Of a DNA stretch of 64,000 nucleotides, positions 1 through 64,000 are shown piece by piece. The notes below the pieces were generated by a model. The model ran no database searches. It had not been told where the DNA came from and worked only from the letters and a program-made list of their open reading frames with translations. How positions within the stretch are numbered: position 1 is the first letter of the stretch; every line of letters starts with the position of its first letter. The translations under genes were made by a program, and so were the position numbers. This stretch comes from Verrucomicrobiota bacterium. GTDB taxonomy: Bacteria > Verrucomicrobiota > Verrucomicrobiia > Limisphaerales > AAA164-E04. The stretch is from the NCBI GenBank assembly GCA_047947115.1, contig CP170459.1, forward strand, positions 2,976,001 to 3,040,000, written 5' to 3'.

Positions 1-13
1 ATGGCCAAGAGCG

Positions 14-1846
14 GTGGGCTTGGCTACGGTCCTGCTGATGATGCAACGTTGCTTATGCCTTTGTTTGGCCTTGATTGGTTTACATGTGCCCCTTGAGCGA
101 ACCAACGCTCATGTGGGAGATCACCCGTCCATCCATGATACCGTGGCTGCCATTACTCTCCGGATGAAGGAACATTTTTCCGTGGACGAGTTGAAATCAT
201 TGACCTCCTTTCAGGTTGAGCAGTTTCTGAATGATGAAGAACGGGCCATTCTCGGCAAGGAACACATCCATTTCAAAGTCAATGTCCCTGTTGTGGTGAC
301 CATTTTGCGCGATCGCGATCTTAAATCCGAACCTTTTTGGATTCGGGAGAATGGATGGCAATTGACCGGGTTGGTTTTGACGGTTCAAGACACCGAACTG
401 GATGTGTGGCAGAAGAGCTTTCCTGCCGGGGATATTGGATTGGGGGTCAATTCATTGGGAACCCGTGGCGTGCATTACATCCCCATTTTGAGCCCCGTAA
501 ACGCTGAAGATGAACTTCAGGTGACCGACCTCTATCCGGGCCAGGTCAAACCCGCCATTTTGAAGAAGGGCGTCAAAATTTACTCGGATCGTGATGAAGT
601 GATTGATGCGGTTCCCGCCGGTTTTGAAGGCAGTGTCCTGCTTCAGACCGAATATGACAGTCTTCAGGATGCCTATCTGGTCAATTACTTCAAATGGACG
701 CAATATCCCAGCCAGCCATTCCCTGACCAGGTCGTGCTGACATGGAGCGATGACCCTCAAACGTCCCAGACGATTCAGTGGCGCACCGATTCTTCTGTTG
801 AGAAAGGATATGTTATGATCCAGAAGAAGGCTTTGTTCAACCGATTCAACCCCAGGCCGCTCGAACGGCTGCCTGCCACGATGGAAGTGCTGGAATCGCC
901 CAACATCATCAATGATCCGCTATCCCACCGTTTCTTTGCGACCATTACCGGTTTGGAGCCTGGTACGACCTATGTTTATTCCGTGGGCGACGGCTCGGAT
1001 GATGGGTGGACCGAGTTGGCAGACTTCACAACCGCGCCTGCCCGCATCAAACCTTTTTCATTCATTTACATGGGCGATGCGCAGAATGGTCTGGATCGCT
1101 GGGGCAGCCTGGTTCACACCGCATTTCGCGAGCGACCCGATGCGGCTTTCTACATCATGGCGGGTGACTTGGTGAATCGGGGCAATGACCGGGATGATTG
1201 GGACAGCTTTTTCTATAATGCTTCCGATATTTATGATCGCCGCCAGTTGGTGCCGGCCATTGGCAACCACGAAAACCAAGGGGGGCATCCCACCTTGTAT
1301 TTGAGAAATTTTGACCTGCCGAAGAATGGTCCCAGGCAAATTGAAAAGGAACGCGCCTACTACTTCGAATACAGCAACGCCTTGTTCGTTGTGCTCGACA
1401 CCAACATCACTCCGGAAAGTCAGGCCGAATGGTTGGATAAAGTTCTGTCTGAAAGCAAAGCCACCTGGAAGTTCATGATTTATCATTATCCCGCTTATTC
1501 ATCGGCTCCCAGCCGGGACAACGCGTCCATTCGAAAGCACTGGCTGCCCTTGTTTGACAAGTACCATGTGGATCTTGCTTTGCAGGGACACGATCATGCT
1601 TATCTGAGGACCTATCCCATGAAAGGGGATAAGAGGGTGGCTTCTCCCAAGGAGGGAACCGTTTACATTGTGTCGGTCAGCGGAACAAAAATGTATGATC
1701 AGGATCCCCGGGATTACACTGAATTCGGTATGACGAATACTTCCACCTTTCAGGTGCTGGACATCCAGATTTCCGGCAACCGGCTCGTCTATCGTGCCTA
1801 TGATACCGACAACAATCTCAAAGACGAGTTGGTGATCGAAAAGTAA
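14..1846 (+). CDS. Secreted purple acid phosphatase-like metallophosphoesterase (FN3 + calcineurin-like domain)
   Basis: Motifs GDAQ, GDLVN, GNHE and GHDHAY; N-terminal signal-like segment. The exact start is uncertain. Confidence 0.85.
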   Translation: MGLATVLLMMQRCLCLCLALIGLHVPLERTNAHVGDHPSIHDTVAAITLRMKEHFSVDELKSLTSFQVEQFLNDEERAILGKEHIHFKVNVPVVVTILRDRDLKSEPFWIRENGWQLTGLVLTVQDTELDVWQKSFPAGDIGLGVNSLGTRGVHYIPILSPVNAEDELQVTDLYPGQVKPAILKKGVKIYSDRDEVIDAVPAGFEGSVLLQTEYDSLQDAYLVNYFKWTQYPSQPFPDQVVLTWSDDPQTSQTIQWRTDSSVEKGYVMIQKKALFNRFNPRPLERLPATMEVLESPNIINDPLSHRFFATITGLEPGTTYVYSVGDGSDDGWTELADFTTAPARIKPFSFIYMGDAQNGLDRWGSLVHTAFRERPDAAFYIMAGDLVNRGNDRDDWDSFFYNASDIYDRRQLVPAIGNHENQGGHPTLYLRNFDLPKNGPRQIEKERAYYFEYSNALFVVLDTNITPESQAEWLDKVLSESKATWKFMIYHYPAYSSAPSRDNASIRKHWLPLFDKYHVDLALQGHDHAYLRTYPMKGDKRVASPKEGTVYIVSVSGTKMYDQDPRDYTEFGMTNTSTFQVLDIQISGNRLVYRAYDTDNNLKDELVIEK

Positions 1847-1864
1847 TCCATCCCATTTGCTCGC

Positions 1865-3688
1865 ATGACCTCCACTTTATTAGGACTCGAAACCGGTGGT
1901 ACGCGATCCACTTTGCTCGTCACGACTGTTGAGGGAGACCTGATCGAAAAACACACTCTTGGGCCAGGTAATTCCAGGCTGTTGGGTGACGTTGGCTTGC
2001 GCAAGTTGTTTGAAGAATGTGCTGCATTGGCTCCTCAACCAGCGGCGATAGGCTTCGGAATGGCGGGTGTCCGTGATGCGAGGGATTGCGCCGTCATCAG
2101 GAAGATCGCGGAAAAAATCTGGCCGGGTGTTCGGATGTGGGTGGATCACGATCTCGCCTCGGCGTTGATGGTGGCGCAGCGTTCTTTCAAAGACACCACC
2201 GCTCACGTGTTGGTGTTATCGGGAACAGGTAGTTGTTGTTTTGGACGCGGTATCCAGGGGAAAGAAGCCAAGTGCGGGGGATGGGGTCATCATCTGGGGG
2301 ATCGCGGCAGCGCTTATGATCTGGCGCACACGGCCATTCGGAAAGTGATCGAAGTATTCGATCAAACCGGCAAATGGCCCAAACTGGGCGAACGTCTCCT
2401 GCATGCCTCGATGCAAAATGAGCCCAACGACTGGATTCAATGGTTTCAGACAGCTCAGAAATCAGAAGTGGCTGCATTGGCCGTCCCTGTCTTTGAAGCT
2501 TGGAAGCAACGTGATGCCTTGGCGGGCAAGGTGATTCATCAGGCAGCGGAGTTGCTGGCCGCCGACGCGCATGCCTGCGCCGAGCGTTTGAATGATTCAG
2601 GTCCCGGTTTTGTGGTGGCCGGCGGTATGTTTTTAAAACAGCCATCTTTCACAAAACTTTTCCAAAAGAAACTCCGGGCCAAACGGCGAAATGCAAGAGT
2701 GCATGTCATTCCGCAAGAGAGTGTCTGGGGAACCATTTATGCGGCTCAATCGCAGCTCGATCAGCAATCAGCTGAAGGAAGAGCGAAGACTTCTGCCCGC
2801 TTGATACCAAGTCGTAGGACACCTCCTGCGAGAAAGGATGTGCTTCCCTCAAGTAATGGGATTTCACTCACGGAAAGACGATTGGATGCATCCATGAATC
2901 TGGACTCCATGAGTGGATCAAACGCTCTGGACCTTTTTATCGACGAGGATGCATCGATTCCGGAGGCGATTCGGAAAGAAAAAAAGAAACTGCTCAAATG
3001 GATCCGCTGGACCACCGAAGCCTTTGAAAGGGGGGGGCGGCTGTTTTATGTGGGGGCGGGAACCAGTGGACGCCTCGGTGTGTTGGATGCCAGTGAATGT
3101 CCACCTACGTTTGGGGTTTCCTCCGAGATGGTTCAGGGCATTATGGCGGGTGGTTCAACCGCATTGTGGAATGCTGTCGAGGGGGCCGAGGATGATTTTG
3201 AAGCGGGTTGGCGGGCTCTTGGGCTGCGTGGTTTCTGTCAAAAAGACCTCGTCCTGGGCATTGCAGCAAGTGGTCGAACACCTTTTGTGCATGGTGCCCT
3301 GGCTTATGCGAGGAGTATGGAGGCGCGCCAGGGATTGTTGTGCTTTAATCCCCACTTGAAATGGCCACGTTTGCACCGGCCGGATGTCATTATATGCCCC
3401 TTGACCGGACCGGAAATCCTCACGGGATCCACTCGATTGAAAGCCGGAACAGCCACCAAACTCGTTTTGAACATGATTACCACCCTGGCGATGGTCGGAA
3501 TCGGCAAAGTCAAAAGCAACCTGATGATTGACGTTCAAGCGACCAACGAAAAACTGCGCGATCGGGCTGCCAGGATGGTGGTCACGCTGACGGGAGCGGA
3601 ATACGATATCGCTGTCAGAGCTTTGGAGCAATCAGCCTGGAAAATTCAAAAGGCCTGCCTCAAATTGGAAAAAAGAGTAAGCCGATAA
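1865..3688 (+). CDS. murQ: Fusion of a BadF/BcrA-type N-acetylsugar kinase and N-acetylmuramic acid 6-phosphate etherase
   Basis: N-terminal GLETGGTRS, SGTGS and GGWGHHLGDRGS. C-terminal SIS domain has GAGTSGRLGVLDASECPPTFG and GPEILTGSTRLKAGTATK. Confidence 0.9.
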   Translation: MTSTLLGLETGGTRSTLLVTTVEGDLIEKHTLGPGNSRLLGDVGLRKLFEECAALAPQPAAIGFGMAGVRDARDCAVIRKIAEKIWPGVRMWVDHDLASALMVAQRSFKDTTAHVLVLSGTGSCCFGRGIQGKEAKCGGWGHHLGDRGSAYDLAHTAIRKVIEVFDQTGKWPKLGERLLHASMQNEPNDWIQWFQTAQKSEVAALAVPVFEAWKQRDALAGKVIHQAAELLAADAHACAERLNDSGPGFVVAGGMFLKQPSFTKLFQKKLRAKRRNARVHVIPQESVWGTIYAAQSQLDQQSAEGRAKTSARLIPSRRTPPARKDVLPSSNGISLTERRLDASMNLDSMSGSNALDLFIDEDASIPEAIRKEKKKLLKWIRWTTEAFERGGRLFYVGAGTSGRLGVLDASECPPTFGVSSEMVQGIMAGGSTALWNAVEGAEDDFEAGWRALGLRGFCQKDLVLGIAASGRTPFVHGALAYARSMEARQGLLCFNPHLKWPRLHRPDVIICPLTGPEILTGSTRLKAGTATKLVLNMITTLAMVGIGKVKSNLMIDVQATNEKLRDRAARMVVTLTGAEYDIAVRALEQSAWKIQKACLKLEKRVSR

Positions 3689-4277
3689 TAGGCTTGATGT
3701 TGAATTTACCGTAGGCGACACCCTGGGCCAGGAAATGACACAGTGCCGTCAGGGCAACGAGGATCAGGGATGACACCAGATACATGCCAAATCCGACGCT
3801 GGTATTCGGTTGGATGACGAGTGCAACACCATTGTAAAGCAACATCATGATACCCAATGCTCCGATGCCCCAGCATAACCAGGACGGAACAGCGGGCACG
3901 CAGTCCAGAAAACGCATCCAGAAAATCGGTGTCAGACTATAGGCTGTCAGGGTAAAGGCTTGTCTATAGGAGGTTTCTGTGTGGAATCCCTCGCAGACCC
4001 ATTGGATGAATTTTCCGCCAAAAAACAGGAGGATCAGCCCCAATAGAAATTGAATGACTTCATAGGTGATGATCTGGTTCTGTTCCAGGTGAATCACCCG
4101 GCCAATCGAACCCGTCTGGGCTCCGAATTGTACCATGCCCCAACCCTCCACCACGCAGCCGGCAACCAGTAGGGGGAGAATGGAAAACAAAAACACCACC
4201 AAGACGTTCCACGACTGGTCGGCGATTGTTTGCCAGCCCTTCTGCGGGGCGAATAGGATGATTAATGATCGAAACAT
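3660..4277 (-). CDS. Yip1-family membrane protein
   Basis: About five hydrophobic segments; P..GW..I start pattern and AYSLTP motif. ATG at 4277 chosen as start. Confidence 0.7.
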   Translation of the reverse strand: MFRSLIILFAPQKGWQTIADQSWNVLVVFLFSILPLLVAGCVVEGWGMVQFGAQTGSIGRVIHLEQNQIITYEVIQFLLGLILLFFGGKFIQWVCEGFHTETSYRQAFTLTAYSLTPIFWMRFLDCVPAVPSWLCWGIGALGIMMLLYNGVALVIQPNTSVGFGMYLVSSLILVALTALCHFLAQGVAYGKFNIKPIIGLLFFPI

Positions 4278-4461
4278 GCGGAGGCACTCTAAGCGCGACC
4301 CTGTCTGGACACAAAGCGAAATCCGCTTTTTTTGAAAACAAAAACCTGCACAGCGGGATGGGGCAGGGCGACCTTGTCTGTTTCTTCCGACCTTTTGTCT
4401 ATGGGACGTTGCAATTGTCTTCAAGAAAGGTATGCTCTGCGCGCAGTTAGAGATTTGAAAA

Positions 4462-5295
4462 GTGGAGACTATTGACCCAAAACAGAATCAGGCAGAGACC
4501 GGGCAATGCGCATCAAATGCCCTGATAGATACGCAGAACCAACGGGATGAACGCTGTATCCCCATCGACAAAGTGGGGGTGAGAGGTATCCGGTTTCCGG
4601 TCCAGGTACGTGACAAAGCGCGTGAACATCAGGAAACCATCGCAACGGTCGGCATGTACGTGGATCTTCCCCACGACTTCAAAGGGACGCATATGAGCCG
4701 ATTTGTCGAGGTCCTGCATTCCCATGGCAACTTGGTGCATGTGGAGAATATTCCGGAAATTCTCGCTGAAATGCGGCTCAAACTGAATGCCGACACCGCT
4801 CACCTGGAAATGGCTTTTCCTTATTTTTTGGAAAAAGCTGCCCCGGTGACCGGTAAAAGGAGTCTGATGGATTATTCGGTGGTGTTTGATGCATCTGCCG
4901 ACAAGGAGTCATTGGATTTTGTCTTGCAGGTGAAGGTTCCGGTCACAACCCTCTGTCCATGCTCTAAAGCCATCAGTCGATACGGGGCCCATAACCAGCG
5001 TGGTGAAGTGACCGTTGCGGTGCGCTTCGATGAGATCGTCTGGATCGAAGACATTATTCAATGGGTAGAAACCTCCGCCAGCAGCGAATTGTATGCACTT
5101 CTTAAGCGGCCGGACGAAAAAGCTGTGACGGAGCGGGCCTACGAAAATCCTGTGTTTGTGGAAGATCTGGTTCGCAACGTTGTTTTACGGCTCAAGAAGG
5201 TTCCGCAGATTCAATGGTATCGGGTCGAAGCCGAAAACTTCGAAAGCATTCACAACCACAACGCCTACGCCTCCATCGAGTCAAGGACGCGTTAG
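4462..5295 (+). CDS. folE2: GTP cyclohydrolase IB (FolE2)
   Basis: KGTHMSRF, TTLCPCSK, GAHNQR and ESIHNHNA motifs. Confidence 0.95.
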   Translation: METIDPKQNQAETGQCASNALIDTQNQRDERCIPIDKVGVRGIRFPVQVRDKAREHQETIATVGMYVDLPHDFKGTHMSRFVEVLHSHGNLVHVENIPEILAEMRLKLNADTAHLEMAFPYFLEKAAPVTGKRSLMDYSVVFDASADKESLDFVLQVKVPVTTLCPCSKAISRYGAHNQRGEVTVAVRFDEIVWIEDIIQWVETSASSELYALLKRPDEKAVTERAYENPVFVEDLVRNVVLRLKKVPQIQWYRVEAENFESIHNHNAYASIESRTR

Positions 5296-6470
5296 CGGAT
5301 ACTGAAGGGGATATCCACATATTCCTTGGTGATCCACCTTTGGACACTGTCGAACACATCCACTTCGAAGGGCTTTCCTATATTGTTGCCTGCCAAGTCT
5401 TCAAGGATGGTGGTGGCTCGGATGACATAATGACCATCCTTCCAGACTGCATCGGGTGTGAACGACCACTCGGTTTCATGGTCTGTAAGTTTAACCTGGC
5501 CTTTCACGGGGGCGCCCTCCTTTTGGCGCACTTCGATGAGGCGCTGAGCGAGCGCAACATCCAGGGGTTCACCGAATCGTATGATCAGGGGTGAGCTTGT
5601 ACCTGCTTTTGGGATCTGCTTTTTCCATTGGGCGGGATCAATCGCCGTTCTGTCTGGCTCTGCCACGATGAAGTTTTTTTGGAAAGGCTTCACGAGCGGC
5701 AGTCGGTTTGCATCCTTCCATTCCGCGTCTACTACCAGTTTGTATGCATGTCCGGCAACCAGGGAAGGTCCGATGTCCTCCAGTGGTTTGACCCCGCGTT
5801 TGATGCGCCCTGGATCGATGAACAGCGTCAGGCGTTTCATGGGGGTATCCCAGAGTTCCTGGCCGAGCTCAAGGAAAGGCAGTTCCACCTCCTGATTGTT
5901 TTCGTCATACAGATGGATGTGATCGTAAACATCTCCACCACTCATGGAATCCGAAAACACCAGATAAAATTTCAATAGATTCTCAGGCACCCTGTCTGAG
6001 CTGGGGTAAACTTGGGAGACGACTGTCGAAGGCGATTTGGGGGGAGCGCTGGATTTCCATTCCGAAGTAAAGTGTTGTTTTACGGCGGAACCTTTGGGAG
6101 TCACATCGAATTGAGCTCGATACACCATGCGCTCAGAAAAGGGGAACCTTGGAGTGAATGCAACGCCGTCTTTCGTTTTGGAATAAGTCCCCAGAATGGG
6201 AAGTGGCTCCACAATGTTACTACCAGGTTGAATGACATAAACCTTGAGTTTGGGTTCCCATGTATCCGGTGTATCAATGAGTGGTCCGACACTGGTGGCA
6301 AAATCGCCAAAACCAGATGCGACAACACCTGCCGGAGCTGCTGTCCCTTCCTTCATGATCCACTCGATGGTTCCTCCTGAGAGAGATGATGAACAGGTTT
6401 GGATGGTGCCAAGGATCAGGATGGTTCGGACCAAAGAGCACAAGAGGGTGATAGAACGTGTGGTGTTCAT
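5292..6470 (-). CDS. Exported hypothetical protein with Ig-like domains
   Basis: Long ORF with a signal-like N-terminus; PENLLKFY..FS..M and LEDLAGN segments resemble Ig-like domains. Confidence 0.55.
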   Translation of the reverse strand: MNTTRSITLLCSLVRTILILGTIQTCSSSLSGGTIEWIMKEGTAAPAGVVASGFGDFATSVGPLIDTPDTWEPKLKVYVIQPGSNIVEPLPILGTYSKTKDGVAFTPRFPFSERMVYRAQFDVTPKGSAVKQHFTSEWKSSAPPKSPSTVVSQVYPSSDRVPENLLKFYLVFSDSMSGGDVYDHIHLYDENNQEVELPFLELGQELWDTPMKRLTLFIDPGRIKRGVKPLEDIGPSLVAGHAYKLVVDAEWKDANRLPLVKPFQKNFIVAEPDRTAIDPAQWKKQIPKAGTSSPLIIRFGEPLDVALAQRLIEVRQKEGAPVKGQVKLTDHETEWSFTPDAVWKDGHYVIRATTILEDLAGNNIGKPFEVDVFDSVQRWITKEYVDIPFSIR

Positions 6471-6549
6471 GTCATCAGGTAACATTTAAAAAACGGGTGG
6501 GTCTTTTTCATGGTGTGAGTGCACATTTTGTGAACTCACACCATTGTAG

Positions 6550-6585
6550 AAAAAACAACGGCGGTCCCGCACAAGACCGCCGTTG
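6550..6585 (-). terminator. Rho-independent terminator downstream of 6608-7732
   Basis: 11-bp perfect stem CAACGGCGGTC / GACCGCCGTTG with an A6 run on the left (U-tract on the minus strand). Confidence 0.75.
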
Positions 6586-6607
6586 ACAGTAACCTCTCCA
6601 GCACCTT

Positions 6608-7732
6608 TCAGGGGAGAGGGCGGGACTCAAGATTCAGAGCCCCATTTTCCGCACGCACCAACAAAACTGCATGATCGTCATCGAGCTGGTCCAGCTGATC
6701 TACTCCGGTCCAATTCTCGATGGTTTCGTAAGGAAGCCCCTTGATACCGCCTCCTTCAACACGTTCTTCGATTTTTTCAAAATTTTCAATATTCTTCGTG
6801 CTGATTTTCATGATACCCCGACTGCTGTTCGCCATCAACAGATAATCTTCACCATCTTTTTCGTAAATGATCATGTCCAGTGGACGATTGCGATTGCCCA
6901 GTTCGGCAATGGTTTTCCCAATGATTTTTGCACCGGGTTCAATGGATTTGAGAGGGAACTGGACCAATGGCGTGCAGGTGTAGGCAGCCAGCAAATGAGG
7001 CTCAGTACCAATGTGAAACGGCACAAAGGTCCGGACCGGGGAACGGGTCTCAAAGCGGCCGTGGGCACCATGGTATATTTCCACACTTGTACCGGCAGAA
7101 ATGGTTTTGAACGGGAAGGGGATCCCGCGCAACGTCGAGGACGTAAATTCTTCGTTCGCCAGACCTGCCACCAGAACACGATCCTCCAGAAATGCGATGT
7201 CCGTGATGGACTCCTGACGAGGGTTGCTTTGACGGCGACCTTCGCCTACTTCGGCATCGGGCGGGGCGTCAGGCAAGACCGCGGAGGAAAATGACACGTT
7301 ATTGAAATCCAGCACGGAGATATTCCCGGCATGGTCCACTTTGGCCAACACGGGGATAGCTTTCGGGCCTCTTCCTCTCGAGACGGAAAGGTAAACTTTG
7401 TGACTGGCCGGGTTGACGGCCACATCCTGAATCAGGATTTCATCTGCGCTTGTTCCCAAAAGAGCGGCCAATTTGAGATTGATGCCTTCAATTTTGACCG
7501 AAGCCTGTCCATGTGGGGTTGTCGTATCACCGGTCGCAATGGCGTGAACAGCCGCTGATTTGGCATCGGCGATGAACAGAATGCCTTCGGGACCAAAAGC
7601 GATGCTGCCAGCAGCCGCAATGTTCGGATTTCCAACTTTCATGCCCTCCTGCCAGTTGACCGCGTGTGCTGTATGGGACAGGAATAATGCCCCCATGCTG
7701 AGGGCGAATGCAGATTTAAAGATGTTTTTCAT
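6608..7732 (-). CDS. Secreted hypothetical protein, possibly a beta-propeller
   Basis: Signal peptide ending AHA; beta-rich sequence; no motif recognised. Confidence 0.6.
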   Translation of the reverse strand: MKNIFKSAFALSMGALFLSHTAHAVNWQEGMKVGNPNIAAAGSIAFGPEGILFIADAKSAAVHAIATGDTTTPHGQASVKIEGINLKLAALLGTSADEILIQDVAVNPASHKVYLSVSRGRGPKAIPVLAKVDHAGNISVLDFNNVSFSSAVLPDAPPDAEVGEGRRQSNPRQESITDIAFLEDRVLVAGLANEEFTSSTLRGIPFPFKTISAGTSVEIYHGAHGRFETRSPVRTFVPFHIGTEPHLLAAYTCTPLVQFPLKSIEPGAKIIGKTIAELGNRNRPLDMIIYEKDGEDYLLMANSSRGIMKISTKNIENFEKIEERVEGGGIKGLPYETIENWTGVDQLDQLDDDHAVLLVRAENGALNLESRPLP

Positions 7733-7864
7733 AGTGCTGTTTTAATTGAGACAAGCCAGGCGGCATGCAAGTTACGCTATAGATCCTTGTTTGACCGAAA
7801 AAAGCGGACGAGTAACTGCTATTACTGTCCGCTTTGATCAAATGAAATCGTTCCGGTTGAAGGG

Positions 7865-8752
7865 TTAATTTGCGTTTGCGAGTCTCTGGTATTTCTGGTG
7901 TTTGTAACGCGTGTGAACCCAGACAAAATCAGGATTGTTTTCATTGCCTCCATTCCAGTAAAAACTGGCTGTTCCATTGGATGAATCCGTTGCAGCCCTG
8001 ACGGTTGCTTCGTTTCTCCAAGTCCTGGTTTCAGAATGGCCGTCCGCAAATCCTATGGAACTATTGTTTCCGTGGAAAACAGCAAAGGGATCTACCCAAC
8101 CTAAAGAAGGCTGAACATTGATGACCCAGGTGCCGCGATTGAAATCACGTGGATCGGCTTCTTCAATAAAGACCATGGCTTCTGTCGGGCCGTTAACTGA
8201 ACCAAGTTTGACGTAAGGAGGTTGTGGGCCTGAGGAAGATCCCCCAGTTCCGGAACCCTGCCAACCGCCCCCATTCATACCATTGGCCTTTGAGTAGCTG
8301 TCATAAGCCCAACCGGAACCGGGTTTGTTGCGTTTGGTGCGAATATCTCCCGGGCAATGATATGCTCCAGGTGCCGAGACGTAGCTGAAAAGAGGGCCTT
8401 TGCGTATGCCGTCTTCCACCCGCATTGTGGCATCCGATTTGGTCATGCTTGCAGTGATGCCGGTAAAATTAAAACTTCCGTCACCTCCCAGTGTGCCGGG
8501 ACCCGGCCAGAATCCACCGGCTGGATTGCCGTTCGTGTCGATCATTTTATCCTCGTTGTCATTGGCATACATGACAAAGCCCAAGCCCAATTGTTTCTGA
8601 TTACTCAGACAAACCGCTCCGAGGGCTTTGAGTTTGGCCTTGCTCAGCGCTGGCAAGAGCATGCCTGCCAAAATGGCGATGATTGCGATGACGACCAACA
8701 ATTCAATCAAGGTAAATCCTGATTTGGGTGACTTTGATATGCGTACGTTCAT
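7865..8752 (-). CDS. Prepilin-type N-terminal cleavage/methylation protein (DUF1559-like, H-X9-DG)
   Basis: [26 protein letters not shown]-terminal [13 protein letters not shown]. Confidence 0.9.
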
Positions 8753-8856
8753 AATCTAACGATGTGTTCAACAATTAGTGTCTGATCTAACTACCATGTA
8801 AATTCAAAATGTGAAGCAAAAAGTGCGGCGTTAACGATAACTGGAATCCTCTGCTA

Positions 8857-10437
8857 TCAACGAGCTGTGCTCTGATTTTTAATGGCCTCCAGTTTTTTCT
8901 TCATTTCCTTGGCTTTTTCCGGGTAAATCCCTGAAAGATCATTCTTTTCACCCAGGTCGTCCCCGAGAAAAAAGAGGTGGCCGTCGGGGTGATTGCCCAG
9001 TTCCGTGTTGGTGGTTTGGTTGATCCTTGCCCCTTTGGAGCCTTCGATCCATTTCCAATCTCCCACCCGGAGGGACAAGGCTCTGGCTTGTGCGACCAGA
9101 TGATCTCTCCCCATGTTCGTATCTCCCAACAGAGCAGGAAGCAGATTGAAGCTGTCAGCAGCGGCCCCTTTTGGCATGGATACTCCCATGAGTGCCGCAA
9201 AACTGGCGGGCAGATCGACCTGGCACACCAGGGCGCTGCTTCGGCCCGGCTCGATTTTCCGGGGCCATCGAACAATCCATGGCACGCGTGTGCCTGCTTC
9301 AAATGCGCTGTATTTTCCTCCCCGGAAAGGGCCCGCAGGGTTGTGGGAACCAAGTTGTTCCACTGCCTGGTCTTTGTAGCCATCGTCGATGACCGGACCG
9401 TTGTCGCTTGTGAACAGGACCATTGTGTTCTCGGCAAGCCCCCGCTGGTCGAGTGTTTTAAGGATTTCGCCTACACACCAGTCCAGTTGGACAATCGCAT
9501 CGCCCCGTGGTCCCATTTCGGTTTTCCCTGCGAATCTTGGATGTGGTACGCGTGGTACATGGATGTCGTGGAAGGAGAAAAACAGGAAAAACGAATCCTG
9601 TGCGTTGGTTTCAATGAATTTCACAGCCTGTGAGGTGATGACGTCTGCCATGTCTTCATCTTTCCACAGGGCTGATTTGCCTCCGCTCATGTAGCCAATT
9701 CGGCTGATGCCGTTGATAATGGTTCGATCATGTCCATGACTTGGGTGCATTTTTAACAATTCCGGATGTTCAGCTCCGATAGGTTCCTTGCCAATCCGTT
9801 TGCTGAAACTGACTTCGATCGGATCGTTGGGATCCAGATCCACGATGCGGTGATTCTCGACGTAAACACAAGGAACACGGTCACCCGTGGCCGGGATGAG
9901 GTAGGCATAATCAAATCCCAGTTCCAGTGGTCCGGGTTTGATGTCGCCATTCCAGTCCGCCCCGCCTTTTGGCCCCAGGCCAAGGTGCCATTTGCCGACG
10001 ACGCCGGTTTTGTAGTCCGCTTTTTGTGCGATGTCCGCCAAGGTGAACGTGTCTGGGGCAATGATAAGCGGCGCGTCGCCGCGCGCAATGCCCGTGCCGG
10101 GCTGGCGCCAGGCGTATTGTCCGGTCAGCATCGAAAAGCGCGAGGGGGTGCAGGTCGCCGCAGATGCGTGGCCGTCGGTGAACAGGAGGCCTTCCCTGGC
10201 CAATCGGTCGATATGCGGGGTTTTTACGGCCTTGGCGCCATAGCATCCGACATCCGCGTATCCCAGATCATCTGCGTAAATCAAGACAATGTTGGGTTTG
10301 CTTTCTGCGGCATGAGTGGTCGCTGTTCCGACTGTCCATGAAGCAAGGCATACGATCAATGCTCCGAAAGCGCCGGCAGCAGCGCGGTTTGGGGTCCGCG
10401 CGCGATATGTTGTCGGTAACAGGTGAAAAGGAGACAT
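8857..10437 (-). CDS. Arylsulfatase (formylglycine-dependent)
   Basis: PNIVLIYADDLG, CTPSR, GKWHLG and SDNG motifs. Confidence 0.92.
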   Translation of the reverse strand: MSPFHLLPTTYRARTPNRAAAGAFGALIVCLASWTVGTATTHAAESKPNIVLIYADDLGYADVGCYGAKAVKTPHIDRLAREGLLFTDGHASAATCTPSRFSMLTGQYAWRQPGTGIARGDAPLIIAPDTFTLADIAQKADYKTGVVGKWHLGLGPKGGADWNGDIKPGPLELGFDYAYLIPATGDRVPCVYVENHRIVDLDPNDPIEVSFSKRIGKEPIGAEHPELLKMHPSHGHDRTIINGISRIGYMSGGKSALWKDEDMADVITSQAVKFIETNAQDSFFLFFSFHDIHVPRVPHPRFAGKTEMGPRGDAIVQLDWCVGEILKTLDQRGLAENTMVLFTSDNGPVIDDGYKDQAVEQLGSHNPAGPFRGGKYSAFEAGTRVPWIVRWPRKIEPGRSSALVCQVDLPASFAALMGVSMPKGAAADSFNLLPALLGDTNMGRDHLVAQARALSLRVGDWKWIEGSKGARINQTTNTELGNHPDGHLFFLGDDLGEKNDLSGIYPEKAKEMKKKLEAIKNQSTAR

Positions 10438-10674
10438 GGGATTGTTGTCTGCCAAAATGGTCCAGTAGACAAGCGAATTTGTAGCGATCCCTAACTTTCA
10501 ACTGTGGAGAACGGATGACGAAGCCCCCGATTTTTGGTGTCTTGATGCCAAGCATGGTTCAGACTTTTTGTGAAAAATATCGCATGCAAGGGTTGTCATC
10601 AGATAATCCGAGGGTAAGGTGGGGGCGCATTTAAAACTTGGCATATTATATCACTTATTGACTCGAAACATAAC

Positions 10675-11820
10675 ATGAACTTTGACTCCATGAGTTTTCC
10701 CCCGTTCAGTCTGTCCAGACTGCTGACCACCGTCTTTGCACCCAAATCTGGTGAACGCGTTGCTGTGTTGATCGATCTGGAAGATACGTCGTTGATGAAA
10801 GACTTTGCCTTTCTGAAAGAGGACGCCTTGACCATCCAGCGTAAAGCGCATGATGTGTTCTATCTTGGGCTTAAGAACGGTGTGTCAGATGAGCTGGGCC
10901 TGACCGGTGGTGACATCTTCGCATACAAGCGAACCGGAGGCAGTAACCTGGACTTGCCGGATGAAGCCTACGATGCGGAGGGAAAACAATACAGTTTCGA
11001 AAAGGACATTTACCCGCATTACAACATTCTACTTTGCATTTCCACCGATTCCGCGACTGCGCCCTTAACGGCCTTCGCCAAGCAATTCGGATTTAGAGGC
11101 GCCACCTTGCATGGTTTAAACGATATCATCCTGAACAGCGGTTTGGCGGTTGACTACAATATCATCAGCAAGGAGGCGGAAAAACTGCGCGCCGCACTGA
11201 CTAAAGCCGACGCGTTCCAGGTGGATTTCGAAGTGGAAGGCCAGTCGATGACGCTTGAGTTGATGACAGGTCAACAAGAGGCTCAGAAGAGTCACGGCTT
11301 GTGCCATGGCGAAGTGCCGGATGTGGCGAACCTTCCGGCCGGTGAAGTTTACTTTGTTCCGACCGGTGGTCAGGGACAGTTTCCGATGAAGTATGAAGGC
11401 GGAACCATTGGCATCATGGACGTGGCTGATGGGAGTATCCAAAAGGCAACCCTGCTCAAAGGCGATGCTGATATTATCGAAGCTCACAATGCCAAACTGG
11501 CATCCGATCCTGTGACGGGCGTGCTCGGTGAGCTTGGATTCGGCACGCAGGTCCTGCCAGTCTCCGGTAAGGATATTCAGGATGAAAAAATCTTGGGAAC
11601 GATGCACGTGGCCACCGGGCGAAGCGACCATCTGGGAGGTGATCTGACTCCGGATAAATTCGCCAAGAAACTCAATGCCACCCACGATGATATCCTGTTT
11701 TCACCCAGCAAAACCCCTGAGATCCTTGTGAAGCAAGTCCGTATGATCCGGGACGGACAATCCACCGTCGTGCTCGAAAACTTTCAGACTGCGGAGTATC
11801 TCTCGAAAGCTATTCAGTGA
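10675..11820 (+). CDS. M29-like (thermophilic metalloprotease fold) aminopeptidase
   Basis: NLPAGEVY, GELGFG, DEKILGTMHVATG and THDDI motifs. Confidence 0.65.
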   Translation: MNFDSMSFPPFSLSRLLTTVFAPKSGERVAVLIDLEDTSLMKDFAFLKEDALTIQRKAHDVFYLGLKNGVSDELGLTGGDIFAYKRTGGSNLDLPDEAYDAEGKQYSFEKDIYPHYNILLCISTDSATAPLTAFAKQFGFRGATLHGLNDIILNSGLAVDYNIISKEAEKLRAALTKADAFQVDFEVEGQSMTLELMTGQQEAQKSHGLCHGEVPDVANLPAGEVYFVPTGGQGQFPMKYEGGTIGIMDVADGSIQKATLLKGDADIIEAHNAKLASDPVTGVLGELGFGTQVLPVSGKDIQDEKILGTMHVATGRSDHLGGDLTPDKFAKKLNATHDDILFSPSKTPEILVKQVRMIRDGQSTVVLENFQTAEYLSKAIQ

Positions 11821-11837
11821 TTTACAGTGGCTTTTTG

Positions 11838-11910
11838 TCTCACACAAAGACACTCATTCACGAAGTTTTTTCAATCTCGATTCTTTGTGTCTTTGAGGCT
11901 TTGTGTGAGA
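11838..11910. repeat. REP-like inverted repeat built from 8-bp units
   Basis: TCTCACACAAAG (11838-11849) pairs with CTTTGTGTGAGA (11899-11910). The arms contain degenerate ACACAAAG octamers. It lies between convergent genes. Confidence 0.65.
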
Positions 11911-11936
11911 TGAATACTTTTATTGCCGACTACATA

Positions 11937-12449
11937 TTATTTGTAGCGGATGAAAAACAGCTTCAATCCTTCAGGATCCGTCTTTTGGGGGCTTCCAAAG
12001 GACTGGGGGACGGTGCGGCGGCCTTTCCAGTCGATGGGCTTGGCTTTGAGTTCGGGGTCGCTCAGGGGAGCGGTTGGGTCAAACCATTTCCAGATGGGGA
12101 TTCGATGCCCTTTGGAATCTGATTCCCGACTGTCTTGTCCGTCCATTTTCTTTCGCTCGAAGGGCGCGAGCCATTCTTTCAACAATCCGCCCGTTTCCAG
12201 TTTTCGCGGTTTTTTGGTGGTCAGTTGTGATTCTTCGGGCGTTTTGATTTCAGGGCTTTGCATGGTTGCCTGAGTCTGTGCTTCAAGAATTTTGAGAGTG
12301 GTTTCAGATAGAGCAGGTGATGGGGTTATTGTCGAAGCTGCTGTTTCCTGTCCGTAAAGCGTGGTGCATGAAATGATGGTTGCCAGCATTGTCAAAAGTC
12401 GGGCGGTGGTGGCAGAAGGATTTGACCTGGCATTGTTCAAATTGTTCAT
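11937..12449 (-). CDS. Hypothetical exported protein
   Basis: Fills the gap between larger genes; signal-like hydrophobic segment. Confidence 0.5.
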   Translation of the reverse strand: MNNLNNARSNPSATTARLLTMLATIISCTTLYGQETAASTITPSPALSETTLKILEAQTQATMQSPEIKTPEESQLTTKKPRKLETGGLLKEWLAPFERKKMDGQDSRESDSKGHRIPIWKWFDPTAPLSDPELKAKPIDWKGRRTVPQSFGSPQKTDPEGLKLFFIRYK

Positions 12450-12550
12450 GGTGTCTTTCAGAGTGGTTTTGCACAGTAAACCCCGAGACTTCTTACTTGG
12501 CAATCTTGATTTATCGGAGCATATTTTCGTTGAATCATTTTCATCCGGTT

Positions 12551-14578
12551 ATGAACACAGAACCCCGTTCCTTTTGTTTGTCGTCAGGTGGTTTCTTCCG
12601 AGGCGGTGGAGAGTCCATTTTGGGCGCCTGCTTGTTGATTTGCCTCTCTTTGTCTTTTTCATTAAACGGAGCTGCTGTGGATCGATCCGGTGACGCCGAC
12701 CTCCTGGCGCGCTGCAAGCAAATCGATGCTTTCATCATTGAACGCCTCCAAAGGGAAGGTGTGCAACCATTGCGTCCTGCTGAGGAAACTGTTTTGCTGC
12801 GTCGTCTGTATCTCGACCTGGTCGGTCGCATTCCGACGACGGATGAGGCCGGTCAATATCTGACCGCCACAAACCCAGGCAAGCTGGGACGTTTGATCAA
12901 GGATCTACTCGATTCCGAGGGACACGTGAGTCACGAATTCAACCTTTGGGCCGATCTGTTGCGTGTTCAATCGCGCATGCGTAATCTGCCGGGGCATCCT
13001 TATGTGGAATGGATTCAGGAATCGTTTCGTAGGAACATGCCCTATGATGAGTTCGTTTCCAATTTGATCACCGCTGAAGGGTATCTCTGGGATGATGGAG
13101 CTACGGGTTTTTATTTCCGGGATGCCGGGATGGAACTAGACCACATGGCGAACACCTTCCAAGTGTTTCTGGGAACCCAGGTGGTATGTGCGCAATGTCA
13201 TGATCACCCCTACGATAGTTGGACACAAAAGCAGTATTACGAACAGGCTGCTTACATCTATGGCGTGAAGACCAGCGATCCCAAAGCAGGGCGCAAGTTT
13301 CGTGAGTTGGGAAACAACAAGGCAAGGGAAGATATTGATCCCGAATTGAAGGTGGCCGCCCGGCGCATGGTGCGACCACTCCGCAGCCGCGTGTTCGAGA
13401 GCAGGACCCCCTTGAAACTTCCCCATGATTATCAGTATGACGATGCGGAGCCCAAGTCTGCCGTCTCTCCTCACCCGATGTTCGGGGATGTCAAACGTTC
13501 ACATATCGAGGGTTCCCTGAGGCACCAGTATGCGGCATGGATGACCGATCCTGAAAACCCACGGTTTGCGACGGTGGTGGCCAATCGTTATTGGAAACGA
13601 TTGATGGGAGTGGGATTGATTGAACCGGTGGATGATCTCAAGGACAGTGTGGAGGCCAGTCATCCTGAATTGTTGAAATTCCTGGCCGATACCTTGGTGG
13701 AAATAGGTTTTGATTTGAGGAAGTTTCAGGCCATCCTTTGTCAGACGGAAACCTACCAGCGTGCCACCTTGAATCGGGAACTGGATCCGGATGCTCCGTT
13801 CCTGTTTGAAGGACGTCCCCTGGAACGCATGCGTGCCGAGCAGATGTGGGACTCGGTGATGGCGTTGATCGTTCCCGATCTGGATGAACGTCCGGGGACG
13901 GTGCGCACGGACCGGAATTTTGAACTGGCTCGTCAGATGCAGGACAAATCCCTCGATGAAATCCTGGCGATTGTCGAAAAAGAAGATGCTTTGGAAAAAT
14001 CCATTCGATCCACACAGAACAAGATGAACCAAATGCAGCGTCGTTTGAGAAATCTCCAAAGGCAGAAACGCAAGGATCAGGCAGATGAACTTCAAGACAA
14101 GCTGAAGGATATGCGCGAGCAAATCGCCTCCTATCGCGCTGAATCGATGGTGTCTTTTGATCGGGAACGGGACAAGGAGCAAGATCGATGGAATGGATTA
14201 CCCGGACAGTTGGTGCGCGCTTCGGCTGTTCAGTCGCCGGCTCCGGAAGGTCACTTTTTGAGAGAATTCGGTCAATCCGATCGTGAAACTATCGATGCTT
14301 CCAGCGACGAGGCGAGCGTGCCTCAGGCTTTGATGTTGTTGAATGGACCGGTCATGGATTACCTGAAAAGCGGCCGGGCCGAACTGGCATCCGCACTCAA
14401 ACAAGCCGAAACGCCTGATGCAAAACTGGACGTATTATTCATGGGTTTCCTGACGCGCAAGCCAAGCGTCGAGGAGAAAGAATGGCTTTTGTCCGAATGG
14501 AACCAGCATGGCAATGAGGCAGTCGAAAAAATTGCCTGGATGCTTTTGAATGCCCGGGAGTTTTCGTTTATTCAGTAA
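12551..14578 (+). CDS. DUF1549/DUF1553 domain protein
   Basis: LLRRLYLDLVGRIPT, CAQCHDHPY, NRYWKRLMGVGLIEPVDD and VPQALMLLNG motifs. Confidence 0.9.
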   Translation: MNTEPRSFCLSSGGFFRGGGESILGACLLICLSLSFSLNGAAVDRSGDADLLARCKQIDAFIIERLQREGVQPLRPAEETVLLRRLYLDLVGRIPTTDEAGQYLTATNPGKLGRLIKDLLDSEGHVSHEFNLWADLLRVQSRMRNLPGHPYVEWIQESFRRNMPYDEFVSNLITAEGYLWDDGATGFYFRDAGMELDHMANTFQVFLGTQVVCAQCHDHPYDSWTQKQYYEQAAYIYGVKTSDPKAGRKFRELGNNKAREDIDPELKVAARRMVRPLRSRVFESRTPLKLPHDYQYDDAEPKSAVSPHPMFGDVKRSHIEGSLRHQYAAWMTDPENPRFATVVANRYWKRLMGVGLIEPVDDLKDSVEASHPELLKFLADTLVEIGFDLRKFQAILCQTETYQRATLNRELDPDAPFLFEGRPLERMRAEQMWDSVMALIVPDLDERPGTVRTDRNFELARQMQDKSLDEILAIVEKEDALEKSIRSTQNKMNQMQRRLRNLQRQKRKDQADELQDKLKDMREQIASYRAESMVSFDRERDKEQDRWNGLPGQLVRASAVQSPAPEGHFLREFGQSDRETIDASSDEASVPQALMLLNGPVMDYLKSGRAELASALKQAETPDAKLDVLFMGFLTRKPSVEEKEWLLSEWNQHGNEAVEKIAWMLLNAREFSFIQ

Positions 14579-14613
14579 GCCATCAGATTTCGATCCATCA
14601 GCCTCGATTCAAT

Positions 14614-15915
14614 ATGAAACCTTCACTCAATCTGGAAACCGGATGCACACGGCGTGCCTTTGCCGGTTATTTGGCCAAATCGCTTCTGGGCGTGGGTTTG
14701 GCTCCCTGGGCATCGCATGCCTTGGCGGGAGTTGCCTCCCAGTCCATGCCAGGCGTTGTTCGCAGGGGGGCGGCGACCAAGGTGATTTATCTGTATATGA
14801 ACGGGGGAATGAGTCATCTTGATACTCTGGACCCGAAAACGGATTCGGAGGTGCGTGGCCCGGTAGAAAGTCTTGTTTCCCCGAAATGCGGGATCAAGGT
14901 CAGTGAGTACCTGCCACGCATGGCCGGCCTGATGCATCACACTGCGGTCTTCCGTGGTATGCAATCCAACCAGGGGGCGCATGAACGCGGGCGCTATTAT
15001 GTTTGGACCGGATACAACCAGCGTGGCACGATCCAGCATCCCGCCATGGGAGCATGGGCGGTTCGTTTGGGGGGACTGATCAATCCGAATCTACCGGGTT
15101 ACGTTAAAGTGGGCGGCGACAGCCGGCATCCCGGTGGCGGTTTTATGGAGGCCCAATACGCCCCACTGCCGATCCGCAATCCGGACAGCGGCCTTCAAAA
15201 CAGCGGCAAACCAAGAGGTCTTGATGAAAGTGAATATGAAGATCGTTTGAACATGGCCAGGCGGTTTAATCGCAAATTTCAGGAAGATTACAATGTGAAA
15301 AGTGTCCGGGCGTATTCGGATGCGTATGAGAATGCGGTCAAGTTGATGAAAAGTCAGGATCTGGCTGCGTTTGACATCAGCAGCGAACCTGATTCCTTGA
15401 AAACAGCCTACGGCGACGATGCTTTTGGTAAAGGTTGCCTGCTGGCCCGGCGTCTGGTAGAGCGTGATGTCCGCTTCGTGGAGGTCAGTCTCGGTGGGTG
15501 GGACACTCATCAGGACAACTTCACCCGTGTGCCCCAGCGAACAGCCATACTGGACCAGGCCTTGAGCACCTTGATTCGGGATCTTTCCAGCCGGGGCTTG
15601 CTGGAAGAAACTCTGGTGGTGTTGGCGACCGAGTTCGGCAGGACGCCCAAGATCAATCAGAACGATGGACGTGACCATTATCCGAAAGCCTTCAGTTGCT
15701 TGCTGGCGGGTGGAGGGATCCGGGGCGGCTCGGTGATTGGGCGGACTGATGCCAAAGGTGCCAATGTCATTTCCAATCCGGTATCCATTCCGGACTTCAA
15801 CGCGACCATAGCCTACGCATTGGGACTGCCTCAGGAGGAAGTTATCTATTCACCCTCAGGCCGACCCTTTACGGTGGCGGACAAAGGCAAGCCAGTGACC
15901 TCGGTTTTTGCTTAA
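14614..15915 (+). CDS. DUF1501 domain protein (Tat-exported)
   Basis: TRRAF Tat-like motif; GGMSHLDTLDPK, GWDTH and EFGRTPKIN..GRDH. Confidence 0.92.
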   Translation: MKPSLNLETGCTRRAFAGYLAKSLLGVGLAPWASHALAGVASQSMPGVVRRGAATKVIYLYMNGGMSHLDTLDPKTDSEVRGPVESLVSPKCGIKVSEYLPRMAGLMHHTAVFRGMQSNQGAHERGRYYVWTGYNQRGTIQHPAMGAWAVRLGGLINPNLPGYVKVGGDSRHPGGGFMEAQYAPLPIRNPDSGLQNSGKPRGLDESEYEDRLNMARRFNRKFQEDYNVKSVRAYSDAYENAVKLMKSQDLAAFDISSEPDSLKTAYGDDAFGKGCLLARRLVERDVRFVEVSLGGWDTHQDNFTRVPQRTAILDQALSTLIRDLSSRGLLEETLVVLATEFGRTPKINQNDGRDHYPKAFSCLLAGGGIRGGSVIGRTDAKGANVISNPVSIPDFNATIAYALGLPQEEVIYSPSGRPFTVADKGKPVTSVFA

Positions 15916-15969
15916 GTCAGAGCGATTACTAACTCCCCGGTTCGTAAACAATGCCCAAAGCCCCCTTCG

Positions 15970-15994
15970 CAGAGCGGCGTGCAGCGCCGTTCTG
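15970..15994. terminator. Hairpin between convergent genes, possible terminator
   Basis: CAGAGCGGCG-TGCAG-CGCCGTTCTG, a 10-bp stem with one G:U pair; no clear U-tract. Confidence 0.35.
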
Positions 15995-16215
15995 GATCCT
16001 TCAGGGAAACGTCATTGCTTCCTAATCAATCAGTGCCGGGACATCCCCTCGTGAATAATTCCGTTGTGTGGAAAGAATTCTGACTTGGAGTGTTTGAATG
16101 CTGAGGGCTTCCCATTTTGGCGTCTTGGAATTTGGGTGCCAAAAGGGGCGCGCCGGGGACCGCACGATCTACCTTAGCTGGCGTAGGCGATGAAGCGGGA
16201 AATTCCAGGTGGGTT

Positions 16216-17112
16216 TTACTTGCTTTCCATGACGGCCAGCAAAATGGCCACGCACATCAGGGTGGCGCCGGTAAATCTCAATAGAAGCTTGCGGGCATCG
16301 GTTTCCTCGCTCGATTTTCCAACAAAGCGAGCAGACGCCCAAACCAGGATTATGGCCCAAAGTCCCCTCGAGCTGTAAACCACATTGACGCCGGTTGCGT
16401 TGTGGTAGAGTGAAACGGAAAGGGCGATGAAAATGGCCTGGAGTCCTGTCAGGAACGCTCCGGCGGTCAACCAGCCCAGTGTTCCTTTATCGAGTTGGCG
16501 CAAAGGCTTTTCAAAGAACGGAACCAAACAGGTCGAGAGAAGGGCCACAGTCAGAAACAACAAAGTCAGAAAGGACCGGACCCCAAACAGGGTCGCCCAT
16601 TCCTGCACCAATGCGTCACATAGACCAAAGCAGGCTGAACTGGTGATGGTCAATCCAGTGGCCAGGGGCATCCTGTTTTTCAACGATTTCAGATCAGTTT
16701 TGCCGAGGATATAAACAGCGACAGAGGTCAGAATGGCTGCCATCCACATGCCTCCGGCGATTTCTTCCTGAAAGACCAGCCATGCAAAGAAAGCGACGAA
16801 GACCGACTTGGTTCCCATCACCGGCGTGACCAGCGAGACATCACCCACTCGGATGGCAGTGAAGGTGATCCAGTGGCCGATGAAGAATGCGCAGGCTGTC
16901 AGGATAGGATAGTGGATGAGGTTCCACTGAATACTTTTTGTTTCCCAGAAAATGAAGGGCGTGAAAAACAGAGCCATCATCCAGCTCGTCACCACAAATG
17001 TATGCAGAGTGCCGGCTCCACGGCGAAATGCTTCCTTGAATAACAAGGCTCCAACCGCGTAAACCGCTGCTGCGATTACCGGCATCAGCAGGTAGAGAGG
17101 AAAGCCGATCAT
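16216..17112 (-). CDS. DMT/EamA family transporter
   Basis: About 10 transmembrane segments in two repeats; GDVSLVTPVMG. Confidence 0.85.
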   Translation of the reverse strand: MIGFPLYLLMPVIAAAVYAVGALLFKEAFRRGAGTLHTFVVTSWMMALFFTPFIFWETKSIQWNLIHYPILTACAFFIGHWITFTAIRVGDVSLVTPVMGTKSVFVAFFAWLVFQEEIAGGMWMAAILTSVAVYILGKTDLKSLKNRMPLATGLTITSSACFGLCDALVQEWATLFGVRSFLTLLFLTVALLSTCLVPFFEKPLRQLDKGTLGWLTAGAFLTGLQAIFIALSVSLYHNATGVNVVYSSRGLWAIILVWASARFVGKSSEETDARKLLLRFTGATLMCVAILLAVMESK

Positions 17113-17202
17113 GAAGGCCTTTTCAAAATGGCTTGGCCGCTGGTCGAATGGTCGAAAAGATTGGCTTCAAAAGCCGGGTGGCAGGTTGAGGGGGGGCTCA
17201 TC

Positions 17203-18144
17203 TCAATGTGTTTTATAGTGCCACACACCTTTTGCTTTTGTTTTGCGTTTGAAAATGGCCTCCCCACAGGTGGCATACAGGAAGTGTCTTCCCGGTCCCG
17301 AAAATGCCACATTACTCATGCCTGCTTTGGAAGGTTTGGCAATGACTCCGCTGATGCGGCCGGTCGCGTCGAACATTTGGAGTCCGATAGCGGTGGTGAC
17401 ATAATACCTGCCTTCCGTATCCACGGTCATGCCGTCACCACGACAATCGGTCCCGTCCGATGGTGAACGCATGGTCATGTAGGTGTCACCGTGAGTCGCA
17501 CCTTTTCCGGGGACGACGGCGAATGCCCAAACCTTGTCGCCGGTGTATTCCGAAACCGTCAAAACACCCATGTCCGGTGAAAAGCAAATGCCATTGGGGC
17601 CGGAAACAGCGTCCGTGATCCTGGACTTCTTGCCGTATGCGTCCAGGAACTGGACTCCATTTTCGGAAGTGTAGAAGATTTCTCCCTTTTGTGAAATGAC
17701 AAGATCATTCGCGTGCGTGTCGGTGGAAAGGATCTTGATTTGCTTGTTTTCATCGAAGACGAAGACATCGTTCTTACCCCACCTGCATCCGAACAATCGT
17801 CCGTCGGGACCAAACGCCAGACCACTGACCCCTGGTGCGTCTTCGATAAAAACTTCGATTTCATCATACTGGTTGATTCTGAAGATGGAGTTTTTTCCAT
17901 CCTGACGACCTGAAAAATAAAACCTGCCGGATTCATCGGTGCAGGCTCCGTCGGTGAAACCAAATCCACTTCCGACCCTGTGCCAGTTTTCTCCCTCAAT
18001 CAGGACTTTGGACAGAGCCATGTCACCCACGAAATTCTGGGCGTTCAGGTGCAGGGCCAAGGAACAGGCCAACCATCCCGCATACTTCAAAAGCGAAAGG
18101 GTTTGTTCGGAGTGAGCCAACAAGTTGCCTTGATTCAACTTCAT
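17203..18144 (-). CDS. SMP-30/gluconolactonase/LRE family protein
   Basis: PNGICFSPD, GDGMTVDTEGRYYV and NVAFSG motifs. The start is uncertain. Confidence 0.85.
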   Translation of the reverse strand: MKLNQGNLLAHSEQTLSLLKYAGWLACSLALHLNAQNFVGDMALSKVLIEGENWHRVGSGFGFTDGACTDESGRFYFSGRQDGKNSIFRINQYDEIEVFIEDAPGVSGLAFGPDGRLFGCRWGKNDVFVFDENKQIKILSTDTHANDLVISQKGEIFYTSENGVQFLDAYGKKSRITDAVSGPNGICFSPDMGVLTVSEYTGDKVWAFAVVPGKGATHGDTYMTMRSPSDGTDCRGDGMTVDTEGRYYVTTAIGLQMFDATGRISGVIAKPSKAGMSNVAFSGPGRHFLYATCGEAIFKRKTKAKGVWHYKTH

Positions 18145-18406
18145 GCCCCGCATTATGGCGAAACAGTGCTCGATGTCATCCACTGATTTTGCAAAGATAC
18201 AAAAATAGGGGAGACGCATTGGCCCGAGGGAGGGGGTAATGCCTGTGAATGAACCAAACACAAGCAAGCCAACGCAGTCTCCCCTTCCTATAAATGCGTA
18301 AAAAATGTCGTTACGGGTTCATTTTTTTTCAAAAAAAAAAGGTCCCCCAGAGATCTTTTAGACAAAAAGATCGATTCAGCCCGTGATCCTTCGTAAAAAT
18401 CGCCCC

Positions 18407-19048
18407 ATGTCATTGACGACCTCTGTAATCAAAGCTTCGGGTGGGGAATCGCCATTCTGGATGGCAGTTCTGCATGGCCTGGGCGATAGCATGGAAGGCT
18501 ACCAATGGATGCCGGAGCAAATGCGGCTTCCATGGCTTAATTATCTCCTGATCAACGCACCGGACCCCTATTTTACGGGGTTTTCCTGGTTTGATATCGA
18601 AGGGGATCGCGATCCCGGCATCGTGCGCAGTCGGGGATTGCTGTTCGAAACGTTGGACGCTTTTTGCCTGCAACATGAGGTGTCTGCGGATCATTTGTTT
18701 GTATTCGGGTTTTCGCAGGGGTGTGTGATGACCGTGGAAACGGGGTTTCGTTATCCTCATCAGCTGGCGGGTTGCATCGGTGTTTCCGGATTCATTCACC
18801 GGCCGGAGTCCTTGATTCAAGACCAAAGCGATTTTGCCAAGCGTCAGCGTTTCTTGCTGACACACGGGACCTATGATCCGTTGATTCCTTCAGAACCTGT
18901 AGGACAACAGGTGGAAGCGATGAAAAGGCAGGGCTTTTCCATGCAATGGCAGGTTTATCCCAAGGAACACACAATCTATGGCGAGGTCGAATTGCAATGT
19001 TTCCGGGAATTTCTCGAAGAAGCCAGGTCTGAGATTCTCGCCAGTTAA
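18407..19048 (+). CDS. Phospholipase/carboxylesterase (alpha/beta hydrolase)
   Basis: LHGLGD, GFSQG nucleophile elbow, HGTYDP and terminal EH. Confidence 0.9.
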   Translation: MSLTTSVIKASGGESPFWMAVLHGLGDSMEGYQWMPEQMRLPWLNYLLINAPDPYFTGFSWFDIEGDRDPGIVRSRGLLFETLDAFCLQHEVSADHLFVFGFSQGCVMTVETGFRYPHQLAGCIGVSGFIHRPESLIQDQSDFAKRQRFLLTHGTYDPLIPSEPVGQQVEAMKRQGFSMQWQVYPKEHTIYGEVELQCFREFLEEARSEILAS

Positions 19049-19199
19049 GCGGCTTGTTCACTGCTCCTGGAATGGAAGTGCTTTGGAAGGCTGGATCTGA
19101 CCGCTGCTCGGTGGCTTGCCTGTGGTTGTTCTTTTTTGGGCATAAATCATGCTTTCATTGCTCTTCATTGGCCAGTGACATAAGGGGTTGAAATGTATC

Positions 19200-21818
19200 A
19201 TGAGCAGGATCATTAAATTGAATAGAAATTTTCAGGTTTTGGTGAGGGGATTGATTCTGATCTCCTTTTCATGTTGGTGGTGTGGCCAGATGCGTGGTCA
19301 GACATCCTTTCCTCGCATCACGCAGATCAGTCCGACCTTTGGAGAGCCCGGAACCGTGGTGATGATCCAGGGTACGGGTTTTACCGGAGTAAGTTCCGTG
19401 CAATTCGGGGTGGGGGGGGCCTCCTTTGAGTCCATTTCCGCCACCCAGATCAGGACGGTGGTTCCTTCAGATGCCACTACCGGCGCGATCACGGTGTCCA
19501 CCAACCATGGGTTTGCCGTGAGTAACTTGTTTTTTCAAGTGGCTCCCAGGATCGAGAGTTTTGAGCCTGTGTTTGGTAAAGTGGGGGACACGATTCTTCT
19601 AAAAGGTGCCAATCTGTCCGGATTGAATTCTGTGCAAATCGGAACCTTCAATGCTGCGTTCTCCGCCGTGAGTGATGCACAATTGAGTTTTGTGATTCCC
19701 AGTGGTGCCACGACGGGCTTGATCCGGCTGGTTTCGCCGGCAGGCCGTACCGATTCGGAATCCATGTTGAAAGTGATCGGTCCGGAGCCCTTCATCACTT
19801 CCTTTGAACCGTCGGTGGCCGCTCCGGGGACATTGGTGGCGATCCGGGGTGTTCAATTTTCCAACGCGACCAAGGTGCTTTTCGCGTCTGATGTCGAAGG
19901 ATCTTTCAGTGTCGTGGCGGACACCCAGATTCTGGTGAGGGTGCCCGGGGGCGCCACCTCAGGTCCGGTGGCTGTGACCACTTCGCTCGGGCAGGGAATC
20001 AGCGAAATTGATTTGCTCGTGACCGGAACCGGGCCTTTTATTTCCTCCTTGGAGCCCGACCATGGTCAGGTAGGGGATACCATTGTTGTTTCGGGTGTCA
20101 ATTTGACGGAAGTCACGGAGGTGATCGTTCATGAAGAGGTGGCGTCATTCCAAGTGGTTGCAGACACACAGCTCAGTTTTGTGATTCCCGTTGGCGCTAC
20201 CTCGGGGGCGATTACCCTTCGATCTCCGGAAAGCGAGTTTGTGTTTGAACCGGGCGTGACGGTTGATGGTCCCGGCCCCGTATTGGAATCCTTTTCCCCC
20301 TCGTCCGGTTTGCCGGGGGATACCATCGAGTTACGTGGATCTCACTTTAGAAATGTTGAATCGGTTCGTTTCGGAGACAAGGAGGCGGCTTTCCTGGTGA
20401 CCGCGGAAACGCAAATGACCGCGTCAGTACCTGGAGGTGCGGAAACAGCCCCGATCACCATCGTCACCGCTTTTGGAGAAACGCTCAGCACTGTCGATTT
20501 TCAGGTCCGGCAGCCTGCTCCCGAATTGATAGGATTCGAACCGGGGTTCGGTCCGATCGGTACCCGGATCACCTTGCAGGGGACTTATCTGAATTCGGTG
20601 ACCAACGTAGTGGTCGGCGGTCAAAATGCGTCATTCGAAATAGTGGCGGATTCCCAGATCCTGACCCGTGTTCCCGACGGCGCCAAGACCGATGTTATCT
20701 CTTTGCAGTCCTTTTCCGGAACGACGGTTTCTGCTGATTTGTTTTACCTGCCAGCTTCCATTCAGTCGATCGTACCGGCCGCCGCTGTTCCGGCAACTGA
20801 GGTGAACATTCTTGGAACAAATTTCACCGGGACGACCCGGGTGCGGTTTGGTGGTGTCGAAGCCGAGATTGCTTCGGTGGAATTGGATTCATTGAAAGTG
20901 TTGGTACCCTCTGCCGCATTGATTGGTCCTGTGGCTGTGACGACACCCGCCGGTTCCATCTTGAGCTCTTCTGATTTTGGCGTGCTCCCGGAGGTCAGTG
21001 GAATTTCTCCGCTTGCAGGCCCGGTCGGCAGTTTGCTGCAAATTCAAGGCAGGGGGTTTGCGGAAGTAACCGATGTTTTGGTGGGGCTTGCCGGTAGCGA
21101 GTTTGAAATCATATCTTCCGAGATGATCGAATTGAAGGTGCCCTCCAATGCCACTTCCGGATGGATCACCGTTCGCAATCCCAGTGGACAGTTTGCTTCG
21201 TCCGAACAGTTTCAAATCCGGGAAGCCGCTGATTTGAGCCTGGAAGTTTCATTGAACAACCCCACTTCGAGTTGGCTCACGCCCGCACAATTCACCATCA
21301 AAGTCCACAATGCCGGACCCTCGCCCGCGCGTAATTTTTTCATGCGGCACCAAATGCCCGCGGGTGTGGTGCGTTTGAGTGGGGCCAATTCCGGCGGATC
21401 GACCGATGTATTCGGGGAAGTGGTTCTGGACGGGATTGTCAGTATTGAGGCCGGGGAGTCGGTGCTGATTCAGCATGTCGTTTCCACCCCTCACTATGGA
21501 TTTGAGACCCACTTGTTTGATTTGGATACCGAAATATTTGATCCCACCCCGAATGATCAGCAGGTTGTGTTTCAACGTCAGATCCTTGGGCCTCCTGTAA
21601 CATTGTCAGTTGTTCGAGGTGTTGATGGAGATCTTCAGTTGCAGTGGGCTTCCGCATTGAGAGGATACCTTCTGCATGCCAAACCAGCTTTGGACGTTTC
21701 CATCCCGTGGGGACCGATCGAGACATTACCGGATTCGGTGGGACCGTGGCGGCGGATTCCGATTGATCCCCATCAAACCGGAGCCATGGAGTTCTTCCGC
21801 CTGCAGGCTGCGGAATAG
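19200..21818 (+). CDS. Surface protein with about eight tandem IPT/TIG domains and a DUF11-like domain
   Basis: Repeated ~80-aa units P.I..F.P..G..G..V.I.G..F...VP.GA.TG.I.V; ADLSL...HNAGPS.A; C-terminal EFFRL. Confidence 0.88.
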   Translation: MSRIIKLNRNFQVLVRGLILISFSCWWCGQMRGQTSFPRITQISPTFGEPGTVVMIQGTGFTGVSSVQFGVGGASFESISATQIRTVVPSDATTGAITVSTNHGFAVSNLFFQVAPRIESFEPVFGKVGDTILLKGANLSGLNSVQIGTFNAAFSAVSDAQLSFVIPSGATTGLIRLVSPAGRTDSESMLKVIGPEPFITSFEPSVAAPGTLVAIRGVQFSNATKVLFASDVEGSFSVVADTQILVRVPGGATSGPVAVTTSLGQGISEIDLLVTGTGPFISSLEPDHGQVGDTIVVSGVNLTEVTEVIVHEEVASFQVVADTQLSFVIPVGATSGAITLRSPESEFVFEPGVTVDGPGPVLESFSPSSGLPGDTIELRGSHFRNVESVRFGDKEAAFLVTAETQMTASVPGGAETAPITIVTAFGETLSTVDFQVRQPAPELIGFEPGFGPIGTRITLQGTYLNSVTNVVVGGQNASFEIVADSQILTRVPDGAKTDVISLQSFSGTTVSADLFYLPASIQSIVPAAAVPATEVNILGTNFTGTTRVRFGGVEAEIASVELDSLKVLVPSAALIGPVAVTTPAGSILSSSDFGVLPEVSGISPLAGPVGSLLQIQGRGFAEVTDVLVGLAGSEFEIISSEMIELKVPSNATSGWITVRNPSGQFASSEQFQIREAADLSLEVSLNNPTSSWLTPAQFTIKVHNAGPSPARNFFMRHQMPAGVVRLSGANSGGSTDVFGEVVLDGIVSIEAGESVLIQHVVSTPHYGFETHLFDLDTEIFDPTPNDQQVVFQRQILGPPVTLSVVRGVDGDLQLQWASALRGYLLHAKPALDVSIPWGPIETLPDSVGPWRRIPIDPHQTGAMEFFRLQAAE

Positions 21819-21876
21819 GAGTCCGAACCGCAGTCAAGGCAGCCCTGCATGTCTCATGCCTGCCGTCCTGAACGCA

Positions 21877-22476
21877 TTAATTTAACTGTGGACGGGTATA
21901 GTCCTGGCTGAGCTCCGGCACGTGGCATTGTTGGCACTGACTGCGGTAAGGGTGCGGTGTGCGGATGGCGTGTTCTCCCTTGGGACCATGGCAGGATGAG
22001 CAGTTTTGACGCATAAACGTTTTGTGAGGCACTGTCGGCGGGGCGAAATCGTGTGCTCTGGATCCTTTGCCGGGAAAATCGAGTCCCACAAATGTGTTCT
22101 CCTTCCACGGGGTGATGTCGTCATCTCTTTTCACATGACATTGCATGCACTGGGAATATTCAGCATGGGGGGTGGGAGCGATGGCTTTGTGTTTGTAACG
22201 GACGCGGTTTTCCTTGGCATGACATCCCAGGCACCATTCCGATCCTTGTTCTGACTGGATCGTGTGCGGGACGGGGGGAGGGGCGCCAAAATAGGACCTT
22301 GTGCCGGTGATTCTGTCACCCACCACGGGTTCCCTTGGAACGAGGCCGAAGGCTCGATCACGTGAGGATGTTGGAACATTGGCCGGTGCTTTTCCTGAAT
22401 CGGCTGCCCAGGACAAACTCGCCATCACAACCGCCAAGCAAAGAAAAGTTGTTTTTTCCAAAAGGGAAAGGGTCAT
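21877..22476 (-). CDS. Periplasmic tetraheme cytochrome c (NapB-like duplicated unit)
   Basis: Four CxxCH motifs (CLGCH, CMQCH, CSSCH, CQQCH); APP.VPH repeated twice; signal peptide. Confidence 0.85.
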   Translation of the reverse strand: MTLSLLEKTTFLCLAVVMASLSWAADSGKAPANVPTSSRDRAFGLVPREPVVGDRITGTRSYFGAPPPVPHTIQSEQGSEWCLGCHAKENRVRYKHKAIAPTPHAEYSQCMQCHVKRDDDITPWKENTFVGLDFPGKGSRAHDFAPPTVPHKTFMRQNCSSCHGPKGEHAIRTPHPYRSQCQQCHVPELSQDYTRPQLN

Positions 22477-22543
22477 ATTTGATCTCGCCGGTGGTGCCTG
22501 GTTGACTTTTCGGAGTGATGATGATTGTTTGTGCCTGAAAGAC

Positions 22544-23620
22544 ATGTCAATTGATTCAAACCAATTCAATCGCCTGCCGCCCAATCAGGTGCTCACTCAA
22601 AAGTTCCCGGTGGTGGGGGAAAAGGTGTCCGATCCTGGAGAAATTGTTTTGAGCCACTGGCGGTTGGGCATTTGGAACGAGGGAACGTCTTTGGGATCGT
22701 TTTCGTTTGATGTCATCCGGGATTTGCCTTCGGAAGAATTGTTGACAGATATTCATTGCGTCACGGGGTGGTCTCGATTGAACGCGTCCTTTCAAGGACT
22801 GCGCCTGGCATCTCTTTTGGATCGACTTGAAATCAAAGTCCCCGAATCAGCCCGGTTTATTCGGTTCGAAGCGTATTCTTCACGGGGGCACGATACTTCG
22901 TTGCCGATTCTCACGGCTTTGGAGGACGCCTGGCTGGTGCACTCATTCGATGGCAAGCCAATAACACCGGAACACGGGTTTCCTTTACGACTGGTTGTCC
23001 CTTCGCGGTATTTCTACAAAAGCCTCAAGTGGCTGAAATCGATCCAGTTTCTGGAAGATGATCGATTGGGATTCTGGGAGCGGACGACGGGTTATCACAA
23101 TGAAGCGGACCCGTGGAAAGAGCAACGACTGGATGCCAGGCGTTTCAGCAATCGCGCGGAGTGTGAACAGTTCAAGCAGTTGTCAGATTTTAACGCTTAC
23201 CGATCCGTCGACGGAGATCCCAAAGTGATTGTTCAGGCCGATTTTTCAGGTTGGAACCCCTTGACTCGGGACTTGCATGGACTTCAGCTCAAGTCATGCG
23301 ATTTCAGCCATGCCCAGTTGCAGGGGGTGGATTTCCGCGGGGCTAATTTAACTTTTGGTAAATTCGATGGCGCGAATCTGGAAGGAGCGGATTTGACAGG
23401 CGCCGATCTCGAAGGATGTGATTTCAGCGGTGCCAATTTGCAGGGTGCCAGGCTACACGGATGTTTCCTGTCAGCCGCGCGGTTTTTCAGGGTGGATGCC
23501 AGAACCGGATTGAAAACCGGCCTGACCCACTGGGATGAAATGGAGATGACGTGCCCCGACGGACTCCTGGAAGGCCAGGAGTTCTATCTCAAGCAATTGG
23601 GTGTTTTAAAAACAGATTGA
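22544..23620 (+). CDS. Molybdopterin oxidoreductase (sulfite oxidase/MsrP fold) fused to pentapeptide repeats
   Basis: DIHCVTGWS, EHGFPLRLVVP..YFYKSLKW and GFWE..GYH; C-terminal A(D/N)LxG repeats. Confidence 0.85.
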   Translation: MSIDSNQFNRLPPNQVLTQKFPVVGEKVSDPGEIVLSHWRLGIWNEGTSLGSFSFDVIRDLPSEELLTDIHCVTGWSRLNASFQGLRLASLLDRLEIKVPESARFIRFEAYSSRGHDTSLPILTALEDAWLVHSFDGKPITPEHGFPLRLVVPSRYFYKSLKWLKSIQFLEDDRLGFWERTTGYHNEADPWKEQRLDARRFSNRAECEQFKQLSDFNAYRSVDGDPKVIVQADFSGWNPLTRDLHGLQLKSCDFSHAQLQGVDFRGANLTFGKFDGANLEGADLTGADLEGCDFSGANLQGARLHGCFLSAARFFRVDARTGLKTGLTHWDEMEMTCPDGLLEGQEFYLKQLGVLKTD

Positions 23621-23622
23621 GT

Positions 23623-25158
23623 TCAGGATTCAGACGCCTCGTTCGATGACGGCGCTTCCCCGGTATCCGATTTCGAACCATCATTTTCTTCGGAAGGAGG
23701 CTGAACTTTTAACTTGGGTTTCATCTGCGGAAACAGCAGCACGTCGCGGATGCTTTCCTGCCCCAATAACATCATGCATAGACGATCAATGCCCATGCCC
23801 ATCCCACCGGCCGGAGGCATTCCATGCTCCAGAGCCACCAGGAAATCTTCATCCAGCTTCTGCTGTTCTTCACCAGCCTGATGTTCGAGACGTTCCCGCT
23901 GTTGGACCGGATCGTTTTGCTCCGTGTAGGCCGGGGCTATTTCCTGACCGTTGATGCAGCATTCGAACACTTCTACCGTGGAGTCATCATCCGGCGACAG
24001 CTTTGCCAGGGGAACGAGTTCCTTGGGTAAGTGGGTTACGAATGTAGGCTGTATCAAATTGGGTTCGATGAATTTTTCGAAAATCGCATTGCTCACTTCG
24101 AAATCTTCATCTGTTTCATGTATTTCTGCCCCCAGTTCGATGGCCTTTTTCTTACGTTCTTCCGGAGTTAAATCAAACCAATCCTCGCCCGCCTTTTCAC
24201 GGATCAGATCCTTGTAGGGAACACGACGCCAGGGAGTGGTCAAGTCGATGGTGCGGGTGACCTCGCCATCCTTGTTTTTATGTTCGATGACCAATGTTCC
24301 CAGGACTTTCTGAGCCACATGCGTGATCATGCCCTGCACCAGCTCCATCATGGACTCGTAATCACCATAAGCCTGATAGGCCTCGAGCATGGTGAATTCC
24401 GGGTTGTGACGTCTGGAAATGCCTTCATTTCGGAAATTGCGGCCGATTTCGAACACCCGGTCCATGCCCCCGACCAGCAGGCGCTTCAAGTAAAGCTCCA
24501 AGGCGATGCGCATGTAGAACTGGCATCCCAACGCATTGTGGAACGTCACAAACGGCTGTGCCGCCGCACCTCCTGGAATGGCTTGCATCATGGGCGTTTC
24601 CACTTCCATATAGGCCTGATCATGCAGGTAATTCCGGATTTCACGTATGATTTGGCTGCGCTTGATGAAGACATCCTTGACCTCATCATTGGCCATCAAG
24701 TCGAGGTAACGCTGGCGATACCGGATTTCGGTATCCTCCAGACCATGCCATTTCTCGGGCGGAGGACGAAGAGCCTTGCACAGGACGACAAAGCTGTCGA
24801 TCTTGACCGAAATTTCCCCCATCTTTGTGGTGAACATACTGCCCTCCACACCGATGAAATCAGCCATGTCCATGGATTTGAGCAGTTGGAAAGCTTCGTC
24901 TCCGAGGTGCTGCTTCTGGGCATAAATCTGTATGCGCCCGCTCCCGTCCTTAATATCCAGGAATTGACTTTTACCCATGACACGTTGAGCCGAAATGCGG
25001 CCCGCGAGTTTGACGGTCCGGCCTTCGGCATATTGGGCCTTGGCTTCAGCGCAGGTTTCGTCGGGAGTAAATTTGTTGCGAAAGGGGTTCATGCCCTTGT
25101 CAATCAACTCGTTCAACTTCTGCCGGCGAAATTCGATCAGTGAATTCGTATCTTCCAT
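23623..25158 (-). CDS. lysS: Lysine--tRNA ligase (class II)
   Basis: RYRQRYLDL, GRNFRNEG, HNPEFTMLEAY and GMPPAGGMGMGIDRL. Confidence 0.97.
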   Translation of the reverse strand: MEDTNSLIEFRRQKLNELIDKGMNPFRNKFTPDETCAEAKAQYAEGRTVKLAGRISAQRVMGKSQFLDIKDGSGRIQIYAQKQHLGDEAFQLLKSMDMADFIGVEGSMFTTKMGEISVKIDSFVVLCKALRPPPEKWHGLEDTEIRYRQRYLDLMANDEVKDVFIKRSQIIREIRNYLHDQAYMEVETPMMQAIPGGAAAQPFVTFHNALGCQFYMRIALELYLKRLLVGGMDRVFEIGRNFRNEGISRRHNPEFTMLEAYQAYGDYESMMELVQGMITHVAQKVLGTLVIEHKNKDGEVTRTIDLTTPWRRVPYKDLIREKAGEDWFDLTPEERKKKAIELGAEIHETDEDFEVSNAIFEKFIEPNLIQPTFVTHLPKELVPLAKLSPDDDSTVEVFECCINGQEIAPAYTEQNDPVQQRERLEHQAGEEQQKLDEDFLVALEHGMPPAGGMGMGIDRLCMMLLGQESIRDVLLFPQMKPKLKVQPPSEENDGSKSDTGEAPSSNEASES

Positions 25159-25730
25159 GTTTCCAAAAGGGCAACTAAAGCACAAACAAACCCGGATGTC
25201 CAACCCTCCTTCGAACAGGAAAAAGTGGTGTCAGGTCAAAATGATAGGATTGATTCTCCGACGATTTCCCGCATTGACAGTGTTGCATGGTAATGCGTCA
25301 TCTATTGAACAGGTAACCGTTTATCTTTTGAAATGAGAATGATTCCGTGAAAAGGCAGCTTCAATGACGAGTTGCAAGTTACCAATGCTCAATGGAAGCT
25401 GAAGCCAGGCAAATCCTTGATCCAATGCCGGAACACGCACTTATTTGCCAATCCCCGCTTAAAAAAGGACCGAAAACTCAAAAAGTTGAATGGTGACTGC
25501 TCAATCTTGATGCTGGATAGTTTTTTGGATTGTCACTGGAAAAATTGGCATTGTTATGGGGGCTTGATTTCACGTGACTTGTCAGTAGTGAAGTTTCAAA
25601 GGAGCCAAGTCATGTTCTGGTGCAAAAAGCATTTTAATACGGGTCAGACAATTCACAAAATTGTAAAACAGATGAGGTGCTGCCGGTTCTTCGACGGGTA
25701 ATTTTTTAAGGCTTTGCCGCTTCATAGGAA

Positions 25731-26303
25731 TCAAGGTTTCAACGCCTTCCGAATAGCTTTTTTCAGCAAATCATCTTCTGGAGCCACTTCGGGATCAAAG
25801 CGGCCTATGACATTTCCGGATCGGTCCATCAGAAATTTCTCAAAATTCCATTTGATAGGTCCGCCGTAATCAGTATGGCTGGTCAGGTATTTATAAAATG
25901 GCGATTGTCTCTCGCCCTGCACATCGATTTTGCCCATCAAAGGAAAGGTTACCTGATAGTTAATCCGGCAGAATTCCAGGATTTCAGCATGAGTCCCTGG
26001 TTCTTCCTCTCCGAAATTGTTGCATGGAAAACCGATCACGATGAAGCCGTCATCCTTGTATTGGTTGTAAAGGCTTTCCAGGCCTTCGTATTGAGGGGTA
26101 AATCCACATTTGCTGGCCACGTTTACCGCAAGCACAACTTTACCTTTAAAGCTTTCGAAGTTTACGTCTTTTCCGTGAATATCCTTCATTTTGAAGGTGA
26201 GCACCTCGGGTTTCGCTGCTTTGTCGGCTGTGCTATTCAACTGGACTAAACTGGTAATGGCTGTAAGGAGAAACCATTTCTTCAAGATAGATACAATTTT
26301 CAT
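25731..26303 (-). CDS. Glutathione peroxidase-family protein (Cys type), exported
   Basis: NVASKCGFTPQY, GFPCNNFG and WNFEKFL. Confidence 0.93.
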   Translation of the reverse strand: MKIVSILKKWFLLTAITSLVQLNSTADKAAKPEVLTFKMKDIHGKDVNFESFKGKVVLAVNVASKCGFTPQYEGLESLYNQYKDDGFIVIGFPCNNFGEEEPGTHAEILEFCRINYQVTFPLMGKIDVQGERQSPFYKYLTSHTDYGGPIKWNFEKFLMDRSGNVIGRFDPEVAPEDDLLKKAIRKALKP

Positions 26304-26980
26304 AATTTCGAATGAAGCCCAATATTGCACTCGTTGTTCAAAAGTCTAGTCTTTGAGAGTTCAAGGATGAAGGGATTGCAGTGCTTCCTGTGCTTCAACG
26401 GCCTCGATTTCCTCCCACGTTGGAGCGCGCCACCCCCTCACTTTTGCCAAACAACTATTTTTCCATCATGTAGCATGAATCACCCTGCGGTCGTCGAATT
26501 AACCCAGAATGCCAAGTGTTCTCTGCTTGGGGCATAGTGCGAGCTTGTCAAAGAAGTTGTCACCGGAACCCGACTTGATCATAGCATCAGTCATGCTGTA
26601 AACCTCACCCGTTAATTGTTCCTGAGAACAGAAGCACCATCTAATATTCACTTCTGAAGGGCTAATCCGTGCGAAAATAGCCTGCACTTTAGTGGAATTG
26701 CTCTCAATAAGACGTCTTTGGTTCATTTTCAGCTTGGGATAAAGCTCTAATTTTCTGAGGAAACGGTAGTATTCATGGTTGATCGGGAGTGACCATTCGA
26801 GGAAAATGGGTCCTTTAGGGTAAGTGGTTATTGACATCGTGCCATAGGGAAATAGGTTGGCGGCTGTTGATTGCTGAGAGTATGATTCAAGAGGTCTGGC
26901 GATCCGAAATCTTCTTAAGCTAAGCTTATTCCGATTGTCAGGCTGTGTTTTTATTCAGATGTTTAAACAGATAAAGAGAT

Positions 26981-27970
26981 ATGGGGATCAGGGAATCATT
27001 AATTAGGTGGGTGGACTCCTATCAGGGAGGACTTTCCGATGAAGATTCCGACTCCAAAGTTAGAAAGCTGTCCAGAAATGATCTGGTCAGGTGCATCCCC
27101 TTCGTAGGTATCCACCTGGGTTCCTTGGCGGTCATCTGGGTAGGTGTTTCGCCGGTTGCAGTTGGGCTGGCAGCTCTGGCATACGCGGTGCGTATGTTTG
27201 CTGTCACAGGATTTTATCATCGCTACTTTTCTCATTGCGCGTTCAAGACCAGTCGTATTATTCAGTTCATTTTTGCTGCCGTTGGTGCCACAAGTGTTCA
27301 GCGTGGTGCTTTATGGTGGGCGGCACACCACCGCCATCACCATCGCCATTCGGATGAACCCGACGACATTCATTCCCCCGATCGGATGGGGTTCTGGTGG
27401 AGTCATGTTTTATGGCTAATGAGCGAACATCATTTCAGGACCCGGACAAAGCTTGTACGAGATTGGGCAAAGTTCCCGGAGTTGGTATTCCTGGATCGAT
27501 TTGATATCCTGATTCCTGTTGTGTTTGCGACCGCAACATTCGCACTGGGGGAATGCTTGGCTTTCGCAGCACCTCAGCTCGGCACTGATGGCTGGCAGAT
27601 GTTCGTATGGGTGTTTGTCATATCAACCGTTGTTCTTTATCACTGCACCTTCACGATCAATTCTCTGGCTCACAAATGGGGCAGCAAACGTTTTAAACGG
27701 AATGACGAAAGTCGCAACAATTGGTTGCTTGCAATTTTGACCTTGGGAGAGGGGTGGCATAACAACCATCACCACTACCCGCACTCTGCGAGACAGGGTT
27801 TTTATTGGTGGGAAATCGATATCACCTATTCTATCCTTTGGATCATGTCAAAACTGGGCATTGTTTGGGACTTAAAGCCCGTTCCGCAGAGAGTGTTAGA
27901 TCAAGGCCGCCAGGTGTCAGGCAAGGCTCCCGAAGCCAACAAGGCCCATCGGAAAGAGTTCAACAGATGA
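26981..27970 (+). CDS. Acyl-CoA (delta-9 type) desaturase
   Basis: His boxes HRYFSH, HRHHH and GEGWHNNHH. Confidence 0.92.
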   Translation: MGIRESLIRWVDSYQGGLSDEDSDSKVRKLSRNDLVRCIPFVGIHLGSLAVIWVGVSPVAVGLAALAYAVRMFAVTGFYHRYFSHCAFKTSRIIQFIFAAVGATSVQRGALWWAAHHRHHHRHSDEPDDIHSPDRMGFWWSHVLWLMSEHHFRTRTKLVRDWAKFPELVFLDRFDILIPVVFATATFALGECLAFAAPQLGTDGWQMFVWVFVISTVVLYHCTFTINSLAHKWGSKRFKRNDESRNNWLLAILTLGEGWHNNHHHYPHSARQGFYWWEIDITYSILWIMSKLGIVWDLKPVPQRVLDQGRQVSGKAPEANKAHRKEFNR

Positions 27971-29211
27971 AGACAGCCATTGTTGGCACGGGAATTTCCG
28001 GTATGGTATGCGGTCACCTTTTGGCTGACCACCATGAACTGACTGTTTTCGAATCCGCCGGGTACATTGGTGGTCATACGAACACCATTAATTTGAACAT
28101 GGGGGCCAAGCACTATTCGATTGACACAGGTTTTATCGTCTTCAACAAAAAGACATATCCACATTTCCTCAGTCTGATGGATGGCCTTGGAGTCAAATAC
28201 CAGGAAACCTCAATGAGCTTCAGCGTAAAATGTGAGGTCACCGGACTAGAATACAATGGGACAAATCTCAACTCATTGTTTGCTCAACGACTCAATCTGT
28301 TCAGGCCCGGTTTTCTGAAGATGATCAGAGGAATCCTTGCATTTAACAAAGCTGCAAAGGCTTTCCTGCAAGAACAGCGTCATGAGACCACTCTGGGGCA
28401 GTTCATTCGAGAAGCAAAGGTGCCAGATGCTGTTGTCCAATACTACCTCATTCCCATGGCAGCTTCTGTATGGTCTGCCGATCCAAGACAGATGTGGGAC
28501 TTTCCTGCAAATTTCTTACTGCGCTTTTGGGCCAATCATGGCTTTCTTGAAATCGACACACGACCTCAATGGTATGTTATCAGCGGTGGCTCCAGTGCCT
28601 ATATTCCCAAACTTACGGAAAAGTATCGTCATGCCATACACCTCAACACACCCGTGAAATCAGTCAGGCGCAGTGGTTGCAAAGTCTTCGTCACAGCCGG
28701 ATCGCGACCGGAAGAGGAGTTTGACCACGTGATCTTTGCTTGTCACAGCGATCAGGCTTTGAAAATCATTCAGGATCCATCCGAAAAGGAGCAAAGACTG
28801 CTTGCCTCGATTCCATATCTCAAGAACCGAGCCATCTTACACACGGACCCCACGGTCCTGCCCAAAAAGAAACTTGCTTGGGCGGCATGGAACTATCACC
28901 TCGCCAGTCAAGATGCATCGACTGCAAGTCTCACCTATAACATGAATATTCTGCAATCCATTCCGGAAGACCATATATTCAATGTGACACTCAACCCAAG
29001 AATCCCTATTGCACCCGAGCGGATCTTGCGCAGGTTGGACTATCATCATCCAGTATTCACCATCGAAGGAATCGATCAGCAAAAGGCATATGATAAATTC
29101 TTAGGTCAAAACAACACTTCTTTTTGTGGTGCATACCTGAGAAACGGATTCCACGAAGATGGCGTTGTGTCGGCAATCAAAGTGTGCAAAAACCTGGGAG
29201 TAGCGGCATGA
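27967..29211 (+). CDS. FAD-dependent oxidoreductase (COG2907, UfaD-like)
   Basis: GTGISG, GGHTNT, DTGFIVFN..TYP and GFHEDG; ATGA overlap with the desaturase. Confidence 0.88.
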   Translation: MKTAIVGTGISGMVCGHLLADHHELTVFESAGYIGGHTNTINLNMGAKHYSIDTGFIVFNKKTYPHFLSLMDGLGVKYQETSMSFSVKCEVTGLEYNGTNLNSLFAQRLNLFRPGFLKMIRGILAFNKAAKAFLQEQRHETTLGQFIREAKVPDAVVQYYLIPMAASVWSADPRQMWDFPANFLLRFWANHGFLEIDTRPQWYVISGGSSAYIPKLTEKYRHAIHLNTPVKSVRRSGCKVFVTAGSRPEEEFDHVIFACHSDQALKIIQDPSEKEQRLLASIPYLKNRAILHTDPTVLPKKKLAWAAWNYHLASQDASTASLTYNMNILQSIPEDHIFNVTLNPRIPIAPERILRRLDYHHPVFTIEGIDQQKAYDKFLGQNNTSFCGAYLRNGFHEDGVVSAIKVCKNLGVAA

Positions 29212-30068
29212 GCAATTACCAGAGTGCTATCTACACGGGCACCATCCTTCACAGCAGGAATTATCCTGATTCGAATCAATTTTGCTATAATCTGTTCATG
29301 CTTTATTTGGATATCGATGAGCTTCCCAACCTGTTTCAAAGCTTTCGTTTCTGGTCTTACAACAAACCAAATCTTGGCTCGTTCCGCCGGTCCGACTACA
29401 TTGGCCCGACATCCTGTTCCATTCGAGAGGCGTTGCAAAAAACGGTATTTGAAAAGACGGGTACAAAGATTGACGGTCCGATTCGAATGCTGACCCATCT
29501 GCGTTATTTTGGATATGTTTTCAACCCGGTGACTTTCTATTATTGCTTTGATGATGCCGAACATTTGGTGGCTGTTGTCTCAGAAATCGAAAACACACCT
29601 TGGGGTGAACGGCACACCTATGTGACCATCAATGAGCGACACACTATGAATGCACCCATGACCAGGACCTTTGACAAAGAATTCCATGTATCTCCTTTTT
29701 TGCCTATTGATATGAAATATATCTGGTCCTTTAGTGTTCCAGGCATTCAAGAACGGAGCGACCTGCAGATACACATGCAGGCCATGAAAAAGAATGCTGA
29801 AACCTTTAACGCACACTTGAACATGAAGCGTCAAGAGATCAACAGCAGATCATTGAATTGGATGCTGTTCAGATTTCCATTCATGACCCTTCAGGTGATC
29901 GCAGGCATCTATTGGCAGGCATTGAAGCTTTATTTGAAAAAAGCAACTTTTTACAGTCATCCAGATCCCGCCAGTCAGAGAACCCTTTTTGGAGCCAACA
30001 AAGCTTCATCAAAATACCCACTCGAGAAAGAGGCAGAGCATGTCACATCAAATCCGGACGCTGACTAA
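29208..30068 (+). CDS. DUF1365 protein (UfaO-like)
   Basis: GYVFNPVTFYYC, NTPWGERH, KEFHVSPF and IYWQALKL. Confidence 0.9.
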   Translation: MSNYQSAIYTGTILHSRNYPDSNQFCYNLFMLYLDIDELPNLFQSFRFWSYNKPNLGSFRRSDYIGPTSCSIREALQKTVFEKTGTKIDGPIRMLTHLRYFGYVFNPVTFYYCFDDAEHLVAVVSEIENTPWGERHTYVTINERHTMNAPMTRTFDKEFHVSPFLPIDMKYIWSFSVPGIQERSDLQIHMQAMKKNAETFNAHLNMKRQEINSRSLNWMLFRFPFMTLQVIAGIYWQALKLYLKKATFYSHPDPASQRTLFGANKASSKYPLEKEAEHVTSNPDAD

Positions 30069-31320
30069 TTCAAAGTCTGTTTCAACGTTGGAAAAGTGGT
30101 TTCGTCAGCAGCTGTTTCGCAAGCTGGAAAGCCTCGCTGTCGGCCAGCTTACTATCCACGATTGGGAGGGATCCCAATCGTTTCAGGGCAGTATGGAAGG
30201 TCCGAGTGCTGTCATTCAGGTGACTGACCCCACTTTTTATACCTCCATTAGTTTGAGAGGAAGTCTTGGCGCGGCCGAATCTTACATGGCTGGCCTCTGG
30301 CATGCTGACAGTCTGGTAAAGGTGGTGCGCATACTTGTCTTGAATCAGGATCTTCTTCAGGGATTTGAAGGCGGGCTGGCGTCAGTTCAGAAAATCGCCG
30401 GAGCTGTCTACCATTTTGCGAGGCAGAATTCCATCAAGGGCAGCAAACGCAACATTGCTGCCCATTACGATCTCAGCAATGAGATGTTCGAGTTGTTTCT
30501 CGACAAATCCATGATGTATTCATGCGCGTATTACGAGAAGCACGATTCCTCTCTCGAAGAAGCCCAGTTCGCAAAACTCGACCTCATTTGCCGAAAATTG
30601 AATCTCAACAGAAATGATCACGTCATCGAAATCGGAGCCGGATGGGGAGGCTTCGCCATTCATGCGGCCAAGCGGTATGGCTGCAGGATCACCACTACGA
30701 CAATTTCTGAGGAGCAATACACCTTTGCCAGGGCACGCATTGTGGCCGAAGGCCTTGAAGACCAGATCAAACTCCTCAGGGAAGATTATCGGCACCTGGA
30801 AGGTAAATTCTCCAAACTGGTATCCATCGAAATGATTGAAGCGGTAGGGCATCAGTACCTTGACGATTACATGGCAAAATGTGCTTCTCTCTTGAAGCAA
30901 AACGGATGCGGGCTCATTCAGGCCATTACCATCAATGATCAGTTTTATGCTCGAGCGCTGAAGGAAGTTGATTTCATTAAAAAATACATATTCCCGGGAA
31001 GTTTCATTCCTTCGATATCCGCGATCCTTGAAAGCGCCAAGAAGAGATCGGACCTGAGACTTTATAACCTGGAGGATTTGACGCCTCACTACGCCAGAAC
31101 CTTGTCTGATTGGCGGCAAAGGTTTCTCGAAAACTCGGGCAAATTAAGATCCATGGGATTTGACGAAAGATTCATAAAAATGTGGGATTATTACTTTTGT
31201 TATTGTATCGGGGGCTTTGAGGAGCGCTCGATTGGCAATTGCCACCTTATTTTTGGCAAGCCCGATTATCGGGGGGACTTGACTCAGCACATTGAATGGA
31301 AGAAAGGGGAGCAATCATGA
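30040..31320 (+). CDS. Cyclopropane-fatty-acyl-phospholipid synthase family methyltransferase (UfaM-like)
   Basis: NIAAHYDLSN, MMYSCA, EIGAGWG, SIEMIEAVG and YIFPG. Confidence 0.92.
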   Translation: MSHQIRTLTNSKSVSTLEKWFRQQLFRKLESLAVGQLTIHDWEGSQSFQGSMEGPSAVIQVTDPTFYTSISLRGSLGAAESYMAGLWHADSLVKVVRILVLNQDLLQGFEGGLASVQKIAGAVYHFARQNSIKGSKRNIAAHYDLSNEMFELFLDKSMMYSCAYYEKHDSSLEEAQFAKLDLICRKLNLNRNDHVIEIGAGWGGFAIHAAKRYGCRITTTTISEEQYTFARARIVAEGLEDQIKLLREDYRHLEGKFSKLVSIEMIEAVGHQYLDDYMAKCASLLKQNGCGLIQAITINDQFYARALKEVDFIKKYIFPGSFIPSISAILESAKKRSDLRLYNLEDLTPHYARTLSDWRQRFLENSGKLRSMGFDERFIKMWDYYFCYCIGGFEERSIGNCHLIFGKPDYRGDLTQHIEWKKGEQS

Positions 31321-32348
31321 GCAAGGCTATTGCATGGGCAGAACAGGGACGCTTACCAGATGCGGTCGTGAAGTACGGGATCAGAAGATTATTGTTGCAG
31401 CGAATCAATGAACTGCCTGCGGATCCGTCAATGCAACTGCAGCAGTACACGTCCGATTTGATCCGGGAACTGAAACATTCACCGATTGCACTTGAAACCA
31501 AGGCCGCCAATCAACAGCACTACGAAGTCCCATCGCAATTTTTCAAACTGTCATTGGGCAAGCACTTGAAATACAGTTCTGCTTATTATGACAAAGGGGC
31601 AGAGAATCTGGATCAAGCTGAGGAGCACATGTTGGCTCTGACGGCAGAAAGGGCCGAAATTCATGATGGCATGAAAATCATGGACCTCGGGTGTGGTTGG
31701 GGATCCTTCTCACTTTGGGCAGCAGGCAAATTCCCCGGGTGCACATTCAAGTCTGTTTCGAACTCCTCTTCCCAAAGGGAATACATCGAAAGCCAGGCGG
31801 CAGCCCGCGGATTAAAAAATATAGAGGTCATCACTGCTGATATGAACAGTTTTGATGTGGACGAAACGTTCGATCGGATTGTCTCGGTTGAAATGTTCGA
31901 ACACATGCGGAACTATGAGAAGCTGATGGCAAAAACCAGCGGGTGGCTGAAGCCGGATGGCAGGTTGTTTGTTCATATTTTCTGCCACAAGACAACCCCC
32001 TACTATTTTGAAACGGCTGGGGATGACAACTGGATGGGAGCGCATTTCTTTACCGGTGGCATCATGCCCAGCGATCATCTGCTGCTTTACTTCCAGGACC
32101 ACATGGCCATCGATCAGCATTGGGTTGTCAATGGAACGAACTATCAGAAGACTTCTCTCGCCTGGCTTGAGAACACCGACAAACATAAGCAGGAAATCAT
32201 CGATTTGTTCGAGAAAACCTATGGCACGGGCAAAGGCAACCTTTGGTATCAGCGATGGAGGATTTTCTACCTTTCGTGTGCGGAACTTTTTGGATTTCGC
32301 AGAGGCAGGGAATGGTGGGTTTCCCACTACTTGTTCAAAAAACGTTAA
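31317..32348 (+). CDS. Second CFA-like SAM-dependent methyltransferase
   Basis: ANQQHYEVP, DLGCGWGS, SVEMFEHMRNY and FFTGGIMPS. Confidence 0.88.
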   Translation: MSKAIAWAEQGRLPDAVVKYGIRRLLLQRINELPADPSMQLQQYTSDLIRELKHSPIALETKAANQQHYEVPSQFFKLSLGKHLKYSSAYYDKGAENLDQAEEHMLALTAERAEIHDGMKIMDLGCGWGSFSLWAAGKFPGCTFKSVSNSSSQREYIESQAAARGLKNIEVITADMNSFDVDETFDRIVSVEMFEHMRNYEKLMAKTSGWLKPDGRLFVHIFCHKTTPYYFETAGDDNWMGAHFFTGGIMPSDHLLLYFQDHMAIDQHWVVNGTNYQKTSLAWLENTDKHKQEIIDLFEKTYGTGKGNLWYQRWRIFYLSCAELFGFRRGREWWVSHYLFKKR

Positions 32349-32363
32349 ACCCGGGCACACTGA

Positions 32364-33173
32364 TTGAATTATTCTAACCTTACTTCAGGAATCGTCGCCA
32401 TCATTCTGTTTCAGACGATATTGTGGCTGATCAGTCTGCGCAAAAAGGATGCGAGTATTGTCGACTCCTTTTGGGGAATGCTTTTTGTTCTCCTTGCGGG
32501 GACCTACATGGCTTCCAGCGGGGTCGCTTCGGGAAGAAGCGTCCTTGTCATTATCTTGGTCACAATCTGGGCTAGCCGGCTCTCCCTCCATATACATTCA
32601 CGAAATCATGGCAAAGGTGAAGATTATCGCTACGAGGCAATGCGGCGGGAACATGGCCCAGGCAAGTTCTGGTGGTACAGCTACATCAGCGTGTTTCTTT
32701 TGCAGGGCGGACTGGCTGTTCTGGTAAGCATGCCATTACTGGCAATCATGTCATCTCCGGGCGAAACATGGAACATATTGGATCTGCTGGGATTGGGCCT
32801 CTGGGTGTTTGGTTTTTATTTTGAGGCTGTCTCGGATCATCAACTTGTGACATTCAAATCAAACCCGGAGAACAAAGGCAAGTTGCTTACCAGAGGACTA
32901 TGGGCCTATACCCGTCACCCGAATTACTTTGGTGACACGGTCGTCTGGTGGTCTTACTTTGTCTTTGCCTTGGCTGCAGGGCATTGGTGGTCATTCCCTG
33001 GCTCCTTGGTAATGACTCTCTTCATCTTCCATGTCAGCGGAGTAAAACTATTGGAAAAAAGCCTCACCCGTTCTAAACCGGGTTATGAGGATTACATCCG
33101 CCAGACTCCGGCGTTCGTACCCAATCTCAATCCCATGTTGCGTGATTTTAAACATTGGCTGAAGAGCCTATGA
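32364..33173 (+). CDS. DUF1295 (steroid 5-alpha-reductase-like) membrane protein
   Basis: SIVDSFWG, GEDYRY and GLWAYTRHPNYFG. The TTG start is uncertain. Confidence 0.88.
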   Translation: MNYSNLTSGIVAIILFQTILWLISLRKKDASIVDSFWGMLFVLLAGTYMASSGVASGRSVLVIILVTIWASRLSLHIHSRNHGKGEDYRYEAMRREHGPGKFWWYSYISVFLLQGGLAVLVSMPLLAIMSSPGETWNILDLLGLGLWVFGFYFEAVSDHQLVTFKSNPENKGKLLTRGLWAYTRHPNYFGDTVVWWSYFVFALAAGHWWSFPGSLVMTLFIFHVSGVKLLEKSLTRSKPGYEDYIRQTPAFVPNLNPMLRDFKHWLKSL

Positions 33174-34510
33174 TCATTGGCCCACAAAAGCTTCTGACTC
33201 GCCCTCAGAGAATGGGCTACGGGATGGCTGAATTCGGCATCACGGGATCCGAGGTGCTTGTCCGGATTGGTCTGCTGATTTTTTACACGAACGCTGTCGG
33301 GTTAAGACCCGATCTCGCCGGTTATGCAATAGCGCTGAGCGTCTTTTGGGATGCGATGACCGATCCCATCATGGGAAAAATCAGCGATCATTTCCCTTAT
33401 AAAGGTCAAAGACGACGTCCCTTCATCGCCCTGGGTTCATTGATGCTTTCTGTAAGTCTGCTGGCCCTTTTCAACCCTCCGAAGATCGAAGGTCAGGCAG
33501 GTAAATTTTTCTACCTCTTGATAAGCTATATGTTCTTTAACACCTCCATGACCGTCATCGCAGTGCCACACTCGGCCTTTGCCGGTGATCTTACCCACAA
33601 CGAGGAAGAAAGGACTGAACTCTTTGGGTGGCGACTGTTCTTTGCGAATGCGGGCCTGATTCTTGGTTCAGTCATTCCGGGCATTGCATTAGCAGTCTTT
33701 GCCTTGGAATCATCACAGGCGGATCAGGTTGCCTGCTTTGTCATTGTCGGATTCATTATCATCTCCTCAACAGTCACTCTCATTGTTACCAAGGGCCGGG
33801 ACAAACCACCGCCTCGGCAAAAATCCCCACCCTTGTTTGAAGGAATTTTTCATTCCGTCAGGCAACGTAATTTCCAAAAACTGATACTGGCTTATTTCAT
33901 CGCCAACATCGGACTTTCGCTGAATTCAGCACTTGCGCTCTACTATTACAACTACTCTCTCAAACTACCGGAAACACAAACCCGCTTGATCATTGCTGTA
34001 TTCATCATGGTATTTACCATTTGCATTCCGCTGTGGATCGTTCAGACAAAGAAAACATCCAAGACTGCACTGATTTTCTGGAACATACTGGGTTTGGGGT
34101 TGATGACATGCGTCGGGTACCCGCTTTTTCCCGCAGAGAATTCGAATTGGCCGTTGATTGCCGCCATTTTGGGAGGCTTCTTCATTGCGGTCGTCGTTCT
34201 GCTGGACGTTGCCGTCGCTGATGAAGTAGATCGTGATGTGGAGGGAGAACGAGACGCTTTTGGAGCATACTTCGGTTTATGGAAAATGGCAGGTAAAGTC
34301 GCACGAGCTTTTGCGCTGGCAGCGTCCGGGCAACTACTGCATTGGATTCAGTTTGTTCCCAATGCCACGCAAACCGAACATACCTCCAGAATGTTGAGAT
34401 ATCTATTCGGTCCCGGAGTGGGGGGATTTCTGATATTGGCAGCCTTTTTGATGCTGACTTACAAGGATAAAGCATTCCATTCAGAACCTTCACAATTCAA
34501 GCCAAGATGA
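33170..34510 (+). CDS. MFS transporter, GPH/MelB-like
   Basis: WDAMTDPIMGKISD, GQRRRPF, ERTEL; about 12 transmembrane segments. Confidence 0.88.
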   Translation: MIIGPQKLLTRPQRMGYGMAEFGITGSEVLVRIGLLIFYTNAVGLRPDLAGYAIALSVFWDAMTDPIMGKISDHFPYKGQRRRPFIALGSLMLSVSLLALFNPPKIEGQAGKFFYLLISYMFFNTSMTVIAVPHSAFAGDLTHNEEERTELFGWRLFFANAGLILGSVIPGIALAVFALESSQADQVACFVIVGFIIISSTVTLIVTKGRDKPPPRQKSPPLFEGIFHSVRQRNFQKLILAYFIANIGLSLNSALALYYYNYSLKLPETQTRLIIAVFIMVFTICIPLWIVQTKKTSKTALIFWNILGLGLMTCVGYPLFPAENSNWPLIAAILGGFFIAVVVLLDVAVADEVDRDVEGERDAFGAYFGLWKMAGKVARAFALAASGQLLHWIQFVPNATQTEHTSRMLRYLFGPGVGGFLILAAFLMLTYKDKAFHSEPSQFKPR

Positions 34511-34824
34511 TATGTTTGGTGCATTATTTGAGTCTGCTGATGGAACGAAAGCGTTTAATAAACCCCATAGGGCAAAATGCCACAAGGTGGGGGTGGTATT
34601 TGAGTGAGCTGAAAACCCGAAAATTGGGCTTTGGTTTCCTGATTGGTGTCTCCATGCCAGCGGTGTCAGATTACTGAGATCTTGCCCCCGCCCACCAATG
34701 GAACTAAACAACAATCAAGTGCCGCATTTTTCAACTGCCCCCCGCTGCACTTTTCGGCCGCCCTTCACAGCAACAACATCAAGCCAATCTAGTGCAGCAG
34801 CCAATTACTTCTCCGACCGCCCCA

Positions 34825-34890
34825 AATATTTGGCAATTATTTGGTTTTCGACCATAGCGCACCAGAGTGCGCCACAGCAGACCACAAACT
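34825..34890. repeat. Integrase arm-type repeat cluster (left)
   Basis: AATATTTGG and CAATTATTTGG, then ACCA/GCCA at exact 10-bp spacing (34851, 34861, 34871, 34881). Confidence 0.5.
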
Positions 34891-34972
34891 TGGTTGTAAT
34901 TGCAATGCGGTGCGAAAGTTTCTGGGAGCCAGATGGTTTTTGGGCCAAAAAGGGGCTAAAATCGAAGAAAAT

Positions 34973-35306
<334 letters not shown>

Positions 35307-35325
35307 TGGAATTAACGAAGAAAAT

Positions 35326-35372
35326 TGGTTGCGGGGACAGGATTTGAACCTGTGACCTTCAGGTTATGAGCC
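35326..35372 (-). other. 3' half of tRNA-fMet, serving as the prophage att junction
   Basis: GGCTCATAACCTGAAGGTCACAGGTTCAAATCCTGTCCCCGCAACCA on the minus strand. Similarity to tRNA stops just 5' of the anticodon loop, about 135 bp from the integrase start. Confidence 0.85.
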
Positions 35373-35406
35373 GATAGCTGTAGACCTAATAACCAGTCGG
35401 TTATAC

Positions 35407-35486
35407 AATATTTGGATCAATTATTTGGTAATTGTTTGGTTTGGGGGATATAATGCACCAGAACGCACCACACTGCACCAGAGCGC
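35407..35486. repeat. Integrase arm-type repeat cluster (right)
   Basis: AATATTTGG, CAATTATTTGG and AATTGTTTGG, then GCACCA at 35455, 35465 and 35475. Confidence 0.55.
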
Positions 35487-35507
35487 GTTACAAACTAAAA
35501 AAAACCG

Positions 35508-36806
35508 ATGTGCCTAGAAATTAGAAAGTCCAGCAAGTGGTGGTACGGGGTCTTCCGTATCAACGGCGAGAGGACCGTTATTAACCTGCGAGTCCCCATT
35601 ACCGGCAAGCGACCGCCTAAGCGCACCATGCTGGGTGATGACGAGTTTGAGCGGTCACGAGGGAGGGCGCAGCAGGCGTATGAAAAGCAATTCGAGCAGA
35701 TAGAATCCGACCGGACTGGGCAGAAGGCCGTCGCCAAGCTGGCCGAAATGAAGACCGGCAAAGTGGTAGCTTTCCCGGCCCTTGCTGAATTGCCATTGAA
35801 CTGGGATACGATCCCCAGACGCAAGCCCCCGTCCGAGCGATACCGGAACCAATGTCGACTTACTCTGGAACGATTTGCCAAGTATGTCACCAATCACCAA
35901 AAGGGAGCGGTTGAATTTGTTGCCGTCACTCCAAAGACGGCGAAGGATTTCATGGCTGCCGAGGAAGCACGCGGCATCAGTCCGAAGACTTGGAACGACA
36001 CCCTCAAACTGCTTCGGACCACCTTCAAGCATCTTCACCCAAGTTTGAACGATGGGAGTAACCCGTTCCACGGTCTGATTACCAAGGCAACGGAAACCAT
36101 TAACCGAATCCCGTTTACCGTCGAGCAACTCAAAGCAATAACGGAAGCCTGCACCGATGACGACATGATCCGCCCCGTCATCATTACGGGAATGTGTACT
36201 GCAATGCGGCGTGGTGATTGTTGCTTGCTTAAATGGTGCGATGTAGATCTGACCGCCGGATTCCTGACCGTCAAAACAGCCAAGACCGGTCAGACAGTGG
36301 ATATTCCGATTTTCCCCATGCTCAGAGAGGAGCTGAACAAGGCAATGACGGCAACTGCCGGCAAAGGATACTGTTTCCCTGATGCCGCGCTGATGTATCA
36401 ATCCAATTCTGACGGCATCACCTGGCGGGTGAAAAAGGTTTTGGCTCAGGCCCTGGAAGGCCAATCTTTGCAAGTCGCACGGAAGACTGGGAAAAGAAAA
36501 GCATCAGTTCATGACTTCCATTCCTTCCGGGTGACGTGGATCACGTTGGCTCTAGCATCCGGAGTCCCCCTGGAATTGGTTCAGCGTGTCACCGGCCACC
36601 GGACTGTTGAAGTCGTCATGAAGCACTACTTCAAACCTGGGCGGGAGGATTTCCGACAGGCTCTCCTTAAAAGCATGCCTCAAATGATGAGTGAAAAGGC
36701 GAGCGGTTCGGTCAAAGAGGAGATTCGTGCAATTTTGGAGAAAATGACTATTCAATCACTGGAGCTTGATAAACGGAAGTTGCTTGAACTTATTGATATG
36801 GTATAG
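35508..36806 (+). CDS. int: Tyrosine recombinase/phage integrase
   Basis: Catalytic set R (TAMRRGD), K (KTAKT), HxxR (HSFR), H (TGH) and Y (MKHY); next to att. Confidence 0.95.
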   Translation: MCLEIRKSSKWWYGVFRINGERTVINLRVPITGKRPPKRTMLGDDEFERSRGRAQQAYEKQFEQIESDRTGQKAVAKLAEMKTGKVVAFPALAELPLNWDTIPRRKPPSERYRNQCRLTLERFAKYVTNHQKGAVEFVAVTPKTAKDFMAAEEARGISPKTWNDTLKLLRTTFKHLHPSLNDGSNPFHGLITKATETINRIPFTVEQLKAITEACTDDDMIRPVIITGMCTAMRRGDCCLLKWCDVDLTAGFLTVKTAKTGQTVDIPIFPMLREELNKAMTATAGKGYCFPDAALMYQSNSDGITWRVKKVLAQALEGQSLQVARKTGKRKASVHDFHSFRVTWITLALASGVPLELVQRVTGHRTVEVVMKHYFKPGREDFRQALLKSMPQMMSEKASGSVKEEIRAILEKMTIQSLELDKRKLLELIDMV

Positions 36807-36851
36807 TGAGCAGATTCCCGAGGTTATTGTCAAAAAGGAGAGAGTATCACC

Positions 36852-37583
36852 ATGACTAAAGTAATCACAGCATTTCTCGCGATCATCATTCTGACCCCAG
36901 AAGCAGAAGCGGAGGATCTTCTGCGTTTCAAAAGTAAGTTTCTAGGGGATGGAGTCTTCGAATACGAACTGGATTTTCCTGATGACCGATTTATCGATTT
37001 CGTGAATTTCGATTCTGTGGATTTTAGTGGATGGCAGAGTGGAATCATACTTGATTCCGAGTTTGCAGATAAATGGAGCGAAACCACAAGAGGCTGGCGC
37101 CATGATCCTATTATTTGGGAGACGGTCCCATATGCATCTAAGTTTCGATTGAAAGCAAACTCTGATGCATACCAGGTTTCTAACGTTACAATTGTCTTCA
37201 CTTATCATATGTACCCTTGGGCGGCTCTGGACGGACTTCCAAACAGTATGGAGACACCGCCGAAAACCCGGCTATATGTCAATATGCCTTGCCTGATTCC
37301 CTGTCAGCCGTCAGTGGCAGACGATTCACCTCCAGAACAGATTGCTACTTCACCGGGTTTCACAGACGTAAGAATAGATAGCCTAATCTTCACAAGAGGC
37401 AGACCAACGGGCATTAAATTTGAGGCGCACAATGGAATGCCTGTAAAAATTGAAACAAGCAATGATCTCGACAATTGGGAGAACATAGGTAACACAAAGG
37501 GAACAAGGGGACTAACCACTTGGCATTTCGCTCGTCCAAGCGATGCGGAGAATCAATTCTTTCGCGTTGTTGTTGGGCCATGA
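36852..37583 (+). CDS. Secreted hypothetical protein (prophage cargo)
   Basis: Signal peptide ending AEA; C-terminal IETSNDLDNW...QFFRV; AT-richer than phage core genes. Confidence 0.7.
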   Translation: MTKVITAFLAIIILTPEAEAEDLLRFKSKFLGDGVFEYELDFPDDRFIDFVNFDSVDFSGWQSGIILDSEFADKWSETTRGWRHDPIIWETVPYASKFRLKANSDAYQVSNVTIVFTYHMYPWAALDGLPNSMETPPKTRLYVNMPCLIPCQPSVADDSPPEQIATSPGFTDVRIDSLIFTRGRPTGIKFEAHNGMPVKIETSNDLDNWENIGNTKGTRGLTTWHFARPSDAENQFFRVVVGP

Positions 37584-37662
37584 CCATTGTGAATTAAACC
37601 CATGCGAGCTTGTGCGAAGATTCCTAGTTCGTGCTTTCGGAACCACTAAATGGTTTACCCAC

Positions 37663-37719
37663 TGTTAAAAATTTAACAAACAGCTTGACCTTGCGGTGGT
37701 TTCTGTTAAATTTTTAGCA
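37663..37719 (+). promoter_or_regulatory. Promoter with two palindromic operators for the BlaI-like repressor
   Basis: TGTTAAA-AA-TTTAACA (37663-37678) and TGTTAAA-TT-TTTAGCA (37704-37719) flank TTGACC (37685). The second operator overlaps TGtTAAATT. Confidence 0.7.
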
Positions 37720-37726
37720 ATTAGTC

Positions 37727-38110
37727 ATGAATCTCGATTTCCAATTATCCAAACGTGAAAGACAAATCATGGAGATTTTGCTTTCCCAACCGTCAGCTAC
37801 AGCAGCCGATATTCGATTTTTAATGCCGGAGGCCCCCAGCGATTCGGCTGTCAGAACCCATCTCCGTATATTGGTTGAAAAGGGATATGCACAGCATCGC
37901 AAAGAGGGAAACAAATTTGTTTATTCGGCAAAAGTCTCCAAGAACAAGGCACGGAAATCTGCCCTTCAAAGAATTCTGACTACTTTTTTCGGTGGATCTG
38001 TGGACACAGCTGTAACGGCCTTGTTGGATGTTTCAGACACGCAACTGTCAAAGGCTGAAATAAACCAAATTCAGGGAATCATCGACAAAGCCAAAAAGAG
38101 AGGTAAGTGA
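37727..38110 (+). CDS. BlaI/MecI/CopY family repressor
   Basis: LSKRERQIMEIL, SAVRTHLRILVEKG, FVY and TFFGGS. Confidence 0.92.
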   Translation: MNLDFQLSKRERQIMEILLSQPSATAADIRFLMPEAPSDSAVRTHLRILVEKGYAQHRKEGNKFVYSAKVSKNKARKSALQRILTTFFGGSVDTAVTALLDVSDTQLSKAEINQIQGIIDKAKKRGK

Positions 38111-38111
38111 T

Positions 38112-40028
38112 ATGGAATTCAATACGCTATTGATTCACTGGGAGTGGAAGGGAATCGTTTTACTCACTCTGTCCGCCTGTTTTCTCTGGAGCATGCGAAG
38201 GCGTTCGGCACGCCAACGACATCTCTTTCTTTTTTCGGCACTTCTTTCCCTATTGTTGATTCCGGTGGCTCATCGCTGGTTTTCGAACACCACTTCAAGT
38301 CGATTTCAAATCATCCTCCCTTCAGGATGGGAGCAAGTAGAAGATACATTTCAGATCGGTGTCGATACATTGCGATACAGGAATACCACAGACCATGTTC
38401 AACGTGATGACGATTCAGCAATGGTAAATGGTAATACGAACATCGAACCAAATACTGGAAATGCTCCTTATTCGGTATTTCGAATTTCCGATCTGAGATG
38501 GGATATTTTTTGGGGGATTGGAGTCATTCTTTTGATGATACGACTTGGATGGCAGCACTTGCAGCTGGCACGATTGATCCTAATATCTCCGGAAATCGAA
38601 GATGACCGATTGAAACGGTTGCTTGAACAGACCGTTCTTGATGTGAGGCTGGGCTCCACCCCGAATATGATCGAAACCACCATGCTTGAGGTGCCCGCAA
38701 CTTGGGGGTGGTTCCGGCCGGTTATTTGCTTACCGGCCGGAGCAAGCAGTTGGTCTTCTGAAATCCTAAAGACGGTATTGGAACATGAATGCTCCCACAT
38801 CAAACGCCGAGATTTCCTTTGCCTACATATTGCCAAGATGATTCGTGCGCTGACTTGGTGCAATCCTCTAAGTTGGTGGGCAATTCGTCGATTGCGCAAT
38901 GACATGGAACTTGCCTGTGACGAACAAATCATCGCCAGGGGCACGTCACCATCGCAATACGCTCAGACGCTGCTCAATATGACTCAATTAACTTCTCGGA
39001 TTCCATCCATCTCAGCTATACCTATGGCATCGAAGTCCAACATTCAAAGTAGGATAGAAGCAGTGGTTGCGAAGGACCAAGGAGCCGACACACGCCGGAT
39101 TCGTAAAGAGTGCGTATACATTGCCGGAGTCGCCATGCTTGCTTTGTTCATTGGATGTCAGGGCAGCTCTCCAAAACAAACCATGGCCAATGACTCGAAC
39201 ACTCAATCGCAGCTACCGATGTACGAAAACTTTTCCATCGATGCATGGTTTTTCCCGGAGTTTGTGCGTCAGGAGGATGAATTGAACCACTGGCCAGAAG
39301 TTCCACCCCGTGAAGTGCATGCGTTTAGGGCGTTTGGCGTAAAGGGAGTGGCATACTTGATTGAACGATTGGAGGGAAAACCTCTTGAAAGAATCATCAA
39401 ACTTGAATCCGTTCCAGAGGGAGTCAGAGAACGACTCAGAGAACGGGCTAGAAAACAGCAAGAAACAACTAAACGACACACGGCCGCTCGTCTACTGGGT
39501 GACCTTGGCAAGGATGCAACCGAAGCCATTCCATATCTGGAGGAGGCGGCCAATGATGAAGATTGGTTGCTTAGAGTAGGAGCCAAAGTTGCGTTAATGA
39601 AAATTCGAAATGAACCCATTGATCCATTAATTGACGAGCTATCAGCAACCCTCGGGCATCAGCATTGGAACCGAACAGCAATCATGGTAGGTCAGTTTGG
39701 ATCGCAGGCGGAGAAAGCAATTCCCATCCTCTTGGATATGCTTGAGAAACCTGAAACCATGGATGCTCTCGCAATTGATGCTCACGCAATTGATGCTTTG
39801 GGCATGATAGCCGGACAACCAGAAAAATGTGTTCCTGCGATTGCCGAATTTCTGAAGCATCCGTCAACGGCCTGTCGCCAGAAAGCCATCACGGCCTTGA
39901 TGAGCTTTGCAGAACATAACCAACTTGTGTTACCTGCTCTCCAATCTGCGACAAAAGACAAAGATGGATTGGTAAGTTCACGGGCAAAATGGATCATCGG
40001 GATGTTAGAAAAAGGAAACGCAGAGTAA
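38112..40028 (+). CDS. M56 (BlaR1-type) metalloprotease sensor with a C-terminal HEAT-repeat domain
   Basis: PATWGWFRPVICLP, HECSHIKRRD (HExxH), NPLSW and ELACDE; C-terminal R..AA..LG.LG..A..AIP.L repeats. Confidence 0.9.
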   Translation: MEFNTLLIHWEWKGIVLLTLSACFLWSMRRRSARQRHLFLFSALLSLLLIPVAHRWFSNTTSSRFQIILPSGWEQVEDTFQIGVDTLRYRNTTDHVQRDDDSAMVNGNTNIEPNTGNAPYSVFRISDLRWDIFWGIGVILLMIRLGWQHLQLARLILISPEIEDDRLKRLLEQTVLDVRLGSTPNMIETTMLEVPATWGWFRPVICLPAGASSWSSEILKTVLEHECSHIKRRDFLCLHIAKMIRALTWCNPLSWWAIRRLRNDMELACDEQIIARGTSPSQYAQTLLNMTQLTSRIPSISAIPMASKSNIQSRIEAVVAKDQGADTRRIRKECVYIAGVAMLALFIGCQGSSPKQTMANDSNTQSQLPMYENFSIDAWFFPEFVRQEDELNHWPEVPPREVHAFRAFGVKGVAYLIERLEGKPLERIIKLESVPEGVRERLRERARKQQETTKRHTAARLLGDLGKDATEAIPYLEEAANDEDWLLRVGAKVALMKIRNEPIDPLIDELSATLGHQHWNRTAIMVGQFGSQAEKAIPILLDMLEKPETMDALAIDAHAIDALGMIAGQPEKCVPAIAEFLKHPSTACRQKAITALMSFAEHNQLVLPALQSATKDKDGLVSSRAKWIIGMLEKGNAE

Positions 40029-40111
40029 TGTGACCCTTCTTTCTGAAATCGATCCTCCTGTCAATAGTAGAAGCTGACAACGAATTAAACGTAAGTTCCA
40101 TTGTGCGAAGA

Positions 40112-40930
40112 TTATTGGTTGGACTCTTGCTTGTTGTTACCTATTTTGCGATTTAATTTTTCAATCAACTTGGACGCTCTGCGACTTACAAAAGGGTCCG
40201 GATCTCGAACAAGTGGTTTTAAAAAGTGGATCGCACGTTCTGGTTGGTGCATGCTTGCTATACGATAGGTGGCCCAAAGTCGATCATTGCTTGTAGATCT
40301 GATTCCGTTATACAAAACCGAATGCACATAATTTGATGATTCGTTGGAGTATTTGTTATCTAGTTCTGCTAAAGCATTGTAAGAAAACAATTTGTCAGAT
40401 GTGCTTGTGCTGTTTGTGTGTTGGGATAAGGCATGTATAATATTGATCGAATTGTTTCCAATCTTCCCGATAAACCTGTAGGCATGCTGGCGGGTCGCGA
40501 GTTGATATTTTGATTCGTCCAAATATTTCGTGAAATACTGAGCTGCCTGAGGTCCGTATTCTTCCATCAATCCAAAAATCTCATAGTCTACATCATTCTT
40601 CAACTTCAGTGGATAGCGAGTTCTAACATAGTTGGGCATCCATGACCATATTGTGGTTTTCAACTTATTCATGGCAGTTGAGTGAGTTTCCGCGTTCTTG
40701 CTCAACCATATTAGCCCTTCTGGCCCTGAATCTACTAAAGCCTTTCTGGCATCCATTGCATCATCTAATCGTCCTTCTGCTGAGGCTGCTCGTATTTTGT
40801 GTAGAATAGATGAGTAGTGGAAATTATTGATTATTGAAACGGGACTCTTGGTGAAAAGACTGAAGTAAGTAATTACGAAAATTACTGAGAACAGAATGAT
40901 CATCCGTTTTTTTCTGGTCGTTGTCATCAT
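40112..40930 (-). CDS. Membrane-anchored HEAT-repeat-like protein
   Basis: Basic N-terminus plus one transmembrane helix; helical repeats ending LVRDPDPFVSRRA; AT-rich. Confidence 0.65.
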   Translation of the reverse strand: MMTTTRKKRMIILFSVIFVITYFSLFTKSPVSIINNFHYSSILHKIRAASAEGRLDDAMDARKALVDSGPEGLIWLSKNAETHSTAMNKLKTTIWSWMPNYVRTRYPLKLKNDVDYEIFGLMEEYGPQAAQYFTKYLDESKYQLATRQHAYRFIGKIGNNSINIIHALSQHTNSTSTSDKLFSYNALAELDNKYSNESSNYVHSVLYNGIRSTSNDRLWATYRIASMHQPERAIHFLKPLVRDPDPFVSRRASKLIEKLNRKIGNNKQESNQ

Positions 40931-41102
40931 GTCAAAAATACCTCTGTTTCGTAGCTTTCACGAACGCGTTACCTTAATTCGTAAACAACGGAGCAACAAG
41001 TTCAAATCTGTGTGCATTCAATTTTCTGTGAATAAGTTGTGAATAACTTGAACCCCCTTTAGACAGCCTTTGTCCCACGGTATCCCGCACGGTTGATACC
41101 GT

Positions 41103-42263
41103 ATGAAACATACGCATTTTACCAAACGTAAGTTTCTTGAAGGTATCGGAAAATCCCTGCTTCAAGAACTCTTCACCGCCGCCGATTCCGCTGAATCGGC
41201 GACGACATCCACCCCATCCCCGGAATTACCAGATAAGGACTACTTTGATGCTGTAGCCAAGCTGGCCATGAACCCGGAGCAGCTGCCGGATTCGATCCAG
41301 GAGGCATTTTACGCCATCGAGGAAATGTCTACCGTCGAGGGACAGGATCGATTGCAATCCGCCCTGGATTCCGAAGGCCTCCAACTGGAATTACCCGAAG
41401 ACTCGACCCTGGGAGATTTCGCAACCCGAGTCTTTCTCAAACATCCTTCCCTGTTCGCGACAAAACACAATGAGCAGCGGATGTTCCGATTGTCAGCGTT
41501 CGAGTATCACGTTTCCAAAGAGCCGGAGGATCGATCTGAAACTTTCCAAGAACCAGACAAGGAACAACTCAACCGGCTCTGTTCGGATTTGGATGATTGG
41601 TTTCGAACTCATAACCGGGGGGATCAGACTACGCGCATCTCACCGCACTTCATTGACGGGGAGTATTGGTTTCTGATCCGTCACGGGAACACGTTCGCCC
41701 GGACAACAAAAATCGAACGGCGCACCACCGACGTGCTCCACTACCGTCCAGCAAAGGATGACGTTGTTGTTTACTCTCCCAAGCGGGACGAAATCCGGAT
41801 CAACGCCCAGACCAAGGGAGAGAAGAATCTCTACCGTCAGGTCTTTGGCTGGCGTCTATTTGGGGATAGCGAACATTTCTCCGTGCCCCGGACCTACACC
41901 TTGAAACCCCTCCTGGAACTTGGGGTGGATTCGCTGGAGGTTGATGGAGTCAATGGTCTGTCCAAAGTTGTCCTTCGGGCCTACGAAACTTCAAAGCAAT
42001 CCAGATTCAAAGAAGTCGACATCAAGAAGGCAACGGACATTTTCGAATGTGCCCGTGAGCAGGCAGGAAATCTTCACCCCCTCGCGAAATTGGAAAGTCT
42101 CAATCGAGCCGTCTTTGATCTCTACTTTGAAGGCAGCAAGAAACCTCGTTCGATCCATATCACACCGCCCAATGTCTTGAAACTAAGTCGGCACTGTGAT
42201 GCGGCTACAGTTCATCACTGGCTTCAGCTACGTGGATTTAAGATTGGAAAGGACTGCGCATGA
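41103..42263 (+). CDS. Prophage hypothetical protein (386 aa)
   Basis: Long ORF with an ATGA overlap to the next gene; no catalytic motif recognised. Confidence 0.7.
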   Translation: MKHTHFTKRKFLEGIGKSLLQELFTAADSAESATTSTPSPELPDKDYFDAVAKLAMNPEQLPDSIQEAFYAIEEMSTVEGQDRLQSALDSEGLQLELPEDSTLGDFATRVFLKHPSLFATKHNEQRMFRLSAFEYHVSKEPEDRSETFQEPDKEQLNRLCSDLDDWFRTHNRGDQTTRISPHFIDGEYWFLIRHGNTFARTTKIERRTTDVLHYRPAKDDVVVYSPKRDEIRINAQTKGEKNLYRQVFGWRLFGDSEHFSVPRTYTLKPLLELGVDSLEVDGVNGLSKVVLRAYETSKQSRFKEVDIKKATDIFECAREQAGNLHPLAKLESLNRAVFDLYFEGSKKPRSIHITPPNVLKLSRHCDAATVHHWLQLRGFKIGKDCA

Positions 42264-43261
42264 CAACGCCAACAAAGCCCAGCGCCAAGGAGGTTTGGCG
42301 TGCCATAGAAAATGTGGCCCTTTCTGGAGCTGTGGAAGCCATGTGGCGTCAGTGGTTAGGAGATGGATTTCCAACGATCAGGAGTGGCTTTTTCCGCGCC
42401 TTTGAAAAGCCTGCAGAAGTTTATCCATGCCCAGGGTACTGCGGATGCCAGCATGATGTCATCTGCCACGATGACGGAAAGATCGTTGGTGTGTGTTCGT
42501 GTGATCCTTGGAACTGTGACGACATCAAACTGACCAAGCAGGATTTGGTTGTCTATGGACTTAGCTTGAACAAATTGAGCCTGTCTTTGGCCAGAGCCTT
42601 CGGATTTGAAACAACACCCCTGAATCCCACTCCTGGGGCGCAATTGAACCAAATCGGGACTTTCGGGGGACAGCGGATGCCGATCCTGCTTTGTGTTTGG
42701 AATAATTGGGAACCCTTTTACAACGTCCTTACCGAGCGAGTGGCCAGAATGCGCGATCCCTTTATCCTCCTTACCCCAACAGGGAGGCGCTTGGATCCAC
42801 ACTGCCGGGAACTGTTGACCGCGACCAATTCGGGGGCCTTTGCCCTTGATGAACATGTCAACATTCTTGGAAACGGCACCCTTCATTGCCCTCAATCTGC
42901 CGGTCAGTTGTTTTCCGCATACTTGCCCAAAGAACTCGAAGCAGCGGACCAAAGTGAAGCCTCTCGGGTCATTGCGATGCTCCAGCAATTACGATCCGAA
43001 CACGTCGGACAGAAAGCCGCGCTTTACGAGGTTTTTTCCTATTTGGTGCTGGATGGCTGTTCCCAAAAGGAAACGGCCCGGCGGTGTAAATGTTCCACCG
43101 GATTGATCTCCCAACGAGTCGCAGAACTTGAATTGAGATTCAACGGCCTGTCAGTGGAGCAGTTACGCAACTACGCTTCTGATATTCTGGAGAGTTCCGT
43201 CCTCAAGGGGGATCGCAGGGGCAAAAAACGACCTCATGACCCTCCCAATTCCTTTGATTGA
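42260..43261 (+). CDS. Hypothetical regulator with a Cys cluster and C-terminal HTH
   Basis: CPGYCGC..H..C.C...C cluster; SQKETARRCKCSTGLISQRV is HTH-like. Confidence 0.6.
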   Translation: MTTPTKPSAKEVWRAIENVALSGAVEAMWRQWLGDGFPTIRSGFFRAFEKPAEVYPCPGYCGCQHDVICHDDGKIVGVCSCDPWNCDDIKLTKQDLVVYGLSLNKLSLSLARAFGFETTPLNPTPGAQLNQIGTFGGQRMPILLCVWNNWEPFYNVLTERVARMRDPFILLTPTGRRLDPHCRELLTATNSGAFALDEHVNILGNGTLHCPQSAGQLFSAYLPKELEAADQSEASRVIAMLQQLRSEHVGQKAALYEVFSYLVLDGCSQKETARRCKCSTGLISQRVAELELRFNGLSVEQLRNYASDILESSVLKGDRRGKKRPHDPPNSFD

Positions 43262-43302
43262 CCCCAATTTTTGAACGCTTTTTGAACCGTTCATTTTGAT
43301 GC

Positions 43303-43334
43303 AACCACCTGTAACCGCAGGTGGTTATTTTTTT
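43303..43334 (+). terminator. Rho-independent terminator
   Basis: AACCACCTG-TAACCG-CAGGTGGTT followed by ATTTTTTT. Confidence 0.7.
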
Positions 43335-43410
43335 GCCTTCGCCCGAAAAATGAACGCTTTCAACAGGGTAGAGACCGCACGCAACAAGGCGGAGGAAACA
43401 AAGGATAAAA

Positions 43411-43611
43411 ATGAAAAAAAGCAACATAGGCAAACCCATGCGAGAAGCACGCCGCAAGCTTGGGTTCACACAACTCGACCTGGCCCGAAAGGTTGGTTGC
43501 GGAGAATCGGTGATCTCCCGAATCGAAACCGGACGCATCTCTCCTGAGTCCTGGCTCAAGGAAAAAGTGGCCAAGGAACTGGGCATCCCGACTTGGGAGG
43601 TAGGGATATGA
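43411..43611 (+). CDS. XRE/Cro-like HTH regulator
   Basis: REARRKLGFTQLDLARKVGCGESVISRIETG. Confidence 0.9.
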   Translation: MKKSNIGKPMREARRKLGFTQLDLARKVGCGESVISRIETGRISPESWLKEKVAKELGIPTWEVGI

Positions 43612-43787
43612 TCCGATTTCGGGGACGTCTCATTCGCAAACGACTCACCAAACGCCAAGTCCGTTCCATGCGTATGCGTGATCCCCGCTTTCGGCAATAC
43701 CTGAGCCTGGCCCTGGAAGGAAACAAGGAAGCCATTGCGGACCTGTTCCGTGAATACAGCTTCAAGTTCGGGGAGGAGGAACCATGA
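43608..43787 (+). CDS. Small basic phage hypothetical protein
   Basis: ATGA overlaps on both sides; GGAGG ribosome-binding site upstream. Confidence 0.55.
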   Translation: MIRFRGRLIRKRLTKRQVRSMRMRDPRFRQYLSLALEGNKEAIADLFREYSFKFGEEEP

Positions 43788-44185
43788 ACAACATCGAGAC
43801 CTTGATCCAGGCTGCGATGGAGGCCCCCTCTGAACAACGAGAACAGGCCTTACGCCTTCTCCAAGGGAACCTCCCCAAGCCCGAGCCTTACCTCACTTTG
43901 CGTGAGCTCAGCCGAAAGATCGGATTTGGAGTCACCACGCTTAGGCGGTGGAACATCCCGCGTCACGACCTAGGCGGAACACAACGTTACCGCTTGGGAG
44001 AAGTGGAAGCCTACCTGAGAAGCGATGAATTTACACGGCGTCAAGCCGCCCTTCGAGCCGAACGGCGTAACGCACGTCACACAGAGCAATCGGGTTGCGG
44101 CAAGAACCGCTCCCGGTCTGGGATTTCACGCCGTTCAGCCCGACCAAATCACAATAAACCCAAAAAACAGAAAGGAAACAAATAG
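43784..44185 (+). CDS. Excisionase-like (MerR-type HTH) protein
   Basis: YLTLRELSRKIGFGVTTLRRW...RYRLGEVEAYL; strong GGAGGAGG ribosome-binding site. Confidence 0.7.
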   Translation: MNNIETLIQAAMEAPSEQREQALRLLQGNLPKPEPYLTLRELSRKIGFGVTTLRRWNIPRHDLGGTQRYRLGEVEAYLRSDEFTRRQAALRAERRNARHTEQSGCGKNRSRSGISRRSARPNHNKPKKQKGNK

Positions 44186-44186
44186 T

Positions 44187-44837
44187 ATGGCCGTATTACA
44201 ACAGCCCGTAATCCACACCAATCCGTTCGCACAACAGATTGGAGACGCCCTCGCTCCTGCGGGGACCTACATCGCAACCATCCTGGACATCCATGATGAG
44301 TTTGGAGTCAGCCGACAGAAGTTCCAAAGCCAGGAAATCGAAAAAGTTGATCTGACTTGCTTCCTCTTTGGATTCCGAGACGCACAGGGTCAACCCAACA
44401 AAGTGGCCAGCCGACAGATGAAAATCTCAGGCAACGAGAAATCCGCTCTGTTCGGATTTTTGAAAAGCCTGATGGGCCGCGCTCCCTCCTTTGGCTGGGA
44501 TTACTGCGCACTGAAAGGAGCCAAGTGCCTACTGACGGTCGAACATGTCCAACGCCGTGATGGTAATGGTGTGTTCGCTTCGATTGCCGCGCTTTCTCCA
44601 CTACCTGCCGGATACGATCAGCCTGGGCAAGTTGCTCCACAGCCCATGCCGACGGTTCAACCGGTGGCCCAAGCTCCGGTTCAGCCGACGACACCCTTGG
44701 CCGCTTATCCAACACCTCAGGCCCTTGCGCCTGAACCCTCACCGCAGCCTTCACCTGCGGCATCCCTCCCACCGGCTCCCGCCGCTCCTGCTGTGGCGCC
44801 GAGCGTAACGACCAACGATGACGATGTTCCATTCTGA
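44187..44837 (+). CDS. Putative single-stranded DNA-binding protein
   Basis: PAGTYIATILD start, Pro/Ala-rich linker and acidic tail DDDVPF. Confidence 0.65.
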   Translation: MAVLQQPVIHTNPFAQQIGDALAPAGTYIATILDIHDEFGVSRQKFQSQEIEKVDLTCFLFGFRDAQGQPNKVASRQMKISGNEKSALFGFLKSLMGRAPSFGWDYCALKGAKCLLTVEHVQRRDGNGVFASIAALSPLPAGYDQPGQVAPQPMPTVQPVAQAPVQPTTPLAAYPTPQALAPEPSPQPSPAASLPPAPAAPAVAPSVTTNDDDVPF

Positions 44838-44840
44838 GAT

Positions 44841-45659
44841 ATGGCCGTTCTAACCAAAGCAAAAGTTCCGTCGGGCCACTGGTATCGGTCCGACGGGACT
44901 CCCGCTCATAAACTCCCTACGGCCGATGGTCGTGGAGAACGTGCAACCACGGTGCGTGATGCCAAGCGTTTGGGCTTATTCCCGAGCGTCACCAGCATAC
45001 TTGGTATTTTGGCAAAGCCCGGACTGGAAAAGTGGAAGCTTAACCAGGTCGCTCTGGCAACCCTTCGCACGCCCAAGCAAACCGAAGAGTCCGAAGACTA
45101 CTGGTGCGGTCGTGTGCGTAACGTTGCGTTTGAGCAAGTCGAGCAAGCTGCCGACCTGGGAACGATGATCCATGGGGCTCTCGAACTGGCGATGAACGGT
45201 GAACCCTACGCCGATGACATGCGCCCGTATGTCGAACCTGTCATTGCGTGGAAGGAGCAAACCGGGATCGAGATCATCGAACGCGAAGTGCGATTGGTAA
45301 ACCAACAGCATGGGTTTGCCGGAACCGCAGACGTGTTCTTCCGATACGGGCAGCAGGGTATTGGCATCCTCGACTACAAAACCCGTAAAACTAAACCGGG
45401 AGAAAAGGTCGAGGCCTACGACAACCAGGCGATGCAGTTGGCAGCCTATGGCGCAACTTACTGGGGCGAAGAAAACCTCCCTCGCCTCCTTGCCGCCAAT
45501 GTCTTCATCTCGACGACCGAACCCGGGCGCATTGAGGTCGTCAAGCATCCGGATGTGGTCCGAGATTGGCAGGCCTTCAAGTTGGTTGCCTCGCTCTGGC
45601 GTTATCAGAAGGGCTATGACCCTCGCCAACATCAAACCCTCAACCAACCGGCGGCATGA
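44841..45659 (+). CDS. PD-(D/E)XK exonuclease (RecB/Cas4-like)
   Basis: PSVTSIL, GTMIH, FAGTAD, ILDYKT and QLAAY. Confidence 0.85.
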   Translation: MAVLTKAKVPSGHWYRSDGTPAHKLPTADGRGERATTVRDAKRLGLFPSVTSILGILAKPGLEKWKLNQVALATLRTPKQTEESEDYWCGRVRNVAFEQVEQAADLGTMIHGALELAMNGEPYADDMRPYVEPVIAWKEQTGIEIIEREVRLVNQQHGFAGTADVFFRYGQQGIGILDYKTRKTKPGEKVEAYDNQAMQLAAYGATYWGEENLPRLLAANVFISTTEPGRIEVVKHPDVVRDWQAFKLVASLWRYQKGYDPRQHQTLNQPAA

Positions 45660-47488
45660 TCAAGGATACCAAGATCGTTACGCCTGGGGAGTGGGTAGAA
45701 GTTGAATGTCCGGACTTGGTCTCGGTTGACTTCGAGACATTCTACACTTCCTCCTACTCGGTCTCGGAACTCGGGCACTGGGCCTACACCCATGATGCCC
45801 GGTTCCAGGCCTACCTCGTTGCTGTCAGTGACGGCGAACGGACCTGCGTCTGTGCTCCGGGTGAATTTCCCTGGGCCAGTATCGTGCGGCGGTTTTGGGT
45901 AAGCCACAATCGGGATTTTGATCGCTCAGTCTTTGAGCGACTCCAGGTCCTGGGGCAGATCCCCAAGGATCGGATCGCACCCAAAGAATGGCACTGCACT
46001 GCCGCCTTGTGTGCTTTTCTGCAGTTTCCCCGGGATTTGGCCGGAGCTGTCAAAGCGGTCTTTGATCACACCGTGGACAAAGCCCCGCGTAAGAAAGCAA
46101 AGGGCGTATCGCCTGTCAGCGACGAGCTTCTCGCCCGCGAGATGCAGCTCTACGCCGCTCAGGACGCGTTTTGGTGCCTGCGCCTTTGGAACCACCTTGA
46201 GCGTCATTGGTCGGCACCCGAGAGGCAGCTTTTTGAACTGACCTCCCAGATGGGAAGGCATGGCCTCGGGCTTAACTGGGATTATGTCCGTGCCAAACGA
46301 AAGGAACTGGAAGAGTTAGTCGAATCCATCGCCAACGTCCTGCCTTGGAAACCGGCGACTTCGCTCAAACAGTTTGGCGAAGCCTGCGAACGGATCGGTG
46401 TTGCTCCTCCTGCTTCGACCTCAAACGCTGATCCCCGTTTTCATCGCTGGATTCGAAAGAACATCGATTCCGATGCGGCGTTGTGGGTTCGTCACATGCA
46501 ACGTATTCGTTCGGCCAACCGCACGGCGAAGGTGCTCGAAGCCATGGAAAAGCGTCGTATGCCAAATGAGCGCATGGCTTATGAACTCAAATACTTCGGA
46601 GCCACCACAGGACGTTGGTCCGGAGGCGGCGGCTTGAACCTCCAGAATCTTAACCGAAAAAGCAATGAAGGAGTCGACCTGCGCCAAGCGATCATCCCGC
46701 CTAAAGGACATGTCCTGGGTGTTCTGGACTACAGTCAAATCGAGAACAGGGTCTTGCTCTACCTGGCGGGCGACACCGAGGCCTTGGCCCAGTTCCGGAA
46801 CAATCCGGATGCCGACGCTTACGAAATCCACGCTCGTCGAACGATGGGCTATGACCGGGAAGAATCGCTCAAAGATTACTGCGACCAGAGTGGATCCAAT
46901 CTGAGGCAACTCGCCAAGGCCCGTGTTCTTGGTCTGGGTTTTGGATGCGGGTGGCGCAAGTTTATTGAAGTGGCCCGAGTGATGGCTGGGTTGGAACTCA
47001 GCGAGAACGCTTCCAGAACAGTCGTCGAAGAATTCCGCAGATCCAATCCGCTTATCGTCGGACTCTGGGGTCGATTGCACGATGCCTGTTCGGCCCGTCA
47101 TGGAGAACACTACGCACTACCGCTTCCCTGCATGCAGCAGAACGCTACGCTTAAACGTTACCTTTTTTACCGCGATGTCTGCCTCCGGGATAAGGACATC
47201 ATCGTGACCGTCGGCGGCGACCGGGTTAAAGTTTACGGAGGTCTGATTGCTGAAAATTGGACTCAAGCAACGGCTCGCGACGTTTTGGCTTCGGCCTGGA
47301 TTCGTTGTTCGCAAGCCGGGTTTGTCCCCGTGCTTAGCGTGCATGACGAACTGGTTTTTGAACTCCCGCAATCAACTGCCGAACAGGACCTCGGCAAGAT
47401 CATTTCCATCATGGAACAACCTTTGCCGTGGGCTTCTCACCTCCCTCTGAAGGTCGAAGGGAAGCTCATGGATCACTACACTAAATAA
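45656..47488 (+). CDS. Phage family A DNA polymerase
   Basis: Exo I DFET; TTGRWSG; motif A DYSQIENR; motif B RQLAKARVLGLGFG; motif C SVHDEL. Confidence 0.93.
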   Translation: MIKDTKIVTPGEWVEVECPDLVSVDFETFYTSSYSVSELGHWAYTHDARFQAYLVAVSDGERTCVCAPGEFPWASIVRRFWVSHNRDFDRSVFERLQVLGQIPKDRIAPKEWHCTAALCAFLQFPRDLAGAVKAVFDHTVDKAPRKKAKGVSPVSDELLAREMQLYAAQDAFWCLRLWNHLERHWSAPERQLFELTSQMGRHGLGLNWDYVRAKRKELEELVESIANVLPWKPATSLKQFGEACERIGVAPPASTSNADPRFHRWIRKNIDSDAALWVRHMQRIRSANRTAKVLEAMEKRRMPNERMAYELKYFGATTGRWSGGGGLNLQNLNRKSNEGVDLRQAIIPPKGHVLGVLDYSQIENRVLLYLAGDTEALAQFRNNPDADAYEIHARRTMGYDREESLKDYCDQSGSNLRQLAKARVLGLGFGCGWRKFIEVARVMAGLELSENASRTVVEEFRRSNPLIVGLWGRLHDACSARHGEHYALPLPCMQQNATLKRYLFYRDVCLRDKDIIVTVGGDRVKVYGGLIAENWTQATARDVLASAWIRCSQAGFVPVLSVHDELVFELPQSTAEQDLGKIISIMEQPLPWASHLPLKVEGKLMDHYTK

Positions 47489-47493
47489 CCTTT

Positions 47494-48384
47494 ATGGCAA
47501 TACTTTACCCGTTTTCGAACTTAACGGCTGAACGCCTTAAAACCATCCCAAGCCCCGGTGGCACTCACCGCTGGTTGGCCCAGGTCGCCAGTGGATTAAA
47601 CCGCACCTTGTCGGCTGAAAAATGCGCCGCCTTTCTACGCCGGTGCTGTGATGCATTTGTCCATCATCGCCCGGTTCCGGATAGCGAGATCGAGGGGGCG
47701 ATCCAACTTGCATACGGATCGCAGACGAAGGTTCAAAATAACTTCGGCCGTCAACCCGTCGAGTGGCCGGAACCGGAGCTGCCGATTATTACAAAAGTTC
47801 TGTCCGACGTTACGCCTCGATTTGACCCTGTGCTTGATACTGGCCTCAAAGCGCATGACGTGCTTCCAAAACTATTCCTTCCCGGGGAACTTGTCTGCAC
47901 TGGTCGAGTTGCAGAACAGGCCATCGTGCGTCCGCTTGAAGAAACTCTCCACGACGCTCAGTGGGCTCAGTTCATCGTTCTTAATCCGATGCGCCAACGA
48001 ACCGGAGTCAACAACCAGGGTAAACCATCGGCACGTTGTCAGAACAACACCGCCATGCGCCGTTACCTGGTTGCTGAGTTTGATGCTCCGAACTTGAGCA
48101 AAGAACAACAGGCGCAGTTGATCACCAAACTGTCCACCTTCGCCCCTCTTGTGATGGTGGTTGATTCCGGAGGCAAGAGTCTTCACGGGTGGTTTCAAGT
48201 CGATCATTACAACGCCAAGGACCAGGTGCGGTTCTTCTGCCTGGCCTGCCTCCTGGGGGCTGATCCGACGCGCTGGGACATCTGTGGATGGCTTCGCATG
48301 CCTGGCGGTATGAGGGCGGTTGAAGGACGCCCATCAGTTCGTCAGCGCATTCTTTTTTTCCATCAGGAGGTGCCCCATGGCTGA
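47494..48384 (+). CDS. Putative primase (AEP/RepB-like)
   Basis: YLVAEFD, VVDSGGKSLHGWF and RMPG; lies between the polymerase and helicase. Confidence 0.7.
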   Translation: MAILYPFSNLTAERLKTIPSPGGTHRWLAQVASGLNRTLSAEKCAAFLRRCCDAFVHHRPVPDSEIEGAIQLAYGSQTKVQNNFGRQPVEWPEPELPIITKVLSDVTPRFDPVLDTGLKAHDVLPKLFLPGELVCTGRVAEQAIVRPLEETLHDAQWAQFIVLNPMRQRTGVNNQGKPSARCQNNTAMRRYLVAEFDAPNLSKEQQAQLITKLSTFAPLVMVVDSGGKSLHGWFQVDHYNAKDQVRFFCLACLLGADPTRWDICGWLRMPGGMRAVEGRPSVRQRILFFHQEVPHG

Positions 48385-49603
48385 TGCATTACCCTTGGAA
48401 ATCCTGATGGCCGAGTTCTTGTCCGACGGCTGGCATGAACGGATTGAAGAACAAGTCAAGAAGGTCAAACTGGTCCCGTCTGCAAAGAAGCTTCGTGCCT
48501 TTACCACTCGAAAGCAGGAGGACAATCCCAATGAGCTGATCGAGCACCGGTTCCTCTACCGGGGTGGTGTCTGCCTACTACTCGGCCCAACGGGCATTGG
48601 GAAGTCATCCCTACTGATGCAACTGGCAATCAACTTCTCCGTCGGCAAGCCACTTTTCGGAATCACGCCTGGAAGCACTTACCGTAAAACTGGGATGAAC
48701 ATTCTCCTGGTCCAAGCGGAGAACGATGATGACGATCTGACCGAAATGCGGGACGGTGTCTTTGCCGGTTGTGAACTCAACGAGGAGGATGCCGATCGGG
48801 CATTGGATCAAATCACCGTCAGCACGATCAACGATAAGAGTAGCGACGGCTTTGCTCTCGCGCTGGATGGACTCCTGGACGAATACGGGCCTTTTGATCT
48901 GGTCATGATTGATCCGGCCTTCGCCTACCTCGGTGGAGATAGCAACAGCCAGAAGGAAGTCAGCCATTTCATGCGAGAGCTGCTAAACCCACTCCTCCAG
49001 CGTTACAAGGTAGGGTTGATCCTCGCCCATCACACGAACAAACCTCTTCGGGGAAAGGAGAAGGATAACTGGGCGGCGGGAGACTACGCCTACCTGGGTG
49101 CCGGGTCGGCGGAATGGATCAACCCCGCCCGAGCCGCCCTTGCGCTTCGCTCTATCGGTTCGGACACCGTTTTCGAATTGCGGGCTCCCAAACGGGGCAA
49201 GCGGCTTGGTTGGAAAGACGACAATGATCAGTCCACGGTCACCCAGTTGATTGCCCATCACCGTGAGCAAGGCGTCATCTGCTGGCGTGTTGCCGAGGCC
49301 TCGGAGGTCGAGGAAATGGCCTCGGAGGATAAGGACGCCGGTCGGCGTCGTAGCTGCGATCTGACGGAGATCCTTCATTGCATTGAGGCCAACCCCAACG
49401 AGAACCAGGGGTTTTACAAGGAGCTGGCCAGCGAGGCCATGGGATGCTCCCAGCAGGCGGTTCAAAGAGCCATCCAACATTGCCTTCAGGAGGGGTGGGT
49501 TCGCTTCAAAGAACAGGGTCGAAATCGACTCTATCGGATCACAAAAAAGGGCCAAAAAAAGGCCTCAGAACGCCCAAATGCCCATGACTGGAAAAATGAA
49601 TGA
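48377..49603 (+). CDS. AAA_25/RepA-like replicative helicase with a C-terminal winged helix
   Basis: Walker A GPTGIGKS, Walker B LVMIDP, AHHTNK and GAGS; AGGAGG before ATG 48377. Confidence 0.88.
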   Translation: MADALPLEILMAEFLSDGWHERIEEQVKKVKLVPSAKKLRAFTTRKQEDNPNELIEHRFLYRGGVCLLLGPTGIGKSSLLMQLAINFSVGKPLFGITPGSTYRKTGMNILLVQAENDDDDLTEMRDGVFAGCELNEEDADRALDQITVSTINDKSSDGFALALDGLLDEYGPFDLVMIDPAFAYLGGDSNSQKEVSHFMRELLNPLLQRYKVGLILAHHTNKPLRGKEKDNWAAGDYAYLGAGSAEWINPARAALALRSIGSDTVFELRAPKRGKRLGWKDDNDQSTVTQLIAHHREQGVICWRVAEASEVEEMASEDKDAGRRRSCDLTEILHCIEANPNENQGFYKELASEAMGCSQQAVQRAIQHCLQEGWVRFKEQGRNRLYRITKKGQKKASERPNAHDWKNE

Positions 49604-49704
49604 ATCGAAATTGGTTTTAAGCGATTTGATTCTTGCGAAAGACGCTCAACATTAACTGCTACCACATGAAAAAATGTTTCAACATAATCAGCTCTGATTC
49701 ATAT

Positions 49705-49749
49705 GAATCGAATCACCGCCCCCTAAAGGGGGGGCGTTTGATTCGATTC
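49705..49749. repeat. Inverted repeat, candidate replication origin
   Basis: GAATCGAATCA-C-CGCCCCC...GGGGGCG-TT-TGATTCGATTC; further GAATC/GATTC copies in the AT-rich gap after the helicase. Confidence 0.5.
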
Positions 49750-49793
49750 TATTCGGGCGATGCCGATTTTTCGTCGGCCTTAAACGTGGGAGG

Positions 49794-50192
49794 TTGGCTG
49801 TGAGTTTGTCACCCACGCAACGTACGCTTCGAGCTCTACGGGAGCAAGGCTTGATTTGCGCTATCGTCGAAAAATGGAATCCCTACGGAGGGCCTCAAGG
49901 CATCCGGCAGGATCTCTTCGGCATCATCGATGTCCTGGCTTTGGACCCGCAACGTGGCATCGTCGGCGTCCAGTCAACGGGCAACGACTTCGCCGGTCAC
50001 ATGCGAAAGCTGACCGAGCAACGAGCTCAGGAATGCCTGGACTGGCTTTCGACTCCTGGCGCTGTGCTCGAACTCTGGGCATGGCGCAAGGTCAAGGCCA
50101 AGCGAGGAGGCAAGCTCCTGCTCTGGCAACCTCGTGTCGCCATTCTGCAAGCATCGGATTTCAAGCAGGAGGAAGGAGGAGCAACCGCATGA
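49794..50192 (+). CDS. Restriction-endonuclease-fold nuclease, possible Holliday junction resolvase
   Basis: VEKW..DLFGIIDVLAL...GVQST, a (P)D-(D/E)xK-like variant; typical position after replication genes. Confidence 0.6.
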   Translation: MAVSLSPTQRTLRALREQGLICAIVEKWNPYGGPQGIRQDLFGIIDVLALDPQRGIVGVQSTGNDFAGHMRKLTEQRAQECLDWLSTPGAVLELWAWRKVKAKRGGKLLLWQPRVAILQASDFKQEEGGATA

Positions 50193-50716
50193 GCAACGAA
50201 TTTCATGACGATTGGATTCCTGACAACATCGATCCGCTCGATGCCCCAGATCAGGACTTCGACTGGGATAAGCTGTACGAACATCTGAACGAAGGTGTAA
50301 AAGGCCCGCAAACCGATCCAGAATTGGCTCAGGCTGTCGTTCGGCTTCTGCACCTGCTCCTACCGCCCAAGACAGGGCAAAGGCTCCAGGCGAAGAGTCT
50401 GGGGCTCCGCTTGATCGCCTTGGCTTGGTTGCTCAATCCTGGCTACTTCGAGGGGAGTCCATCCCTGAGGACCTTGGCCAAGCGTTGCGGGATTCGTCTG
50501 GCGTCGTTGGCGAACTACACGGGGCACTACAGTCGCTTGCTCAGATGGCGTAACCGGGCGCAGATCCATGCATGGAACTGGTGTCCCAGACGCCGTCCAC
50601 GTCACCGAGGACGGAAGTTGCAACGAAGGGTGAAGCGTAACGTTCGGAAGTTAGGAAAAGGGGCGAATACCAAGCCTGGATTGGGGATTAGTTCGGGCAA
50701 TGGAAGTAAGGCGTAA
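50189..50716 (+). CDS. Phage hypothetical protein with an HTH-like segment
   Basis: ATGA overlap and GGAGGA ribosome-binding site; SLRTLAKRCGIRLASL; basic tail. Confidence 0.55.
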   Translation: MSNEFHDDWIPDNIDPLDAPDQDFDWDKLYEHLNEGVKGPQTDPELAQAVVRLLHLLLPPKTGQRLQAKSLGLRLIALAWLLNPGYFEGSPSLRTLAKRCGIRLASLANYTGHYSRLLRWRNRAQIHAWNWCPRRRPRHRGRKLQRRVKRNVRKLGKGANTKPGLGISSGNGSKA

Positions 50717-50916
50717 CGTTCTGCTTTTAGGTGAAGGATCAAGTTATGAATGGAAAGATAAAGCCCAAGTAGAAGCGTTTGAGAGGCGGTTGGTATGGTT
50801 GATAGAACAGTAAGAGGGACAATGTGTAAAATGGAATATAAAACAGATATAAAACATAAGGAATCTTTTTATAAGACGTTGGCGCACAAGGTTGGGCTTC
50901 AGCCCTGGAAACACGC

Positions 50917-51492
50917 ATGAGCACATCCAAACCAAAAAAACGCGCAGGAGTTCCGCCAAATTCGCAAAAACCCCAGATAAATTGCGCTTTTGACGAGGTT
51001 GTTCCGCTCGAAAAACTCGTCCCAAATCCACGGAACCCGAACCAGCATCCGCCATCGCAAGTCGCGCTTCTTGCCAAGGTAATCGCCCATCAGGGTTGGC
51101 GTTCGCCGATTGTCGTTTCTCGTCGTTCTGGTTTCATCGTCTCCGGTCACGGACGTTTTGAAGCCGCCAAGGCATTGGGGTGCTCGCAAGTGCCGGTCGA
51201 TTATCAGGACTTCAAAACCGACGCGGACGAGTGGGCACATCTGGTCGCCGACAATCGGATTGCGGAGCTTGCCGAAGTTGATGCCAACGGAATCCGAGAA
51301 CTACTCTCCGAACTCAAAGCCGAGGACTTCGATTTGGATTTGGCTGGCTTCGACGCGAGCGCGTTGGAAGGCCTGTTGGCCGAGCCGCAAGAGCCCGAGC
51401 CACCAGAAGATTTCAAGCCAGTCGATGAGGACTTGCCGACCGAGTATCAATGTCCCAAATGCCAGTATCGCTGGAGCGGTAAACCTGCGTGA
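50917..51492 (+). CDS. ParB/Srx-like N-terminal domain protein with a C-terminal zinc-ribbon-like motif
   Basis: LVPNPRNPNQH, GWRSPIVV, IVSGHGRFEAA and ADNRIAELA; C-terminal YQCPKCQYRW. Confidence 0.88.
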   Translation: MSTSKPKKRAGVPPNSQKPQINCAFDEVVPLEKLVPNPRNPNQHPPSQVALLAKVIAHQGWRSPIVVSRRSGFIVSGHGRFEAAKALGCSQVPVDYQDFKTDADEWAHLVADNRIAELAEVDANGIRELLSELKAEDFDLDLAGFDASALEGLLAEPQEPEPPEDFKPVDEDLPTEYQCPKCQYRWSGKPA

Positions 51493-51740
51493 GCGACCCA
51501 TGTTCGAAGGATAAACTAACAGCCCTGCGTCATGCCATTGATGGTATCGATGAGGCAATCTGTGGTTTGATTGCCACTCGGATCGCCCTTTCACATCAAG
51601 CGCAAGAACTCAAACTTCAATCTCGAATCCCGACCTATGACCCACGACGTGAAATCGAAATCCAACAACGATACGAACGCCGATGGTGCGGGGCTTCGAC
51701 CGTTGCCCGCTCCATCTTGAACCTCTGCCGTGAAGACTGA
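51489..51740 (+). CDS. Monofunctional chorismate mutase (AroQ/CM type II)
   Basis: LRHAIDGIDEAICGLIATR...K...YDPRRE. R14, R31, K42, D51 and E55 match the spacing of E. coli R11, R28, K39, D48 and E52. Confidence 0.85.
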   Translation: MSDPCSKDKLTALRHAIDGIDEAICGLIATRIALSHQAQELKLQSRIPTYDPRREIEIQQRYERRWCGASTVARSILNLCRED

Positions 51741-52977
51741 CAAACCGCCATACCGCGTGCCAACGATGAAGGAGATAGCCCAGATCCCGGACAACGGACT
51801 GAGGCTAGTTTCCACTTTCAGCGGTTGTGGGGGATCATGCCTCGGCTACCGCATGGCCGGTTTTCGTGTTATTTGGGCCAACGAGTTCATCCCAGCCGGA
51901 GCGGATGTTTACCGCGCCAACAACCCGACGACGCACCTCGACACCCGTGACATCCGAAAAGTTCAGCCGGAGGAGATCCTTGAGATCACAGGATTGCAGA
52001 AGGGCGAACTCGATTGCTTAGAGGGCTCTCCTCCATGTGCCTCGTTTTCTACCGCTGGCAAACGGCATAAGCACTGGGGAAAAGCTAAACAGTACAGTGA
52101 CACCGTCCAACGAACGGATGATCTGTTCTTCGAGTTCACTCGATTACTGGAGGGGCTACAACCAAAGGTGTTCACGGCGGAAAACGTCAGCGGCTTGGTC
52201 AAGGGTGTTGCCAAGGGCTACTTCCTTGAAATCCTGGCCGAACTCAAATCCTGTGGCTACCGTGTAGGCTGCAAGGTGCTCGACGCTCAGTGGCTGGGTG
52301 TTCCTCAAGCCCGGCAACGAACGATCTTTGTTGGCGTTCGGGAGGACTTGGGCAAAGAGCCCGTTTTCCCGAAACCACTGCCATACCGCTATAGCTTGAA
52401 GGATGCTCTTCCCTGGATCGTGCGCGGCAAATACGGACCAACCTGGAAACAGGCAAACATCCCAAGTCCCACGGTCAACGCGCATGGTTCCTACAATCCT
52501 GAAACCAGCCACCAGGGTTTGGAGTTGGTCGAAGCCCGAATCGTGGGTGGCACCGGCGCGCCGTTCGATCACAAGGGCCAAGCGTTCGACCTGAATCAAC
52601 CATCACCTACGATTCTCGGGACCAAGCCGAATCAGTTCGAGGTCGACATGGGCCGCTTTGCCATCGGTCGGGAGTGGGACAAACTGAAACCAGGGGAGGC
52701 ATCGGGCAAATACTTCAACCTTGTGCGACCTCATCCCGATCATCCTTGCCCGACCATTTGCGCAAGCCACGGCCATCCCGGTGTTGCCAGTGTCACCCAT
52801 CCAACCGAAAAGCGGAAGCTCACCATCGACGAGTTAAAACGCATATGTGCATTTCCGGATGATTTTGTTTTAAGCGGAAGCTACTCCCAACAGTGGGAAC
52901 GACTCGGGAGGGCAGTTCCACCTGTCATGTCCTTTCACATCGCACGAACCATACGAGATGAAATCTTCAACCTTTAA
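51730..52977 (+). CDS. DNA cytosine-C5 methyltransferase-fold enzyme, predicted carboxymethyltransferase
   Basis: Motif I FSGCGG, IV GSPPC (C103), VI ENV, VIII QARQR; motif X is LGRAVPP instead of GNAVPP. Confidence 0.88.
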   Translation: MKTDKPPYRVPTMKEIAQIPDNGLRLVSTFSGCGGSCLGYRMAGFRVIWANEFIPAGADVYRANNPTTHLDTRDIRKVQPEEILEITGLQKGELDCLEGSPPCASFSTAGKRHKHWGKAKQYSDTVQRTDDLFFEFTRLLEGLQPKVFTAENVSGLVKGVAKGYFLEILAELKSCGYRVGCKVLDAQWLGVPQARQRTIFVGVREDLGKEPVFPKPLPYRYSLKDALPWIVRGKYGPTWKQANIPSPTVNAHGSYNPETSHQGLELVEARIVGGTGAPFDHKGQAFDLNQPSPTILGTKPNQFEVDMGRFAIGREWDKLKPGEASGKYFNLVRPHPDHPCPTICASHGHPGVASVTHPTEKRKLTIDELKRICAFPDDFVLSGSYSQQWERLGRAVPPVMSFHIARTIRDEIFNL

Positions 52978-53629
52978 CGTCCCCAAGCATTGGAGCTTTA
53001 AGAACGTAACCGTTGCAAAGCACTTCGACCAGCATGTGCGCGAATCCCTTCCGTGGTATGATCTGGCCACGAACGCTGTTGCGCATTTTGCCAGGCACTA
53101 CATCCCGCACAATGGCGTCGTTTACGACATCGGGGCATCTACCGGAAACATTGGCCACGCGATCAAGGAGACTCTTGTTCAACGTCAGGCGCAGTTTTTC
53201 GCCATTGAGGAGAGCCCGGAGATGGCAGAGCGCTATGACGGGCCACCCCAACTTGTCGTCGCTGATGCGGTGGCACATGAGTTCAAGCCCTTTGACTTCG
53301 CTGTGTGTTTCCTGGTGCTGATGTTCCTGCCAGTCGAAATACGGATGGAGTTCCTTCGCAAATTGCGAGGGCTCACCAAACCTGGTGGTGCCTTGGTTGT
53401 CGTCGACAAGGTTCAGATGCCAGCCGGGTATGTCGGAACCGCCTTCAGTCGCCTGACTATGCAGCAGAAGTTGGCTGTGGGAGCGAAGCCGGAGGAAATC
53501 CTGCGCAAAGAACTCTCGCTTGCCGGATACCAACGTCCGCTTGATCCGCAGACACTCCCCGAAGGAGCTTTGCCATTCTTCCAGGTCGGCGAGTTTGTCG
53601 GGTGGATCCTGCCTGCGGCCGAACGATAA
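52958..53629 (+). CDS. CmoA-like carboxy-S-adenosylmethionine synthase
   Basis: WSF..VAKHFDQHVRESLPWY, VYDIGASTG, LVLMFL, KPGGALVVVDK and EEILRKELSL follow the CmoA motif order. Confidence 0.78.
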   Translation: MKSSTFNVPKHWSFKNVTVAKHFDQHVRESLPWYDLATNAVAHFARHYIPHNGVVYDIGASTGNIGHAIKETLVQRQAQFFAIEESPEMAERYDGPPQLVVADAVAHEFKPFDFAVCFLVLMFLPVEIRMEFLRKLRGLTKPGGALVVVDKVQMPAGYVGTAFSRLTMQQKLAVGAKPEEILRKELSLAGYQRPLDPQTLPEGALPFFQVGEFVGWILPAAER

Positions 53630-53632
53630 GTC

Positions 53633-54274
53633 ATGGCTGATGCTGGCGCCATCTCAACCACACAACTTGCTAAGCTCTCCGGGCTGAGTGATCGACGCCT
53701 TCGTGAACTGGCCAGCGAGGGGTGGTTCCCCAAATCATCCGATGGGCAGTATCAGTTGGTTTCCACGATTCAGGGATTGCTTCGTTATTACCGGGAACGG
53801 GAGCAATCCCGGATCATTCTCGATTCCTACGACAGCATGGGATCGTGTTCCGCTGCTACAGGCATTCCGATAACGACCATCAAGCAGGCCAAACGCCAGG
53901 GGTGTTCAGGATTTCGTGGGAGCCGTGTTTACCTGGCTCCGCTGCTTCGGTGGTTGTTCGAAGACACGGACGGTTCACAAGTCAACTACGACCATGAGCG
54001 GGCGCAGCACGTCGTCCTGCAAAACGCCAAGTTGAAGGTGGAGCTACGGCAACTCAAGAAGGAGTTGCTGCCGGTCGAGGAGGTCAAGCACTTGGGGGCC
54101 GAATTGGGTGCTGCGATTCGCAAAGTGATTTCACGACTGCACCGCTCCGCGCCTTCGCTGGAAGGACAAGACATCGACGTGATCGAATCACGACTCAAGG
54201 AGGAAGAGGACGAGATACTGAAGCAGCTTCACACCTTGGATGAGCGGTTCAAGTCTTGGGATCGAGCGGATTGA
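53633..54274 (+). CDS. Terminase small subunit (Nu1-like)
   Basis: N-terminal winged HTH (QLAKLSGLSDRRLRELASEG) and coiled coil ending ELLPVEEV; upstream of the large subunit. Confidence 0.75.
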   Translation: MADAGAISTTQLAKLSGLSDRRLRELASEGWFPKSSDGQYQLVSTIQGLLRYYREREQSRIILDSYDSMGSCSAATGIPITTIKQAKRQGCSGFRGSRVYLAPLLRWLFEDTDGSQVNYDHERAQHVVLQNAKLKVELRQLKKELLPVEEVKHLGAELGAAIRKVISRLHRSAPSLEGQDIDVIESRLKEEEDEILKQLHTLDERFKSWDRAD

Positions 54275-54284
54275 TTTCGTAGGT

Positions 54285-55088
54285 CTAAGGCTGGGGTGCT
54301 TCGAGGGGGTATTGCTCAGCCAATTCGGGAGCGATTCTGGAAAGGGCTTCGTGTGCTTCTCTTTGCCTTTGCCTCTGGAACATTTCATAGCGATTTCGAG
54401 GCCGAGTTGAATCCGTATCGACTGTGATTGAAACAAATGAATTTGTGATTGAGTTTAGGAGGATGGGAATACCGTTTGTGGCTTTTCTGTCAATTTTTGA
54501 TAAGTAAATGGCGGCTTCGAGTCGTACCGTGTTATCTGGATCATCGAGCATAGTTTTGAAGAAATTTTTCTTGTAGTCCCAGTGTTGGGTTCGTTTTGAA
54601 ATGGACTTGATCAAATCAAAGTAACCATCGGAAGACCCTTGCGACTTATAAGCCGGATACAATTCCATCAATTCTATCACGAATGGATCCAAATTTTCAA
54701 TTGGCAGGCCTTTGAGATATGAAAGGGCAATCTGCTTTTTATAAATACCCTTCACTTCGACTGGTAATAATTTTCTGATCTCGTCCGGAATTTTAAGGTA
54801 GAGCTCATAATAGGCCTTGCTGAGGGTTGAATCTGCTGAATGGATTTTGTTGATTAGGTAGGGAACGCTGTTTGTTCCCATATTTGAAAAAGCTACTTTT
54901 GCTGCGTTTATGGTGTCAGCAAGTCCCGGATGCCCTTGCTCCCCGTAGAACCACTCATCTGCATTTTTCCCTTCGTACACAGGTAAGTCTGAATCTTTCA
55001 TCAAAGCAATAAAGACTACTGCTGTCACTACTAACAAGAGAAACGCAAAGGATGCGGCAATAATGGCTTTATGTGATGGGGCTTTCAT
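54285..55088 (-). CDS. Membrane-anchored HEAT-repeat protein (moron)
   Basis: One transmembrane helix; PVYEGKNADEWF, MGTNSVPYLI and LDDPDNTVRLEAA..L; AT-rich and antisense to the phage genes. Confidence 0.75.
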   Translation of the reverse strand: MKAPSHKAIIAASFAFLLLVVTAVVFIALMKDSDLPVYEGKNADEWFYGEQGHPGLADTINAAKVAFSNMGTNSVPYLINKIHSADSTLSKAYYELYLKIPDEIRKLLPVEVKGIYKKQIALSYLKGLPIENLDPFVIELMELYPAYKSQGSSDGYFDLIKSISKRTQHWDYKKNFFKTMLDDPDNTVRLEAAIYLSKIDRKATNGIPILLNSITNSFVSITVDTDSTRPRNRYEMFQRQRQREAHEALSRIAPELAEQYPLEAPQP

Positions 55089-55204
55089 CTGCTCTTTGTC
55101 GATCAATCTTTTAAGGCGGCGTTGAACCTAAAAATTCAAATGCCTTTTCTTGCCCAATTCGACAATGGACACCCTCCCACCGTTCATTTTAAGAGGTCCA
55201 TCGT

Positions 55205-55636
55205 ATGAAAGCGAACAAAGTGCCGGAAACTATTCAGACCATCATCGCACAAGCAGGCGGTATGGGACTACAAGGTCCCTTTACCTATATTGGAGCACAC
55301 GACTTCGGTTACAAATGCGCCGAACCTGAAGGTGAGTATCGATCTGGCTACATGTCAAAGCTTGTGTCCGAAGGCGGTCTCGGAAACGTTGATTTCGAAG
55401 TCGGACTGCGATTCAAAGTCAACGGAAAGCCCGGCAAGAATTGGGTGATGATCATCGCCTACGAACCTGATGACACTTACTCGGTCTGGTTGATCGAGGG
55501 ACACGCCGAGCGGAAGCCTGGTAGTATGGTCCTTGCCTGCCATCGGGATGTTTACTGCGATATGTTGAGGCAGGTCATCGAGCAGACATACGACCAAGCC
55601 ATCCGGGATCACAACCAGGGATTCATTCCGCTTTAA
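55205..55636 (+). CDS. Phage hypothetical protein (143 aa)
   Basis: AGAGG ribosome-binding site; TIIAQAGG...GLRFKV...DDTYSV...DVYCDML pattern; function unknown. Confidence 0.7.
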   Translation: MKANKVPETIQTIIAQAGGMGLQGPFTYIGAHDFGYKCAEPEGEYRSGYMSKLVSEGGLGNVDFEVGLRFKVNGKPGKNWVMIIAYEPDDTYSVWLIEGHAERKPGSMVLACHRDVYCDMLRQVIEQTYDQAIRDHNQGFIPL

Positions 55637-55678
55637 CTCTTCTCCTCCTTTTAAGGCGTAGCGTTTGCCCATCTCTGT

Positions 55679-57445
55679 ATGCGAACGCCACGCCATCCCC
55701 TCATCGAAGGATTTTGCTCCGCCTGTCGCCCAGCCGATAGGCGGCCACCATGGCAATGGTGCGAGCAGCATGTCCAGGTTGATGAGACTTCCCCGATTCC
55801 TGGTCGGTGGCGTTCGGATGCCTCCCCTTGGGTGCGCGCAGTGATGGAGGATTTTGCCGACAACGCCATCCGGGACATTGCCGTTCAATGTGCGGCTCAG
55901 AGTGCCAAGACCCAAACGGTCATGAACTGCGCCTGCTGGGCCATCGCCGAGGATCCAGGCCCTGCCATGTGGGTGACGGCTACCAAGGATGAGCTTCGGG
56001 ATTTTATGCGGGACCGGCTTACGCCAACCTTCGAATCCTGCCGCCCGGTCAGGGATCGCATGGCCGAACCCACCTTGTCAGGATTCGCTTTCGACGGGAT
56101 GCCTTTCTACGCTGGTTGGTCGGGATCAAAAGCACGCCTGCAATCCAAACCCATCCGCTGGCTCTTTTGTGATGAGGTTCGCAATTACCCGCCTGGGCGT
56201 TTGGAGATGGTCCTCAAACGAACACGATCCTTCTGGAACTCTCGTCGGTTCCTGATCTCGACGCCCGGGACCAAGGGCGACGCCATGGACACCGCCTACC
56301 GGGCGGGGGATCAGCGTATCTGGCATTTTGAGTGCCCGAAGTGTCACCAGTTACAGCCGCTCAAGTTCGAGCAGTTGAAATGGGATTCTAACGACACGAC
56401 CAAGCCCGAAGGCAAATGGCGATTTGATCTGCTTGCCGAGACAATCCGGTTCGAGTGCGTTTCCTGCTCGCACAAGATCAAGGACACTCCCATTGATCGT
56501 CGATGGATCGAGAACCACGGGGAGTTTGTCCCCCAGAATCCCAACGCTCCACGATCCAAGGTTAGCTACACTTGGAACGCGCTCCTACCGCATTGGATCG
56601 AGTGGAGGTCGATTGTCGAGGAGTTCCTGGCTGCGGTCGATGCCATGCGCCTGGAGGGGGACATAGAGCCCATGTATACCTTCGTCACCGAAACCCTGGG
56701 TGAACCTTGGGACTTGGATCGGTGGCTGATTACGAGTGATGATTACATCCAGCAGCGTAAAGGGGAATACGATTTTGGCGATGCCTGGCCGATTGAAAAG
56801 ACAAGATTCATCGCAGCCGACAGGCAGGCCCGTGGCGGTGAGCATTACTTTTGGGTGGCTCGGGCCTTTGGGGCTGGTGGAGCAAGTCGCCTAATTGGTT
56901 ACGGCCGCTGCAACACGACGACCGAACTCGAAGAAATCCGAAAGCAGTTAAACGTCCCCGTCGTCAACGCCATGATTGATTCCGGGTTCAAGGCCTCTGA
57001 GGTTTATCGATTTTGCCAGGCCACGGGCTGGAAAGCGATGAAGGGTGATGACGCCGAGTGGTTCCTTACCCAAGACCCGAGGACTAAGAAGACCGTCCGC
57101 CGAGTCTGGCGTCGGGTGTTGGTTGATCCCACACTTGGGACCAAGAAATCAAGAGTCCGTCGACATCTTCCGCTCTTCCAGTGGTCCAACCCGAGCATCA
57201 AGGATCACTTGGCATTGTTTACGCACGGAGTAGTCGGGCAATGGTCGATACCGAGAACGACAGGCCGGGATTATGTCGATCAGATGACCGCCGAGGTCCG
57301 AGAGGAGAAAGAGGATTCACGAGGCCGCATCAAGGTCATTTGGGTTCAGAAGCGTCGGGATAACCATTACCTGGATTGTGAGTTGATGATTGATGCGGCG
57401 GCGATTATTACGAATGTGCTGAGGGCGAGTAGTGAATCGAGTTGA
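55679..57445 (+). CDS. Terminase large subunit (lambda GpA family)
   Basis: PGRWR, AQSAKT Walker A, LFCDEV, ISTPG, CPKC and CVSC zinc motifs, LGEPW, IDSG and NHYLDC. Confidence 0.95.
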   Translation: MRTPRHPLIEGFCSACRPADRRPPWQWCEQHVQVDETSPIPGRWRSDASPWVRAVMEDFADNAIRDIAVQCAAQSAKTQTVMNCACWAIAEDPGPAMWVTATKDELRDFMRDRLTPTFESCRPVRDRMAEPTLSGFAFDGMPFYAGWSGSKARLQSKPIRWLFCDEVRNYPPGRLEMVLKRTRSFWNSRRFLISTPGTKGDAMDTAYRAGDQRIWHFECPKCHQLQPLKFEQLKWDSNDTTKPEGKWRFDLLAETIRFECVSCSHKIKDTPIDRRWIENHGEFVPQNPNAPRSKVSYTWNALLPHWIEWRSIVEEFLAAVDAMRLEGDIEPMYTFVTETLGEPWDLDRWLITSDDYIQQRKGEYDFGDAWPIEKTRFIAADRQARGGEHYFWVARAFGAGGASRLIGYGRCNTTTELEEIRKQLNVPVVNAMIDSGFKASEVYRFCQATGWKAMKGDDAEWFLTQDPRTKKTVRRVWRRVLVDPTLGTKKSRVRRHLPLFQWSNPSIKDHLALFTHGVVGQWSIPRTTGRDYVDQMTAEVREEKEDSRGRIKVIWVQKRRDNHYLDCELMIDAAAIITNVLRASSESS

Positions 57446-57567
57446 TACGCCATTTTTGCTTGAGTGCGGGAAATGTATCTTGTTGAATTCCACTATGGCC
57501 TAACAAGTTATGAGGCGCGTTTGAATATGCCCGTGTTGAGTTTTTGAAATCTAGATTGCATGCGCAC

Positions 57568-58299
57568 ATGAAGAATTTGGCGAAAAGACCAATGTGGAGG
57601 AGAAAACGATGGTTGGTTATCATCGTAGTGATTGCTGTGGTTTTTGGTGCCAGTGCAATCCGGGAATTTCGGATCAGTAAACTACCCCCGAAGGAGCGGC
57701 GGTTAAAAAACTCCCAGTTCAGTTTCAGGATAGCTTCATTAAAGTATCGCTGGGGAAGTCGCATGGTGGATGGGATTGAGCAAGTGACTGGCCCTATTGC
57801 AATAGCCAGCCAATTTGCTGACTATCTTGGTTCAAAAAAGAAAGTCGCGTCTGATGAATTACGAGACGCATCCCATTTCGCTTCTATTGAAATCGTGGGC
57901 ATTTATGAAGATCGACATGAATTTAATAACGCGGCTGCAAAAATACACCTCAAGGGACTCTCTAGAAATTCCACGTTTATAATCACAAAGATGGATGATC
58001 AAAAAAGGTTTCAGAACGGTGAATTGAGAGTCCCTAACCAATTCGCTGAACAAGCCAGAAAAATCTTGGACAACACGGAGGTGTGCATTGTTAAATCGTT
58101 CCCATATGACTCGGAAAAGGAGATCAGCCAAGCTGTGGATACAATGAGAGCAAAGGGTGTTCGAGCAGTTTCAATGTCTTTTCGAGATGACTTCGGTGAT
58201 CCTCATAAGTCGATTTTCGTGCTTACCGAGGATAAGGAAATTGCAGAACAGGCCTTAGAATCATTTCCACGAGTTCAGCCAATCCCTAACCCCAAATAA
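57568..58299 (+). CDS. Membrane-anchored hypothetical protein (moron)
   Basis: RRKR plus one transmembrane helix; AT-rich; inserted between terminase and head genes. The start is uncertain. Confidence 0.65.
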   Translation: MKNLAKRPMWRRKRWLVIIVVIAVVFGASAIREFRISKLPPKERRLKNSQFSFRIASLKYRWGSRMVDGIEQVTGPIAIASQFADYLGSKKKVASDELRDASHFASIEIVGIYEDRHEFNNAAAKIHLKGLSRNSTFIITKMDDQKRFQNGELRVPNQFAEQARKILDNTEVCIVKSFPYDSEKEISQAVDTMRAKGVRAVSMSFRDDFGDPHKSIFVLTEDKEIAEQALESFPRVQPIPNPK

Positions 58300-58327
58300 T
58301 TCTGAAGCGTAACGTCCCCCCAAGGAC

Positions 58328-58660
58328 GTGACAGCACGCCCAAGACTTGAAGTCCGGATGTTGGTCCGGGCGCTTAAACTTCAGCTCACCGGAGGGGAAA
58401 CCCTTGTCGGAGCTCTCAACGCATTGGTGACCTCCAAATGGTCCTCCAGCGTGGTAAACGGTCAAACCCTCCTTTCGACCAGCGAGGCCGGAGGCACTGT
58501 AACCTTCACTTTTGATCGCAGCTTCACGCCCACCGATCTCATCACCATGGCCGAGGAGGCGCTTGAGTGGATCAACACCCTCGTCGATCCAGAAAACCCG
58601 CCCCTGGACATTCCCCGATACAACCGACTCCACCCAACATTCCTTAAGGCCGTCTTGTGA
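58328..58660 (+). CDS. Putative head-tail joining protein (gpW position)
   Basis: Small ORF overlapping the portal start (GTGA); call is from position only. Confidence 0.5.
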   Translation: MTARPRLEVRMLVRALKLQLTGGETLVGALNALVTSKWSSSVVNGQTLLSTSEAGGTVTFTFDRSFTPTDLITMAEEALEWINTLVDPENPPLDIPRYNRLHPTFLKAVL

Positions 58661-60267
58661 TTCCATTCTTTCGAAAACTGATTCCTGGCAGTGAGGCAAA
58701 CCCTTTCAATGCCTCTACCATCCCCCAACCAAAACCCAAATCCATGGGGCATACCTCACCACCACAAACGGCCAACACGTCCCCGCCAGTATCACCGGTT
58801 CGACATTACTTCGAGGCCCTGAACACGGTCGATCACCGAATGCCGGTTCCGCCAACCGGGCTTTATATCCACCGGCTGCTTTCCAAGTTCAACCGTCTGC
58901 AACTGGCCAGTGTTGCCCGGTATCTCTGGGATAACGTGGGGCCGGTGTTTTACGCCACCGACCTGGTCGCCAATTACTCAACCCCTATGATCCCCAGGGC
59001 GGCAACACTCGACCGTAAATGGAACGAAGCAGCCAACAACCTCTTTGATGATTGGGCGGATCGAGCTGACTTCACAGGGCGTTTTGACTTCTGGGATCTC
59101 CAACGTCTGTCCTCCTTCTACCTGGATACCGATGGCGAGGTGTTCGCCCTCTGGACCGACGACACTGGATTTCCGCAGATGCAGTTTCTGGAATCCTGGC
59201 GCATCGATAAGCCCACGGCCTCGGATGACCGCATCTTAGATGGCATCCAGTTGGACACTCAAGGCCGTGTTCAAGGCTACTGGTTGGATGGTCAAACCAT
59301 GCTCGAATCCAATGTTCTCCTCCATCTCTTTGACCTGGAACGTTACACTCAATACCGAGGGATGAGCCCAATTCGACGAGGGGCCAACGACATGCGGGAC
59401 GGCGGTGACATCAAGGGGTTTCAGAAGGTGCTTTCCAAGCTTTCGACTGTCCTGACGCTCGCCATCCAAGGACCACCACTGGAGGAAAACCCCTGGGGTA
59501 ATCCCCCCGAACCGGCAGGCGAGGAATCCACCTCAGAAGAAACTCCAGCCGAGAGCAACGAAAAGCAGCGCAGCTTCACCGTAGCGGACCTGGTTGCGGG
59601 AGACATCCCAACGGTTCCGGACGGGCACGAACTCAAACAGGTCAACACTCCAAGCGCCCCCGCTAACAATATCGAGGTGATCAATTACCTTGCCGGGTGC
59701 TTTGTCGCAGGCCTGGGGCTTCCTCCTGCCTTCTTCCTGGACGAGAAGCTGACCGGTCCCAACCAGCGGGCTGTCAACGGCAAGGCTCAGCGCAAGTTTG
59801 AACGCCGAAAGCAGGTGGCAGCTCGTCTCGGGCGTTCGGCCTGGCAACGAGTCATCGCCGACGCCATAACCAAGGGTTTGCTTCCTTCCAATGAAGACTG
59901 GGCAAGGTGCGACTTTATTGGCCCCTCCAAGCTCACAATCGATGCCGGACGTGAAATGGCCCAGGAACGGGAGGATGTCGCACGAGGGTTGATGACTCGC
60001 CGTGATCACTACGGCAACCGAGGTCGATCCTGGCGACGGGAAACCGACCAGGTTTTCGAGGAGATCGACTACATCTTGGACCGTGCCAAAGCCATCGCCG
60101 AGGAGCATGGCATCCCGGTTGAAACCGTCATGAACAGCTTCGGACTTGGGGGTTCAAAACCCTCTCCAAACCCCGACCAAGAAAAAGTGAAGCGTAACGT
60201 TCCGGGAGAAGAAAACGATGCCAACCAACCTACCGATGATGCTGGCGACCCAGGTCCCAATGATTGA
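58657..60267 (+). CDS. Portal protein (lambda family)
   Basis: ARYLWDN, DGEVF, DGIQLD..GRV.GY, QYRGMSP and IDAGRE. Confidence 0.9.
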   Translation: MIPFFRKLIPGSEANPFNASTIPQPKPKSMGHTSPPQTANTSPPVSPVRHYFEALNTVDHRMPVPPTGLYIHRLLSKFNRLQLASVARYLWDNVGPVFYATDLVANYSTPMIPRAATLDRKWNEAANNLFDDWADRADFTGRFDFWDLQRLSSFYLDTDGEVFALWTDDTGFPQMQFLESWRIDKPTASDDRILDGIQLDTQGRVQGYWLDGQTMLESNVLLHLFDLERYTQYRGMSPIRRGANDMRDGGDIKGFQKVLSKLSTVLTLAIQGPPLEENPWGNPPEPAGEESTSEETPAESNEKQRSFTVADLVAGDIPTVPDGHELKQVNTPSAPANNIEVINYLAGCFVAGLGLPPAFFLDEKLTGPNQRAVNGKAQRKFERRKQVAARLGRSAWQRVIADAITKGLLPSNEDWARCDFIGPSKLTIDAGREMAQEREDVARGLMTRRDHYGNRGRSWRRETDQVFEEIDYILDRAKAIAEEHGIPVETVMNSFGLGGSKPSPNPDQEKVKRNVPGEENDANQPTDDAGDPGPND

Positions 60268-61039
60268 GGCGAGAGCTGCTGAGATGCTCTTTGGTGGAGT
60301 GCTGCGCCCAGCCCTGGCCGAACCCGATTCCTGGCGTAAGGCCAGGCAGGCCTTCGCACCCAAAACTGCAATCGAGAACGGTATCGGTGTTCTAGAAATC
60401 TCCGGTGTCCTGGCCTACCGCCCCGACCTTGGTGATATGTTTTTTGATGGTTTTGAAGACAGTTCCGAGGTTCTCAAATACTTCAAAACCCTGGAATCCG
60501 ATCCAACCACCAATGCCATCGTCCTGGACATCAACTCGCCGGGCGGATTCAGCGTTGGAGGGGCAGAAGTGGCAGATGCCATCCTTAAATCCTCCAAACC
60601 AACCGTCGCTTGGGTGGGTGGCATGATGTGCAGTTTGGCCTACTGGATCGGTTCCCAGGCCAAGGCGGTGATTTCAACGAGGAGTGCCATGGTGGGCAGC
60701 ATTGGAGCCTATGTTTCGGTTGTCGACTACCATCGGATGCTCGCCAACGCCGGGATCGAGGTGAAGGTGTTTCGTAATAAGGAAGGCACTTTCAAGGCGG
60801 CGGGTATGCCGGGAGCTTCCATTTCCCAGGAACACGCCGACGAATTTACCCGCCAAGCCCAACGATCCTTCGATGTTTTTAAGGCCGATGTGCTCCGCGC
60901 CCGTAGCTCCATCCCGAATGAGGCCATGCAAGGTCAGGTCTTTGACGGTGTCCAGGCAAAGCAAAATGGACTCGTTGATGCCATTGGAAGTCTCGAATAC
61001 GCCAAGTCCGTTGCCAGGCGTCTGGCACGTGAAGCGTAA
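60218..61039 (+). CDS. S49 family prohead maturation protease
   Basis: LDINSPGG, CSLAYWIGS and VGSIG. Confidence 0.9.
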   Translation: MPTNLPMMLATQVPMIEARAAEMLFGGVLRPALAEPDSWRKARQAFAPKTAIENGIGVLEISGVLAYRPDLGDMFFDGFEDSSEVLKYFKTLESDPTTNAIVLDINSPGGFSVGGAEVADAILKSSKPTVAWVGGMMCSLAYWIGSQAKAVISTRSAMVGSIGAYVSVVDYHRMLANAGIEVKVFRNKEGTFKAAGMPGASISQEHADEFTRQAQRSFDVFKADVLRARSSIPNEAMQGQVFDGVQAKQNGLVDAIGSLEYAKSVARRLAREA

Positions 61040-61071
61040 CGTCCACCCCAAAGTCAGAGGAAAACAAAATC

Positions 61072-61497
61072 ATGTCAGAACAAACAACCATCCCCGATCA
61101 GGAGGACATCCTGGCAGCCAATGAACGGCTGGAAGCTGAGAACAAACGCTTGTCCGGCGAAATGACCGCCGCGACTGAGTTACTGGAAACCAGTCAGGAA
61201 CAATGCACCAAGGCCCAGGGCCAAGTCGATGAGCTGACCAAGAAGGTCGCCACCTTGGAGATTGCCGCCAAAGCGGCTGGGCAGGAGTTGAAACGCCTCC
61301 AGGATGATAACGCAACCCTTACCACCAAGATGGAGGATTTCAACAAGTCAGTCGCCGCTGAAGTCGCCAAGCTTGGGCTTCGATCCAAGGCGGCGGAGCA
61401 CAAGGAAGTCCCAGAAGATGCCGACCTTACGCCCACCCAACGGGTGATGGCTGCCAAGGGCGTTCAGAGCCTGGCCGAACTACGCCAGAAGCGATAA
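61072..61497 (+). CDS. Coiled-coil scaffold-like protein
   Basis: Heptad-rich ORF between the protease and the capsid gene. Confidence 0.6.
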   Translation: MSEQTTIPDQEDILAANERLEAENKRLSGEMTAATELLETSQEQCTKAQGQVDELTKKVATLEIAAKAAGQELKRLQDDNATLTTKMEDFNKSVAAEVAKLGLRSKAAEHKEVPEDADLTPTQRVMAAKGVQSLAELRQKR

Positions 61498-61533
61498 CCG
61501 ATTTTCAACCATTAAACGAACCAAGACACTTTT

Positions 61534-62559
61534 ATGCCGACAACCATTAGCGATTTGTGGATTCCCGATATTTGGCTCGCAACCATGCGGGAAAAACAGG
61601 CCACCTTTCCCAGTCTCCTCAATTCCGGGGTGGTGGTGGACAATCCCAAGGCCTCGGAGCTTGCCTCCGGACCGGGAGAAGTTGCCACCATCCCGTTTTT
61701 TAAGGACATCACCGACCAGGACGATGAGATCCAGGTCGAGAACGCCGAACCTGCGGTCGATAACAAGATCACCTCGGGCCAAATGAAGGCGGTTGCCTGT
61801 AACCGGGTGACCAAGAGTTCTGCCACGGCATTCTCTGCCCAACTCTCGGGCGAAGATCCCGTGGGCGAAATCTCTGCCCAGATGGTCCAGCGACGGCTCA
61901 AGCAGCGCCAAAAGACTCTCCTTGCCATGGTGCGAGGCGCTTTCGGCTCTGCTGGGGCATCGGGCATCGCTGCACCGCTCCAGGATGTGCGAGTCGATTC
62001 CTTTGATGAGACCGGGGACGATGCCACCGCCGCTCAACTGATGGGTGTTGAGTTGTTCATCAATGCCAAGAGCCTCATGGGCGAACTGGCCGATGACCTG
62101 ATGAATGGTGCCCTCTGGGTGCATCCTACGGTCCTGGCATCCTTGGAATTGGCCGATGAAACCAGTTTTGACAAGGCCTCGCACGGACCTTGGACCATTC
62201 GAACTTACCGGGGTATTCCGATCTACGTGTCTGAATCCCTGGTTCGTCCCGGAACCACCAACGGTTTCGTGTACGAGACCTACCTCCTGGCCAATGGGGT
62301 TGTTGCCAAGGGCGAAAAACCTCAGAAGACCGATGTGGTTGATGTGGCTGCGCTCCAGATGGAGAAGAAGTTTGGGCTCAACAACGAGATCATTTACGAC
62401 CGAACCCGGTTTGTCCTGCACCTAAATGGTATGAAGTGGGTCGGCACGCCTGCGGCTGAAAGCCCAAGCAACGCCGAACTGGGGACTATCGCCAACTGGA
62501 ACCTGGTGCTGACCACTGCCAACCGTGTGGGAGCAGTCTGTATCCGAACCAATGGATAA
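61534..62559 (+). CDS. Major capsid protein
   Basis: 341 aa; TTISDL.IP, IPFFKD, SGEDP and IRTYRGIPIYVSE; position after the scaffold. Confidence 0.85.
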   Translation: MPTTISDLWIPDIWLATMREKQATFPSLLNSGVVVDNPKASELASGPGEVATIPFFKDITDQDDEIQVENAEPAVDNKITSGQMKAVACNRVTKSSATAFSAQLSGEDPVGEISAQMVQRRLKQRQKTLLAMVRGAFGSAGASGIAAPLQDVRVDSFDETGDDATAAQLMGVELFINAKSLMGELADDLMNGALWVHPTVLASLELADETSFDKASHGPWTIRTYRGIPIYVSESLVRPGTTNGFVYETYLLANGVVAKGEKPQKTDVVDVAALQMEKKFGLNNEIIYDRTRFVLHLNGMKWVGTPAAESPSNAELGTIANWNLVLTTANRVGAVCIRTNG

Positions 62560-62564
62560 GGCCT

Positions 62565-62756
62565 ATGGCAAAAGTGGATCCATACCCTGACCCTGTGCCC
62601 TTGGTGGCGCTCAACGTGGCCCGAGTCCAAAAGCTGCAAAGCGAGAAAGGACGCGCCGAGAGGCTTCGCCGATTGGCTCGTCGTAATCGTGATGTGGCCT
62701 GGCTCTTGGGCGAGTTCGAGAACCTGGCCAAGCCAAAGAAAAGCAAGTCCAAGTGA
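62565..62756 (+). CDS. Small phage hypothetical protein
   Basis: Tightly packed after the capsid gene with a GTGA overlap to the next gene. Confidence 0.5.
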   Translation: MAKVDPYPDPVPLVALNVARVQKLQSEKGRAERLRRLARRNRDVAWLLGEFENLAKPKKSKSK

Positions 62757-63094
62757 CCGTGACCGAGCAAGCCAGACTGGCTGGCATCGCTGCGCAATTA
62801 AGCGTTCGAGGTCGGCTTTTATCTCACCCTCGAAGCGGAGGGCAGTTTAAGGCCCTGGCCGATCATAGGCCGGGGTTTAAGACCGCTCCCGCTGGCGAAG
62901 GTGAATATGGCTTTGGAACGGAGGAACGCTCTCAGGACAGCTTTTATGCCCTGCGATCTGACTTGGAAGGTATCGAACTGGCCGTTGGGGATGAAGTCAC
63001 CGGGGATGGTTCAAGCAGCTTTCGAGTCATCGCCGTCGAGGACACGCCCAACAACCTCCTGGTGAGATTTACCGTGGAGGTGGCTCGTGCTTGA
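62753..63094 (+). CDS. Putative head-tail adaptor/closure protein
   Basis: Size and position; GDEV...FRVIAVED beta pattern. Confidence 0.55.
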   Translation: MTVTEQARLAGIAAQLSVRGRLLSHPRSGGQFKALADHRPGFKTAPAGEGEYGFGTEERSQDSFYALRSDLEGIELAVGDEVTGDGSSSFRVIAVEDTPNNLLVRFTVEVARA

Positions 63095-63809
63095 TCTATC
63101 GGTCCAGGCAGATGCCTTCAACAATGCCGTCACTCGCTACGTGACGAGCTTGGGCAAGGACGCACGCCAAACCATCCGGTATCAATCGATGCTCCTTGCA
63201 AAGCGGCTGGTTCAGTTTACGCCACCCAAGACACGCTCTCAGGGGCGTAAGGCAGTCAAGCGGGACATCGAACGCGCGGTGACACCGATCCGGCCTTCGG
63301 ACTTTTCGAGTAAGAGCATCCGGAAGCTGATCTGGGCGCGGGATTACGCAGCCTTGGAAGTAATCTTCTCGAGGTTTGAACGGGGGGCCATGGCTGGGTT
63401 TAGCGTCCAGCCGTTTACGCCGGAGCTACACACCAAGCGGCGTGATCGCCGGGGGCGTGTGAGGAAATTGGCCAAGGTGGCCAGTCCGGATGCCAAGGAA
63501 GTAAAGGCCTATGTGGCCGAAGTCCAAACCCGAGTCGGTCGCGGTAAATCCGGTTGGGCGAAGGCTGTGACTCAGCTTGGGGGGAACGTTCCCGCTTGGT
63601 TGACGCAACACTCGGAAACGGGCGTTGTGCAGGACCAAAGCCAAGGCCCTGATCCCTGGGTTCGGATGCGAAACCAAAGCGAGTGGGCACGTGGAGTGGA
63701 TACCGATGTCATCCTTTCCAACGCTCTGCGGGCACGGCAAAGGGACATCGTCAAATCGATTGAGAAAACAATCCGGGACGCATCCCGCAAATCGAGGCTT
63801 AAACGATGA
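63087..63809 (+). CDS. Putative neck/tail-completion protein
   Basis: Basic 240-aa ORF (FTPP, RVGRGKSGW) in the neck region. Confidence 0.55.
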   Translation: MLDLSVQADAFNNAVTRYVTSLGKDARQTIRYQSMLLAKRLVQFTPPKTRSQGRKAVKRDIERAVTPIRPSDFSSKSIRKLIWARDYAALEVIFSRFERGAMAGFSVQPFTPELHTKRRDRRGRVRKLAKVASPDAKEVKAYVAEVQTRVGRGKSGWAKAVTQLGGNVPAWLTQHSETGVVQDQSQGPDPWVRMRNQSEWARGVDTDVILSNALRARQRDIVKSIEKTIRDASRKSRLKR

Positions 63810-64000
63810 ATTTATGGGATCTGCAATCAGCGGTTAAGGGCACGCTCCAGGGACATGCGACCTTGGGATCGGTTCCGATCCTACTCGATGACGGGACATA
63901 TGACCGGACACCAGGTCGTGAGCTGGCGCTTAAAACCCAAGGCGTGGTGATGATCGTTTGGCAGATCGCAAGTTTTGGGATTGTTGCCCAATCGCGTGAT
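63806..64000 (+). CDS. Partial phage gene, possibly tail terminator; runs off the window
   Basis: ATGA overlap; open frame MNLWDLQSAVKGTL... to the window end. Confidence 0.5.
   Translation, partial: MNLWDLQSAVKGTLQGHATLGSVPILLDDGTYDRTPGRELALKTQGVVMIVWQIASFGIVAQSRD

What the first reader, a model, noticed from the sequence alone, without database searches (positions are those of the whole stretch)
50917..53629. Prophage operon predicted to make 5-carboxymethylcytosine DNA: chorismate mutase + C5-MTase-fold enzyme + CmoA-like carboxy-SAM synthase
Seen: four genes with overlapping starts and stops (ParB-like, AroQ chorismate mutase, C5-MTase fold, CmoA-like) lie directly before the terminase small subunit. 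Established: chorismate mutase makes prephenate. CmoA uses prephenate plus SAM to make carboxy-SAM (Cx-SAM), which CmoB normally uses on tRNA. No cmoB is present in the window, and the only adjacent SAM-type transferase acts on DNA cytosine. Inference: the operon is a complete route chorismate -> prephenate -> Cx-SAM -> 5-carboxymethyl-dC, probably protecting phage DNA from restriction. From memory (unverified), a CmoA plus cytosine carboxymethyltransferase pair has been reported in a cyanophage. I know of no description with a built-in chorismate mutase in a PVC temperate phage.
Basis: partly seen in the sequence, partly recalled or inferred. Interest (0 to 1): 0.95.

Follow-up and report, generated by a model that had tools for sequence, protein, structure and literature searches.

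The report
Prophage carboxymethylcytosine operon with chorismate mutase
An integrated bacterial virus carries the enzyme pair, published in 2025, that is predicted to put carboxymethyl groups on its DNA cytosines, plus a small optional chorismate mutase gene that likely supplies the prephenate this chemistry consumes.

Summary
The four overlapping genes are real and lie in a 41-kb att-bounded prophage. The methyltransferase-fold protein meets the published CmoX definition (SPPC, Arg394 = Arg350; best PDB hit 8YF3). The CmoA-like protein lacks E. coli Arg199, as the characterised phage CmoA does, and carries an alternative invariant Arg193. Among 80 related viral loci, CmoA accompanies 68 of 69 Arg-type and 0 of 11 Asn-type enzymes. 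So the core is the known CmoA/CmoX 5-carboxymethylcytosine system, without the CmoY ligase. The add-on is an 83-aa AroQ chorismate mutase with intact catalytic residues, under purifying selection, present in 18 of 26 related prophage types and in 5 distant CmoX loci. It likely supplies prephenate, an open question the CmoX paper names; I found it in no paper. It is dispensable: 8 types lack it. No activity is shown. The scan noted the same trio in at least eight findings on other DNA. Verdict: new variant of a known kind.

The parts
50917..51492 (+). ParB N-terminal-domain protein with a C-terminal CPKC motif; the usual CmoX neighbour; role unknown
   Evidence: PHROG ParB-like E 1e-37; ParB-like gene in 74 of 80 related viral loci; ParBc noted in PMC12783734
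51489..51740 (+). 83-aa monofunctional AroQ chorismate mutase of the short AroQ-delta-like fold; R14, R31, K42, P48, D51, R54, E55
   Evidence: Pfam CM_2 40.5 bits; model pLDDT 95, best folds 2W1A TM 0.81/0.86 and 5HUD 0.90/0.89; invariant residues; pN/pS 0.08-0.17 against the two closest relatives
51730..52977 (+). CmoX-type DNA cytosine-C5 carboxymethyltransferase (predicted)
   Evidence: Best PDB hit 8YF3, E 4.9e-64, against 4.2e-27 for M.HaeIII; F30/E52/F53/D74, SPPC 100-103 and R394 match SpCmoX F25/E47/F48/D69, SPPC 95-98 and R350
52027..52038 (+). SPPC motif with the catalytic Cys103
52909..52911 (+). Arg394 (motif X Asn->Arg), the Cx-SAM selectivity residue of CmoX
   Evidence: definition from PMC12783734
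52462..52758 (+). Variable region with three P(S/C)PT(V/I) TL-like motifs (residues 245, 291, 339); relatives add or swap a fourth module
   Evidence: TL consensus from PMC2413257 passages
52958..53629 (+). Phage CmoA-like carboxy-SAM synthase (predicted); Glu185 at the E. coli Arg199 column; invariant Arg193
   Evidence: Top structural matches are CmoA 4GEK Z 19.8 (rmsd 3.4, 206 aligned), 4IWN and 1IM8; residue table; arginine alternation
53633..54274 (+). Terminase small subunit, directly downstream
   Evidence: phrog_57 E 6e-17
55679..57445 (+). Terminase large subunit
   Evidence: Pfam GpA_ATPase and GpA_nuclease
35316..35372 (.). Left attachment repeat: 57 bp identical to the 3' part of a tRNA-Met gene 41.1 kb away (G000:C1:3052437-3052493, beyond the window)
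35508..36806 (+). Tyrosine integrase of the prophage
   Evidence: Pfam Phage_integrase E 1.2e-15

Best explanation
This is a prophage-borne CmoA/CmoX cassette predicted to convert cytosines in DNA to 5-carboxymethylcytosine, with an optional built-in chorismate mutase that likely supplies its prephenate. Steps: (1) The 83-aa AroQ protein likely turns host chorismate into free prephenate, bypassing the host's only other chorismate mutase, a CM-PDT-ACT fusion (family and residues shown; activity and purpose inferred). (2) The CmoA-like protein likely makes Cx-SAM from SAM and prephenate (shown for S-B43 CmoA; inferred here from fold and co-variation). (3) CmoX likely transfers the carboxymethyl group to C5 of cytosine through Cys103, with Arg394 holding the carboxylate (diagnostic residues shown; activity inferred), probably at GC-containing sites (weak inference). 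(4) There is no CmoY ligase, so the end product is predicted to be uncapped 5cxmC. The cassette sits directly before the terminase genes, so it likely marks progeny DNA against restriction during lytic growth (inferred; HhaI protection was shown for SpCmoX).
For: CmoX definition met. Of the 80 best viral loci, 68 of 69 Arg-type enzymes have a CmoA gene nearby and 0 of 11 Asn-type do. CmoAs of the same KELSL..QRP type sit in one locus with a CmoY or glutamine-amidotransferase ligase in 15 of those 80 loci, which implies a carboxyl handle. Of 111 distinct phage CmoA motifs, 108 carry Arg at exactly one of three positions: 24 at the Arg199 column, 5 at the S-B43 position, 79 at our Arg193. Mutase: in 21 relatives at 28% mean column identity the invariant columns are D21, R31, K42, R54 and E55. 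P48 and D51 align with the T52P and V55D changes that make M. tuberculosis CM active without its partner (PMC9910054 passages). Purifying selection. All 12 viral hits and all 15 strong metagenome hits (of 25) of this mutase subfamily follow the ParB gene, and all but one cut-off contig continue into CmoX. Five divergent mutases sit in other CmoX-CmoA loci. Two loci with 89-95% DNA identity in the flanking genes carry mutases only about 32% alike in the same slot. The host has chorismate synthase and only a PheA-type CM, with no CmoA or CmoB of its own.
Against: No activity was measured. The CmoA-like protein scores far under the CmoA equivalog cut-off and lacks Arg199 and Asn132. Arg193 was not shown to reach the active site, and the non-CmoA enzyme CysG is only 1.4 Z units behind. 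The mutase is under every NCBIfam cut-off and lacks the long third helix of E. coli CM. It is absent from 8 of 26 related prophage types, whose hosts (3 checked) also have only one PheA-size CM, so host make-up does not explain its loss. Its enrichment with Arg-type loci is not significant in the 80-locus set (7 of 67 against 0 of 11, p 0.58). One CmoA-bearing Staphylococcus phage has a neighbouring methyltransferase with Gly at the Arg position, so CmoA does not always imply CmoX.
Confidence: 0.72

Rival explanations
1. CmoA/CmoX make 5cxmC from host prephenate; the mutase is an active but unrelated passenger, for example a booster of aromatic amino acid synthesis, as viral chorismate mutases have been read before.
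For: It is dispensable (8 of 26 types lack it; 62 of 69 Arg-type viral loci lack it). A rumen virome paper reads a viral chorismate mutase as an aromatic amino acid gene (PMC10465536 passages).
Against: Every strong hit of this subfamily lies in the ParB-CmoX slot, with overlapping stop and start codons. Distant mutases recur in CmoX-CmoA loci. No other aromatic-pathway gene was found among the prophage proteins scanned.
Confidence: 0.08
2. The AroQ protein is a weak or non-catalytic chorismate/prephenate-binding module that needs or regulates a partner (like AroQ-delta enzymes activated by DAHP synthase), for example CmoA.
For: Its closest folds are AroQ-delta enzymes, which are poor catalysts alone (PMC9910054). 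It lacks the E. coli CM helix-3 residues.
Against: All cationic active-site residues are invariant, and it carries the Pro and Asp of autonomous mutases.
Confidence: 0.09
3. The CmoA-like protein is not a Cx-SAM synthase, so the product is ordinary 5mC or another alkyl group.
For: Arg199 and Asn132 are absent; the score is under the equivalog cut-off; CysG/BelI enzymes score close.
Against: The characterised S-B43 CmoA also lacks Arg at that column. Arg394 in the transferase; wild-type SpCmoX accepts only Cx-SAM. 68 of 69 against 0 of 11 co-variation, and ligase neighbours.
Confidence: 0.06
4. 5cxmC is made but then capped by an unrecognised prophage or host enzyme, so the final base is an amide or ester.
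For: Native S-B43 DNA held only the glycine-capped base. Many prophage ORFs have no family. The host has one asparagine-synthetase-like hit outside the prophage.
Against: No Asn_synthase or CmoY homologue in the prophage, and no extra conserved gene between ParB and terS in relatives.
Confidence: 0.05

Closest known systems
CmoA-CmoX-CmoY system of Synechococcus phage S-B43 (Yang et al., Nat Commun 2025, PMC12783734; CmoX structure 8YF3)
   Same: C5-MTase homologue with SPPC and the motif X Arg, an adjacent phage CmoA, no CmoB, and a ParB-domain neighbour (noted by the paper for 1,660 contigs); about 42% identity to SpCmoX.
   Different: Adds a chorismate mutase; lacks CmoY; CmoA only about 24% identical, with the lid arginine moved; three TL-like motifs in the variable region instead of one; integrated temperate phage of a likely Verrucomicrobiota host, with the cassette directly before terS.
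E. coli CmoA/CmoB tRNA cmo5U pathway (4GEK, 4IWN; PMC3663124)
   Same: CmoA fold; Y39, D62, G64, S66, D117, F137 and an acidic residue at 164 are kept.
   Different: Arg199 -> Glu185, Asn132 -> Phe118; no CmoB in the genome; the acceptor is predicted to be DNA cytosine.
AroQ-delta chorismate mutases (M. tuberculosis 2W1A/5MPV, C. glutamicum 5HUD)
   Same: Short three-helix protomer (TM 0.81-0.90); R14/R31/K42/R54/E55 align with R18/R35/R46/R58/E59.
   Different: Lys instead of Arg46; naturally carries the Pro and Asp that had to be evolved into MtCM; phage-encoded, with no DAHP synthase nearby.
ParB-CmoX-CmoA cassettes of Moraxella phage Mcat8 and Streptomyces phage TurkishDelight
   Same: Same order ParB - Arg-type C5-MTase - (ligase) - CmoA; Mcat8 has the same KELSL..QRP CmoA directly before the terminase genes.
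   Different: Neither has the mutase; TurkishDelight has a glutamine-amidotransferase ligase. Neither is characterised, to my knowledge.
Multispecific phage C5 methyltransferases with tandem target-recognition domains (cited in PMC2413257; details recalled)
   Same: Several TL-like motifs in tandem, with modules gained and swapped between relatives.
   Different: Multispecificity is untested here; only the last motif has the upstream Arg and downstream HP of the consensus.

Membership tests
CmoX (DNA cytosine C5-carboxymethyltransferase) | C5-MTase homologue closest to SpCmoX | tested here: met
   PF00145 185.8 bits; 8YF3 best of 48 PDB sequences, E 4.9e-64
CmoX | SPPC catalytic motif | tested here: met
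   S100-P101-P102-C103
CmoX | Arg at the SpCmoX R350 position | tested here: met
   R394
CmoX | Adjacent CmoA gene | tested here: met
   20-nt overlap with the CmoA-like gene
CmoX | Forms 5cxmC with Cx-SAM and not 5mC with SAM | not testable with these tools
   needs LC-MS
CmoX | GC target motif as for SpCmoX | tested here: inconclusive
   Arg nine residues before the last TL motif in both proteins, which correlates with a 5' G; two further TL-like motifs
CmoA (Cx-SAM synthase) | CmoA fold with lid helices | tested here: met
   Top three VIA matches are CmoA/YecO, Z 19.3-19.8; next CysG 18.4
CmoA, bacterial equivalog | TIGR00740 curated cut-off 193.3 bits | tested here: not met
   54.4 bits; filed as phage CmoA-like (phrog_4752), not as the bacterial tRNA enzyme
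CmoA, bacterial equivalog | Arg199 binding the carboxylate (PMC3663124) | tested here: not met
   Glu185 here and Glu188 in the active S-B43 enzyme
Phage CmoA | An arginine at one of three alternating lid positions | tested here: met
   Arg193; 108 of 111 motifs have exactly one. This criterion is my own; spatial equivalence not shown
Phage CmoA | Makes Cx-SAM from SAM and prephenate | not testable with these tools
   needs an enzyme assay
AroQ chorismate mutase (PF01817) | Pfam gathering score | tested here: met
   40.5 against 27 bits; under all NCBIfam CM cut-offs
AroQ chorismate mutase | Four cationic active-site residues plus Asp and Glu | tested here: met
   R14, R31, K42, R54, D51, E55
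AroQ-alpha (E. coli CM type) | Long helix 3 with Ser84 and Gln88 (roles recalled) | tested here: not met
   The protein ends before these columns; the fold matches AroQ-delta, which is also short
AroQ chorismate mutase | Intertwined homodimer and chorismate-to-prephenate activity | not tested
Isochorismate-pyruvate lyase (PchB) | Closer to PchB than to chorismate mutases | tested here: not met
   HMM E 0.006 against 4.7e-10; TM at most 0.71 against 0.81-0.90
CmoA-CmoX-CmoY hypermodification system | CmoY amide ligase | tested here: not met
   No Asn_synthase among the prophage proteins scanned; S-B43 CmoY gives no tblastn hit in the genome

The most novel reading that the evidence does not exclude
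This prophage family encodes a self-sufficient chorismate-to-DNA pathway: an autonomous, feedback-free mini chorismate mutase feeds a CmoA with a relocated catalytic arginine, and a multispecific CmoX with swappable recognition modules leaves uncapped 5-carboxymethylcytosine as the final base, which was not seen in native S-B43 DNA. Phages recruited mutases into this slot repeatedly, so viral chorismate mutases listed as amino-acid auxiliary metabolic genes are largely DNA-modification supply genes.
Probability: 0.25. Interest if true: 0.72.

Novelty: new variant of a known kind. Interest (0 to 1): 0.5.

Why it matters
The CmoX paper names prephenate availability in hosts as an open question. 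A mutase wedged into the cassette is a direct, cheaply testable answer: complementation and LC-MS in laboratory E. coli. It would also recast viral chorismate mutases as DNA-defence supply genes. The arginine alternation points to how phage CmoAs work without Arg199. A three-gene chorismate-to-5cxmC cassette without a capping ligase would also be a handy tool for placing carboxyl handles on DNA. The core chemistry itself is already published.

Tried and rejected
Mutase against 50,697 GenBank phages: no match at E 0.01. A broader viral scan with the 21-sequence mutase alignment could not run, as it had no conserved stretch. Independent origins of phage mutases: the trees are poorly resolved; the 10 mutases of this prophage clade group apart from the host PheA domain (support 87 and 74) and the five distant ones scatter, but AU tests reject neither one phage clade (p 0.22) nor grouping with host PheA (p 0.20). 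Host make-up as the reason for mutase loss: three hosts with mutase-less prophages and the hosts with mutase-bearing ones all have a PheA-size CM, and none of 5 checked has AroH, so no link. Expression: contigs of three estuary metatranscriptome runs cover parts of ParB, the mutase and CmoX of relatives (mostly 90-99% alike), some across gene junctions, but the runs were chosen with this stretch and may hold DNA, so this is no evidence of transcription. Promoter scan: 1 site against 3.5 expected. Four-base palindrome bias (CGCG 0.46 and GTAC 0.20 in the prophage, against 0.86 and 0.45 in the host) does not give the target. Phylum sample: 3 of 401 genomes matched the CmoA profile, the two others being distant CmoAs. 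The rumen virome supplements gave no chorismate hit, and one file was unreadable, so I could not tell whether that mutase lies beside CmoX.
Full report
Observation. Four + strand genes lie at 50917-51492, 51489-51740, 51730-52977 and 52958-53629, overlapping by 4, 11 and 20 nt, with terS 3 nt downstream. They match ParB_N, CM_2, DNA_methylase and CmoA-type models. They sit in a prophage of about 41.1 kb, bounded by a 57-bp repeat (window 35316-35372 and the 3' part of a tRNA-Met beyond the window). It has an integrase, replication genes, terminases, portal, protease, capsid and tail genes. Close relatives occur in genomes titled Verrucomicrobiota and in 7 of 300 sampled genomes of the window's own order, so the host is likely a Verrucomicrobiota bacterium.

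What is published. Yang et al. 2025 (PMC12783734; I read parts 1-4 of 8, covering abstract, results, discussion and part of the methods) showed that phage S-B43 CmoA makes Cx-SAM from SAM and prephenate, CmoX makes 5cxmC at GC, and CmoY caps it with glycine. They defined CmoX by SPPC plus Arg350, counted 5,615 candidates, noted ParBc neighbours, and named prephenate availability as needing study. [quoted passage not shown] Searches of open-access PMC and bioRxiv found no paper joining a chorismate mutase to this system: 0 for chorismate mutase + phage + CmoA, only this paper for CmoX, and 7 listings each, none on the link as judged from titles and abstract starts. One rumen virome paper lists a viral chorismate mutase as an amino-acid gene (passages). 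Subscription journals are not covered.

The transferase. Its best PDB hit is SpCmoX 8YF3 (E 4.9e-64, against 4.2e-27 for M.HaeIII). It keeps F30, E52, F53, D74, SPPC 100-103 and R394. Of these, 69 have Arg in motif X (67 by pattern, 2 read by eye) and 11 have Asn. CmoA lies beside 68 of the 69 (the exception's contig ends soon after) and beside 0 of the 11, which show 1.5-4 kb downstream. One counter-example exists elsewhere: a Staphylococcus phage CmoA neighbours a methyltransferase with Gly there.

The CmoA-like protein. Its model (pLDDT 80) matches CmoA structures best (4GEK Z 19.8, rmsd 3.4, 206 aligned), with CysG at 18.4 (Foldseek ranks them mixed). It is far under the TIGR00740 cut-off. 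It keeps most cofactor contacts listed in PMC3663124 (passages) but has Glu185 at Arg199 and Phe118 at Asn132. The active S-B43 enzyme also has Glu and Leu there. Of 170 CmoA hits, 162 showed the lid motif, giving 111 distinct ones: 79 have Arg only at our position 193, 24 only at the Arg199 column, 5 only at the S-B43 position, 1 has two and 2 have none. I infer a compensating shift; spatial equivalence is not shown. CmoAs of our type share a locus with an amide ligase in 15 of the 80 loci, which fits a carboxyl product.

The mutase. It passes the Pfam cut-off but no NCBIfam one. Its model (pLDDT 95, three helices) best matches AroQ-delta enzymes (TM 0.81-0.90; E values above 0.001 for so short a chain) and matches PchB less. 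R14, R31, K42 and R54 align with the four cationic residues of M. tuberculosis CM, and P48 and D51 with the T52P and V55D changes that make it autonomous (PMC9910054 passages). In 21 relatives at 28% mean column identity the invariant columns are D21, R31, K42, R54 and E55. pN/pS is 0.17 and 0.08 against the two closest relatives; the 14 more distant pairs give 0.32-0.61 with saturated synonymous sites. It lacks the long third helix of E. coli CM.

Distribution. After clustering CmoA at 97%, the clade of this prophage has 30 rows: 19 with the mutase (two are one sequence, so 18 including the window), 8 without, and 3 unscorable; the whole tree needs 4 changes. All clusters were found by CmoA searches. 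Where the mutase is missing, the ParB stop overlaps the CmoX start directly (4 junctions shown). Conversely, 12 of 12 viral hits and the 15 strong of 25 metagenome hits of this mutase follow ParB and, except one cut contig, precede CmoX; the 10 weak hits had no CmoX, and the one read in full lies in a cellular aro operon. L017 and L018 share 89-95% DNA identity in the flanking genes but carry mutases about 32% alike. Of the 80 viral loci, 7 have a mutase: 2 of this clade and 5 distant ones, all 5 over the Pfam cut-off, one within a full ParB-CM-CmoX-CmoY-CmoA run. The enrichment against Asn loci is not significant (p 0.58), and trees cannot settle one origin or several.

Host context. The genome (95.8% complete) has chorismate synthase, one other CM as a CM-PDT-ACT fusion, no AroH, no other C5-MTase, no CmoA but the prophage's, and no CmoB over its cut-off. 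That such fusions are feedback-regulated and pass prephenate on to Phe is established knowledge, recalled. This gives a motive for a free mutase, but hosts of mutase-less prophages look the same, so the gene is at most a booster.

No CmoY. No asparagine-synthetase family member was found among the prophage proteins scanned, and S-B43 CmoY has no hit in the genome. The predicted end product is uncapped 5cxmC; native S-B43 DNA held only the capped base.

A side feature. The CmoX variable region has three TL-like motifs. Among 29 related loci, 13 have the same three modules, 10 add module B2, 5 add B1, and 1 lacks the first. This recalls multispecific methyltransferases (consensus from PMC2413257 passages) and is untested.

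Verdict. A member of the CmoX family by its published sequence criteria, with a divergent phage CmoA and an unpublished optional mutase that likely supplies prephenate. My estimates: core chemistry about 0.9, supply role about 0.8, whole about 0.72. The scan's notes report the same trio in eight findings on other genomes (unchecked AI notes) and none on look-alikes of this stretch. New variant of a known kind; interest 0.5.

Noticed in passing
window 52462-52758; L002, L005, L018, L032, L097: The CmoX variable region is built of 35-45-aa modules each ending in a TL-like motif; relatives gain or swap a fourth module (B1 or B2), which suggests a multispecific carboxymethyltransferase.
   Followed up: partly
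L092:1658-4063 and L091 (G535): Two CmoX copies carry an intein-like insert (C...HN-C, about 350 aa) exactly at the catalytic Cys; in L091 the insert is itself interrupted by a transposase-like ORF.
   Followed up: no
G535 contigs C5, C6, C9: One genome holds five full CmoA copies of this prophage family plus a fragment, four of them with the mutase.
   Followed up: partly
L047-L060: A separate clade pairs KELSL..QRP CmoA with C5-MTases that have GFPC rather than SPPC but Arg in motif X; L059 has an asparagine-synthase gene between them. The published SPPC filter would miss these.
   Followed up: partly
L010:702-2237 and 3236-3952 (Gordonia phage Evaa): A CmoA-like gene before the terminase with no C5-MTase detected nearby; the upstream 511-aa ParB-fusion protein has no Pfam methyltransferase hit, so the acceptor enzyme is unclear.
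   Followed up: partly
L008:5010-6709 (Staphylococcus phage SPbeta-like): CmoA next to a C5-MTase with Gly at the Arg350 position, near a nucleoside 2-deoxyribosyltransferase gene.
   Followed up: no
window 34963-35048 and G000:C1:3052607-3052673: Extra degenerate tRNA-Met-like copies with a palindromic insert flank both prophage ends, likely scars of earlier integrations; a GIY-YIG ORF (35019-35306) lies between the left copies.
   Followed up: no
window 36852-40930, 54285-55106, 57544-58299: Cargo genes in the prophage: a BlaI-like repressor with an M56 peptidase/HEAT protein, other HEAT-repeat proteins, and low-GC inserts between terS, terL and portal that differ among relatives.
   Followed up: no
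P0128-P0151: Several distant mutase representatives begin with a peptide that matches the other-frame reading of the ParB CPKC tail, hinting that they also follow ParB; contexts were not fetched.
   Followed up: no
L073, L074 (G288, G231): Distant CmoA-like genes of the S-B43 arginine type in other genomes of the same class, one directly before terminase genes.
   Followed up: no

Follow-up and report, generated by a model that had tools for sequence, protein, structure and literature searches.

The locus described here raises the question of what a stand-alone chorismate mutase (CM) gene contributes to a prophage in which it directly precedes the genes of a predicted DNA-modification system. 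The window, which is the whole 64,000-nucleotide stretch of DNA analysed, is part of a 6.08-Mb single-contig genome and contains the CM region of a prophage of about 41 kb, with genes in the order parB-CM-cmoX-cmoA-terS (Table 1). A second copy of the 57-bp repeat that bounds the prophage on the left is located 41.1 kb downstream, outside the window (G000:C1:3052437). The labelled homologues of the CM family come from Verrucomicrobiota assemblies, which suggests a host of that group. We propose that CM is probably an optional prephenate booster for the formation of 5-carboxymethylcytosine by this operon. According to this model, CM would turn host chorismate into prephenate, forming a free pool that bypasses host PheA; the adjacent CmoA-like enzyme would use prephenate to produce carboxy-SAM (Cx-SAM), with which CmoX would carboxymethylate the cytosines of phage DNA, and CM would in this way keep up carboxymethylation across the whole phage genome late in infection. 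Neither the fold of the enzyme nor the pathway of modification is new in itself.

Table 1. Features of the CM-containing prophage located in the window.
Feature	Position	Strand	Evidence
Likely attL, 57-bp direct repeat of tRNA-Met end	35316..35372	.	Repeat search and ARAGORN on the genome
Phage integrase, left end of prophage	35508..36806	+	PF00589, E 1.2e-15
ParB-N (ParBc) domain protein, usual first gene of CmoX modules	50917..51492	+	PF02195, E 7.1e-05; PHROG ParB-like families; PMC12783734
Chorismate mutase of type II (AroQ), stand-alone, 83 aa; predicted supplier of prephenate	51489..51740	+	PF01817, residues, model and fold, family conservation, dN/dS
CmoX-type DNA cytosine C5 transferase, predicted carboxymethyltransferase	51730..52977	+	Best PDB match 8YF3; SPPC with C103; R394
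CmoA-like protein, predicted carboxy-SAM synthase	52958..53629	+	TIGR00740 best NCBIfam match; CmoA PDB matches; phrog_4752
Small subunit of terminase, separated from cmoA by 3 bp	53633..54274	+	phrog_57, E 6.1e-17
Terminase large subunit (gpA type), marks packaging region	55679..57445	+	PF05876, PF20454

The possibility that CM is a host gene caught at the edge of the prophage was ruled out: the gene lies 16 kb inside the element, and its family is found in none of the 21 related genomes, nine of which give only weak matches, in frames of 365-460 aa. The prophage also carries cargo genes (36852-40930, 54285-55106, 57544-58299). They code for a BlaR1/M56 peptidase that contains HEAT repeats, for a HEAT-like protein and, among the packaging genes, for two products that lack annotation and look secreted.

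The CM gene begins with a GTG codon and shares 4 bp with the upstream parB-like gene and 11 bp with the downstream C5-transferase gene. The only domain recovered in the Pfam search of its product was CM_2 (PF01817; 40.5 bits, where the cut-off is 27, and E 3.1e-10), while in NCBIfam the protein scores under the cut-off of every subfamily model. It aligns without gaps, at an offset of +3, with the mutase domain of the E. coli P-protein (EcCM, AroQ-alpha; 1ECM), and its residues R14, R31, K42, D51, R54 and E55 are equivalent to EcCM R11, R28, K39, D48, R51 and E52; unlike the P-protein, CM has neither a dehydratase nor a regulatory domain and lacks the Gln88 region. The first-pass annotation, made from the letters alone, had described an 83-aa AroQ that overlaps both neighbours, carries R14, R31, K42, D51 and E55 at the E. 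coli spacing and is free of dehydratase and regulatory domains, all of which agrees with these results; R54 had been missed. That annotation also spoke of an enzyme free of feedback control, for which the evidence is the absence of a regulatory domain, and CM may indeed lack such control; the structurally closest class of CM is regulated through a partner enzyme.

A profile search for the CM family yielded 51 clusters, aligned in 52 rows, in which R14, R31, K42, D51, R54 and E55 are kept in 51, 52, 52, 51, 50 and 50 rows, respectively. Residues L34, S35, H36, Q37, A38 and Q39 of helices 1-2, which lie outside the active site, show conservation of 90% or more. CM is a genuine gene under purifying selection, with a median dN/dS of 0.23 and a maximum of 0.46 (18 loci, 118 usable of 153 pairs), and is somewhat less constrained than its neighbours: parB, cmoX, cmoA and terS have dN/dS of 0.11-0.12 at the same loci, so that the constraint on CM is about half as strict. 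A pseudogene or chance open reading frame was rejected because dN/dS was below 0.46 in all usable pairs.

The CM gene has the form of a clean 241-bp cassette flanked by two GTGA stop/start couplers, and in four relatives (L264, L275, L276 and L279) parB is coupled straight to cmoX via GTGA or ATGA. Contigs from the metatranscriptome runs X15 and X17 span the CM gene, those from X16 cover it in part and those from X18 do not, these contigs being open to DNA carry-over and not counted as expression. A search of positions 49600-54400 for a sigma-70-like promoter found none, a result that is uninformative for the CM operon.

The first-pass annotation had pointed out that the C-terminal helix is short, with no visible equivalent of Gln88, and had questioned activity for this reason. 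The AlphaFold2 model of CM (mean pLDDT 94) comprises three helices, as in the AroQ fold, and provides no position for Gln88 because the third helix stops at residue 81 and the chain at residue 83; the long third helix with Gln88 that distinguishes AroQ-alpha is thus predicted to be absent. The top rows of a Foldseek search with this model are chorismate mutases (probability 1.00, TM up to 0.89, no E-value reaching 0.001). Its best fold matches are the Mycobacterium tuberculosis and Corynebacterium glutamicum enzymes MtCM (2W1A, 5MPV, 6YGT) and CgCM (5HUD), with TM of 0.76-0.89 as against 0.68 for EcCM. These two represent class AroQ-delta, which CM resembles in length and in its short third helix devoid of a Gln88 equivalent, and with which it aligns ungapped at an offset of +4 (5MPV/6YGT). 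MtCM, itself lacking a Gln88 equivalent, is described as weak in the absence of DAHP synthase, the substitutions T52P and V55D together raised its autonomous efficiency 22-fold, and in selection experiments position 84 tolerated only Cys, Ser or Gly, with Arg85 dominating (PMC7762937). The prophage enzyme has P48 and D51 at the positions of T52P and V55D, and its C80-R81 fits the Cys/Ser/Gly84-Arg85 pair when the alignment, which ends at MtCM residue 83, is extended without gaps by two residues; a loop pair and a C-terminus like those of the evolved autonomous variants are thus present in a natural protein. Each of these four residues is kept in 48-51 of the 52 rows (C80 in 49, R81 in 48).

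CM nevertheless differs from AroQ-delta in several respects: it is 18-28% identical to these enzymes, its chain ends two residues past the Arg85 equivalent, and it is encoded by a phage, in which its gene has no DAHP synthase gene as a neighbour. It is best classified as AroQ-delta-like rather than as a member of that class because Lys42, present in 52/52 rows, stands where MtCM has Arg46. Given that a short C-terminus belongs to a known active class (PMC7762937), the missing Gln88 should not disqualify CM; the observation made in the first-pass annotation thus stands, while the worry about activity is largely answered by the AroQ-delta comparison, and mutase activity appears likely. Isochorismate pyruvate lyase PchB has the same fold, shares Arg and Lys residues with CM and gives a weak NCBIfam match (E 0.006), with lower fold scores. 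This assignment was ruled out by Asp51 and Glu55, which follow the mutase pattern, whereas PchB has Ala51 and Val55 (PMC12329711).

The same structural likeness could also indicate a binding role, in which CM would be a weak or partner-dependent AroQ. It might bind prephenate or chorismate or act as a sensor for them, or it might divert or channel flux by docking on CmoA or on the DAHP synthase of the host. Wild-type MtCM needs its DAHP synthase partner (PMC7762937), the matching MtCM and CgCM structures are mostly those solved in complex with that enzyme, and the conserved stretch from L34 to Q39 could mark an interface. We consider such a role unlikely, as CM retains the full set of catalytic residues and also the Pro/Asp pair to which autonomous activity is ascribed, and the occurrence of unrelated AroQ lineages in the same slot, described below, is more easily explained by a common product than by a common interface. 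In addition, no CM domain, and no CM-CmoA fusion, was present in the 20 longer or atypical CmoA homologues scanned of the 150 listed.

For CM to act as a prephenate booster, the enzymes encoded downstream should be able to form and use Cx-SAM. CmoX proteins were recognized by an SPPC motif and an equivalent of Arg350, the features described in PMC12783734. The CmoX-type protein of the prophage matches SpCmoX (8YF3) with E 4.9e-64, against 4.2e-27 for M.HaeIII; its C103 lies in the SPPC motif, and R394 is aligned on SpCmoX R350, the Cx-SAM arginine of motif X. According to PMC12783734, CmoX with this arginine accepts only Cx-SAM, and its product DNA resists HhaI. The CmoA-like protein is under the cut-off of its best NCBIfam model (TIGR00740, E 1.3e-14), and its top PDB matches in both sequence and fold are CmoA structures (1IM8, 4GEK, 4IWN; TM 0.81-0.84). 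CmoA uses SAM and prephenate (PMC12783734).

The CmoA-like neighbour could instead make or use another SAM derivative, leaving CM to feed some other step or to be a passenger. Arg199 of CmoA, described as the key carboxylate ligand (PMC3663124), falls in the column of E185, and Glu occupies this column in 76/85 members of the family; the same CmoA subfamily is moreover paired with a different, non-C5 transferase in 32/38 loci without cmoX. Active SpCmoA, however, also has Glu in this column, the sequence profile (E 4.5e-31) and the fold both rank CmoA first, and the adjoining transferase, like 100/101 of the cmoX partners, has the Cx-SAM-specific Arg. The conserved R165 (72/85) or R193 (60/85) of the CmoA-like family could replace Arg199. 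We consider another SAM derivative quite improbable, and the CmoA-like protein is regarded below as a predicted carboxy-SAM synthase.

The different transferase is a ParB-methyltransferase-like fusion of about 500 aa (phrog_5475, with a weak Methyltransf_23 match), accompanied by a small gene (phrog_32036) in the same 32 of the 38 distinct cmoA loci without cmoX (examples are L028:2786-4297 and L092:5977-7473). The pair occurs in 0/101 cmoX loci, and the fusion is a candidate for a second carboxymethyl transferase that is not of the C5 type; no adenine-N6 or cytosine-N4 type was found by Yang et al. (PMC12783734). One further module has a gene of the uracil-DNA-glycosylase superfamily between cmoX and cmoA (L029:4511-4864).

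The closest characterized counterpart is the CmoA-CmoX-CmoY 5-carboxymethylcytosine system of Synechococcus phage S-B43 (Yang et al. 2025, PMC12783734; 8YF3), with which the prophage shares a C5 transferase carrying SPPC and the Cx-SAM arginine and a CmoA-like neighbour; it also has a ParBc gene, which that paper found in many such contigs. The two systems differ in that CM is absent from S-B43 and added in the prophage, that the prophage belongs to a temperate phage integrated at a tRNA gene, and that the prophage CmoA represents a distant subfamily, only 23% identical to SpCmoA. The prophage also lacks the amide ligase CmoY, an optional capping enzyme: when the genome was searched with six ligase queries, the single match lay far outside the element. 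The modified base may stay uncapped because this ligase is missing.

The position of CM is fixed. Members of its family lie directly after parB at 12/12 viral loci, at 20/20 loci in 6 assemblies and at 10/11 metagenome loci with at least 51% identity, and cmoX follows directly at all parB-CM loci except L358, whose contig ends at CM. CM was placed between parB and cmoX at 42/43 close loci, a partly redundant count in which several loci represent one element present in two collections. The remaining 24 of the 35 metagenome matches are weaker, cellular-type mutases.

Conversely, most modules work without CM. Three cmoA scans, each taking the best 80 of 539-574 loci, together with one further search gave at least 139 distinct CmoA proteins, 89 of them with visible parB and cmoX; the sample is biased because the best loci were ranked by likeness to the cmoA genes of the prophage, L100 and L070. 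In this similarity-ranked sample CM is present in 11/89 parB-cmoX modules, eight of which belong to the prophage CM clade, and absent in 78/89. It is likewise absent from S-B43 and from the reconstitution in E. coli, where SpCmoX modifies DNA on host supply alone (PMC12783734). CM is regarded as a booster and not as a core part because of these CM-free working cases.

A PF01817 scan of 152 cmoA-bearing viral records, mostly fragments, gave eight matches, and all eight lie in the parB-cmoX gap. Three of them (L070, L100 and L123) represent different AroQ lineages. Identity to the prophage CM is 25% for L100 and 29% for L070, no higher than the 33% of the host PheA domain, and L123 is 38% identical to L100. 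This one slot is thus occupied in distant phages by two AroQ lineages unrelated to the prophage CM. In a quick tree built from 89 cmoX rows, the presence of CM requires five changes, at least four of them forced by well-supported branches, with L070 forming a long branch. Among terminase-selected relatives with a visible junction, eight have CM and four, with terminases 87-92% identical, are cleanly without it; none of the 75 terminase-selected loci, many of them short or distant, has CM without cmoX and cmoA. Gene context, conservation and repeated recruitment thus support the reading, offered in the first-pass annotation, of CM as the source of prephenate for the CmoA-like enzyme, with the qualification that it is an optional add-on.

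Loss of CM is suggested for L023/L279, which is nested among CM carriers on the cmoX tree. Several assemblies (L103-L122) have up to six related prophage copies of the module; CM or cmoX frames are broken in L106, L121 and L122, and cmoX contains insertions in L117 and L119.

The host genome, with a completeness of 95.8%, encodes chorismate synthase, a separate prephenate dehydrogenase and a single other AroQ, a 353-aa PheA fusion, and neither AroH nor CmoA was found in it. In PheA the dehydratase competes for prephenate, and feedback by Phe applies. In this host, where the sole other mutase forms a fusion with a prephenate-consuming dehydratase, prephenate is presumably limiting; CM would act as an active dimer, and its gene would raise the level of modification.

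Alternatively, CM could be a classical auxiliary metabolic gene that supplies Phe and Tyr for virion protein synthesis, its position being incidental. Some amino-acid benefit is possible through phenylpyruvate, which CmoA turnover reportedly also yields, and a stand-alone CM occurs in the 484-kb jumbo phage LR756508.1 (L352:5962-6231), near dnaK and genes for small membrane proteins, in a record without a CmoA or U32 match. This explanation is very improbable for the prophage gene, since all CM matches of the cmoA-bearing records lie in one intergenic slot, the operon has no dehydratase or dehydrogenase gene alongside CM, and the host already has PheA and prephenate dehydrogenase. The label itself is in print: as the first-pass annotation had predicted for automated pipelines, a virome study lists a viral chorismate mutase as an auxiliary gene of aromatic amino acid metabolism (PMC10465536), and no CM-related match occurs in the readable files of its supplements.

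Other phage CMs were sought by tblastn in 50,697 phage records with three CM sequences as queries; alignment A8 recovered only its own locus. The queries matched 1, 8 and 4 records, among which three scaffolds of faecal origin and records of Acinetobacter (two), Listeria (two) and Salmonella (one) resemble host DNA (four inspected). In Yersinia phage fHe-Yen9-01 (L353:1570-3937), found with the L123 query, a PF01817 gene is flanked by a U32-family gene and a thymidylate-synthase homologue, and annotation indicates the same arrangement in Serratia phage LC53 (L356:1718-3923). Relatives of this T4-like phage CM are present in 48 phage records, and the U32 gene in 222. Hydroxylation of tRNA of the U32 type is prephenate-dependent, cells mutated in both pheA and tyrA show impaired cmo5U modification, and mutase-only pheA accumulates prephenate and restores prephenate-dependent modification (PMC6599085). 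The main text of PMC13326640 contains no mention of chorismate, prephenate, peptidase or U32.

The sole close relative of the prophage CM outside the module (L366:1-1679, 51% identical, on a 1.8-kb metagenome contig) is placed after a B3/4-domain gene and a U32-like gene, the latter two genes off; this setting is a possible source context of the CM family. Not every phage CM fits the role of a prephenate feeder, because the LR756508 gene lacks a CmoA or U32 match. A broader proposition appears to us evenly balanced when all its parts are taken jointly: that phages repeatedly captured stand-alone CMs to feed prephenate into two or more chemistries of DNA modification, among them carboxymethylation via carboxy-SAM and hydroxylation of the U32 type; that most genuine phage CMs labelled as auxiliary genes of amino-acid metabolism serve in counter-defence; and that the prophage CM family is a naturally autonomous form of a short, normally partner-dependent AroQ.

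The literature search, which covered papers outside subscription, revealed no publication in which a phage mutase is connected with the modification of DNA. The main text of PMC12783734 contains neither chorism-, mutase nor AroQ, and its four supplementary files (one searched in part) neither chorismate, PF01817 nor mutase; the same paper names the availability of prephenate across hosts as an open question. The operon described here gives a testable answer to the question of supply, namely that some phages bring their own mutase. If this is true, the auxiliary-metabolic-gene label in print (PMC10465536) would be corrected, and a three-gene cassette would become available for producing carboxy-SAM, and DNA carboxymethylated with it, in hosts that lack CmoA. 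The CM family would also represent a natural test of the directed-evolution results on short chorismate mutases.
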